DNA from: Octopus sinensis
Taxonomy: Eukaryota
Length of the DNA: 64,000 bases
Reading direction: 5' to 3'
Assembly: GCF_006345805.1 (NCBI RefSeq)
Contig: NC_043012.1
Location: 19,406,001-19,470,000 of the forward strand
Shown: positions 1 through 64,000 of the stretch, piece by piece
How positions within the stretch are numbered: position 1 is the stretch's first letter
Layout: the number at the start of each line of letters is the position of its first letter
The notes under the pieces: model-generated
What the model saw: only the letters and a program-made list of their open reading frames with translations
The model's database searches: none
What the model was told of the DNA's origin: nothing
Program-made: the position numbers and the translations under genes

Positions 1-1171
1 TTTCAGAGGAACAAGACGATCATTATTCCTATATACATCACTCTACGTAAACACTATACTGTATTCAATACGAATGTCATGCCTACGAACGAGGACAAAA
101 TCAATCATATGCCTGAGAATCTTGATTTGAGGCATCCAAGAAATGTTTGTATCTTTCTTCCGTGACATGGTGTTTTTCAATTTATTTCTTGGTTTTAGTA
201 AGGCTTGTCAGATCTAGCCACGGGGATACCGAATATGACGAGTTTCACAACACAAGGATTCTCATGGACTAGGCCGTTTTTAATTAAACATAAAAGGCTA
301 TTTTTTTATCTTCAGAGGACTGCACAGTTGTCGCGTAGATATTCACACGGGTAACGAATCTATTATTTGGCAAATGGCTTTCTTATTCAGTGGAACAGAA
401 AATCATCACAGATGTTCTTCCAGCTAAACCTATGTAATTATTGACAGCAAACACGACAGCAAACTTGATATTGCATACCTCTACTGTCGTACATTAATAG
501 AATGTATTGCTACTAGAGTGTAGATTGTTCAGTGAAGTGACTCTTTTCAAAACGTCACGTTACAGATAAGGACCTCACATTTATGGTATAGTACAGCAGC
601 TCCTTCTGTAAGCGGTGATTTTCTTTTTCGTAAATGAGTCATGATTTGATTAGACGTGAACATTCCAGCAAGTAATATTCAAAGGTCTGAACATGCTCGG
701 AGCTCCAAGATGATAGGATGGTGCAGGCTAAGTTATTCTGGGTACGTACCGAATTATACTGTTTTACTATACCTTTCAGTGTCACGCTTGCTATCAGGCT
801 CTAAAGTAGTATATTTCTTTCAATATTCTGCCTTCTTTAGCTGTAGCCTGCAATAATATCCGATATAAAGAGAAATGTTAAATATCAAGCGCTAATGGTG
901 GTTCAGGTATTTTTTTTTATGAGACAAGAACATCGTGCAGTGTGCGATGAAACTCTACGAACAACGTAATTCCTCTGCTTTGAATAGATGTAACCTGCAT
1001 CTTCGGATGTAAGTGTCATCGTAAGTATTAATTTGGAGTATTTTTTCTAACAGAGATGCTTAAACAAAGCCAAAGTATCTCCCATTGACAGCAAGCTCTG
1101 ATACATTATTTCTCTCCCTCTCTCTTTTATACTATCTAAATATCCAGCTATCTATTTATCGGAGTCAAGAG

Positions 1172-1259
1172 TAGAAAACACGAAGTTGCCACGTAGAAGG
1201 ACTGAACCCGGACAATGTGGTCAGTAAGCAAGCTACTTATCAGAGCCACTCCGGTGCCT
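1172..1259 (-). mobile_element. tRNA-derived SINE family 1, diverged 5' head fragment
   Basis: Reverse complement aligns by eye to the heads of the copies at 14365 and 40020 (ggagtggct...aagtagcttgct...ccgggttcagtcc). Confidence 0.7.
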
Positions 1260-1265
1260 ATTTAA

Positions 1266-1318
<53 letters not shown>

Positions 1319-2641
1319 CATCTCAGTGTTCAATGAAAACTAAATACTTTAGCTTTGCATTGATGTATATTAATATTTAAAGTATTTATGAATCAGGAAA
1401 AAGAAGGTAATGGACAAATTGCCGTATAGACATCAGTATATTCAAAGATATTCAAATAAATATGTGAAATACCTATCCCTACAGCCGTATCCATATTGAA
1501 ACTGGGTTGTTGAATATACCATAGTGGAGAATTTCTAGAAAGGAGCTGCATTCCAACGTGTTGGTCGAGCCTTGACAAAGATGCGTGCCTTTTGGTAATG
1601 TTTGTATTTAAAAAAATCCTTTATGAGAATATTTATATATACTCACAAACAAATATATATGACATAGTTGTGCACTTGCCTCTGTTATACATAATAGTTG
1701 CTATCGGTGGTATTGTTGCAGTTAGGGCGAACTAGGTGTTTATATATATATATATATAGGCATATAGACACTTTGAAGAAGATAAAATGATAGAGATACT
1801 TTGAGATACAGTGGAACAGAGAGAGCGGTAATTGCGTGTGCATTTGTTAAAATACGGAAACCAAGAAAAATATGACGGATCAAAAACTGCTAACCATTGA
1901 TATTACAATATTACCTCATCCATATTTGTGTGCAATACTTGCAGTCATTGCAAATATGTAAACAAAGGAAGACTTACAAGTTACCAAATGCAATTCATAT
2001 TTTTAATATTAATAATATTACTAAAACTGCATTCAATATAAACCAACGGGTTTAACTCTAACGTAGTTTAATAAAATAAATTATAAAATATCATCTTTAT
2101 ATTCACGAAACATGCTTAATAGAAAGCAATTATAATGATCCTGTCACCTGTGTAGGAAATTTTATGTACATCTTTACTATTTCATATTTTATATCAATAT
2201 TATATCTAGGAAGAATTCTTTAATGCTTATATTTACAGATGCGAGTGAAAGAAAACGCGAAGTATCAACATATTTAAATTTCAAGCAGTTTTAACCTGTA
2301 ATTAATTATTTATAATAATAATATTTTTCTGTAGGTAGTCTTTTGGATACCATAGATATGCGTGAATGCAGGAAAAATCAGTTACTGTCCTCGTATATAA
2401 AGTGAAGTATTAATATTTTAATATTTATATATAATATTATATTAAATATTTATATGATACCTCTTAGGTATTATTAATTATTAACTGTTATAGAAGTATT
2501 AAGCATAAAATGCTGACCGATCAAGAGACAAGTCGGTTTAATATATAATTGATTTATTTATGAAAATATAATATCTAATGCTAGTTTTTGAGAGACCTTG
2601 CATTGCCCCAACGTAAAGCAAATTCTTACATCCATCTTTTA

Positions 2642-2830
2642 TATTTACATTATTTACATTGGACGGATATGTGTTCTCATCTTATTTGTTTTTCCTACAA
2701 CGTTTCGGCTGATGTACTCTCCAGTCTTCATCAGCTGTCCGGGTAGAATTTTGAACCCTACCCTAGGTTCTCATCCCTAAGTTATTTGCTTTTTGCTGAT
2801 ATTATTATTATTATTATTATTATTATTATG

Positions 2831-2862
<32 letters not shown>

Positions 2863-2863
2863 G

Positions 2864-2946
<83 letters not shown>

Positions 2947-3058
2947 TATTATTATTATTATTATTATTCAAGACACAGCCTGGAATTGAACTCGAAATAT
3001 TGGGGTTAGTAGAGCGCGGGCTACTAATCCGACTTCAATTCCGGCAATGCCTTGAATA

Positions 3059-3131
<73 letters not shown>

Positions 3132-3363
3132 CTATAAAAATAAAACTACTGAATAATAATAATAATGATAATAATAATAATATTAATAATAATAATAACA
3201 ACAACAACAACATCAGCAAAAAAAGAAACCTTAGTAATGAGATCCCAGAGACGGTTTCAAAATTCTACCCGGACAACTGATGGATGCTGTAGAGTAAATC
3301 AGCCGAAAAGTTATGGTAACAACAAACAAGATAAGTGAACATATCCGTCCAATGTAAATAATG
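2642..3363. mobile_element. Head-to-head inverted pair of the tRNA-head/(AAT)n/hammerhead element
   Basis: Minus copy about 2642-3012 (tail, HHR at 2697-2740, (ATT)n, B-box) abuts a plus copy about 3011-3363 (gcgcgggctactaa, (AAT)n, degenerate HHR, same tail). Confidence 0.85.
2697..2740 (-). ncRNA. Minimal type I hammerhead ribozyme-like motif
   Basis: Minus strand reads ggacag-CTGATGA-a-gactg gagagtacat cagcc-GAAA-CGTT-gt: intact core boxes, stem II with one mismatch, palindromic AACGTT in place of stem III. Confidence 0.65.
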
Positions 3364-3535
3364 AACAGAATTCCTCCTTATTATCGATGTATTTTCCCTC
3401 TGACATTGCAGAAAAGTGTTTCTAGACTTACTTGAACCTCCACTAACTAATAGCTAAAAAATTCACTGTAACACTGCGTTTCATCTGTCAATTTTGTTGC
3501 CCTACTTCTTCGCATAGCCATAGGCAGTATTGTGT

Positions 3536-3726
3536 AGGTGCAGGCATGGGAGTGCCGCTAAGAATGCTGCATTGCAGACCCGTGTTTTCGGGTTCAGAAA
3601 CATTGCGCAGTACCTTCAGCAAGTGTTTTCAACTACCATAGATCCGATCCGGTATATTTCTTGTGAGAGATGTAGGTAAACTGAACCTGTGTGCAAAACA
3701 TCCGTGTGAATGTGTTTGTATATATA

Positions 3727-3768
<42 letters not shown>

Positions 3769-3970
3769 GTGTGTATATGTTGTGTAAGTGTGTGGTCTGT
3801 AGATGGATGCTTATGAGTATTTAAGTGCTTGTAGTTATCCCGCTAGCGCTTTCCAAACGATGGGGGTTTGTTTACGAATATGTACTCTGTGTTCATGTGT
3901 TTCACTAAACAATTATATATGGTGCCTCAGCACGTCTGCAATGCGATAACTGAAGTAAAGAAACGATAAG
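3536..3970 (+). mobile_element. Highly diverged copy of tRNA-derived SINE family 1
   Basis: Head (ggtgcaggcatgg...gggttcag...taccttcagcaagtgtttt), internal (TA)n/(TG)n tract and tail (ggtgcctcagcacg...actgaagtaaag) are colinear with 14365-14758. Confidence 0.55.
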
Positions 3971-5110
3971 CGATAAAAGGACGCTAGAGGAAATATGAGG
4001 AGAAATATTCCGATGATGACGAGCTAGGCTGCAGTTTTAGCAACTAATATCACTGAAAATAATCTTCCTTGATCTCCAAAATTTTGTGATGTTACGACAC
4101 TTACTTTGATGCTTCTTTTAATATTCATTTTCTGATAATTCTGTATTGAAATACATTCCATTCAAACATGTATAATCAAAATATAAATAATAATATTATA
4201 TACGAGGGTCGACTATTTTATACGAAAGTGTATTCCGAAAATATCCCTCATTACTAATTTATATTACATTATCATTATTTTAAAATTCTTATCTAATCTA
4301 ATAATGACAAGATATATTATCCTAATTGTTATAACTTGTTGAAATATTTATAGTATTATATAATTATTCACGAAAGATAATTTCGTTAAGGGGATTTTAA
4401 TTCTCTTCAGCTAATGAAATCAGCTTCATCTTATAAATCTCACTTCATTATACAAATGATATTTCACATATAACTACTGCTTGTGCTGATACACCAGTAT
4501 AAGAATATTTTATGCAAATATTGCCATATAAACCTCCTTATATTATTCATCGCTGTATAAGTGAAATATTAATAATATCATTCTTTGCTTTGTAATTAAA
4601 AGAAAAAATTGTTTGTAAAAATGAATAACTTTCTTGGAAATGAATAACTTTCTTGGAAAATTGGGAAGTCAGTCCTGCAATGTGGTCTGCATTGTTACCA
4701 TAAGGTTCGAATTATCAAAAATATTTTCAAAACTTAAAACTCCCCATATTGATAGCATTATGGTGTGCATCAAAAATTTAGCATTACACGAAAATTGTCA
4801 AAAGACATTAGCTGAGTTATTGAGAAAATCTATTTACAGGCAATCATACCTGTGTGAATTATATCATTATACGTGCAATATTTCCAGAAATCTATTGTTT
4901 AATGCATAGAGTTTACAGAATTTAGTATTAATCATAGATTGTTTTAATTAATTTAACGGAGAATGTTGAATTCATATTCTTCCGGATACTGTCCGGATAC
5001 TGTCTTGCATTATGATTACAATACAGGACACTGATCAAACGAAATCATGTAATGGTAGACTCCTGAAAAGGTACAGGAGTATACATACATAGAAATATGC
5101 AAACGTATAA

Positions 5111-5206
5111 GCACCGGCGTGGCTGTGTGGTAAGAAACATGCTTTCGAACCACATGGTTACAGGTTCTGACCTACTGCGTGGAACCTTGGGCAGGTGTCT
5201 TCTATA
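5111..5206 (+). mobile_element. SINE family 1, 5' head fragment
   Basis: ggcgtggctgtgtggtaag...ccacatggtt...ctgcgtggaaccttgggcaggtgtcttct matches the head at 14365. Confidence 0.75.
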
Positions 5207-8200
5207 ATATTATATTATGTTATTTTATTTCATTAAATTTTCTTTGCGTATACCATATCATGAGGTTATTCTGAAATAGGAGTTTATCTATTGGTAAATA
5301 TTCCAAATTTGTACTAATAATATTATATATGTGAATATATATGCGTGTGTCTGTATAAATGCGTATATATATATATATATATATATATGCATAAATGTAT
5401 ATATTTGTGTACTTACATAAATATATGTATATATACATATCTGCATGTATATATATATATATCTGTATGCATAAATGTTTATGTGATATATGTATGTATT
5501 TGGGGAAATAATATCCCTATTTTTTAGTAGGCGTGAAATTAGCATCTTTTTAGAAAAGAATGCAATGCATAACAAAGGGACAATTCTTCAGGCGAAGAAA
5601 GCATAATGTCAAATGCACTATTGTCTATTTACAATACATTTCCATTTTTATTTTCCTTTTTTTATTTTCAAATTTAAAAATAATATATTGTTCACGTAAT
5701 TAAATCTCAACAACAACGGAAATCGATAAAATGTGTCCCTTTGCTACATGAAAATTAACTGTGAAAAAAGAGAAACGAACAGAGAAACCTAAACGCCTTT
5801 AAAACAAAAGAATATCAATAATTATCGACTGCTATTTGTCATTTAGTTCTTTTCATTTTTGTTGTTCAAAGTTATGGATTTTTTTTTAAATGAAGATAAT
5901 ATGTAAACAAAACGTGTTTTCTTCTCTCTAGATTAATATGGCATCTTCGTGGTAAAATCATTTGTCTCATCCTTATTTACAAATATGAAATAGAAAAGAA
6001 AACAATGAAAAAGAAATGATTCACTATTATCAATAATTCATTTGCTGACTCCCAAATAATTATACCATCATAAGTGAAAGGAATCTGAAAATGTTGTTGT
6101 TTTATTTTTTACAATAATACACAATAAATACATTTAAACGTTTATTGCAATTCTGTAATGAATGATGCTTGCTCTAAATCACATTTAGAATGATTGAATA
6201 TTTGTGTCTCCTTTATGTGGTTTTCTACACATTTGTTTCATCTATAATGCCAATTAGTGGAAAAGAAAATAGATCATAGATAGAAAAATATTTTATTCAA
6301 TGACAGAAACAATTTACATTGCGAACATCGATTAAAATAATCACAACACAAATAACAAGTTTAACCTTAGGTAATACAATTAATGTGTACTCTTACATTG
6401 AACGCCTTCCTGTAAAAGGGTCATTATATGAAATGTTGCTATTCTTCTTCGTTTTATAGCCCTTAATATCGTCTCTGCTCGGCTTCTACTAAGGACAAAG
6501 TCGTAGTAACTGAGACGTTTCGAACTTTATCTTAGATGCATTAACATTTTACATTACCCAATGACTATTAATTTCAAGACAGAAAGAATTTATGAGAACA
6601 GAATTTTAGTTGTTATTACCAGCAATGGTGGTGCAACATATATTCTAAATTATATATTCACAGTTAAATTGTGTGAGCAGAAAGAAATGCAACGTTATTT
6701 AGTCTAAAATTGACTCAAATTTCTGAATGTCAATGAAAAATAACTCTGTCGTGTATTTCTTAGAAGTTATGTCTGTATTAGCAAATATGTTTTATTAATG
6801 TTCGTTATTAATAACAGAGTTTTCACTTACAATACCTCCAATTACGTTTTCGCGAGTTGTGTACTTTGATACTGTACCGAAATACTTCTAAGTGATTTTT
6901 TTTAGTCAGTCATAACGAGCAATGATATAACGCAGTTTATATATTTTTTTGTTCTTTTTTATAGGAAAATATATCCGATGAGGTCGTGGAACTTTTGTAC
7001 TCATCAGGTGAAAAAAAGAAAGAAAATAAGTCATTGCGCGTATGAAAATTTGATCACGTGTCAACTAGTTTCAACATAAACTCCACACAGCCAGATACCC
7101 CAGGATCGGTTAAAATACTACTCGTCGCTATCAATGAGGATCTTAAGGGGATAAAGTATGCCTTGACAATAGAAAATAATTGCATGTAAAATTTAATCAT
7201 TACCTTCAGAGGCAGTAAATTCCCCCTGGCCCCGAACATTAGATGGCATATTATCCATAATACAGTACTGCTCACATACATTTTACGTTGCCATTGCTGC
7301 TAAATACACAGGTCTTTTAAATACTAACAAAGTACAGTCTACTCGACAACTCTTCATGATCTCACCGAGAAGCATATTCATAGAATGCTCCACATAAGCA
7401 TTGGCTCCTCTCTACTGCTGTCACTCACAAACTCTCGTCTCTGTCTGTTTCAGTGTCTCGTCAAATGTATTTTGCTAACCAGAAGCTATCGCTCTCACAA
7501 ATATTGACTGTTAGTTTTTTTTTTTGTTTTTTTTTCAAAGAACATCAACATTGTCGAATTACATCAGTACACATGATTCTTCTACTACCAATCACTTGAA
7601 TCAGCTTCAGTGGAACGTTACTGCTATGAATTTTATCTGTCTTTTAGGGTGTCAAATAATTGTAAGTTTTCCTTTCTTCTCTGAACGGTTTCAGTGTTTA
7701 ATGAGCCATACCCATATAGAAATATTACTCTTTTCCCATATTACAGAATTTGTTCAGAATACTCTATATTTGTCATCAATGTATTTGCTAAAAGCGAAAT
7801 AGTATGAAAGAGCTGAAGAAATCCAGAATAAAGTCTCTGCGCATGCCTATGAATAGAGTCATTTCAAATCTGTAGGTTTTCATGTACCTAATATGCTCAA
7901 TGGATTCACTCTTATCATGGAAACATCGTTTTGGTTCCTGTGAAAATCGCTCGCACTGTGTTTGGCAGTAAGAAGTTTGGAATAATTTCTATAATAGAGT
8001 ACCTTCATATTTGCTCATTCTATATTTATATACAATATATCATAAGTGTGTGTTTCCCCGTCACAGAATACATTACAAAATGTTTCTGGGTAATGTAGAA
8101 ATGCTGCTCAACTAATAGATGGAATATGGTGAATTCTGCTGACATTTACGCTATTTTCCATATATCTATGTAAATGCAAACAGATATTGAAAAGGAAGTA

Positions 8201-8939
8201 AGCGTTATTAGATTTTCTTTTTTATAAGCTTCACTAAAGTCGTAAATCAGTTATATCTACGACAGCATTCTGATCTGTAACATATGTACATATTTGAACA
8301 CATAATTCAGTAAAATATGTATGGCAGTTTAGTGTGCTGGAGCCACATATAAATCACGCAATTTGTTGTTAATTCATTTATTCATGTAAAATAGTCGTTC
8401 TGTTTGAAATGGCAACTTCAAAACCATGAATGATGCAATCTCATATTGAAATAATTTCTCAGTAATTCAGCTCACATGTTTATGTAGAGATATTTCAAAA
8501 TGTATTTATACATCATTGCTGCAGTGCAAAACTTAAGCGAGACTCTACTGAAATTTGATACGATATTTCATACTGACGCCGTTCTATATTGTAACATTCT
8601 GCAGAAAATCTATGTTAATCAGAAAATTGTATGTACTGAACCTAATACACATACTCAATTATATATGTGTGTGTACGGGAGTCCGTGTCCGCTTTTGTGT
8701 ACACACATGCATCTATATATTCCCCGGCATGTCTACATATGTAGATAACACTGTATCACACATATTCATATACAGAGAGAGAGAGAGGGGCAGGAAGAGA
8801 GGGCATCTTTGGCCAATCTTATTTCAAGTTTGGCCTATATACGTATACATACACACAAACACTCGTTCGCGTGTGTGTATATGTATATATGTGTGTGTAT
8901 ATGCCTGTGCGTGTGTGTGTGTCTGTGTGAATTCATGAT

Positions 8940-10190
8940 GTGTTTCTCAAACAGGATTGGCCCAAATGCTTCACAATACCAGATATTGATATTTGCTGAA
9001 TATAATAACTTTGTGCCTGACACCAGCCATGTTGTTTTCAAATCAAGCACTACGACTGGGTGTTAAAGGAGGTGCTCTACAGCTCTAATGTGGACGTAAT
9101 ATATGTCAACTTGGCAAAAGCCTTCGATAAAGATGATAATAGTATGGTATGTCACAAGCGTGGTGATAACAGGATAATCGGAAACCTTGGAGAGATGCTA
9201 CACGACTGTTTAGAAGACAGGAGGCAGTGGTGACCCATGGATTCAATTCTAAGGAAACCAATTTAGCAATTAGTGTTCCACACAGCACTGTCTTAGGGCC
9301 ACTACTATTCACAGTTACTTTCTCACACATGACCTCAGCTCTTCAGATAGCCATCTTTCATATCTATGCAGATAATAAAAAAAAAGTCCCTCAAAAGATA
9401 CAGAACGCGGTGATATTCAACGCCTACAACAGTAGCTGCCCTCGATATGGGATTGGGCTGAGGGCAATATCATGTAGTTTAATGCTGAAACCTCAAAGCC
9501 CAGAGCCCCCAGTAGACGACATTGAAGGAAATGTATACAGGACACACTGCTAGAGGAGAGATTGCAACGCCTGAATCAAAATCAACGCGTTGCTTGGACA
9601 TTGCCACGAGTAATGATGCCTCCTTCAGTTGAATTTGGCTATGTTGGCAAACAGCTAAGTTGCAAACACCTTGTGGGATCGATCCTTATAACATTCAAAA
9701 TGAGAGAACACGAAGCATGATGGTCTGTTGGAGGACATATGTCTTCAGTCGCTTACGCTGCTGCCCTCAACAATGGCCACCAGAAACTCTTAACTAGAAG
9801 CAATTTAGTGAAGGTACACAGAATACATCGTCTCAATTGCAACACGTAAGGATTAAAATACAGAATACATCGTCTCAATTGCAACACGAAATGATTAAAA
9901 AGTTTAAAATCTACTCTCTAGTCGGAAGTATATACCATGATATACATCTGGAAGCACCTGGACAAACTTGTACCAATGTTTGGCATTGAAAGTTACACCA
10001 TCAACACAGCAAGCCGCACTACATAGCGCCAATGATCTCCACGTCACCTTTGAAATAGAGGTTCAGACACTGCAACAGCTTAGACTTAAACGGCTCGCAG
10101 AATGAAACCTCCTCATTCACTACATGACGTATCAGAGGAGGTTTCAAGTGGTTGCTTCTCTCGATCAGAAAGTAGTAACAGAGTTATACA
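8940..10190 (+). mobile_element. Decayed CR1/L2/Jockey-type LINE reverse transcriptase fragment
   Basis: Frameshifted translations NVDVIYVNLAKAFDK (9087-9131), VPHSTVLGPLLF (about 9274-9310) and IYAD (9362-9373) correspond to the RT motifs DxxKAFD, GVPQGxVLGPLLF and YADD. Contains a 42-bp tandem duplication near 9820-9900. Confidence 0.8.
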
Positions 10191-10711
10191 CACACCTCAA
10201 GCACATATATGTTTATACAGACCTCTCTTGCACATATATGTTTATAAGCTTGTATACATGTATACAGTAAATATACATATTTATGTACATGTAGACATGT
10301 ATAAGAGAAGAAATTATAATATTCGATGCATCGTGTGTTTGCATTTATTAGGATATGGTTGTAGTTCCATATCTTCTGTATCAAAAGTATTAGTTATCAA
10401 TTTAGCAATAAAGTTTAAATAAAATATATATTATATAAATTTTACTACATCGTAAATTTGCCTCTGCTATTGGAGTCAACACAATATAACCGTTGATGGC
10501 ACGTTTCTATTATTTTATAGACTGTCGAACTTCTCTTCAGCGGTATTGCCTGATATAGTTTTAAATCATATTTCAAGAATAAGTCTGTTTATATATGTAT
10601 ATAACTGCATTGAATTTTGTGGAAACATAATCATCTGCAAGTATATATTTATTTTCTTCTCTCCGTCTCTTTCTTTCTCTCTCCTTCCACCCCCTCTCGT
10701 TCTCTCATAAC

Positions 10712-10777
<66 letters not shown>

Positions 10778-10818
10778 ATTATGTATATATAAATATGTAT
10801 ATATAAACACACACATAT

Positions 10819-10862
<44 letters not shown>

Positions 10863-11184
10863 ATATATATACACACATATATATTCATCATATGTATATG
10901 TATATATATATATGTATGAATACGTATATCTATTTATACACACAAACACACGCACACACAATACATATATATATAGGTATGTGTATATATAGGACACTCC
11001 AACTGTGGACCTGAAAAGTCATCTTTTCAAATGCAGTCTCAGTATGTATGTCAGGCTTTGTAGATATGCTATGTCTAGTAAAATGCCCTACAGAATAATC
11101 ATTCATCTTCAATGGATAACCACTGACTGACCACAAAATCTGAAGATATATCCCTGTGTTGGTGCATACATACATACATAGAGA

Positions 11185-12370
11185 TCACCTGCTCCCTCCC
11201 ACGCGGTCGCACCGGCCCCTACCTCTCCAACACCATCATCCTCATAGGGATTTTTTTATGAACAAGTCTCGAGAATGGCCATAAGGATGAGAATGGGCCC
11301 CAACTATTCGAACCTGTTCGTTGTCTACGTTGAAGGTCAAATATTCTCACAATTCACTGGTGCCACTCCCGAACTATACAATCGTTATATCGATGACTGT
11401 AACGGTGTTGCCTCATTCTCCCGCGAACAAATACTATCCTTACTCTCTTTTGTCCAATCCTTCCATCCTGCCATTTAACTCCTCTGCACTATCTCTCAGT
11501 CTTCCGTCGAATTTCCCGACATTTCTGTCAGTATACATCACTCCACTCTCACTACATCCATCCACACTCTTATCTGAACTTCTCCGCCTTCCATCCAACA
11601 GACATCAAACTCTCCGTACCCTACTCCTAATTCCTCCGTCTTCGCAGGCTCTTCAGTGACAATCCTGACTGTGTCTCATTCTCTACCCATTGCTCGCCAC
11701 TTCTTCCTACGTGGATATCCCTTCACCACTACCCACACTGCCCTTGCCAGGATCCTATCTGTGGACCGAGCCCCTGCTACTTGTCCTCTCATCCGCCCTT
11801 ACGTTTCTCGTCTCCTGTTCCACTCATCTACCACCCCACAACCCTGCCACTTCAACGCACCATCCTCCGAGCATTCCGGTGACTCCAGCCCAAACCCTCC
11901 ACTTTCCACATCTTCCCCAAACTACCCTATTCTTCCTTCAAACCAGCCGTAACCTGCCTGACCGCCTGGTTATTGGTTTCATCCGTAACCCCACCTCCCA
12001 CCCGGGCATGTTCCCCTGCTTCATCTCACGCTGTCATACCTGCCCCTAATTCTCGAATACTACCATCCTCACAGGCAATGATCATCGTCCCTGTTACATC
12101 ACCGGGTCCTTTACCTGCAGGTTTAGTAACGTCATTTACTGCAACCCCTGATCTCTGTATCCTTCCCTGTTCTTCGGTCAAATAGGACGCCGCTTGGCTG
12201 ACCGGTTCGCGGATCAACTGCGAAACATTAAACCCGCAATCGACACCTCAGACTCGTGCCATTTCCGCTCTACTTGCATTGGCTTCAACATCTCTCTGTG
12301 TACGGACTGTCTTTCGACAGACCCCATCCAGGCTCACGTCTACTCTGTGTTCAAGATTGATCTTCTTTCT
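11185..12370 (+). mobile_element. Decayed Penelope-like element (RT plus GIY-YIG endonuclease), probably Neptune-like
   Basis: MGPNYSNLF and RYIDD (11383-11397), LPYS*FLRLRR, FFLRGYP, the Cys-rich linker CFISRCHTC, and NVIYC...FFGQIGRRLADRF (12128-12232) appear in PLE order with stops and frameshifts. Confidence 0.85.
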
Positions 12371-12575
12371 TCGTTTTTTTGCACCAGATGGGCTCAATTC
12401 CCTTTCTCTCTTCATATGACACAAATCTCACCTCTTCTCTTCATTTGATACAAACACACACTAGTACTGACAACTTCTCAGCACCCACACCACACACCAT
12501 CGGCCAAACTTCAGTAGCATCACCACACATACCGCTATATAAGCAGCCTCACAAACAGTGTCTCGTGAAATGAAC

Positions 12576-12870
12576 GTGTAAGTGGCTGAGCACTCCACAG
12601 ACACGTGTACCCTTAACGTATTTCTCGGGGAAATTCGGCAGGACACAGTGAGTGAGAAGGCTAGCCCAATGAATTAAAGGCTACAACAGAAACAGGCAGA
12701 AAGAATGAGGGAAAGATGTAGTGAAAATACAGCAAGGTTCACCACCACTACCTGCCTCGTGTAGCGTTAGATGTTTTCGCTCAATAAACACTCACAACGC
12801 CCAGTCTGGAAATCGCAATCGCGATCCTACGACCGCAAGTCAGCTGTCCTAACCACTGGGCCATTGCGCC
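12576..12870 (-). mobile_element. tRNA-derived SINE family 3, tail type A
   Basis: Minus strand begins ggcgcaatggcccagtggttagg (A box) with a degenerate B box; head and body are shared with 53320-53623. Confidence 0.8.
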
Positions 12871-13249
12871 CACACACACGCAGTAAAAATTCTATCATGC
12901 ACAGTACCACACCCACGCAAGCATATACAACTTGAACGCAGACAATGTATACTCCCCCACATATAACCTTACACGCACATAATACCTGAACACAGACAAT
13001 ATATACATGCACACACAGCACGCATTAACATGTGCAACATACACAAAGATAACTTCCGCCCCCATACATCCACCATACACATGCACACTGGTCAGAGACA
13101 CATACATGTTCACACATCACGTTGAAAAGCACACATCAACTGTTACACACAACACACGTTGCACAAGTACACACTCACACACGTCATAGTCACTCGCCCC
13201 TATTCACACATAGACACTTACATACTCAAACACACCATTCCCACATACC

Positions 13250-13551
13250 CACACACAGGCACGAGTACCTTCTCATGTTGGGATCACTAACAATTTTTAT
13301 CTCCCTTTCATTCCACCCATTCTTTCCCTATCTTTCAACCTCTTTTTTACCTCTCATTCACCATGTTGGACCGGTGACCTCTACAAGTTGTTTTTTCATT
13401 CTTTCTCTGCTTCTTTACTCTTATTACTTCTTTTGAAGAGCCTAGGCTCGAAACGTAAAATATTTTCTCATTTTTCCTGAGCGTGAAACTAATACACTTG
13501 CTTGTTGTGCATGCTGCTGTCTTCCAATTTCGTTTTTCTATAAATTTCAAA

Positions 13552-13552
<1 letters not shown>
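13250..13552 (+). mobile_element. PLE pseudo-LTR-like segment with degenerate hammerhead motif
   Basis: cttttgaa-GAGC ctag GCTC-GAAACGTA-aaa at 13427-13460, then the ttcctgagcgt...ctaatac motif shared with 27548 and 29310. Lies downstream of the PLE coding relic and ends in (TA)n. Confidence 0.6.
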
Positions 13553-13599
<47 letters not shown>

Positions 13600-13607
13600 A
13601 GACAGAC

Positions 13608-13644
<37 letters not shown>

Positions 13645-13849
13645 TAGATAGATAGATAGATAGATAGATATAGATAGATAGATAGATTAATAGATAGATA
13701 TATCAGGTAGAAAGTATGGTGGGTGATTACACGTGGTTGAATACATACGGAAAGTAATAAGATGAAAAACACAGAATATTTTTTTTAAAAGACTAAAGAA
13801 TATTTTAGAATCATAATGGTAACCGTGTTATACATTAATATACAAAGTA

Positions 13850-14219
13850 AGATTTTTTTCTTTCAACATAATAACCGGTTCCGTTATCGCTCTTCAAATT
13901 ATGAGTTTTGGATGAATTACTGAATTAGACATTTTGTTTGCTAGGGGGAATAATTGGGGAATAATTGATAACCAAGATATTTTACAGTAAATGGGAGGTA
14001 AATCTGTATTTTTTTTATTTATTGGTCTATACATTCTTACAATAGTTGGGGTAAATCATTAAATTTCAATATGAATTTATTGCTGATTCCTGCTTTTTTT
14101 TTTTTTTGATAATTATCCCCGTTAGCAAACAAAATGTCTAATTCAGAAATTCATCCAAAAACTCATAATTTCACAAGGGATTACGAAACCGTTTATTGTG
14201 TTGGAAAGAAAAAAAATCT
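13850..14219. repeat. Imperfect inverted repeat (about 105-bp arms) with an HHR-like motif in each arm
   Basis: Arms about 13850-13953 and 14110-14219. The minus strand of 13867-13903 reads cataat-TTGAAGA-gcgataac-GGAA-CCGGTT-attatg. Confidence 0.75.
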
Positions 14220-14330
14220 ATGTTATAGAATATTGTATAATATTTCTACTATTATGATTCTAATATATTATTTAGTCCTTCAAAACAAATCTGATTTTTC
14301 TTAATTCTGTCCCTGTATACACACACACGC

Positions 14331-14364
<34 letters not shown>

Positions 14365-14758
14365 GGAGTGGCTGTGTGGTAAGTAGTTTGCTAACCAACC
14401 ACATGGTTCCGGGTTCAGTCCAACTGCGTGGCATCTTGGGCAGGTGTCTTCTGCTATAGCCCCGGGCCGACCAATGCCTTGTGAGTGGATTTGGTAGACG
14501 GAAACTGAAAGAAGCCTGTCGTATATATGTATATATATGTGTGTGTGTTTGTGTTTGTGTACTGTGTTTGTTCCCCTAGCATTGCTTGAGAACTGATGCT
14601 GGTGTGTTTACGTCACCGTCACTTAGCGGTTCGGCAAAAAGAGACCGATAGAATAAGTACTGGGCTTACAAAAAGAATAAGTCCCGGGGTCGAGTTGCTC
14701 GACTAAAGGCGGTGCTCCAGCATGGCCGCAGTCAAATGACTGAAGCAAGTGAAAGAGT
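14365..14758 (+). mobile_element. Near full-length tRNA-derived SINE family 1
   Basis: A box tggctgtgtgg, B box gggttcagtcc, CORE-like tcttgggcaggtgtctt, internal (TA)/(TG) tract and 3' tail; high identity to 39606-40020. Confidence 0.85.
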
Positions 14759-15063
14759 ATATATACATCACTTGTTTATATACATACAATTTAAATCTGA
14801 ATATTCTAATAGAGTAGATGGAAATATGTGATTTGTATAAACATACATGTTAATAAACCATCCAGATCTCTGAATACCTTACTTTTTCTAATATATACAG
14901 AGGGAGAGAGAGAGAGAGAAATATATTATTATATTAATAATAATATATTATATAAAATATATATTATCGCTCGTATTGAATACATAAATACTTTAATAGT
15001 ATTAATACTGTAATGCAATAGAGCACTCAATATAAATTCAGTATATAATATTCTCAATGAATA

Positions 15064-15461
15064 TCTATATATATATAAGTGAATTTGTGTGAGTGTCTGT
15101 CCCCTTCGATTTAGATTCCTAACTACTCCCACATTTTGCAGTGCAGTTTAACTAAAACCGGGTATCTTATTGTCATGATTCATATCAAGCCCTTCTGGGT
15201 ATTAGCGCGCGTCTACGATGAGTCTATGATTTAAAAAATAATTTACCATCATTATTTTCCATTTTAAGGCATATTTTTTTTAATATAAGGGAAGTAACTC
15301 TCTAAAAATGTCTACGATGAGTCAACGATTTAAAAAAATATTTACCCTAATTTTCTTTCCATTTTTAATGCATTTTTTGCTATTTTTTGGCTATAACTCT
15401 CTAAAAATACTTTATAGTTATTTCCCTTTAAAACCCGAGCAACGCCGGGCGATACTACTAG
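15064..15461 (+). mobile_element. Non-autonomous Helitron-like element
   Basis: 5' TC after A; 3' hairpin cccg-agcaacgc-cggg (15434-15449) followed by CTAG and T; internal duplicated block; second copy at 58283-58663. Confidence 0.75.
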
Positions 15462-15642
15462 TATTTAACTAAAGATGTATTTTGAAAACATCGACTAAGT
15501 ATAAAGGTGAAAATATGACGCATGTGAACTTTCGATGAGATCTTTTAAACTATGTGTGATGATTCCAGGAATGTTTGTAAATAACGGAATGGGGAGCAGT
15601 GAATTGATAGGATTGGCATTAATAATTTTAAAATATATATAT

Positions 15643-15869
15643 CTTTACTACCCACAAGGGGCTAAACACAGAGGGGACAAACAAGGACAGACAAACGGAT
15701 TAAGTCGATTACATCAACCCCAGTGCGTAACTGGTACTTAATTTATCGACTCCGGAAGGATGAAAGGCAAAGTCGACCTCGGCGGAATTTGAACTCGGAA
15801 CGTAACGACAGACGAAATACGGCTACGCAGGTCGCCCGGCGTGCTAACGTTTCTGCCAGCTCGCCGCCT
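15643..15869 (-). mobile_element. tRNA-derived SINE family 2
   Basis: Minus strand ggcggcgagctggcagaaacgttagc...gagttcaaattcc (B box) then gtcgactttgcctttcatcc, a central motif shared by many animal SINEs. Near-identical copy at 40398-40620. Confidence 0.85.
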
Positions 15870-15891
15870 TTTAAATATATATATGAATTGC

Positions 15892-16295
15892 TATATTTCG
15901 GGATGGTCATTGTTTCTTGCCAAATAAGTACACGCACCACCTATTCGTTGTTCACTTGTTCATGATTGTTCTTATTTTACGTCCAACGTCTCGTCACACA
16001 TCCTGTAACCTCTTCGGTGACTCTCCATCCCCTGAGTTTCCTCCTGTTCTATTTAATCTATTCTGTCCTATAGTGTGAATCCTAGATAAGATCACACACC
16101 ATAGAAAGATAGAATGGACAAAACATGACAGGAAGAAATACGTGCGATGGAGCGGCAGCTAAGTGGCCACAGGATGTGTGACGAAACATTTCTATACAAG
16201 GGACTTTAAAATACGAACAGTAAGAAAGCGGAAGGGAAGTACGAGTATACAGAGCGTGTGTTTATTTCGCAAAAGTATGACAGTCCTGAAATATA
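15892..16295. repeat. Degenerate inverted repeat with HHR-like motifs
   Basis: Outer tatatttcgggatggtcat / atgacagtcctgaaatata and inner tcgtcacacatcctgt / acaggatgtgtgacga are reverse complements. The minus strand of 15981-16021 reads CCGAAGA-ggttac aggatgt gtgac-GAGACGTT. Confidence 0.65.
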
Positions 16296-17801
16296 AAAAT
16301 ATCTGTTTGCCCCAGCATGGCCACAGCTCATAAGCTGAAACTAGAATCAATCAATCAATCAATCAATCAACACAAGATTTCACATCAGGTACCTTGCAAA
16401 ACAAATTCTTAAAAGTAATAGTATATACATATTATTTGATCATTAATCTGGTTTCAATGTCTGAGTTAGTAATGAATTTTCATTCATTTGACTTTACTTT
16501 ACGATCGAGGTATATTTGATGTCAGAAAAGAAATTTGGTTTCTTTTATCGATGATGCATTAGTAGCTACAATCTTGTGTGTTAGCTACCACTTGCTTTAA
16601 GCATCCGTTCGCCCGAGTACGGAAGAAATCGACTTGTTCTATCGTCCACGTACATTTTCAACTGATATGTCCTTCCTATAACTCCTAATTATCTTTACGA
16701 TAGTCGATCATAATATCATTGCAATAATTTCCCCAAATAAAGACATTGAAAGGCGCCTTGGAACGCCCTTATTTGTCATTGATTGATCAGCTCCAGACTA
16801 TATAGTTGATGAACAGTATGAAGAATTTTCGTAAACCAAACAATATAAATGTATTTCAACCGATTGTATTTATTTATTTATTTTTGCCGATCTATATATT
16901 TAATCGAACCAACTCTGTTGGATGATCGTTTGTGAGTGTTATTTACTTTGCAGCGATGAGATATTTAGTCAATCATGGTAATATACTCCGCGAGTATATT
17001 TTACACATTTATGTTTTCAGTCTGTCTGGAAAAGCAATGTAGCGAGGATATTAATATTAATTTTCAATTAAATATGGAACGTAAATCGATACGAACACCA
17101 TCTAAGCACGTTTTTTTAAAAAAATGGTTTATCTTGTGTTTATTTTTCGATGGAGTTGAATTAACAAATTTGTTCTATATTATTAAATTTTTATTGTCTC
17201 TTTGAAGATAATGTTCGAATAATTCAAGCGGAAAAAATAATTATTGCAATACTAAAGCATTAAGTAATCTGTGTAACGCGTAGTATTTAGTTACTGGAAG
17301 TAAATAACATTGTGTTTTAATTGTTATTTCAATATAATTATTGTATATTTAAACACGCATATATTAAATTTTTACACAATAAGCCTTTACTGTTTGGAAT
17401 TTCTTGTAATTCTAAAAACATTGAATGGCCTCAAATATGTGTTAACTAAAACAGAACAAGTGGAACGTACTTCACATAATTCTGCATACAATTAGAAACG
17501 TTTTTTCTTTTTGTTCCCAGCTGCAGCGCATGGTTTGTGATGTAATATCCGAGCTATTCGCATGCTTAGCACAAAAGGAAATTTATGATCTTTTGCAACT
17601 GAAATACATTCAACTCTTCATTCAAAGCAAATTAACATATGCTTTATATCTTGATATGGATGCATTTTCCATAGCAAGAAAAATAAGAACTCCACTACAG
17701 GAGCTGCATCAAATATTTATTAAAGATAATATTAAATCATTTTGATATATCATTTGAAGGTATACTTTGCATTATCATTCTGACCCCTCAAATACATATA
17801 T

Positions 17802-18103
17802 GATACATAGCTTTTCCAAAATCAAAATCCAGTTATGTCTTCTATTTCAAGAATTTGAAGTTAGCAAATGAACTACATCGTACTTTATGAATAATGCTCT
17901 ATTAATACACAGAGATGTGTTCAGTTGTCTACAAATAACATTATTGTGATTCTAATTGTAGACAACTGAAATGATCTACGTGTATTAATTCAGTATTAAT
18001 CATAAAGCACTGGATATTTCAATGCTAATATTCACTTGGAAAGTTAAAACTCTCGAATTAGAAAATATAACTGAACTTTGTGTTTGAAAAAAAAGCAATG
18101 TAT
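17802..18103. repeat. Degenerate inverted repeat (about 130-bp arms)
   Basis: ttcagttgtctacaa / ttgtagacaactgaa, attaatacac / gtgtattaat, ctttatga / tcataaag and cagttat / ataactg are mirrored around about 17945. Confidence 0.7.
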
Positions 18104-18188
18104 TACACACACAGACACAGACACAAACACATACATACACTCACACACACACACATACACACACACACACACAAACACATAAACACAC

Positions 18189-18269
<81 letters not shown>

Positions 18270-18284
18270 TTGAGGCGTCAGAAA

Positions 18285-18991
18285 TACAGGATGTCCGTAA
18301 AGTCTTTCCATAATTTATAAAATTCATTTCAAAGACAATTGATAAGATAACTGGGGTTCTTCTGATCCCCCAGATTCTCACGTTCTACTTGTTCAGTTTC
18401 ACTGAAACGTAAAAGGTTGCCTCATCACTAAAACAAACTCGCCTGAGGAATGCTTCATCTTCAGAAATTAGTCGCAACATGTAAACTGCAAACTATTTTC
18501 TACTTGGTTTATCATTTGGCTCGATTGCCCGTAAGAGTTGCACTTTGTAAGCGAGCAATAGAAGTTTCGTGTGTAGGAACGTCTGAACTGTTGAACGTGG
18601 TAGCTCTATTTGTCTGGCAGCAGTATGGATAAACTTTGTGGGTGAGCAAGAAAAGGTTTCTCTCACGCGATCAATGTTTTCCTCAGATGTTCTTAGTAGC
18701 CCACTCTTCTTTCTATGTAGCATTGTCCGTATCTTCATAAATCTCTTATGCCATGCATGAATTAACGGAAGCGATGGTGGTTCTTTTCTATACTTTGCTC
18801 TGTAGTTTCGTTGAGTGTGCGTATCCGATTTTATCTCAATAAACCATGATACACATTGTGCTTTCTCTTGAGGAAAAAACTATTTCTTAGGGGTTCATTA
18901 AAAAAAGGCTTGTGTGATTAAATGTGATCAAAAAATTTAAAAACCACTGAGTACAATAGAACAAGTCTAATTAAGATATCTTATCAATTGT
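18285..18991 (-). mobile_element. Tc1/mariner-superfamily transposase relic (N-terminal HTH region)
   Basis: Minus translation QCVSWFIEIKSD...HAWHKRF...RTSEENIDRVRETFSCSPTK...AARQIELPRSTVQ...AYKVQLL. TA-caggatgtcc terminus; inverted acaattgataagata at 18335-18349 and 18977-18991. Confidence 0.75.
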
Positions 18992-20527
18992 AAGGGGAGT
19001 TTATAATGCAAATTCTAATTCCATATAACAAATCAAAGTCAGTTGAGGTTTCATGTAGTGGTTCCTCTAAAAGCTAGCTTCTTCACTTTAAGGTACTCCA
19101 TCTCAAGTAAAAACAATTTGATTACGATTAAAATATATGAGTGAGGAAATGTTGAGTCAATGCAATCGACTTAGTCAAAGTACGTTATTATTTTATGTGG
19201 ACTGAATAATATTGTAGGCCAATGAGAAACTCGATGTAGAAACAGATGTAGATATCGCTAGCACTGAGTATAATTTCCAATATATTCACATTGAACCTAA
19301 ACAGGGAACAATATAAAATGCTACGTAAACGACATAAATCAATCTCATAAATTGTATAATGCGGAAACATTCATTTACAGGATACTATTTATGCTACCCT
19401 TGCATATAATATTATATGCATGTTCCTAAATAATTGATGTTAATAATAAATTCTAAAGCAAAGGCTAGAACTTAACAAGTTGAGAGGTAAAGCAAATACG
19501 GAATATTTCGGTTAATAATCTGACAAGGCTTGACATAACGTATAAAAAATGTTGCATCGTCTCATATCATAAATTCTTTGCTTACTGTTTTGTAAAGTTT
19601 ACTCGGTTTCCATCAAATAATTGTTTAACTTAAATTGTTTCCCACTCTTACTGTGCCGTGTGTCTGAATTTGGCAAATATTTTTGACAGCTCTAACTTGT
19701 ATGTAGGTGCCTTTCTCGAGATTTTCTTATAATTCATATCATTATATTAAATAGAATTATCTAAGAAGTTAATCCCAATTCAAACCACAATGCTTTCACG
19801 ATCAGTCGACAATTCAATATTCTTCCGATGTTAATTTGAAAACATTACTTTTATGTTCTTAGTTTTTGCGTTTCGGGAATTTTTTGTTTCAAAAGATGTT
19901 TCATTGAGAATATGATTAATTTCCTTGATCTGATGAATGGAGCCTGTTGAAAGAAATATAGAGACGAAAAGTTTTTTTGCAGCACACATTGTTAAAAGTT
20001 GCGAATTAATTATATATACTCAAGAACGTAGAATATTTTACTCGATTTGAAGAAGAAACAGGTGGTGATTACTAATAAGAATTTAGAAACATATTCTATA
20101 TATTTTTCTTAATAATACCTTACACCACATTTCAATTTGGCTAAAATGTAATATACAATCTCACAATATAAAAGCAGCAGCAGCAGATTATTCAGTGATG
20201 AAATATGAGTTTTAAATATAATGCAATTTTATGTAATAATTAAAAAAAACTACATTGCTATTTTCCAAGTTTGATTGCATTTAAAATTAGGTAGTATTAA
20301 AAATTTAATAATACAGGAATTAATAAAATATTGTGGTATTATCGTTTTTCTTAATGGTAACATTTTAAGGAATAAAAGTGCAAAGTAGTCCTAAATATAA
20401 ATTCAAATTTTCATTGTTCCAACGTGATCAATTTTAAGAATGTGGCTATAGAATAAAACTCATATTTCACTGTAGTTATTGCAAGTACTTCGCTCCACTA
20501 TCAAGACTGACATCTTATTTAATAAAC

Positions 20528-20696
20528 TTCTATGTTTAAGAGATGAGGAATTTTGTACATTATTTACATTATTTACATTCGACGGATATTTGCCCTCATC
20601 TTCTTTCTTGTTACCACAAATTTCGGCTGATATACCCTCCAGCCTTTTGCAGGTGTCTTGCGGAAATTTCGAACCTGGATTGTCATTCCTAAGGTA
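20528..20696 (-). mobile_element. 3' fragment (degenerate HHR plus tail) of the tRNA-head/hammerhead element
   Basis: Matches tail and ribozyme region of the copies at 24270 and 47161 (ttcggctgatataccctccagcc...ggtgtcttg). Confidence 0.8.
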
Positions 20697-22703
20697 ATGT
20701 AAATAATGGATATTATTTAATGTCCATTTAACATTCAGTAAGCAATACTTAAATAGCATCCCTGGTTAAGTTGAAATAAATTTGAATAAAGCACGCATAA
20801 ATTAAATATATCTCCCGAAATTACGTACCATTTATAGGTTATTTTACATTTCCTAAATTCATTATCCATCTGGATGTTATGTTAAAAATATTAACAAGAT
20901 TTTACAATATTTATAATTCATTACATTTTTCTTCGGTTAAGCTATAGACTATTACGTTGACAAAGGTATCATGCATTTCTAGAAAGCACGGCGGATCTTC
21001 TGAATACAATGCACTGCAGAAACTTGCTACTTAACTGATAGCTCAAACATCCAATAACGATCGGGTGGATTTTTAACATGATTATTTATGATTTCCGAAA
21101 TAGGTGCGGTATGATTAGATGTAAGATATTATCACATGAAGTAGGTATATAATTGATGGTTTAAATCGCAGAAAGGAAACAAAAACGTTTCCATTTCATT
21201 TTAGATAAGCATACAATAACTCCATTTTCAGTTAAGTTTTCAAATGTGTTTTAATTATTAAGCATAAATAGAATTATTTCCCACAACAAAATCAGTGGGT
21301 AAGTTAATTTTGAAGCAGGCATGAAAATAAGAGCAGGCATGGACATGCTTGCAAGAATGTATATAAGAACATGCAAGTTTGTGCTGTTTAGGAAGTACTT
21401 TACCGAGTTTTTAACATCGTATTCAATTCAAATCCGCATATCTTTGGACTAATCTCTGCAATTTGTTACTGTATAAAGATGAGGGAATGTTCGCGAAATT
21501 CTGCTATATATACACACGCGCCCATACATGAACACATGCATATACATACATGAACGCACACGTATATACACAAGCACATAAACACAAATGCACACACACA
21601 CACTTATGTATATCTTTGTTTCCTTCTCTCAGCGTGGCTTTTTGACTGTTCCGCTTTAATGCTTTACAAAGAGTGTATTTGTTACATCACAATATTTTAA
21701 AAAGCTAAGAATTTAGTCACAAAAATCGATAGATTATGTTGCATGATATGGCTACGTTGATACACTAAACCATTCAAGATATTCCTGCGATCTAATGGGA
21801 ACAACAAACATATTAATTAAAGATTTAAAATGCACAATATTTTAATTATCTCCAATAATGTATGAAATATAGAATACTCGAAATTTCAACGTCTCAGCGC
21901 AACAGATATGAACGGTATTTCGAGGTTTCGTTACCTACTCTTCCAGTCTTCAGTTTTGCATTATATCAATAGATTTTATTACATTTTAGAAAGCTTTAGG
22001 CATAGAAGATAGAGCCCAACCTCTCATTTTTCCTTGCTACATTTTATCAAGGTGAAAGAATATTGACACGTGAGATTGTGTTAATTTTTTCGTTTCACAA
22101 GATTAATATTGCGATGTTTGTGAATTTCACTTGTATAAAAGTTTTAACTTCAAATAAAATACATGTTAAGAGCAGAATATTATATAACCTCATTAATAAA
22201 TCTAATTTATCGCCCGAACAAATGACTAATATAAACGTAATGCCAAATCATTATACGATACCGAGGGCATTGCAAAGGCTAAGAATAAATAATTATATAA
22301 TGATGGGTATAAATATTAGGAACCTACTGATATTAACTTATTCAAAATCACACAATTATGTACTGATAATTATATACTTAAATTACTTTTAAAAGCATTG
22401 AACGTATAATATAACTTAACTATTATAATACATGTTCCATCCTTTCATTAGCTATGTAATAGTATTTCTGTTCGGTAATATCCACTGCTTCAATAGCATT
22501 TCCGTCTACATGAATGAGCAGCCGGCGACAAGAAGGTGATAGTTCAGTATGCACTTCGTAAAATTATAATTAATTCGTAAAGTATATAATTGTCGAGATT
22601 TTATATGAAGTTGCAGTTTGTATTAAACATCCGACGTTTAATAACAGCTGGCGGGTTTGTTTCTTGTAGAAGGTAATAATACAATTTCATACACACACAC
22701 ATG

Positions 22704-22736
<33 letters not shown>

Positions 22737-23719
22737 TAATATATTGTTTTGTGCTTATTTATCATATTTATTTGACGGTTTGCATCATATATTTGTAGAG
22801 TATAAATGTATTATTCTTGAATGTTGTTGACAGTGGCCTCTATGTTTCAGCCAAATTAAGCTCTGGTCAGACTGTTTAGTTATAATTCATCAGCTTGATA
22901 TGTGCTCTGAGCTATAATTATATATTCATAAGTACATTTGTGTACAAAATAATGCATATATTCATACAAGTGTGTATGTATGTGAATGTAGAGTTATGGC
23001 TATTCGTTTTTCGCGTCCCGACACACTCGTAAAATCATAAAGAAGCAACTGAAGTCGTTTCGTTATCAATCACATGAGATTATTAGTTTAAATCCATGGG
23101 TATCCTTCTCAACCGCTGGCTAGTTTGAAGGTCTCAGTTTTTATAAAACTTTAGAATTTAAAATTATCTGTTCTAACATCATAGGAGATCGGTAATTTTT
23201 CACGGATATAATATATAGCATGTGCTTCCCACAGTAAACAAAGCTGCACTCTAAAATTTCCATCACTAATTCCATGTATTTAACCAAAATTTCCAACATC
23301 ACTTAAAAAAATATTGATCACTCAAACATAATACGCAATAATATCTACAGTTGTCTACATAGAAAATGTCTTCTTTGCACATCGTCATTTTTGTTTACCA
23401 TGATGCGTTTACCATTTTTTGTTCGTATTATATAAGTACAATATAAAACAAATCATATATCTTACCAATTATTCCCTCAATTATATTCCGCAGTTACTGT
23501 TTTCACGATATCAGATACGCGAGAAACGATCTCAACATTTTCGAGAAGCAAATATCTCTCGCAATTGAAAAACTTCCAGAACAAAGACGATTTGCACAAG
23601 ATATCACTGAATGTTTCGAGTTATCGTCGTCAGAAATGTACAGTTGCTTGCGGATCGTATTGCGCTTTAAAATGACAGAAGATGCATTTTCTATACTTAC
23701 ATATATACATACATACATG

Positions 23720-23762
<43 letters not shown>

Positions 23763-23783
23763 TTAGCCATATTGATATGGCTA

Positions 23784-24123
23784 GTATACTTTACATTGTC
23801 GAGCGGTTACTGTTTACATCTCGTTCAGAGATTTATTATTGCTTGCAGACAGTTATTCGAAATCAGTGACGGAAGTCACTAGAAAAACCTATAAGTATTT
23901 GCACACAGGTCTTCCTTTCGTCGTAAACCGGTGATTACCTTACGTTGACAAGAGGCAAATTACTTCGAAACTGCAGTCTGTGCGTATCGCTTAGGTTTAC
24001 GAGAGGGGATGACCTCCCTTTGCAAATATCATAAGTGCACAGACAATGTGCCTAAAGCCAGCTGTATACTTTACGTTGTCGAGCGGTTACTGTTTACATC
24101 TCGTTCAGAGATTTATTATTGCT
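23784..24123 (+). mobile_element. Partial-tandem 280-bp unit with HHR-like motif (retrozyme or PLE pLTR-like)
   Basis: 60-bp direct repeat at 23784-23843 and 24064-24123 (offset 280). Motif tacg-tTGACAA-gagg caaatta cttc-GAAA-CTGCAG-TC at 23941-23986. Flanked by (TA)n. Confidence 0.65.
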
Positions 24124-24138
24124 ATATATATATATATA

Positions 24139-24386
24139 GTTCTATATTTAATGGAGTAATTATGTACATTATTTACATTTGACTGGTATTTTTCCTTATC
24201 TTGTTTGTTGTTAACACAACGTTTCGACTGATATGCGACTGATATGCGCTTCAACCTTCACCGGGTGTCATATGCTCACAGGCATATGGCATAGTGTTTA
24301 AGAGCTCGAGGTACTAACTCCAAGATTCCGAGTTCGAATCCAGGCAGTAACTTTAATAATAGTAATAATAATAAGAAGATTAAGAA

Positions 24387-24417
<31 letters not shown>

Positions 24418-24579
24418 AAGAAAAAGAAGAATGACATCGAAAAATAACTTAGCAATGAGAACCTAGGTTCGAGAATTCACCAAAACACCTGGTGTAGGCT
24501 GGAGGGTATATCAGCAGAAACGTTCTGATAACAACAAACAAGATGAGGACAAATATCCGTCAAATATAAATAGCGTAAA
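24139..24579. mobile_element. tRNA-head/(AAT,AAG)n/hammerhead element (+, 24270-24579) preceded by an inverted 3' fragment (24139-24269)
   Basis: A-box-like tggcatagtgt (24287), B box gagttcgaatcc (24330-24341), microsatellite, degenerate HHR at 24485-24526 and tail. The upstream segment is the reverse complement of the tail and HHR. Confidence 0.85.
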
Positions 24580-25273
24580 TATATATATACATGTATGTGT
24601 GTATGTATGTATGTATGTATGTATATATATATATATATAAATTTGTGTTCTGTATTTTTAGGATATCTCCTTATACTTTTTATACACTATTGTTACGTTT
24701 CTTTCCTCTAAACACATAATTCTATGCACATGGTATTGGCATTTCATCCTCATTTCAGTTCGGTTACAAGATCTCCCCATGCAACTCAAGATTTATTTCT
24801 GATACATTTTATTTTCATGGGTAGAGCTATCATTTAAGTTAGTGTGTATACATTCCACGTAATTTTATTCAACAGCATCAAAAGCCACAGCACTGAAAAG
24901 CACTGATTATTAACTTGCAACTCGAGACTAGCATTCAACATGAACAGGCTGAGTGTTATTTCTATCGGACATTTTCAATATATATAAGTCAACGCACGAA
25001 AATGCTGTGAGCTGGAAGAGATTTCAGAAAAGGCATATTTGCATCATGAAATGGTTTCTTAAGTTCCTTAATAACTCCTCTACATATAAGATTCTATATA
25101 TCAAGGGAAGAAAGGCAGCATAATTTATAAACCTTCACCAGCTATATGCTGTTTTATATGCATCTGTCTGTCGAACTTCGAGTTGAATATCAATTATAAG
25201 TTTTCCACCTGTGTCTCGAAGGTCAAAGAAATGCCACGAGCGCATGCTGTTCTCCTTTCATTGTCACTCCCTA

Positions 25274-25304
<31 letters not shown>

Positions 25305-25430
25305 ATGTATTTGTATGTGCGTGTGTACGTATATATATGTATATGTATATATCCTATCTCTCTCTTTCTATATATATAACATATACCTATTTATATAGAG
25401 GTATGCATATAACCATGTACACACCTATAT

Positions 25431-25466
<36 letters not shown>

Positions 25467-25757
25467 GATAGATATAGATATAGATATATATATATGTATT
25501 CATGTGTCAGTGAATTTGTGCTGTAAAATATTGTATTGGAAGATAACGCTTTTAGTTCAATCGTCTTACTTATGCTATTAAAGAGCTTCTCTGGAACGTG
25601 TATTGCTTCGTAATGTACAATTTGACCTTTCTCAAACGGAAGTGGACCTGTAACGCTACAAGTGAGGATTTGAGCAATTGGGGAAGAAAAGAATGTCTAA
25701 TTACTGAAGCAGATGCATTTCAATTCATTCTATAAAACGGTAATATCACCAATATAA

Positions 25758-25796
<39 letters not shown>

Positions 25797-27547
25797 CATA
25801 CGTGTCTGTATGTATATGAGTCTGTATATGTGTACATGTGCCTGTACGCGCGCGTATGTGTGTGTATTGCAATGCGTATGTATAAGTGCCTAGTAGGCCT
25901 GCATGTTTATTACAAAAAGTATTTTCCACTAGAGTCCTTTAAATACAACTTTCTATGAACAATAAAATATGGCTAATATTACATCATCAAATGTTATATT
26001 TCAACAAATGTAGTAGGTTTATTTCAAAACGCGCTCTGTTTCAAATTGCATTACAGGGAGGTATTGATATCATATCAGACGGAGTAGTCGAATAATCTCA
26101 GGTTATAATGATGATGAATCTATTTCCTGTAATGCTAAATGTTTATTATACTTATTCGAATATGAACGATAAGTTGTAGCCATATATGATTTATTGTAAA
26201 CAATGAAATATACACATTGGACCGGCCGTTCCCGAATCTCTTTTGAATCACACGATGCTTGAAAGAAAACATTTTCATTCACCATGACAATAGATTTTAA
26301 CTCTTGGATGTACATTTATTACCTACTGCAAACGCTTACATCTAATGTAATCTGCGTTGTATAAGTGATAACTGGCGTTCAATAGGTTATTATTAATCAT
26401 AAATAATGTATCGGATGAAGAGAAAGGAACACTCAAGACCATATGCATTAAATATAATGAGTCGTTAATTAACACTTAGACTAAATTTCAACTGCTACCC
26501 CGAGAAACGTTTTGAAGCTAAATTGTAAAATTATATTCTTTAGTAAGCTTCACAATAGGGAATATATTAACCGGTTGCCAAGAGGTCTTTCCGTGTCACC
26601 AACTTTTATATGGAAGACAAACTTACAACAGGTTTGACAGAATTTCAGAAGACTACCAAAACGTGATATTGCTTAGATATTTGAAAGTAAGCCTTGCAAA
26701 TAATCTTGTCAAAGTTTGCTCCAACGGCAACTCAAAGGTGGGAATGTATGCTGTACGTGTGTAAGCACCATTAGAGTTTTAGTCATGAAAACGCTGTCAG
26801 TTCTATAGGTAGTGGGCTCTAAACGGATGCATGTGGTAGCATCTTTGAGCACACACAGCCATATAGAAAACTTTCAACAGCATGAGTTTTGGATCCTCTC
26901 TCTTTCTCTCATTCTCTCTCTATTTCTCTATTTCTTTTTCTCACTCTTTATCTCTCTCTTTCTCCCTCTCTATCTCTCTCATTCTGTCTCTCACTCTTGG
27001 TCTCACACATATATACACTACATACAAACAATTCAATTAATAGTAGTATAGAAAACAAATACTCGATCAAATGAAAGAATATATTAAATATTCACGAGAC
27101 ACAAATGTGATCTACAATATAGCTGCTCTTAGAGAAATAACGAAGAGCGATAAGGAAGTGTAAAGTGTATAATAAAAAAAAGGAAACAAGTAAAGCTTGG
27201 TGTGAAGATAGGAATGGGTTGTCTCCCTTAGTTCAGTGAGAAAGAAAAAATAATGGATAATATGGTTATTTTGGTGGAGTAAGTTAAGCTGGGTAATTAT
27301 GTACTTACCAGAGATGTGTTTCATGTTCTTCTCTGTTTCAGTAACAGCAACTTAATCTGAGACTTGCATTTAATGAAAATTTGGGATCAAAAGTTTAGTA
27401 GCTTGAGGGTGACCCACGTGCAGAATGAACATCTTCATGTTGGTGATTTCAATACTTCCGATATCAGGTGTGCTGTATATCATAATGATTATCAATTTGA
27501 AAACGGTCATTTCTCTAGATTTAATTAACTTTGGAGATATACATATG

Positions 27548-27710
27548 TTTTTTTTCTCTCCTTGTTTTTTCTGTGTCGCTTTCTGTAGAAGAGCGTAGGC
27601 TCGAAACGTAAAAGTATTTTTCTATTCCTGAGCGTTATACTAATACATCTGTTTGTTTTGTACACCACCTGCCTTCATCTTTTGTTTTTTTTTTCGTAAA
27701 CTCTCCCTTT
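27548..27710 (+). mobile_element. Short PLE pLTR-like element with HHR-like motif
   Basis: cttt-CTGTAGA-a-GAGC gtag GCTC-GAAACGTA-aaag at 27579-27614; ttcctgagcgt motif follows; related to 13250-13552. Confidence 0.65.
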
Positions 27711-28444
27711 ATATATACATATAGGTGCGTATGTCCTTATATGTTGAAGTGTAGGTGAATACACTAATTGTAATAGATCCAGATTTAATATAAGATAGAA
27801 AATATCTGATTAAATATAGGTGTATAAGGATAAAGTGAAGATCGGCACTTAACATCTTTTATTCTGCAATTAATCTTTCACTCACTCACACTTTTCTTGA
27901 AGCTCTCAGTTTCTACCTCCGATTTGAATTAGTTACTTGCAAAGATACATTAATGTAAACACTTCACAACTACCCATCATATTCAGACACGTACACCTAT
28001 ACACTTAAGAGTAATAAGCATAACCACACACACACGCAAACACGTGCACCTCCCCCACACACATACTCACACACTTCTATATAAGCGTCTATGTATATGG
28101 ATATCTACGTCGGTAGATCTTATGGGCAGAAACACACACCCGATTGCACAGACATATGCATGCTTATGTACAATCTTTTGCCTTTCCAGCATTTTATGAT
28201 CAACTTAGTTTCATTTCAGAAGGCGGTGTTCATTAAGTTACTCCTGATTATATAATCTATAAAATTACATTTTATTATGCATAAATAATACAAAACATGA
28301 TCATATTTTGCAATAGATACTTAAATTTATTATTGTCTTGGTTTTATTTTTCTGAGAAATATGTTTTGCTTTGTTTTTTTTCCAGTTATTTCCGCTGCGC
28401 TGTTAAGTCGTTTAGAATTATCGGAGAGAGACTATTTACTATTT

Positions 28445-28690
28445 ACACATACACATACCTACATTCATACATACATACATACATACATGCATACATACAT
28501 GCATACATACATACATACATACATACATACATACATACATACATACATACATACATACATACATACATACATACATACGTATATATATATACATATATAC
28601 ACACATATACATACATACCTACATACATACATACATACATACATACATACATACATACATACATACATACATACATACATACATACATAC
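28445..28690. repeat. (ATAC)n microsatellite
   Basis: Long tetranucleotide array; source of the HTYI/MYVC pseudo-ORFs. Confidence 0.95.
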
Positions 28691-29170
28691 GTACAATTTA
28701 CAATATCATTCACAAAAATGTCAGTCCTGAAATAAACTTAGAAAATTTCTGTTATGGAATACATTCATAAACACCAACTCAAGGATTAAATGGTGGAATA
28801 TTCCCATCAAAATTTCTGTCAGATGTATACAATACTGGCCGGATATTGTTGTTTGGGACTCATGGGAAACATCATGTAACATGAAACAGGTCTGCTGCCC
28901 TGCAGATGCAAATATCTCTTTGAAAATCAATATCTATGGACAACTGCTTCAACACCTCCATCGTCTATATCTATGCTATGAACTCATATTCATACCAATA
29001 ATAATTGGAGCACTACGTTTTCTTAGTAAATATTTAAAGGAGAATCTGGATAAACTGTGATTTTCAGAAAGAAAAATCGACCGGCTTACTCTTACATTCC
29101 AAAACCAATCTGGGAGTGGAAGAATAAAAATGTGCAAGATGTTTCTCTAATTCCAAATGTAAATTCTATG
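28689..29170 (+). mobile_element. Decayed RLE-type non-LTR retrotransposon endonuclease fragment (R4/Dong-like group)
   Basis: Frame 28791-29060 reads WWNIPIK...WPDIVVWD...VCCPADANIS...FIPIIIGAL, the PD-(D/E)xK restriction-like endonuclease signature. Confidence 0.75.
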
Positions 29171-29309
29171 TTAACTACATCTCAAAGATTGGGACTTGTA
29201 TCTTTGAGGGAAATAGGTTCCCTCCTCGGTAGAAGATCTATAATAATTGAAACGTACATTGAAATGTACATAAACACTTACATAGTTGCATATAATTATA
29301 TACACACAC

Positions 29310-29515
29310 ACACGACCGCGTGTGTACCGTTGGCGATGTTTTCCTCCGTCTTCCCTTCCTTGGATCTTTCCTTTTCCTATGTTCCTGACGAAGAGCTCCG
29401 CTCGAAACGTTAAATCCTCCTTCTCTCTTTCCATTCCTGAGCGTCCAATAACACTATAGTTGTTCCTCGTCCTCGCGTTGTGTTTTCTCTTTGTGCTTTC
29501 ATGTTTGGTTTAAAC
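29310..29515 (+). mobile_element. Short PLE pLTR-like element with HHR-like motif
   Basis: CTGACGA-a-GAGC tcc GCTC-GAAACGTT at 29385-29411, then ttcctgagcgt as in the 13250 and 27548 copies. Confidence 0.65.
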
Positions 29516-29567
29516 AGCGGTGATGTAATTCCATTACGGGACTGTCACGTTATGTTGACAGTATATA

Positions 29568-29604
<37 letters not shown>

Positions 29605-29608
<4 letters not shown>

Positions 29609-29797
29609 TATTTACATTATTTACATTGTTTACACTATTTACATTTGACGGATATTTGTCCTCATCTTGTTTAGTGTTAACGTTTCGGCTGATATACCCT
29701 ACAGCACTCATAAGGTGTCTTGGGGGTAATTTCGAACCTGCATTCTCATTCTTAAGGCATTTTTCGATGTTGTTGTTATTATTATTTTTTAATTATG

Positions 29798-29866
<69 letters not shown>

Positions 29867-29906
29867 ATTATTATTATTATTATTGTTGTTGTTGTTGTTG
29901 TTGTTG

Positions 29907-29945
<39 letters not shown>

Positions 29946-29999
29946 TTGTGTTAACAATAAACAAGATGAGGACAATTCCTCATCTTTTAAATATAGAAA
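29605..29999 (-). mobile_element. Headless copy of the tRNA-head/hammerhead element with a short inverted tail
   Basis: Minus-strand tail, degenerate HHR and (ATT/GTT)n to tcaggt (29946), then a plus-strand tail piece gttgtgttaacaataaacaagatgaggac...aaatatagaa. Confidence 0.8.
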
Positions 30000-30004
30000 T
30001 GTAT

Positions 30005-30042
<38 letters not shown>

Positions 30043-30083
30043 ATATATATATATTGATAGATATATAGATAAATAGATAGATG

Positions 30084-30161
<78 letters not shown>

Positions 30162-30822
30162 TTAAAATAAAAATGAAAAGCAAAAGATTTGTCACCACTG
30201 GAATAAAATTTTAATTAGCAGAATATAAACACATACACACACACAAATGTGTGTGTGTGTGTCTTTAGTGCACATAAAAACATAAAAGCTTCCCGTGAGG
30301 AAGTGTATATGTCAGCAATATGTATAGAATCGTATGATTCTTTTGATATTCTTGTTCTCATCGGACCTGTTTGTTCCAAAGCAAAGTTACAAGAAAAACG
30401 ATTATCATCAAAGACAAGGAACCATTAACAACAGAAACGCGTAGAATTTGTTTTACTAAGAAACAGGATTTGAATTCGAGAAAATGAAGTCAGTTTTACA
30501 AATGGAATTTATTCTTGAATCAATGAGTTGAGGTGGAATTTTTATTGCAGAAATAAACATTTTTATACATTTCCTTTCTTTATAAGCCGTTAACGAATAG
30601 ACTGGATTAAAATGAACTAAATAAAGATTTAAGTAGTATAAACTGGGAGGGTGTAAACTCTGGCTTTTCCTCTTTTTCTTTTCTTTTATTCTGCCCCCTG
30701 ACGAAGGAATGCATCCAAACCGTGGTTACTCCACTCCTCATTGCAAGATCACTGTACCCTTTTCCCTTCTTTCCATATATATTGTTGCTTATATATATAT
30801 ATATAGAGAGAGAGAGAGGGAG

Positions 30823-30891
<69 letters not shown>

Positions 30892-30917
30892 TATGGATAG
30901 ATAGATGGATAGATAGA

Positions 30918-31222
30918 TACGAGGTTGAGTCAAAAAGTAATGCCATTTTGTTTAGGATAGGTATAATTACCAACACGAAAGTGTATCATACAGCAAGATG
31001 AAACTGGTCCTCTGTGGATCACATCCCTACTTCTCAACATAGTCAACGTTACTCTGAAAAGAAATGTTCTACCTTCGAGTGAGAACATGTATCTCTGCCC
31101 CGTAAAATTCTAACTGTTCTTTGAGCTACTTCTTCACTACAGTTTTCCATTCCTTTTCACTGGAATAATTTAGCGCCTTCAGACTCTCACCTCTTCGGCC
31201 CCATCAAAGGGGGTTTTAGAGA
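30918..31222 (-). mobile_element. mariner transposon 3' end with TIR, internally rearranged
   Basis: TA-cgaggttgagtcaaaaagt terminus; minus translation KTVVKK*LKEQ...EFY...DYVEK*; adjacent plus-strand LAPSDSHLFGP (31170-31202). Confidence 0.7.
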
Positions 31223-32429
31223 CATGCATATTATACACGCACATATATAATATTGAGGCCAACCAAATAGAAACATATTTTTTTAACAGAATCCCATGTA
31301 TTGTACAATTCATTCAATTCAAGTTGTTCAAGAGTGTCAACACCAATAGAAAACACCAATGTTATTCTCATTCTCAAAACATTTCTGCCATCGAATGTAA
31401 CAGCTTGTATAATTCTATTATACTATATGCCCTTTGTTACTTCGAAGTTTAATCAATCTTGCTGCCACTATACATTTCGTTTGTTAATAAATCTCTACCC
31501 TACATACTACTTGACCATATGTTTACAGATTATTAGATACAAAGGTTATAAGATACACATTTTCGGTTTGTATTATATTGTTATTAGAAAAAAAAAGTGT
31601 TTCATATGTTATTAAAACACTAGGTTATAAACAAGCAAATCTATATGTCACTTGCTCTCGAGAAACTTGCCAGTTCTGAAACACAAAAACCAATATTTGA
31701 AGAGACATAAACAATTTCTCTAAGACTTCACTTTGACAAAAGTACTAATTAACTAATCGAATATCAGACGAAGTGCAGAGAAGGGGTGGTTAAAGAAAAT
31801 ATCAAGTTCCTGCTCCTCTAAAAATTATTTCGTATGTTGTTATAATATTAGGGTAACATTCCAGTGTAGCGCAATCCCCGACTCTTTATTTTACGAGTAA
31901 AAACAAAGACGGTACTTCAAAAGGATCGTTTGGAAAGCCCAAAAAATAAAACGTAGAACGGTTTTTTTGCAAGAATATTGCTGTTTGTCTCATATCAATA
32001 AGTTCCGAGAGTCGCATATACATACATACTTATAGACATTTTAAAATGCTCAGAGAAAAGGAAACCAATTGCCATATAAAGTATAAATTGACCTTGTGCC
32101 AAAATGTGAAGCCAATATCAAGTTTATATGGAAAAGATATTCAAAGGCAGAAATTCACTTAGCACGGAAAGCACGTTTTATACGAGATCAAATACACGGC
32201 AGCAAAACAGATAACTTTTTTCCTAATGGACAGCGAAAGTAGTGATTGTCCCAGAAGTCACAGATACGTAAGCATTCTTCCATGCATATTGATAAATGTG
32301 AAAACTTAAAATATGAGATACAAACATAATAATACCGAAAACACAACAACAAATGAATGTACCCGTGTCGTAAATTACCACTAAATCTAAATAATATCCA
32401 TATTAACGTACTCATACACAAACATATAT

Positions 32430-32439
32430 TTATATATAT

Positions 32440-32522
<83 letters not shown>

Positions 32523-32586
32523 CATGTATACATGTATATATATATGTATAATACAAATATATATATATTCATATATACATAGATAC

Positions 32587-32670
<84 letters not shown>
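32430..32670. repeat. (TA)n-dominated microsatellite
   Basis: Direct inspection. Confidence 0.95.
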
Positions 32671-33989
32671 AAAACACATATTATTCTCTTTTCACATAAA
32701 TGTGTCAATAAAAATTATATTTCATAATTGGAAATATCAATTTCTGGATTATATATATTCTTTCAAAGCAAAAGAATGAAAAACATAAAAGAAATAAATG
32801 TGCTGCTTCATTTCTGGCACGTCAAGCTACGTTGGTAATAGCGATTAGACGTTTAAACATGTTTTAGGAATTATGATTTATTACTTTATTGCTATTTAGC
32901 AATTTATCTTTGTCTTTGTTTAACAAATAAGTCTATTGATGCTTCGCTGACTAGCGCTGCAACAATTTATGTTGTTTCTGTGTCATTAGACAAACGTATG
33001 TATATATTTTATAACTACAAGCACTTACATGTAGGTAATGATAAATATATTAAATGGAATTCCTCACAATATCGTCATAACATCCATCAGTGTGATCAAA
33101 GGCATCAAAATTACTGTTTATGGATTTCAAAGTACAGAACTTTAAACGATAATCCGATTTAAGTAAACATGTGTCTAAATCAGACATAATATCCACTGAA
33201 TTTCATGATAAAAGGAATGTACATTTGTTATCAAATGTAGACATATCTTCGGATATTTTTCTAAATGTTTCTTGTAAAATTCTATATAAACTGAAACATT
33301 GATTCTATATAAACTGATCGTGTGCTGAAAATGCATTGTTTAAATATTAGTAGACAGAAAAGGGCGGCAAGCTGGCAGAATATAGATGTTTTCGATCCAA
33401 GTTGGATTCTTTGCCATCAAATTTGAATTCTTTGCAATCAAATTTCAATTTTTCAAGTGCCTGTCTGCCTCTTCTCCGTTTATATATTGCGAGTAGGGAC
33501 GATTGACGGCCATCTCTATCAGGCAGATGTCCAGTACCAATGAAGAGTAAAGACCCACAAACCATGGTCTACTGGTATTGGCAACGTTGTAGGGAGTGAT
33601 TTGCTCCCTTACTCACAGTATATCAGACACAGGTTGTGCGTCGTTCACCATCTGAAAAAGACGTTTTCCTGGCGTAAAAATATAGTAACATTGTTCTTAT
33701 AGAGTAGCCATTTTATAGTGGCAAGAAAACATCGTGATCGAAATATATGAAAGGTATCTGTACTTGTGTATATCTGTGTATTTGTGTATAAATATGTGTT
33801 ATAATGTGGATCCCCATCCAGTTGTATGTTATTGTCGGTACTGTAATATTCTTGTCACCACTGTTAAGTTGTGAGGGTATTCCGCGTCCTATTACCTTTG
33901 ACTCGTCTATCGTGCCAACGATGATAGCTGCGCAAGACAGCGATTTCGATACAATTGCCTTGACTGATAACTGGGACAAACCCTTTGTA

Positions 33990-34823
33990 GTTCGATCTTC
34001 CGCCGCTAGAAGCCAATTCATACGACACTCCTGGTAGCCGACGGGCGTCACCCGGTGGAATCGCTCTGCCACACTTGCTGTGTCTTTGTTTTGCAGTGCT
34101 TCTTCTCTGTTTCAGCGATTTCCCGATGCCTGAAATGAAGGAACAATGTCCTTCCGTGAAATGTTGTCCTTGTGCGGAAAACAGCAGCCGAAACAATTCT
34201 CATGCTTCCAACAGCTTACAAGGACGCTGTCATGAGCAAAACACAAGTTTACCAGTGGCTTTTATACTGTGGGAATGGTCACCAGTCACTTGAAGACCAA
34301 CCTCATTGAAGACGAACATCGACCTCCCGAACGAATAAAAACATCATGGAAATTCACGAACTGACGGTGCAGTGCTGTGGCCAGAAAATTCACGAACTTG
34401 TTGATACGACTGATGTGTCTTGCAGCCCCTGCTAACAAATTTCGGGCAGCGAATTGCAAATGAAATGACTTCCAGCGAAACCTGTGCCTCGCTTGCTCAT
34501 GGAACTTAAAAAGCAGTCACAACAGAATGCGTGTCATGAACTGACAGAAGAGTTGGATGTTGATCCGGATCCTTCCTCGAAGGACATCACTGGTGACGAA
34601 AGCTGATGCAACATTTGCAAATGTGGAAGAGGTTAAGAATAACAAAACGACGGGGGCATCACTTCGCAAGAGATCCAGGGCAGCTTCGACCAGTGGGAAA
34701 CGTGTCTCGGGCGATGCATTGCTCCAAATGGAGAATAAATTGAAGGCGATAACAGTGTGGACATGTAAAACTAAATAAAATAATATTGAACAAATTCCGG
34801 TTTATTTTGGGCACACTATCGTA
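33990..34823 (+). mobile_element. Internally deleted mariner transposon relic
   Basis: N-terminal KTAAETILML..AYKDAVMSKTQVYQW; C-terminal FANVEEVK...FDQWETCLGRCIAPNGE*IEGD; TIR-like end ccggtttattttgggcacactatcg-TA. Left edge uncertain. Confidence 0.7.
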
Positions 34824-35570
34824 TATACTGCATATGTTAGTGCAGCTATACATTTATATGAATATACGTGCATCTTTGCATATATACATTTATATATACA
34901 GGAATGTAAATAGAAGGGCTGAAAAAACAGTCGAACGTGCTGGCCTTGTTCCAAATCGTGAAATCCTTGTATTTGTTAGTAAATGTTTACAACACAGAAA
35001 CATTCATAAGCAGACATATTCATCCATAAACCCTTGTAAAATACTCCAGGTTTACATCAAAGTATAAAATATAACTACTGCCGTGAAATTTTGCCGAGTT
35101 GATAATGCTACCATCACAGACAGGATAAATCAAAAAGCAGAATATTGTCAACAGAAAGATGCTCTCTCTCCACATTAACAGAAGCAAGCCAAATTGAATA
35201 TAGTATGTCAGAAACCAAAGTTATTTGTTCAAAAAACAGATTTGTCGCTATGATCATACGTATGAATCATATGAAAGTTGACACATATAATATCAGTCGG
35301 CGACTGACAACTTTTCTTTGACAAGATGTTTTAGATGTTGAACGGATAAATTAGGATATATGTTATCTTGCTGCAGATGTATTCATTCAAAAACAGACTC
35401 TCTTTCAATGTAACGTCTTCGGTAGCTACACTGCGTTTTATGCTCCCCCACCAAAGTACAAGATAAATATTCATTTACATCTGGTGCACACGCTAGTGTA
35501 CACACAAATATGCACACAAACATGAACATACACACACACACTCATATATATATATATATATATAATATAT

Positions 35571-35603
<33 letters not shown>

Positions 35604-35700
35604 TGATAAAACGGTAAGATAACAAAAGAAGAAAGAGACCTCAATAGTATGTAAATAGAGGAAATTTATCTATACAATATGTTACATTACTCGGTAGTCA

Positions 35701-35763
35701 AGATAAAACTCTGAGTTTCAGATGCCGAAGTGGAAATCCACAACACCATCTCTTCGGTTATCT
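35701..35763 (-). ncRNA. Type I hammerhead-like motif in a short repeat
   Basis: Minus strand agataa-CCGAAGA-gatg...gtgga/tccac...catc-t-GAAA-CTCAGAG-TT-ttatct: 6-bp stem I, long stem II, one core substitution. Confidence 0.55.
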
Positions 35764-35944
35764 GGCTATTTGAAAACGTTATGAAAAAATACCGTTAAAA
35801 ATGAAGGGAAATTACTGTTATAACTCTGCTTTGCCTGCGTACTTATACATCGCTCGCATTTTTCGTCATAAAAATTATATAAAAATACATAAAAATATAT
35901 AAAAATATATAAAATCTTCTTGGGACATATGTGTGTGTGTGTGT

Positions 35945-36180
35945 GTGTGTGCGTATGTGTGTGTGTGTGCTTCTTGTCTCTGTTTGTCCTCGCACCATCG
36001 CTTGACACCCGATGCTGGTGCGCTTCCGTCAGAGTAACCTTGCGGTTCGACAAATGAGACCAATAGAATAAGTAATAGGCTTATAAAGAAGAAGTCCGTG
36101 GATCGATTTGTTCGACTAAAGACGTTGCTCCAGCATGGCCGCAGTCAAATGAATGAAACAGATAAAAGAATAAAAGAAAA
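35945..36180 (+). mobile_element. SINE family 1, 3' half
   Basis: cgatgctggtg...gcggttcgacaaatgagaccaatagaataagta...ctccagcatggccgcagtcaaatg matches 14590-14750. Confidence 0.8.
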
Positions 36181-36929
36181 GGAATATATTTATACACATA
36201 TGTTGACACTCACAGAAACTCACACATGCACAGGCATATATATGCACACACACAAACACACACAGACACACACGAACACGCACACACACACATATACATA
36301 CATATATAGTGATATATATATATATATATATATACATACACATATATATATATGCACACACATACACACACACGCACATACATACATACATATATATATA
36401 TTTTTTTATGTGTGTGTGTATGTATGTACGTGTGTGTGTGTATGTGTGTGCATATATATAAATGTATACATGCATAGACATATATATTCATATATAATAT
36501 AGACGAATAGAGCGTTGTTACTAAATTAATTCCTTGTTGAGCTGCGACAATAATATTAGGAGAGAACTAACGTCAAAATGTATATCTTCCATATGTAACG
36601 TAAGTTAGGCGGCAACTAACTGGTAAGATTGCTAATGAAAATGGATGATGCTTTTTATTGACTAAATTTGTGAAGCGCATAACTTTCGTGATTTATGTGT
36701 TATTAGAATTCTTTGAGATATGATACGTTTTCCACAGTTATTTGTTCATTGTTGCGTTTAGTTCGAACGAAGAAAAAAAGACACCCAGCTAATGGCGTTT
36801 ATGATGGCAACAAAAATAGCAATTGAAATATCATAAAGACTTATCATCTTAAATACTTGTCATCGTTAACACGTCGGGCAAAAAAATATTTCAATAAGCC
36901 TCTCCAGAGTATACAAATTATATGTGTGT

Positions 36930-36957
36930 ACGAGCATAGATACATACTCACATACAA

Positions 36958-37001
<44 letters not shown>

Positions 37002-37339
37002 CATATATACACACATATATGGATGCAAGTTCACCAAACACACACATACACATATCTCTGTATGTATACTATGGATGTGAATAAATATGTTTGTGTAACT
37101 GTATATAAATGTATGTTCATCTATATGTCATTGTATGACATGCATACAAACAGATGTATGTATATATATATATATATTATATATATATATATACATATAT
37201 GTACGTATGTATATATATATATACACATATATCTATTATGTACATATACATACTTGTATGTGTATGTATATACGCATATATATCTATATATGTATATATA
37301 TATATATATATCTATATATGTATATATGTATATATATAC

Positions 37340-37370
<31 letters not shown>

Positions 37371-37414
37371 CATACATGTATGTGTGTGTATATACGCACA
37401 TATACCTATATATG

Positions 37415-37471
<57 letters not shown>

Positions 37472-37652
37472 ATATACATGTCTGTATTTATATTTGTATA
37501 TACATATGCATGTATACGTATATAAATATACATATATAAGAATGGAAGTCTCACTTTTCCATACACACGCACACATCTTTGTGTGTATTATGGGAGTAAA
37601 AAGATATGTTTGTATACCTGTATATAAGTGTGTTCATGTATATGTGATTATA

Positions 37653-37692
<40 letters not shown>

Positions 37693-37830
37693 AATATATA
37701 TGCACGCACACACAGAGCAAGAAGAATGCACTCACACACACACACACACACACATACACACATATATGTTTATGTGTATATTTTATGCATATATGTTCGT
37801 ATAAACGTATAGGAACATCTTATGTATAGT
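36930..37830. repeat. Compound (TA)n/(TG)n/(CA)n low-complexity tract
   Basis: Direct inspection; explains the 301-aa Y/I/H/T-rich ORF. Confidence 0.9.
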
Positions 37831-39605
37831 CTTTGTAAATAATGTCTGCTTTTTATCAATAATACATTCCGCTTACTAACAAATTACACAACAGCGACAG
37901 AATCTCTGGCGTTCTTTCAAAACCTTCTTATGTGGCGACCTGTCTACAACACGTAGACTGAATCAAAATTTGGTAAGTATTCTGGTCAATGATCTGCTAT
38001 AATATATCCCATCAGATAATTCGCGAAGCTGTAAAATTCATGGCTCTCTGAATGGGAAGCAGGAATTGCCACTACGTCTTTGTCATTTTCTTTGTTCATA
38101 TATTCTGCTACAGAAGTCCGTGCGGGTCAATGCATTGTGGTTCAATTTCGTAGAGAGAAACCATGTAGAAACGCGCCATATACTGTTGGCGTTGAAGCAT
38201 TTTACATCACCATATCTTCACAACCGAAGTTAGATACTTGTTACCTCTCGGTTGGTTAACCAAACTTCAAACGTATTAATAACTTTACTAACAGAAAATA
38301 ATTACTGGGACTGATTTGATGAAAGAAACCCGTCGGTGCAGTGCTCCATTGCGATTACAGTGAAATTGTTGAATGGCGTAAATACAATTTACAATAGAAA
38401 GTGCATCACTGATTATTATATACATATATGTATGTATACATATACATCGTCCAGATGATGAAAAACACAGAAATGTCGGTCAAATAATGTACGTCATTTC
38501 AAATAAAAAGTAATTTTCGCTGATCTTAAAATTGACTAAAATGCACTTTGTTAAATGAACTCATAACTAGACAAACAGAATTACTATATTGTTGCTTCCA
38601 ATAAATGATAGTCCAATGATATATTTTACAACGAGAATATTTATGTACAACGCTGACATTTCGGACACTGTCGTTCCCGAACGGCTTATAAGCCGCACTA
38701 ATGAGCTTACTGGTTCCTCACAGGGACGAGTAAGTTGCACAGAACATTAGCAATAAACGTGTATATTCAGCAATATTGCATAGGTATTACATTTGTTTAT
38801 AATGGGTATATATCGCCCGACATTTGTGCCAAACATCACTTTGATCCCCGGTAGAATTTGAACTCAAAGGGCAAAATGAGGAAACGAATAACATACAGCG
38901 TTTGCTCGATGTTATAAAGATTCCATTAATCAACCACAACAAATACTTCAATCCATACATCGGTAAAAATTGTTACAGAGGCGCATATAAAATGTAGCAC
39001 TCAAGAGAGCCTCTAAATCCAAATGGGAATACATTATGATATAGCCACCCTCATCATATATCTCTAACAAAATATCTCGAAATATATATATATATATATA
39101 TAATATTATAGCTTTAAGAATATCAAACAAAATTTAACGCAAACAATTAAATACAAAATTAAGGGAAATATAAGCTATTGCTAAACACAAGTAAACACAT
39201 TTTTAACGCCCTCACCTTCTTCTCCGTCGATCCTCGTCGGTCTGAGAAATCGCACTTACTTCACTTACCTTTATCTGGCCTTCTTAAATGTATTTCTAGA
39301 TTCTTAGCGATGGTAACTGTCTTTGTGATTTCTTTTGCGCCTCTGTTATACATTGCGTTTTATAACACTCTGAAAGAGATTGCAGCTAAACAACGGAGGG
39401 TCATATAATGCTCCTCCCTAATTTCTACAGTAGTTTATGATTCTTCTGGTGTGATATTGCAGAGTGTAACACTTCGTTTGATATTTAGGACTCGTTCCCT
39501 TCATCTTGTTGTCAGTTCCCTAGTTTTGTACAAAAAAAAAAAAGATTTTGATAGTAATCCATCGTCTACTCGTTGAATGTAACCGATTCAAGACCTCCTT
39601 AATTT

Positions 39606-40020
39606 ACTCTTACTCTTTACTCTTTTACTTGTTTCAGTCAGTTGACTGTGGCCATGCTGGAGCACCGCCTTTAGTCGAGCAAATCGACCCCGGGACTTAT
39701 TCTTTGGAAGCCCAGTACTTATTCTATCGGTCTCTTTTGCCGAACCGCTAAGTGACGGGGACGTAAACACACCAGCATCGGTTGTAAAGCAATGCTAGAG
39801 GGACAAACACAGACACACAAACATGCACACACACACACATATATATATACATATATACGACGGGCTTCTTTCAGTTTCCGTCTACCAAATCCACTCACAA
39901 GGCATTGGTCGGCCCGGTGCTATAGCAGAAGACACTTGCCCAAGATGCCACGCAGTGGGACTGAACCCGGAACCATGTGGTTGGTTAGCAAGCTACTTAC
40001 CACACAGCCACTCCTGCGCC
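39606..40020 (-). mobile_element. Full-length tRNA-derived SINE family 1
   Basis: Minus strand starts ggcgcaggagtggctgtgtggtaag and is colinear with 14365-14758 through the short-repeat tail. Confidence 0.9.
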
Positions 40021-40094
40021 TATTTGTAATTTGTAATGAAACACATGTTATATGAAAGAGGTCGATCATTTTAAATACCTATTGGTATTGATAA

Positions 40095-40360
40095 TATACC
40101 ACATACCTAATGCTATCGACATGAATATACCTCATGATCTTTATATCTCGGCAAAAGAATTTGAGAAGCTCAGGCAGCATAAAGATCTACTCATTCAAAT
40201 TTAGAAAATATGGCATCTCATGGCACTTACGATACCAATGATTGTCGGTGCGCTAGGAATAATCAAAGAAAGAAATGAAAATTTCTTGAGAATGATCGCT
40301 AGCTGACCATCCCCGCAAGATCTATAACAGAATATTTTAACTGCTATGTTGCACGTCGAT
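40095..40360 (+). mobile_element. Old R4/Dong-like LINE endonuclease C-terminal fragment
   Basis: IDMNIPHD..ISAKEFEKLRQHKDLLIQI*KIWHL..LTIPMIVGALGIIK; homologous to the 45900-46080 and 42800-43070 regions. Confidence 0.75.
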
Positions 40361-40397
40361 CAGGCACTAATCAAGAAACCACTAAACCTATACATAT

Positions 40398-40620
40398 TTC
40401 TTTATTACCCACAAGGAGCTAAACACAGAGGGGACGAACAAGGACATACATAGGTATTAAGTCGATTACATCGACCCCAGTGCGTAACTGGTACTTAATT
40501 TATCGACCCCGAAAGGATGAAAGGCAAAGTCGACCTCGGCGGAATTTGAACTCACAACGTAACGCAGACGAAATACCGCTAAGCACTTCGCCCGGCGTGC
40601 TAACGTTTCTGCCAGCTCGC
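40398..40620 (-). mobile_element. tRNA-derived SINE family 2
   Basis: Near-identical to 15643-15869. Confidence 0.85.
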
Positions 40621-40946
40621 GAACCTATACAGCCTATTTCCCTACTACACTCCATGAGAAGCTTATTTAGTAAGGAATGAAAAATTTATATGTGATATTT
40701 GCAATATTTGCAGTCTAAGGAACAACGTAGAAACAACGTCTTTCGTTCCGTTTTCTTAATATTAGTATCATTTCAAATGCTACTGAGACCAATTTTAGTA
40801 TTCCTGCTTTCTTTGTCGATGATTTAAGTACGGATTAAACATTTGGGTCGGTCCAATTGACTAACTACCTCCTCACTAAAATTCAGATCTTGTCTACAGC
40901 TGAAATGGCTATTAAAATGATATCAGCTTTGGTACTTTTATTGGAA

Positions 40947-41067
40947 GTAATAGTAGTAGTAGTAATAGTACTACTACTAGTACTACTACTACTACTACTA
41001 CTACTAGTAGTAGTAGTAGTAGTAGTAGCAGTAGTAGTATTAGTAGCAGCAGCAGCAGCATCAGTTA

Positions 41068-41102
<35 letters not shown>
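40947..41102. repeat. (TAG)n/(CTA)n/(GTA)n microsatellite with internal strand switch
   Basis: TAG units switch to CTA at about 40970-41005 and then back. Confidence 0.9.
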
Positions 41103-41282
41103 CTAATGTCTGTAAGTATGAGATCATGGAGAACCACACTAACTTTGAACAGTGACAATGAATCTCTAAATGCTGGTAATGTAAAAATTTCATCCGGCAT
41201 TTTCCAGGGTGACTCACTATCACCACTCCTCTTCTGTTTAGCCTTAATACCTCTCTCAAAACTGCTCAATGACGCGCAGTAC
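41103..41282 (+). mobile_element. Isolated R4/Dong-like RT fragment
   Basis: MRSWRTTLTL...KISSGIFQGDSLSPLLFCLALIPLSKLL, containing the QGDSLSP motif typical of RLE-type non-LTR RTs; frame is open. Confidence 0.85.
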
Positions 41283-41428
41283 TGATAGTTTAATAGTAGT
41301 ATGGTACTCGGGAGGTGTTGTGTAAGCGGTTGTAATAGTCCATCTACATTACGTAAATGAGCAGTAGTAGTAGCAGTAACGGAAGCTTCATCCTCCTCCT
41401 CCTCATCATCATCATCATTGTTATCATA

Positions 41429-41738
<310 letters not shown>

Positions 41739-41789
41739 TATTATCATCATTATGAGTTTCGGCGGCAGCACTAGCAGCAGTAGAAACAA

Positions 41790-41837
<48 letters not shown>

Positions 41838-42264
41838 CAGCATTTAAAGGAAAAGGAATAAATTCTAACTGGAAAACTATCAAGAACATACTTCACAACT
41901 AGATAACTTCGAAGATTTCGACAGCCAACACTTAGACAGAATGTAAAATAATCGCAATCGACGTTTAAAAATGTAAAAAAAAGAACAGAAGATAATTGAG
42001 TTGTTATATCTCGTGTGAACATAGACAATAACAAATATTGATTACATCATTTGGAGAACAAACTTTTTTTAAAAGAAAATAATTTTAAACACTAACTGAA
42101 AACGAATGTTGTGAAAATTTCTTAGAATTAGATATTATAATTGCTTGCAGGTGATATAGTCACATGAAAAGAGAACACAATATTACTGGTATGTATTGTT
42201 TCCTACTAAACATTGGTGTATATTATAATGTTCGAAATAAGCAGTAATATAATTGTTTTCATCT

Positions 42265-42425
42265 TTTGGTACAAGATTAGAAAATTTGGGGGAGAAGGCT
42301 GAACCAATGACATCGACCCAAGAATTCATATGTTACTTGTTTATTAGACTTCGAAAGGATGAAAGGCAAAGTCCGCCTCAAATGCAGAATTTGAACTCAG
42401 AACGTAAAGACGGATAATATACTGC
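42265..42425 (-). mobile_element. Diverged SINE family 2 copy
   Basis: cgaaaggatgaaaggcaaagtc...gaatttgaactcagaacgtaa matches 40510-40562. Confidence 0.65.
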
Positions 42426-42480
42426 TGCTAGACATTACTTTAGTTATCACACCCTAATAATAATAATAATAATAATAATG

Positions 42481-42554
<74 letters not shown>

Positions 42555-42555
<1 letters not shown>

Positions 42556-43167
42556 TGCAGAATATGTGGAGAAGGAATATATTCACAGACATGACAAAGT
42601 TGGAACCTACATACATTGGAAGCTATGCCAACATTATGGAATAACAACAGAAAAAAGATGGTATAGGCACACACCAGAAAAGGTCACAGAAAACGAGAAA
42701 GCAACCATACTCTGGGATATGCCGATACACACAGATAGAGAAATTAAGGCCAACAGGCCAGATATAGTTGTCAGAGATCATGAAGAAAAACATGCTTTCT
42801 AATTGATGTATCAATACCGGCAGATGACAACGTGTCTCTAAAAGAAATGGAGAAACTCTCAAAATACAAAGACCTGGAAATAGAGGTAACCAGAATGTGG
42901 AATCTGAAAACAGAAACAATCCCTATCATAGTAGGTGCATTAGGCATGATAAAAAATATTCAGACAAATACATAACAAAAACACCAGGACTTACAAACAC
43001 ATATAACATACAGAAAATTGCACTACTAGGCACTGCACACATCCTACGCAGAACACTTTCCATACAATAACCATCAGAGCATCACAACAAATCACAACAC
43101 ATACCCAAGGCACACAGAGCTGCGCTCGGTAGTGAAGTGAAAGCACGCTATAAAAATAAAACTACTG
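42555..43167 (+). mobile_element. 5'-truncated R4/Dong-clade LINE (RLE domain plus 3' UTR) inserted in (AAT)n
   Basis: CRICG, YIHRHDKVG, ANRPDIVVRD, LIDVSIP, KEMEKLSKYKDLEIE, IPIIVGALG and LGTAHILRRTL; stop at 43070; (AAT)n on both sides, matching the known (AAY)n target of Dong elements. Confidence 0.9.
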
Positions 43168-43183
43168 AATAATAATAATAATA

Positions 43184-43288
<105 letters not shown>

Positions 43289-43364
43289 GCAATAATAATA
43301 ATAATAATAATAATAACAACAACAACGACAACAACAACAATAATAATAATAATTCTGTCTGCTG

Positions 43365-43553
43365 GATGCACAAGGCCTCAAATTTAGGGTAAAGGATTAA
43401 GTTGATTCCATGGACCCCAGTGCTGAATTTATCGAATCCGGAACGATGAAAAGCAAAGTCAACCTCGGCGGAATTTGAGCTCATAACGTAACTACAGAGG
43501 AAATACCGCTATGTATTTTGCCCGGCGTGCTAACGATTCTGCCAGCTCACCAC
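43365..43553 (-). mobile_element. SINE family 2 copy
   Basis: gatgaaaagcaaagtcaacctcggcggaatttgagctc...gcccggcgtgctaacgattctgccagctc. Confidence 0.8.
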
Positions 43554-45454
43554 CGTAATCATAATAATGATGATGATGATTTCAAATTTTGGCACAAGGC
43601 GAGCCACGTCAGGGCAGTGGGTTCTCAATTATATAGATTCCACTGCTTTAACTGGTACTTTCTTCATCGATCCCCCACAAAATATAAGGTGAAACACCTC
43701 GTGAAGACTGGTTTGTAACTGAACTGCATCATTCAGTCATGGATTTACATTTGAAACAATACTGAAATGCCTAATAAAATAAATTTGCTTTCTGTGCTCT
43801 CTCAAACAGTACAATAAATGTAAACGAGGATTCTTCAAAATTCTTTTGAAGCGGAAGAACAAAAAGCATGTTTAATATAACATTACGATTCATTAACTAC
43901 TGTTGCTAAACATTACTTAGTTATAAACCCAGATTGTATCTTAAGATCCCAGGTATCAATATACATCTTTAAATTTCCTATGACAGAAACAGACAGACAC
44001 ACATACACAAACACACAACCACAAACACGCACAAATGTTATGTGCATCCTCAAAATATGAGCGCTCGACCTTCGGTACCAAAACATTTGAATAGCATTTA
44101 ATCAATGTCACCGCAAACCAGAAACGTGCTGAAATTATTGATATTCTATTCTCACCCGGAGCTGCGTTTCGTTAAGTGTGTTTTCAGAATATATGGAATG
44201 ACTTCTAAGTGGTATACAAACATTATATTTTAAACGAAGCAGCAAATTGAAATCACGTTAGGTTTTCATTTTTTTTTTTTCCAAATATTGCTAATATGAA
44301 TTTAACAAAATCCAGTGCAGATCGTAAATTCATTCGTGATTCTTAATTACTATTGATATTGACTCTACTTATAATGATTTTTTTTTCTGTTATAGACCTG
44401 TTATTAAGAGTTAATTCTTCCCTACAGAGCTCCTGGATTTACTGTTTTGGGAAATTGCATCGGCAACATCCACTTATAATGTCATACAGCCATCCCTCGA
44501 ATTTGCCACTTTGATGGAGCATGACTGACAAAAGTCCTGACACAGTGACTGATATATCTCATCTGAATATGACTGGTGAAGCAGCTGATCTCATTTTCAA
44601 TATTATTTCAACAACTGTATAAGGAATTCATACGCATATACATACATATATATGCATCCATCTGTCCATATACGTACATGCGTACGTAGATGTACGCACA
44701 CACATACGCACACAAACGAATACATATATGGTTATATTTCACTGTCTACATCCTAATTCTGCGCGCCTCGATAACATATTTACTTACCATAGAGCAATCG
44801 TTTGAAAATTCATGACGATGAGCATAACGTTGTGTTTACTGGTGAAATATCTTCGTTTGGTTGGCAATAAATATGAAATCATATGGTTATTCAATTTATT
44901 TTCCTATCAATGATGAGATAAATTACAGTAACACATTTATGACTAATGTTAATTAATTGAAATCAAAGTATTAATTGAGATTCAAATTATTAGATATCTC
45001 TTTAAACTTGCTGAATATTACTTCATTAATATGCGATGTATTTGCAGATTTATAATAAATCAAATTTTATTGAAATTTCATTTTGATCTTATATTACAAT
45101 ATACTCAAATTTATCTTATTAGTACCATATGTTTGTGGTATATGGAAATATTATATTTTATAGAGAGGAAAACTTTAATGTTCAAATAAAATCGTGTACA
45201 TTTATGAATTCATAAACCTTTAAGATAATACACCAAAGGAATACACATTATAGATCTTTATTACATCGTGTGAACGTCTCTGTATATCTAATTCGCTAAG
45301 CCATATATTAATACGTACACCTCGCCATTCTAAATTCTTTATCATTTTTTTCTCCACAGTGGTAGACAGTACGTCAATCGAATGCAGTCAATAATGTACC
45401 TGACGTGTATATTAGCGTACAGGAAAGTGCGGCAACTGTCCTTGCAAAGAAATC

Positions 45455-46082
45455 GGAAATTAATGGTAACGGAGTTCAAGGCTGAGGACAGAGAGTGAAA
45501 ACTTCATTTTAGCTGCTGAAGGGCAAAGCTTATTGACCTGGAACCAAACCATCGCGATGAAAAATAGAGTAGATTCAAAATTCCGTTTCTGCTATTATGT
45601 GAATGAAAGAGTGGGTCATCTTATCTCTGGATATAAAGTTTTAGCACCAGGGGAATATAAATCAAGACATGGCAAATATGGCTAAGCTGGTTAATATGTC
45701 GGTATTATAAAATCAAAGCTGCCCACAAGACGTATAATCACCATCCTGAGGCTGTAACTGAGGGAGGAAATGTAACGATTCTTTTGGACATTCCATGACA
45801 TACACTCAAAACTATCAAAGCTAATAAACCCGTTATTGTTGTGAAAGATCAAAGCAATAGAGCCTGTTTATTGTTCGACAAGAGAACACATTATGATCAT
45901 AAGTATATTGGCAAAAGAATTTGAGAAGGTATAAAGATTTGCTCATTCAAATTGAGAAAATGTGGATTCTCATGGTGCTTACAATACCAGTAATTGTCGG
46001 TGAGCTAGGAATAATAAAAAAAAGAAATAAAAATTATTTGACAATGATCACTAGCTTTTTATCTGCATTAGAAGTACAAAAA
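45455..46082 (+). mobile_element. Old decayed R4/Dong-like LINE (zinc knuckle plus RLE region)
   Basis: ENFILAAEGQSLLTWN, a degenerate CCHC (FRFC...GHLISGY), YKSRH, IKANKPVIVVKD and KDLLIQIEKMW..IPVIVGELGIIKK. Confidence 0.8.
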
Positions 46083-46084
46083 GA

Positions 46085-46504
46085 CGGAACGACCCAACAC
46101 GGCTCTTCAAGAGAAAAGACCTAATCGGCAGCATGGAGTTCTTCTGTTGCACGACAACATCCGCCCTCAGATCGCCAATATGACCAAGGAAGCCATTTTA
46201 CGCATGGCTGGGAAGTGCTGCCACATCTGCCCTACTCTCCTGATTTGGCATTAATGGATTTCCACCTCTTTCGATCTCTTTCAAATGCTATGCACAGAGT
46301 TTCCTTCGGTACTGATGCAGAATTGAGAGCTTCGTTAAAATCGGATGATTTCTACCAACTAGTTATTGAAAATCTTGTTGAACGTTGGGAAGAAGTTGTA
46401 AACAACAAGGGTGAATACATTATTAATAAATTAGTTACTATTTTTTATTAAACCTTTTAAAAATTTAAAATTGAAGAAACGGCGGGAATTTTGCCAACCT
46501 AATA
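46085..46504 (+). mobile_element. mariner transposase C-terminal relic with 3' TIR
   Basis: GVLLLHDNIRP, GWEVLPHLPYSPDLALMDFHLFRSL and ENLVERWEEVVNNKGEYI; ends ttgccaacctaaTA. Confidence 0.85.
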
Positions 46505-47160
46505 GTAAATACTTTCCTGGATACAAAGGTTAGTATGGGGATAACGTGTGGGGAATGATGTAACGAATGTGCAGATTACTCTGAATCAAACAGAGTCTGC
46601 AATTAATTATTAGCTCATTGCCCTTATTAATTAAGACCCGTCGTGGGCTCTAATGTCGACGGCATTGGACTTCATTATGTAAATTAGTTTGTTGACGAAC
46701 AGTGTTTACTGAATATTCATCTGTCACTTATTCAACATTACTGACTTTTGTTGAACTTGTAATAAGTTTGTATTCAGTATATATGATTTGTATGCGTTGT
46801 TCTTGGGTGTATCTTACATTTCTGCAAATAAAGCTGGTTCATTCTTGTTTTGTTTGCTTATATTTGTATCTTCCCTATTTCGATAGGCAATATATCTCTT
46901 AGGATGGAAGGAAAATTAGATTTTACAGCGAATGTTACTGAGTGAACGACTATGAATACAACTGAATGATACTTTAAGTCTGTACTCGTGAAACATTGTT
47001 TTCATCGATGGAGGATTCTTCATTTGGCGTTTGGTTGTTCTTTCTTCTTATCAAGTCATCCAATAAGTTCTGTCCGATCTTACATATTTTAAAATTGAAT
47101 GAAATTTAATAATATTTTGGAATATATAATGGAATTAAAAATGATGTTTATGCATTTGTG

Positions 47161-47330
47161 TACATTTAAACATTATTTACATTATTTACAATTGACGGAT
47201 ATTTGTCCTCATCTTGTTTGTTAACACAACGTTTCGGCTGACATACCCTCCAGGCTTCACCAGGTATCTTGGGGAAATTTCGAACCTGAGTTTTTCGATG
47301 TTGTTGTTGTTGTTTTTGTTGTTGTTGTTG

Positions 47331-47365
<35 letters not shown>

Positions 47366-47537
47366 TTATTATTATTATTATTATTATTATTGTTATTATT
47401 ATTCAGGTCACTCCCTGGAATCGAACTCGGAATCTTGGAGTTATTACCCACGCTCTTAACCATACTTATGGCGTTGTGTTTATGAGTACGGGCTATTAAC
47501 CCGAAGAGTTCGAGTTCGATTCCAGGAAGTGTCTTGA

Positions 47538-47571
<34 letters not shown>

Positions 47572-47622
47572 TAATAATAATATAATAATAATAATAATAA
47601 TATAATAATAACATAATAATAA

Positions 47623-47680
<58 letters not shown>

Positions 47681-48252
47681 GCCCTGATGCAGTACCAGGC
47701 AGTGGCTCTCATGGCTTCTGATCTTAACTGATTGGAAGTGTTATCATGTACATTGTTTTATCTTGGTATAAAAGATGGGCTACAGCAAATATTCTGCTCA
47801 ATACCACAGATTTGCTTGTCAGTTGTTTGACCTTAACCAGTTGAGCATGTCCCTTAGTGGCTGATGATATGTGCATCTCTGACCACGAGCAGAAGTAAGT
47901 GGGGGAGCATCATAGCCATGTGTTGAGAGTGATTCTTTGGGGTTTGAATAGTTCACCTCTGGAAACATGGGTGGTTCTTTCAACATCCTTAAACAACCCT
48001 TATTCAGGGACCGTTTGAGCGGGATGGGCTACTCAACCAGAAAAAATTCTAACTGGGGCCACCTGCAAGGTCATGTGCTGTTTCTCTTTATCTTGATATG
48101 AGATCACCATGTCGCGCACATATGTTGTGATGCATGTGCCTGGTGTACCTTTATCAGACGGTTAGTCATGATGGGTATATTGGGCTTCGTATATTTTACC
48201 CCAGTGTCACTTTGATGGCATTAACTGCTCTCTCACTCACATCAATAATAAA

Positions 48253-48284
<32 letters not shown>

Positions 48285-48302
48285 TAATAATAATAATAAT
48301 AA

Positions 48303-48333
<31 letters not shown>

Positions 48334-48524
48334 AAGAAGAAGAAGAAGACCGAAAAATAACTTAGGAAGGAGAACCCAAGTTCAAAATTTCCCGAAGACA
48401 CCTGATGAAGGCTGGAGGACATATGAGCCGAAATGTGTTAACAAACAAGATGAGGACAAATGTACGTCAATTGTAAATAATGTAAATAATGTACATAATT
48501 GCTCATCTCTTAAATATTGAACTC
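47161..48524. mobile_element. Head-to-head inverted pair of the tRNA-head/hammerhead element, plus copy interrupted by an insertion
   Basis: Minus copy about 47161-47462. Plus copy: head 47467-47540 (B box gagttcgattcc), (AAT)n, insert 47681-48243, (AAT)(AAG)n, CTGATGA at 48402-48408, GAAA at 48430-48433, tail to 48524. Confidence 0.85.
47681..48243. mobile_element. Unclassified non-coding insertion (about 560 bp) within an (AAT)n tract
   Basis: GC-richer block with sharp edges, flanked by (AAT)n on both sides, splitting an otherwise colinear element. Confidence 0.65.
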
Positions 48525-48544
48525 TCTGTACATTCAAACTAATT

Positions 48545-49630
48545 ATTATTTTACACGATAATAGAATTAAAATTACTTTGAATAAAACCCTTTCTAACAT
48601 GGAAGTATCCAAAGAGCATTTGAGGCATATAATGTTTTATGATTATAAGAAAAGGAAACTCTGCAGCCGAACCGACTCAGTTTATGGGGGAGAATGCTTG
48701 AATGAAAGGGCTTGCAGAAGATGGTTTGCAAAATTCAGAAGTGGAAATTTTAGCCTTGAAGATGAAGATCGAACAGGACGTCCAGTTGAGTTTGATGATA
48801 AGTTCTTTGAGGCATTACCTGAAGAGAATCCTGCTTTATCAGTTGAAGAATTGGCAATAGAACTTAGTACAAACCATACAACTGTTCATTGTCATCTTCA
48901 ACAACTTGGAAAATGGGTACCTCGTATATTGTCCGAAAGCAACCGCAAGTCTCGAGTTGACATCTGCTCTTCTCTCTATTCTCGCGAACTCATTTCACCC
49001 TTTTTGGATAGACTTGTAACTGATAACGCGATATGGATCTTCTATCGAAATGTTAAACGTCGTAAACAGTGGCTTGGTAAAAGGTTAAAAACTCAACCAC
49101 AACCGAAAAGGGAACATCATGGGAAAAAGGTTCTTCTCTCTATCTAGTGGGATTGCAAAGGAATAATTCATTTTGAATTGTTATCACCTAATGCAATAAT
49201 CAATGCTCAAGTCTACTCTCAGCAATTAGAGAGTTTGAACCAAACTTTGAAGAAAAAAGACCCGCTTTAGTGAATCGAAAAGGAGTGATGTTTCATCAGG
49301 ACAATGCGCAACCCCACGCTGCAAATATCACATCACAGAAGATCGAAGAGCATGATTGGGAAAAAATTCCTCATCGACCGTAAATCTCCCGAACTTGCTC
49401 CTTCAGACTATCATTTGTTTCGTAGTTTACAGAACCATTTGGGGGACATAACTTTCGCAAGCCAGGAGGAGGTCGAGACTGACATTTCAAAGTTCCCCGC
49501 TTTGAAACCAAAAGAGTTTTACATTGATGGCATTAAAGAACTTGTAAATAGATGGAAGGAAGTCATAGAAAATCAGGGAAAGTACATTGATGATTAAATT
49601 TCAAAATTTTGATAAATCTCATAAAGTCAA
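48545..49630 (+). mobile_element. Near-complete mariner (DD34D-type) transposase pseudogene
   Basis: ATG at 48599; RRWFAKFRSGNFSLEDEDRTGRP, GKWVP, RLVTD, FHQDNAQPH and SPELAPSDYHLFRSLQNHL; stop at 49597; internal stops and frameshifts. Confidence 0.9.
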
Positions 49631-49639
49631 TTTTTGCAT

Positions 49640-50620
49640 GCACTTTGACCAAAGTCTATGGTCGTTGTCATGTGTTCTGGCAGTGGGTGGATCCAGCACA
49701 TCGCGATTGCAGTGCTTCACATGTTCAATGACTTGTATGCCTTCCCTGGGTGTTGAAAACAGTCATACACCGTAGATTATATGGAGTGTATGAGGCAGTT
49801 CACAAAAACTATTGGCATCTATACGCATACCCCGAGGAAAGCTTCCTCCAGTTCCACAGGTGTTGTCGGCCTTCGGAAAACTTAGTTAAGATGTCTCTGG
49901 ATTTCATCCCGCTGGTGTTCCATTGGGTTCAGATCCGGGCTGAGAACCGACCACAACATGTTTCTGATGTTGTGCTGCACTGTGAGACCATTCCCTCTGC
50001 CTGCACCAACTTTTCGGAACAGATGGGGTCCAATTCTCCGATTAAGGCCTATAACACCCCATCCATGGTGCATTGGCCACCACACGGATCCCTCTTCATG
50101 ACACATGCGTCTGTGTAGCGTTTACCCCTCCTACGCCACAACCTCACTCTCCCATCCGAGCTGCAAACGTAGTACCGGCTCTCGTCAGAGAAGACTATCG
50201 ACCTCCATTGTTGATGCCGCCAATATCGCTGCTGTGTAGCGCAGTGTGTAACGTCCCTTAGAGTGGTGGGTGGTGAGGACATGCCCACGAGCAGCACGAC
50301 GGCAACGCAGGTTGTTGGCGACCAGTCGATATCGCTGATGAGTCAATGCTCAGTGCCAATGTTCTCGCGAGTTGCATTCCCGCCGGTCTGAAGTAATCAC
50401 ACAGGTGCCGCATGTGGATGAAGCGGTCCTACCTGGGCGTTTTTTACCGGGCGCCCTCAACGAGCACGGTCTGTGTTGTTGCATTGCTATTGCAGGCGAT
50501 AGATGGTGCCGACATGGATATTATAATATTTCGCAACTACCAGGGTATGATACACTGCTTGCAATCGGCCGAAGGCTTGATGTCTCTGTGCTGCTGATAA
50601 TCGGGTCATACTTGATGCGT
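49640..50620 (-). mobile_element. Tc1-type (DDxE) transposase relic
   Basis: WRSIVFSDESR...DGRVRLWRRRGKRY (about 50120-50210) and SPDLNPMEH (49915-49941). Confidence 0.85.
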
Positions 50621-52131
50621 AAATTACGAATGCCAGGAACACGGTTCGAGTTGATATTTATATCCATAACCTCCACGAGATGCACTTCGATTTCGGTTTT
50701 GTATTATAATCTTCTAATTACTTTTCTATTTTTTCATATGATATGCATCATAAGATTCTAATGTATTTGACTGTTCCCCCAAAGATATTTGGGTTGATTA
50801 CAGACTATGGTTCATTGAAGGTATCGCTAGAGGACATTTTTGGCAGCAGAAGACTCATTTACTCTTACAGACTTAAAATATATCCGTTTACTGTAACCTA
50901 TACCTTTATATTCTCTTGAATTATTTGATATTCATCATACAGATATGACTTCTCTGAAACATCAGTGATGGCTCCTCCATCGCTTCAAGGAGGAGTATTC
51001 AATTATTTCATTCAGAGAAACCACTATTCGTTAAGTAAACGTCTGAGGTTACGTTCATTACATAGACATGTGAAGTAGCCATAGTGTATTTTTGTGTTCA
51101 ATCCACATGGCATGACACTCGCGACATGTCTAAATATTTGAATTAATTGTTCAGTTAATCTCATTAGTTTCTACATAGTTTCCCCCCACCCAATTTAACT
51201 CCAGACAGCTTGGGATGATCCAAGATTATTGTAAAATCTCCACGACAAACATGCTTCGACTCGTCAACTTATGTTCACGAACACATATTTTGATCTACTG
51301 AAACATGTTGGCAACCGCAAATTTACATTTACTTATATATCTTTCCTTAATTCTGCAGATATAACGAACTGATTTTTCTGAACACCTATACTTACATGAA
51401 TAGATTTTAAGAATTACGAGATAATGTTACAGATGTAATGTCAACAAAAACAGAACATCATGTCTAATATAGGATACTATAATTACTACCTGTGTTCACC
51501 CATGGAGAATTTAATGTAAGTTCATACTTACACACACACACACACACACACACATGCACAAACACGCATGCACGCACACACACGTTCACACACATACATA
51601 TGTATATATGGTGGCCTTTGTAAATATATCAGCGCGTGCTTGTGTGCATATGTATGCTCATATATTGACAGGTATTAAAAATTAAAAGAGCAAATAACAC
51701 ATAGATAAATAACATTGAACTATACAGGGAAACAATGAATGCTATTTAAATACTCTTGTAATATTTCCTGGTTTGTATACATCATATATTTCCATTTATC
51801 ATTTAATAGATTTTTCTCTATTGTTAAACTGGAAAACATGTATATTACTAGTGCATATCGATTGTAGATTGAATTTTATCTCTTTTTTTTTTCACTCACT
51901 TTAGCATCTCTTACATTTTGTAACTTACTACATATTTATACATATATATAAGTAAGCATCTCACCTACATACAAATTTGTATCAGAATTTTGCATTTTTT
52001 CGTGTGATTCTAGTATATAATCAAAGTATAATGATACGTATTATTCTTGTTCAAGCGCCTTACAGAATTCTTTTGCTATGCATATCAAATCTATTCAAAA
52101 ATAATATAATATACATATACATATACATACA

Positions 52132-52241
<110 letters not shown>

Positions 52242-53319
52242 AGAAGTATATGATCACGTTTCCCGGTAGAATTATTTCAATTTAATTATCTGCTAAGAAT
52301 TCAAATGATGTTCTATTGTCATGCATTAATTTCCCCCAACAGGTTTAGAAAACTTTTATTTTTTTATTCAGAATATTTTAATATTTTAAATGAAATTGCT
52401 GCAACTAATAAATAAATATTTATTTCCAGAATAGTAAACAGTATAACATTGTAAGTAAGACAATAGAACCAGAGTTTAAATATAACGAAATCATTTTTTA
52501 AAAAAAGCCGAAGATAGTTGTGTGTAGAGATGCAAATCTATTAGAATGATATTGTGCATTATCAGAACAAAGGTTAAGATTTTATCTCCATACTAACCGT
52601 TGGAAATCTGTAGGACATATCAATACATACATACATATTTACATGCATACATACATACCTATAAGCATACATACACACATACACACATACACACATTCAT
52701 ACCCACTTGCATGCATATATATATATATAGAGAGAGAGAGAGATGCAGACAGACAGACATACAGACAGACAAATAGTAAACATAGGAGGTTTATGAACGA
52801 TCCTGTAGAGGGTATTATCACACTCTTCACTAGATTTCATTCTGGTCAGTAACTATTTTGCGTGTATTAGTTGAATTTCTAATCCAAGGATATGCATTTC
52901 TCACTGCCGTGAAAATTTAGGATATATATATTCTGAACTGGTGATCTTGATGAATACCTCATTACAATTCATGCCAATATCATAAGTAAAAAGGTGATAC
53001 ACATGCAAAGTATACGTACATATATAAAATACTCGTTAGAACGTTCATACATGAGCAGTGATAGAAGCAATGCTGTCTGGTTGCCAAGCTTCCGTTATAA
53101 CCAGTAATTTCGAGCTGAGTTCCACTAAACAACACTACAGCCACGCGGCAATAAATGTCTTCTTTATGAACTTGGTTGACTATAGCATATCGTGCGTGTA
53201 TATATATATATAAACTTAAAATGAGGGTTAAAATTGGATATTAATTTGTTTAACATCAATTTAAAACCAGTGGTCTAGCATACTAAGATCTGAAGGTTCA
53301 GTATATATATATATTCATC

Positions 53320-53623
53320 TTGATATTCACCGTGACCGACCAGGCTAGCATATATTGCTACACATCGCTGGTCACAATGCGCTTCGTATTCTTTTAGCCT
53401 TCGAAGGATGCCACCCCGCTGGCTAAGCGAGCAGGCCAACAGAAGAAAGAATGAGAGAAAGTTGTGGCGAAAGAGTACAACAGGGATCGCCACCACCTGC
53501 CGGAGCTCGAATAGCTTTAGGTGTTTTCGTTCAATAAACACTCACAACGCCCGGTCTGGGAATCGAAACCGCGATCCTACAACCGCGAGTCCGCTGCCAT
53601 AACCACTGGGTCATTGCGCCTCC
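53320..53623 (-). mobile_element. tRNA-derived SINE family 3, tail type B
   Basis: Minus strand ggaggcgcaatgacccagtggtta...ggtttcgattcc (A and B boxes); body shared with 12576-12870, 3' part different. Confidence 0.85.
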
Positions 53624-53646
53624 ACACACACATATATATATGTATA

Positions 53647-53686
<40 letters not shown>

Positions 53687-53695
53687 TTGTTTGTG

Positions 53696-53731
<36 letters not shown>

Positions 53732-54146
53732 CTTTATTTTAAGCAGCAGAAAATTCAACAAAATCTGTTACTCTGAGTTTCTCGTTGCCGTTCATCAGAC
53801 AGTTTTTGCTAGAATGGAACTGATATATCAATTCAATCTATACTCTTACAAACGCTACACCTTTAAAAAGAAATGGACTTGTTTGATTGGCCCTTTAGAA
53901 AAAACGGTCAATCTTCGAGCGATCAAACAAGTCCATTTCTTTTTAAAGGTGTAGCGTTTGTAAGAGTATAGATTGAATTGATATATCAGTTCCATTCTAG
54001 CAAAAACTGTCTGATGAACGGCAACGAGAAACTCAGAGTAACAGATTTTGTTGAATTTTCTGCTGCTTAAAATAAAGCATATTACTCTACCACTGGTATT
54101 TGAGTACTCTTCTTTCCGCCTTGTTTCACATTTATGTGTTTACTCC

Positions 54147-54148
<2 letters not shown>
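53732..54148. mobile_element. Young PLE-like inverted structure: 156-bp inverted repeat plus a one-sided tail extension
   Basis: Arms 53732-53887 and 53922-54077 appear to be exact reverse complements with a 34-bp spacer; the right arm continues about 70 bp; (TA)n on both sides. Confidence 0.85.
54007..54044 (+). ncRNA. Type I hammerhead ribozyme-like motif (mirror copy on the minus strand at 53765-53802)
   Basis: ctgt-CTGATGA-a-cg GCAA cg-a-GAAA-CTCAGAG-TA-acag: canonical core, GNRA-capped 2-bp stem II, near-palindromic stem III, GUA triplet (predicted cut after 54040), 4-bp stem I. Confidence 0.7.
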
Positions 54149-54207
<59 letters not shown>

Positions 54208-54451
54208 ATATATATATATATATATATACATATATGTATATGTATATATGTGTGTGTGTTTCTATGTATGTCTATAGGGAGTAAATTTAAGAGGAGGAAT
54301 AAGAAGAGAAAGAGAGACAGCAAAGGAGAGATAAGGAGTGCTCCTTCTGACTCTCTCGCCTTTCTTTCTTCTTATCTATACATATTCTACCCACTAGCGT
54401 TTAGCCATATGGTTATAATTTTATATGCATTTCAATATTTCTTGAACATTA

Positions 54452-54640
54452 AGGGCGACGTGTAGTCAGAACTGTTAGCACGCCTGATAAAAAGCAGGAC
54501 AGCATTTTCTCCGCCGTGACGTTTTCAATTCATATTACTTTCCCGGTCGAAAACATAATTACCAGTTAAACACTGGAGTCAACGCTATCGATAAGCTTTC
54601 CCCTCCAACATATCAGGCGTATAGCTATAGTAGGAAGGAT
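54452..54640 (+). mobile_element. Diverged SINE family 2 copy
   Basis: gggcgacgtgtagtcagaactgttagcacgcc...ggtcgaaaacataattaccagttaaacactggagtc is colinear with the family 2 consensus. Confidence 0.55.
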
Positions 54641-56252
54641 TATTTATTGAGCATGATATTCAGATAATACTTACAAATCTATTTTAGAAACCGTTCCCAC
54701 TAAAATTTGCAGGTAAAACGTTTTGAACATTATCCATCCTCTTACTCGGCCAACATCGTAGCGAAATTTTCTGCATTTTCTTAATCCTGAAATATCAGTT
54801 TAGATGCAAGTAATAGTAAAATATATCTTTCGTAATATAGCATTGTCATCTATTTTGTGTTTCTCTATTACACATGGTATTCAACAAATTGGTTCATATT
54901 TCGTGTACTGGCTTCTTAATTTCGTTTCGAAATTGGTTATTATGTTTGCTTCCATAGAGAAAGTTTAGATATTCACAATGTTCGAGACGAGGAGGAGGCA
55001 TTAAAAAAGAAACACAGAAAAGCATTCGGAATTAATTTGATATTCAAGTGTTTTAGTCACCACTCCAAAACGATGATATAGTAGATTTAACTTATACGGT
55101 ATCCTGGGAATGAGGTAATTAAATTTCTGTCGCAAAAGCAAGTTGTTCACGAATGGAAGAATCTATATTCCAAGTAATTGTTCCTTAAACAGACAAATTA
55201 AAAGAAATCCTACTATAACGTTGAAGAACAAGTTAATGGGTGTATTGCGAACACTTAAACCGGTTTGTAGTTTAGCGTTACGAGAGAATCGATTCACATT
55301 TGCACTTTTCAAATAGTTGTAAACGATGGACGGGAAATAGTCTCTAAATGAAATAATGAAATAGATAAGAATGGAAACAGAATATCTTAAGGTTATGTGT
55401 TTTGTTCAACTAACAGAATCATTTATTTGCATCAATTTATATGGCTTCCATGTTATTGTTTTTATATTGATTAACACACATTTACTTCTGTTGCTATTTG
55501 GTGTCCACAATCGCTCATTGTTTCGTTATGTATTGGATTTCTGTTTTCTTTTTCTCAGGCAATATTCCATACACGGAATCCAAACATGTTTTATTTTAAC
55601 ACATGTTATAAGCGGATACTCAATAAAAACCCATTGTGTTAAAAATATCTTGTAGTATATAGCCAAATGACGAAGTACATCTAGGAATATATATTTCGAA
55701 AATCATTCAAAACAAAACAATTTGCTACCTATTATTTAAATACTGATGCAAAAATTGTAATAATGGCTTTCTGTAGGAAGTCCATACAAATGATACGAAG
55801 ATACATTTGTATTTCATTATAGCAACTCAGATAGTTCTCTTAATTCATGCACAGAAAATTTAACAAATGCATTTTCTTTTCCCGATAATAATGGAGTGTG
55901 CGTTCAGTACTTTCTATTATCATTTGTATGTTGTGAAATATTAGGATTGTAATCTGTAAAAAAAAATGTAGTTAGACAAATGTGTATTACTCATACTACA
56001 CTGATTCAGTTAGGTACAAATGTTCGCTTATAGGTTCTAAGAGGAAAGGACATTTGTAACGGCCACAATCACAACCCGAAGCACGCTTAAAGCATTGCTC
56101 ATCCGTCTGTGCTACAACCAGATATACTAAGTTTAGCACACTCATATGCACACATATTGATAAGTGGCAAGACAAGACTTTTCTAAATATATCAGCCACA
56201 CGGGTTTCTTATCACCACTGAACTTAACAGTGTCCTATGTGGTGGAATTCGC

Positions 56253-56336
<84 letters not shown>

Positions 56337-56505
56337 TTATGTATGCATACATGCATACATGTAATCGTACTTGTCCGCGTCTGTGTTTGTGCATACATAT
56401 AAGTATATGAGTTCTGGGTGAATTCGTCTAGAAAAATTTAGCTCAATTTATCTGTGCGCGGTTGTATGTGTGTATGTAGGTATGTATACATATATATATC
56501 TATAT

Positions 56506-56544
<39 letters not shown>

Positions 56545-56577
56545 TATATATACATTTGGGCAGATGTATACACACAT

Positions 56578-56637
<60 letters not shown>

Positions 56638-56799
56638 TGTATGTATATGTGTATGTATGTCTGTACATATGTGAGATAATAGTTTCACTTTAATAGCTTC
56701 AGTATTAAAGTGAACTATTAAAGTGGAAATATCTGACATTACAATAGAGTTATGTTATTGTTTCACTTATGACACGTTATACTGAAGATATGATATTGC

Positions 56800-56998
56800 T
56801 CTGAGTTCGCACTACGCAAAAAAACTAAAATTTTTGGTGCCTATAACACTACATGGAACCTAAGTAAAGCATGTGTAAAATTTGAATGAAATTGGTTGTG
56901 TAGTTCTCATGTTTTAGGGATTCATACACACACACACACACACAAACACACAGACAGACAGGCAGACACACATACATTCTCATATTTATATATACAGA
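56800..56998 (-). mobile_element. Possible Helitron-like 5' fragment with (GTCT)n/(GT)n tract
   Basis: Minus strand begins a|TCtgtatatataaa followed by GT/GTCT repeats, as in short non-autonomous Helitrons. No 3' end seen. Confidence 0.4.
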
Positions 56999-58166
56999 TT
57001 CCAGTTTCTTAAAAATGGGGGGAGGATCAGAGTAAAATAATCATGCGTTTGGTAGAACCGCCATCCATCGTATAAATAATAAATCTTTAGGTAATGTCCG
57101 TTAGTAGGTTTAGATCAGAAAGGTAAACGACAATCCTTCCGGAAGTAAAGGTGTAATTTGTTTCAATTTCGAATGTTCACTATATATATATATAGCCGTG
57201 TTAATGAGGCTACGAATATTACTTCATATAAATATATGCATGTACACATACACACATATACATACATATACCCACACACGCGTACACACGCAAACACACA
57301 CATACATACATATAAAACTTACTCTAAATAAAAGCCGTGGTGCGTCGTGTTCTGTTACTTAATAAATGAAATAAGGTGATGTAAAGAAATAATCGACAGG
57401 TAGAAAGCGTATAACGTATACTGAGTGGACAAACGGACGGAAGAGGTCCTTAATTTTTCATCGGATACCAACCATATATTATTACTCAGTTTCGCCCCAT
57501 TAATAAGACTGAGAGGCTTCCCATACTGGCAGTGCTTGCGAGAGTCGAAGCAAATATAGGGCCGAGAGCAAGCAATTCATGGATAAAAAGCATTACAGAA
57601 GGGAACATACGAAAGGGAATAAATATAATGATGGACGATATAAAGATATGATCGAAGGATCCAGGTCTCCGAGGTTAGTAGGCATCGAGCATTCCGTAGA
57701 TAGTATAATGAAGGTATAGCCTGGATTTTACCTACTCCACTCCCTAAATTTATATTATATATATGAATATATGGGTATAGAATGTCACCAACAGTGTAAA
57801 CAACATGGAGTGCGAAATCACACGAATTAATTACGCAAACAACGAGAGGAAAAATGGGAAAAATGGATGAGTAACATAGAAAACGACACTTCATCAGTTG
57901 TCAGATGTCTATCTTCTCCTCATTTCGAGCATTTAACGACAATATGGGTCTAAGAAGACAGTTGGTCCCATAAATTCCGAAATAATTTGGAAAAAAAAAA
58001 ACAGGATAGTGGAGCGAAAACTAACATGGAAGGTCGTTAGACGAGAGGAAAATAGTGAACGCTGGAAGTGAACGGCACAAGCCCCGCCAACCCCCCCACA
58101 CACACATATTATTTATATCTATATATCCATATATATATATTATATATATATTATATATATTATATA

Positions 58167-58663
<497 letters not shown>

Positions 58664-58959
58664 AATATGCTTTTTTTTTCAGTCATAGAGTTAGATTTAT
58701 GAAGGTCTTCAGTAGAAAATCCTTCGAATTCTGACTCGCTGCTTGATATAATGAAATTCGTATCCACTTTTTGTTAGAATTACAAATTTTGAAAACACAA
58801 TAGGAACAAATTTCGGAAAAAAATCTCCCATAATTCACGGAATTAAAATTACACTTCGATTTTTGTACAAAACTGTATTTGAAGTGTTTATGAAGTATAA
58901 TACGTATTTTCACGAATGTACTAAAGAGATTTACTCTGATATTCTCATTTAAATATGAA

Positions 58960-59435
58960 TAGGTTAATTCGGGCGGTTTGGTAACGAAAGGGTTTATATA
59001 AGTGTCGTCTGTTTATACATAAACACTGTTTCATACTTTCAGTTTAGTCTTCCTCAAATCACTCTCTCTCTCTTCCAAGAACATTTTCACTCACTCGTAT
59101 CTGTTAGCTTGCCATACATTTTACTCATGTATCTATCAGCGTGATAGACAGAAACAAATATTACATCTAGTTTCACTTTATTCGTTGCACACTGTGTGTG
59201 TGCGTTTGCGTGTGCTGTAAACCAGACTAAGAAAAGCATTTGACATACACACCAGAATGTGAGTTTTCTGTAAAGTTTGCTTAATTGGAGTTTAAATTTT
59301 AAAAACTGGACCTGGCATGACCCGATGCATTCTACTCTTAAAAATGCTAGGTAAATTGTAATTGAAGAAATCCTATATTGTAGATTTCTATAAGTTACAA
59401 AGGGAGGCAGATAAAATCTGCCTTTTATAATAAGA
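58960..59435 (-). mobile_element. Possible Helitron-like fragment
   Basis: Minus strand begins a|TCttattataaaa with the hairpin aggcagattttatctgcct; the other end is undefined. Confidence 0.3.
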
Positions 59436-59541
59436 TATATTATATATATATATATATATAATAATAAATATTAGGGAATAAATCCAAATTTACAGGTAAA
59501 AAATCAGATTTAGGATTAAATCCAATTTTATAGTAAAATAT

Positions 59542-59718
59542 TATATAATATTATTAGAGACAAAACCACTATTTTGCAAAACAAACAAGGAAAGCCTTAA
59601 TCAATACATAAAATTTTAATAATAATAAAATGACTTTTTATTAAAATTTTATGTATTGATTAAGTCTTTCCTTGTTTGTTTTGCAAAATAGTGGTTTTGT
59701 CTCTAATAATATTATATA
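59542..59718. repeat. Inverted repeat with about 81-bp arms
   Basis: Arms 59542-59622 and 59638-59718, one mismatch seen, 15-bp spacer; (TA)n nearby on both sides. Confidence 0.9.
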
Positions 59719-60654
59719 TATATATATATATACCAGAAGAAATAAGGTACTCAGAAACATGGATGGTTTTGTATTTACAGATATTTATTGATATGTCACA
59801 CGTTTTTATATATCATATATTAGCGCTTGCGTCTATTCTAGTGGTGTCTGCAGATTCTTCTAATATCTTCTAATATATAATACCTGTGCATCATCTGTAT
59901 ATATAAGTGTGCGTGTGTGTATGTGTGTATGTATGTGCGTGTGTGTGTATGTGTGTGTGTGTGCGTATGTGTGTGTGTATAATTATATTGATTTATGTGC
60001 GGGTTTTTTTCGGCGGTGTACCTACAGTATCATATTTGCTCCATATTTATAAAACGCAATATACAAATCTCAAAAGTATTAAGATGTCAATATTTATTTA
60101 ATGTACCCAAATGTATATATGATATTTAACTCTTATTGTCATGCTGTCCCCAACTACTTACTTAACCCAATAAAATATCTTCTCCTTGAACAATCTAATT
60201 TAAATGAAGTGAATCATTTAATTTATATTATAGAATTGATGTCAACTTCCGAACTTCATTGTGTACATTATGTTGTTACTAATGAAGTGAAAAGCGTGAG
60301 ACACACTTATAGTTAAAATACTTGATTGTTGCTTGCAAATTCATCGTATAAATGGAAGAATAACATCTCTATCGATTTATTCAAGAGATATGTAATTATG
60401 ACAGTCTAATAATTATGGAAGACAATTCGATGCTTATTTAAATTAATCTCCTTACAAATGAATTTAAATGTATATACATAGATCTAAGTACACAATATAA
60501 TCACACAGACAACGTACTCTTTAGGGAATCTATATCTAACTATATATTTGTACTCATATGCATCTACATCTATCACTGCCTGTTTGTCTGTCTGTCTTCC
60601 CTCTCTCTCTCTCTCTCTCTCTCACTATACGTCTGTGTGTATACATACATATAA

Positions 60655-61112
60655 ATGCAATCCAACAACACCAGAGACGTTGGAGCAATTGTTGATAACA
60701 GTCTAAGCTGGAGTTCCCACTTACACAGCAAGGTTGACTTGGCCCACAATATGTGCTCCTGGATTCGGAGAACTTTGCAGTCTAGAGATGCCCATACCAT
60801 CATCCTTCTCTACTATACTATTGCCTGACCCCACCTACAAAAATCGAACCCAGGACACATAACATTGCATCGCAACTACATTACCTCAACCGGTCCAGCC
60901 CTCCTTAATACCATACCAAAATACGTCAAAACGAAAACGGATACCATAAACTTCAATAGTTCACTGGAAAAATTTCTTCAAAAAAATTCCGAACTAATCT
61001 CCTACACTCGTGTATGTCTCCAACAATAATAACTCTTTGGTACGGTGGGCCATGGTAAATCATAAATGACTGAAAGGCTTAATCAGGTTGTGCTATTAAG
61101 CTTAGACAAGGC
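60655..61112 (+). mobile_element. Decayed 3' end of a CR1-like LINE
   Basis: TLHRNYITSTGPALLNTIPKYVK...FNSSLEKFLQKIP...NNNSL resembles the GPxLFNxLP...FKxxLDKFL C-terminus of CR1/L2-group ORF2. Confidence 0.55.
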
Positions 61113-62993
61113 CTGGAAAACATGTCAAAGTTATATATGCATACATATATATCTGTGTACATATGTAGTTAAAAATATATCCATATATATACATACATAT
61201 ACACACACACACGCGCACACACATACACACATATATGAAATAGAAGTACTATTTTTAATTCTCTCAAAGAGAGATATACAGTAATAGCACCATAAATAAA
61301 TGACTTTTTCTCAATGTTATGTGGCAGCCCCATGATGGGACGAATGTGTCTGTTATTTACCCCCAGGAAACATCATTTTCAGCTGGATATACGGCACGAA
61401 ATAAAGTCCGTGTCCTTGTGTTTTTAAAATAGAAGTGAGAGGACAGTGTCTAAGATCGTGGAGCATGAAGTTGAAATGGATTTGATAAAAATTATTACAC
61501 GCTACATTACACATTATAGTCTTAAACAGTTACGTCATATTTGTATGTTTGGAACAGAAACAATTTTGGTCTATTTATGTTTTAAACTCTGCCTCCATAT
61601 GCGTAACAACTGGAAAATCCATTAGCATTTTCTTGGAGGATATTTATGTAGAAAGCAATATATATCCCTCTCAAGAAATGTTTGATCATACCCAAACTGT
61701 CGAAATTACTCGATATTCCGAAAAGCAAATTTTGAATTTTCTTTCAAATTTTCCTTGCTGTATAACTTACAAAGAAGATTTGCTCTGAAACTTTCTATTC
61801 CATTAAGATTCTTCTTGAAAACAGTGCACAGAAATGAATCTTCCATGAGTTATTGCAGTGAATATCGCAACAGAAAAACATAGGAAGAATTTTAAAAGCT
61901 TAAACGTATGCAAACGTATGCACACTCACTCACTTTCTTAGATAAAATTTTGGTATTTTGGTATTTCAAGAGTATTGCTAGTCGTCAGCCATTTTGAATT
62001 TGGTGACAGTAATTGATTTTTATTACCATCAGGTGGACTGCGATTGGTTGAGAAATTTCATGTTGTGCCGTGGTTAGATGTTGGTATATGTGTAACTGTT
62101 AGTTGGAAAATAACACATGGTAAACATGAAATAGATCACATGGCGGTTAGGAAGTCAGTCAGATTGTTGGGGGGGGGGGTAGGAAGGGGTGGCTTGTGCA
62201 AATATATAGTTCTATATGTGGGTGTGCGCATCTGTACATGGGCGCACACTGATATGCATGTGTGCATATATGCAAATATACATATGTACATACGAATGAA
62301 TACGCATGTGTATGCGTGTGTCTATGCGTGCACCTGTGCCCGTGTGCGTATGCACGTATAAGCGTGTGTATGTGTGCGTGTGTGTACGGGGGTGCAGACT
62401 ATCAGTAAATTCAAATTTCAGAAGAGCGAAAACAATATTAAATTAAATTTCGTCGATTTTTTTCTACATTTTATAAAAAAACGCATTCAAGCAATAAATA
62501 TCATTGTCGATTCACTGTCAATGGTAAGTTATTTTTACGTTAAATCCCTATAAAAACTTCGAAAGAAGTGTATTTTGCGTGAAATTTAGTTATCTCTTCA
62601 AGCCTAATACGTCAAGTCCTTATTTGATACACAGATATATGATATAACACTATGCTCCTCGGCATAAATTTCTGACGCAGAAAATAAACCTGCACATATT
62701 AGTTTCAAATTTTAGCACAAGGTCAGTAATTCCTGAGCAGGGATTAAATCGATTACGTTGAAACCAGAGATCAACTGGCATTTATTTATCGAACCCAAAA
62801 GGGTGGAAAACAGAATCATTATAACCGATTCTGAGAGAAAATTAAGAATACGGAACTATAATGATGTCTATTTAATCTGATTACGAAATTAGAATCGCTA
62901 CCCACTACAACAGTCTGTTCTTGCAGAATGATCACATCAAAGTTAAGAGCCTCGACAATGCTATCTCGGTCCACAATAATGGTCATCTTAGCA

Positions 62994-63200
62994 CTCTTTT
63001 TTATTCTTTTACTTGTTTTAGTCATTTCACTGCGGTCATGCTGAAGCACTTCCTTTAGTCTAACAAATCAAAATCAGGTTTTATTTTTTGTAAGCCTTGT
63101 ACTTATCCTGTCGGTCTCTTTTGCCGAACCGCAAATTTATGGGGATGGAAACAGACCAACATCGGTGGTCAAGCGATGGTAGGGAACAAACACAGACGCA
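62994..63200 (-). mobile_element. SINE family 1, 3' half
   Basis: ttttacttgttttagtcatttcactgcggtcatgctg...tcggtctcttttgccgaaccgc matches 39620-39800. Confidence 0.8.
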
Positions 63201-63248
63201 ACTACATCCATCCATCCATACATATATACATATATACATATATACATA

Positions 63249-63283
<35 letters not shown>

Positions 63284-63574
63284 TGTGTGTGTGTGTGTTT
63301 GTGTATAAGCACACACGCACGCACACACACGCGCACACACACATAAACACATATATATATAGAGAGAGGATATTAAAACATTCGGACAGATAGACGATAC
63401 AAAGGTGGACAAGAGAAACATCAATAATAAGGACAGGCAAAAAAAAAAGACGGGTTATTCGTGGTTTTCTTTCCTCAATCAAGTCCCTGAAGTCTCGCCT
63501 ATTTCGTAGCAGGATCAAATCAAAATTAAGTGCTTCGACCATGCTATCTCGGCCCACTTTACAGATCATCTCGG

Positions 63575-63800
63575 CACTCTTTTCATTCTTGTATTCTTTT
63601 ACTTGTTTCAGTCATTTCGAACTGGTTCCACAAATGGCAGGTTTTTCTCTCAGCTTCTGTCTACCAAATCCACTCAGAAGACTTTGGTGGGCTCGCGGCT
63701 ATAGTAGAAGACACTTGCCATAAATGTCACGCAATGGGTTTGAGCCTGGAACCACTTGGTTGGGAAGCAAGCTTCTTACCACACAGCCACTCCTGCGCCT
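63575..63800 (-). mobile_element. SINE family 1 copy with internal deletion
   Basis: Head ggcgcaggagtggctgtgtggtaag at 63799 downward; the tail tip is joined almost directly to the 5' body. Confidence 0.8.
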
Positions 63801-64000
63801 AAATAGCATGCGCATATATTTCTATGAAAATATTTTATTTAATATATAGTCATGTTTTCTATATACTCAACTGGAATGTTTGTTTAATAAAAGAAAACAG
63901 TCTACTTTGTATTCTGTGCTTCTAAATGATACAAAGAACGCAATATCTAAGTGTGCTCTCGGCTGTACCAGAAGTGCAGCTTTTACTAGTGTAGATGTAT

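What the first reader, a model, noticed from the sequence alone, without database searches (positions are those of the whole stretch)
53732..54077. Apparently perfect 156-bp inverted repeat with a canonical-core hammerhead on each strand
Seen: two arms with no mismatch found by eye, a 34-bp spacer, and an HHR with CTGATGA, GAAA, a GTA triplet and a ctgt/acag stem I at 54007-54044, mirrored at 53765-53802. Stem III ACTCAGAGT is a near-palindrome that cannot close a normal loop, consistent with the dimeric activity known for minimal HHRs. Inference: a very recent PLE-type insertion and the best ribozyme candidate here. A read-through transcript would fold into long dsRNA that masks the ribozyme.
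Basis: partly seen in the sequence, partly recalled or inferred. Interest (0 to 1): 0.72.

Follow-up and report, generated by a model that had tools for sequence, protein, structure and literature searches.

The report
Head-to-head Penelope retrotransposon end stub
The perfect palindrome is real, but it is an ordinary short leftover of a young, abundant Penelope-type jumping gene: two back-to-back copies of the gene's hammerhead-bearing end in a TA repeat, likely made when its enzyme copied one RNA from two fixed start points.

Summary
The 156-bp arms are perfect and both carry a type I hammerhead motif. The insertion is larger than reported. The 34-bp 'spacer' belongs to the left arm (190 bp, tail-less), and the right arm runs on through a 72-bp tail to 54149, all inside (TA)n. 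The parent is a Hydra-type Penelope-like element (711-aa ORF, RT plus C-terminal GIY-YIG-like domain). The genome holds 2,397 identical copies of this 38-nt hammerhead, and 45 of 89 tail-less ends on contig C1 have an inverted tailed partner. Perfect arms are common (19 of 31 short pairs), so they do not date this copy. Stem II has only 2 bp and an A-A at its base, so cleavage is likely weak and dimer-dependent (untested). At family level, 5' ends pile up at an initiator-like site (53994; 53 copies abut TA there) and not at the ribozyme cut (4). Paired arms share subfamily alleles (23 of 23). Both fit two cDNAs primed on uncleaved RNA. Opposite-strand hammerheads and one-sided tails are published, and this scan has noted the same pattern in several other windows and genomes.

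The parts
53696..53731 (.). Left (TA)n target microsatellite
   Evidence: Sequence; target-site duplication cannot be read inside TA repeats
53732..53921 (-). Tail-less arm, 190 bp: 5'-truncated copy of the element's 3' end (element positions -34 to 156, where 1 = 53922), ending at the first fixed 3' end
   Evidence: the same end abutting TA occurs 1,205 times
53765..53802 (-). Mirror copy of the hammerhead motif
53888..53921 (-). The 'spacer': the extra 5' part of the tail-less arm, not foreign DNA
   Evidence: Its reverse complement lies directly upstream of the arm in other copies
53922..53923 (.). Head-to-head junction: 2-nt microhomology, extendable to 8 bp with one bulge at a short natural inverted repeat of the element
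   Evidence: Sequence comparison with other copies; the junction 23-mer occurs once in G000
53922..54149 (+). Tailed arm, 228 bp (element positions 1-228)
   Evidence: tail-continuing copies 1,093
53967..53998 (+). TATA-like word (53967-53972) and initiator-like word (53992-53998); inferred RNA 5' end near 53994, mirrored at 53815 on the minus strand. Consensus words recalled, promoter activity untested
   Evidence: 5' ends of 34 of 161 arms fall at positions 73-76, 5 of 161 at 47-72; 53 copies abut TA here
53978..54000 (+). Overlapping words that also resemble a branch point, pyrimidine tract and AG acceptor ending at the foot of hammerhead stem I (rival reading; consensus recalled)
   Evidence: Sequence only; no spliced junction seen among the 161 arms
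54007..54044 (+). Type I hammerhead motif; stem I extends to 53999-54052; predicted cut after 54040
   Evidence: 2,397 identical copies; covarying relative L184
54071..54077 (+). AATAAA followed by the first fixed 3' end (position 156)
   Evidence: Sequence
54078..54149 (+). One-sided 72-bp tail (end ambiguous by 1-2 nt); two substitutions against the family majority, at 54112 and 54118; in tandem copies the tail runs on into the 5' UTR and ORF
54150..54205 (.). Right (TA)n target microsatellite
   Evidence: Sequence

Best explanation
This is a 418-bp head-to-head stub of a young Hydra-type Penelope-like retrotransposon in a TA microsatellite, likely formed when the element's enzyme primed two cDNAs from the two cut target strands, one at each of two fixed sites 72 nt apart, and the two incomplete cDNAs joined by microhomology. 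Shown: parent ORF, two fixed 3' ends, head-to-head pairing, shared alleles between arms, and a pile-up of 5' ends just upstream of the hammerhead rather than at its cut site. Inferred: that both cDNAs came from one RNA or one source element; that the pile-up is the RNA 5' end, so that short stubs come from priming in the 5' terminal repeat while this copy, which extends past that site, came from the 3' repeat; that the template was uncleaved. The hammerhead is the family's standard terminal-repeat motif, predicted to be nearly inactive as a monomer and weakly active at best as a dimer or with protein help; this non-coding stub is likely inert. My odds: PLE stub 0.95, two-primer origin 0.6, RNA start near 53994 0.55.
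For: Parent: 711-aa ORF between two repeats in L071 with RWK, DKT, YRDD, CxxC and CRH; 7 of 65 matches are full length without stops. Two ends: 1,205 tail-less and 1,093 tail-continuing. Pairing: 46 of 89 tail-less ends on C1 have an inverted tailed copy within 12 kb, one of them (L072) a mis-pairing of two separate palindromes. Either arm can be the longer: 13 tail-less, 11 tailed, 7 equal of 31 short pairs; all 7 equal ones centre on a self-complementary word of 2-6 nt with no loop, which fits annealing of two ends and not a fold-back. Arms share five diagnostic alleles in 23 of 23 pairs, shuffle mean 3.7, maximum 11 in 10,000. Both arms stop at or after position 73 in 25 pairs, both pass it in 19, 1 is discordant (L072 dropped). 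TA-abutting 5' ends genome-wide: 53 at position 73, 10 at 93-94, 4 at the cut site, 2 at 46-50. PMC11167929 (parts 1-2 of 4 read) shows a PLE protein cutting and extending both strands, two internal start sites bounding the tail, and uncleaved RNA as the main substrate.
Against: All mechanism evidence is from genomic copies; no RNA ends, cleavage or priming were measured. 43 of 89 tail-less ends had no exact-pattern partner, so single-arm and other outcomes are common. Allele sharing cannot tell one RNA from two RNAs of one source, and is also expected under fold-back; the 23 pairs include best-hit loci and L071 twice. The four TA-abutting patterns differ in length, degeneracy and microhomology, so their counts are only roughly comparable. 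5 of 161 arms do end at 118-121 (all with microhomology). The 20 ends at position 76 are inflated by a self-complementary CTAG. The pile-up site also looks like a splice acceptor. The tail is 72 bp against 30-40 bp in the papers read. Pfam found no family for the ORF and no tree with named PLE clades was built.
Confidence: 0.72

Rival explanations
1. Same element, but the mirror arm arises by self-priming: one cDNA (or an antisense RNA) folds back and copies itself, and the endonuclease then trims one end, leaving the one-sided tail.
For: Proposed for A. vaga Penelope in PMC3846280 (passages); tail attributed to endonuclease resolution in PMC8557442 (passages). Explains identical, allele-sharing arms. 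The window junction lies at a natural short inverted repeat.
Against: A fold-back from the tailed strand predicts the tailed arm is the longer at the junction; in this copy and in 13 of 31 short pairs the tail-less arm is longer, and 7 of 31 have no loop at all. Single arms abutting TA at position 73 (53 copies) need no fold-back.
Confidence: 0.2
2. The pile-up at positions 73-95 is a block to reverse transcription, not the RNA 5' end: a retained intron ends at the foot of stem I and bound splicing factors or local structure stop the enzyme.
For: The words at 53978-54000 resemble a branch point, pyrimidine tract and AG; in D. virilis Penelope the intron ends at helix I (PMC4209133, parts 1-2 of 4 read). 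The ends are spread over 73-95, not at one base.
Against: A stochastic block should often stop one arm and not the other; only 1 of 45 pairs is discordant. 72 of 161 arms pass the site. No spliced junction was seen.
Confidence: 0.25
3. A self-propagating non-coding palindromic or retrozyme-like element that replicates as this 346-bp unit through ribozyme cleavage.
For: Hammerheads on both strands; short direct tandems of the family end exist (L030, L082).
Against: The junction occurs once in the genome; spans range from 63 to 4,991 bp; arms are contiguous with a coding element; few ends lie at the cut site.
Confidence: 0.03
4. Assembly or library chimera at this locus.
For: Palindromes between TA repeats are hard to assemble; no laid contig spans the whole locus.
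Against: One arm lacks the tail and ends at the family's fixed site, which a chimera would not reproduce; 45 similar pairs on C1 have varied centres; run X1 has an 81-nt contig over the junction (1 other letter; 30 letters on the right, one short of the tool's bridging rule; X1 may be the source sample).
Confidence: 0.04

Closest known systems
Hydra-clade Penelope-like elements (PMC8557442: section 11, passages and supplement part 2 of 59 read)
   Same: C-terminal endonuclease, RWK and DKT motifs, no CCHH, CxxC and CxH around the conserved E and N, (TA)n targets, sense-strand hammerhead near the 3' end with a near-palindromic stem III (1-nt loop in 17 of 26 listed rows) and a mismatch at the base of stem II (15 of 26 rows, my count). 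Hydra-2_aMil has the same stem I. Penelope-13_HM has an inverted 5'-truncated copy with a hammerhead on both strands.
   Different: Unit about 3.3 kb (listed families 3,045 bp or less); linker is CNFx5C in most long copies, not CxCx5C; stem II 2 bp, shorter than any listed (minimum 3); the hammerhead differs from that of Hydra-1_Obim and two motifs of this family were not found in the supplement.
Insertion units of EN+ PLEs with an inverted 5'-truncated copy and one-sided tail (PMC8557442, PMC3846280, PMC2377424; passages)
   Same: Head-to-head inverted copy, tail on one side only, partial tandems, TATA/Inr-like words in the terminal repeat.
   Different: Tail 72 bp against 30-40 bp; here the stub has no ORF.
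Metazoan PLE hammerheads (PMC4209133, parts 1-2 of 4 read)
   Same: Dual motifs 100-700 bp apart on opposite strands are described there; palindromic stem III, extra base after A9, inactive as monomer and weak as dimer.
   Different: That paper finds G10.1-C11.1 highly conserved and stem II long; here A-A and 2 bp.
Poseidon element PAc of Anolis (PMC11167929, parts 1-2 of 4 read)
   Same: Two fixed start sites bounding the tail, AT-rich targets, hammerhead in the terminal repeat not needed for insertion.
   Different: Different clade; there the hammerhead overlaps the start codon, here the first Met lies about 65 nt past the tail.
Non-LTR retrozymes (bioRxiv 10.64898/2026.07.22.740005, part 1 of 5 read)
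   Same: Type I hammerhead derived from a PLE terminal repeat.
   Different: Retrozymes are direct tandem units; this is a unique inverted pair.

Membership tests
EN+ Penelope-like elements | Single ORF with RT and C-terminal GIY-YIG endonuclease in the parent | tested here: met
   711-aa ORF with YRDD and a VVY..YTG, R, H, E, N pattern; homologue P0003 carries PF01541; Pfam itself gave no hit for P0001
EN+ Penelope-like elements | Partial tandem forming pseudo-LTRs | tested here: met
   L069, L070, L071: tail runs into the 5' UTR and ORF
EN+ Penelope-like elements | Inverted 5'-truncated copy and one-sided tail | tested here: met
   45 of 89 tail-less ends on C1; tail is 72 bp, longer than the published 30-40 bp
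Hydra clade | RWK and DKT motifs | tested here: met
Hydra clade | No CCHH; CxxC and CxH beside the conserved E and N | tested here: met
   Read by eye from the alignment of 10 proteins
Hydra clade | CxCx5C linker | tested here: inconclusive
   Second Cys is Phe in 21 of 30 long copies, Cys in 5, other in 3, not found in 1; all 9 relatives aligned have CxCx5C
Hydra clade | (TA)n insertion preference | tested here: met
   the tail-less pattern required TATA, so that count is selected for it, but the tailed ends were not
Hydra clade | Phylogenetic placement with named Hydra families | not tested
Type I hammerhead ribozyme | CUGANGA, GAAA, UH and three stems | tested here: met
   stems I and III covary in L184
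Type I hammerhead ribozyme | Base pair 10.1-11.1 closing stem II | tested here: not met
   A-A in the family majority: 2,397 exact copies against 89 with another base at 11.1; a mismatch here is common in Hydra motifs
Type I hammerhead ribozyme | Self-cleavage | not testable with these tools
   Active fold is 5.5 kcal/mol above the minimum for the monomer; dimer minimum pairs stem III between molecules
Non-LTR retrozymes | Direct tandem units copied as a fixed monomer | tested here: not met
   Inverted pair with a unique junction

The most novel reading that the evidence does not exclude
This family is a genome-wide record of PLE integration: one uncleaved RNA is copied twice, from two fixed sites into both target strands, and its 5' end lies 46 nt upstream of the ribozyme cut, so the hammerhead sits at the very tip of the transcript and, reduced to a 2-bp stem II, serves as a structural element more than a cutter. 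That would give an in vivo counterpart to the in vitro two-site result and a first handle on Hydra-clade transposition.
Probability: 0.45. Interest if true: 0.45.

Novelty: new member of a known kind. Interest (0 to 1): 0.22.

Why it matters
The locus itself is ordinary. The family matters modestly: it is young, has intact ORFs and over a thousand stubs, so its end statistics bear on two open PLE questions, how inverted ends with one tail form and whether the hammerhead cuts the template. The data favour two-strand priming on uncleaved RNA and predict exact coordinates (RNA start 53994, priming at 54077 and 54149) for bench tests. It also warns that perfect arms in PLE stubs are a birth feature and not a clock.

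Tried and rejected
Rfam at gathering score: 0 matches; at E up to 10: 53 matches, none a hammerhead. Pfam on the parent ORF: 0 families. First greedy end-mapping stopped at subfamily variants and was replaced by an X-drop alignment. L072 was dropped from pair counts as a mis-pairing. One truncated-tail copy (31 differences) inflated the tail rate; without it tail and arm rates are both about 0.5% per base, so a faster-decaying tail was rejected. Enrichment of 5' ends at the ribozyme cut: not found. An ancestral paired stem II: only 89 copies have a non-A base at 11.1, mostly G. Sequencing runs: no RNA holder on record, so expression is untested; contigs of 4 runs did not span the TA flanks and X2-X4 listed no piece over the junction, with tables cut, so presence/absence is untested. 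Metagenome scan gave 2 loci, one with a hammerhead. Tail hairpin: present in this tail but not significant (z -1.3) and folded differently in L184. No host exon was recognised among 41 ORFs of 110 aa or more; whether the site is intronic is unknown. Literature searches found no paper describing this family, twin priming in PLEs, or a 5'-end pile-up at an initiator; subscription papers, Repbase and Dfam were not searchable, and 58 of 59 parts of the PMC8557442 supplement were only keyword-searched.

Full report
Observation. The arms 53732-53887 and 53922-54077 are exact reverse complements over 156 bp with 34 bp between them. Each holds a type I hammerhead motif (54007-54044 and 53765-53802); these were the only two hits of my descriptor in the window, against 0.2 per shuffle. 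Rfam did not recognise it.

True extent. A genome search with the right arm scored 40 of 1,567 candidates and returned copies about 99% identical over all 229 bases. In them the reverse complement of the 'spacer' lies directly upstream of the arm, and all continue through the same tail into (TA)n. The insertion is therefore 53732-54149: a 190-bp tail-less arm and a 228-bp tailed arm joined 5' to 5' by a 2-nt microhomology. The junction 23-mer occurs once in G000. Below, element position 1 = 53922.

Parent. Longer copies carry an ORF on the hammerhead strand. L071 has a 711-aa ORF between two repeats, and in L069-L071 the tail runs into the 5' UTR. The protein has RWK, DKT, YRDD, a C-terminal GIY-YIG-like region without CCHH, and CxxC and CRH motifs, matching the Hydra clade as described in PMC8557442 section 11. 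The linker has Phe for the second Cys in 21 of 30 long copies. No tree was built. 7 of 65 protein matches are full length without stops. The genome is a 2.72-Gb AT-rich animal assembly; other notes of this scan call it an octopus, which I did not test. The family is not Hydra-1_Obim by its hammerhead.

How common. There are 1,205 exact tail-less ends abutting TA, 1,093 tail-continuing copies and 2,397 exact copies of the 38-nt hammerhead. On contig C1, 46 of 89 tail-less ends have an inverted tailed copy within 12 kb; one is a mis-pairing, and 18 spans lie at 147-167 bp. Perfect arms are usual: 19 of 31 short pairs and 11 of 23 pairs over positions 1-156. This copy has 2 tail substitutions; 52 of 59 tailed copies have 0 or 1 over the same 112 bp. 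The family is young, but this copy is not unusually so. Opposite-strand hammerheads 100-700 bp apart (PMC4209133) and inverted copies with a one-sided tail (PMC8557442; PMC3846280) are published.

The ribozyme. The catalytic boxes are canonical and stem I is predicted to extend to about 11 bp. Stem III is the Hydra-type near-palindrome (1-nt loop in 17 of 26 listed rows); it is unstable as a hairpin (+2.1 kcal/mol) and stable as a self-duplex (-7.4), and the monomer's active fold lies 5.5 kcal/mol above its minimum. Stem II is 2 bp with A-A at its base; this is the family state (2,397 against 89). A mismatch there is common in Hydra motifs (15 of 26 rows by my count) and in the metagenomic relative L184 (C-A), whose stems I and III covary, but no listed stem II is shorter than 3 bp. 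Published PLE hammerheads are inactive as monomers and weak as dimers or protein-assisted. I infer the same or weaker here. The two motifs in this locus are on opposite strands, so one transcript cannot supply a dimer. A read-through RNA would form a -272 kcal/mol hairpin, but no such RNA was shown.

Mechanism. I mapped the 5' ends of all 161 exact-pattern arms on C1: 89 end at or after position 73, 34 at 73-76, 5 at 47-72, 5 at the cut site 118-121. Genome-wide, 5' ends abutting TA number 53 at position 73, 10 at 93-94, 4 at the cut and 2 at 46-50 (patterns only roughly comparable). Position 73 sits in an initiator-like word about 26 nt after a TATA-like word (consensus recalled). Paired arms both stop at or after 73 (25) or both pass it (19), with 1 discordant. 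Either arm may be longer (13, 11, 7 equal), and equal pairs centre on self-complementary words with no loop. Arms share subfamily alleles in 23 of 23 pairs (shuffle mean 3.7; the set includes best-hit loci and L071 twice). The simplest reading, in line with the in vitro behaviour of PAc, is two cDNAs primed at positions 156 and 228 on opposite target strands from uncleaved RNA and joined by microhomology. Priming in the 5' repeat would run off at the RNA end and give the short class; this copy extends past 73 and would come from the 3' repeat. These steps are inferred. Fold-back self-priming and a splice-site block at 73-79 remain rivals.

Artefact check. No contig from 4 runs spans the locus. 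Run X1 has an 81-nt contig over the junction with one other letter, 30 letters on the right side and depth 128 against 38.5 for the unique flank; X1 may be the source sample, so this is weak support. The asymmetric tail and the fixed end argue against a chimera.

Earlier notes. After my analysis I looked up the scan's notes: several describe the same kind of stub and the same two-start idea in this and other genomes; none matched this sequence. They are unchecked and add no independent evidence. A shared tail hairpin noted there was not supported by my two-sequence check.

Verdict. Real, correctly recognised as a PLE with a hammerhead, and ordinary as a locus: a new Hydra-type family member with useful family-level end statistics. 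Interest 0.22.

Noticed in passing
L030 1501-2036; L082 876-1401; G000:C5:83780961-83781330: Short repeated units of the family end (307-bp and 299-bp spacing; three starts 167-175 bp apart on C5). Direct tandems like these would be the natural setting for a dimeric hammerhead.
   Followed up: no
L153-L182, linker before the endonuclease: The second Cys of the CxCx5C linker is Phe in 21 of 30 long copies, including intact ORFs, while TA targeting persists.
   Followed up: partly
window 29385 (+), 48402 (+), 2734 (-): Other hammerhead-like cores with longer G-C stem II, likely from other PLE families; by eye each lacks a paired stem I or a valid cleavage triplet, and none passed the descriptor.
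   Followed up: partly
window 11291-12049: Broken PLE-like coding fragment on the plus strand resembling those beside L016 and L017; a different family from the finding.
   Followed up: no
window 48521-49147 and 18493-18879: Open frames that resemble Tc1/mariner transposase remnants (recalled resemblance, not searched).
   Followed up: no
window about 53340-53617: A very high-copy repeat lies just left of the TA run (depth), probably a SINE.
   Followed up: no
L070 about 5341-6279: A tandem copy of the family begins inside the hammerhead (position 115) and is joined to an inverted RT fragment of another PLE-like family.
   Followed up: no
L184 1-3174: Complete repeat-ORF-repeat Hydra-type element (46% identity) with a longer stem II, AATAAA after the hammerhead and a TA end.
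   Followed up: partly
window 54071-54077: The tail-less end falls one base after an AATAAA word; too close for ordinary poly(A) cleavage, role unexplained.
   Followed up: no
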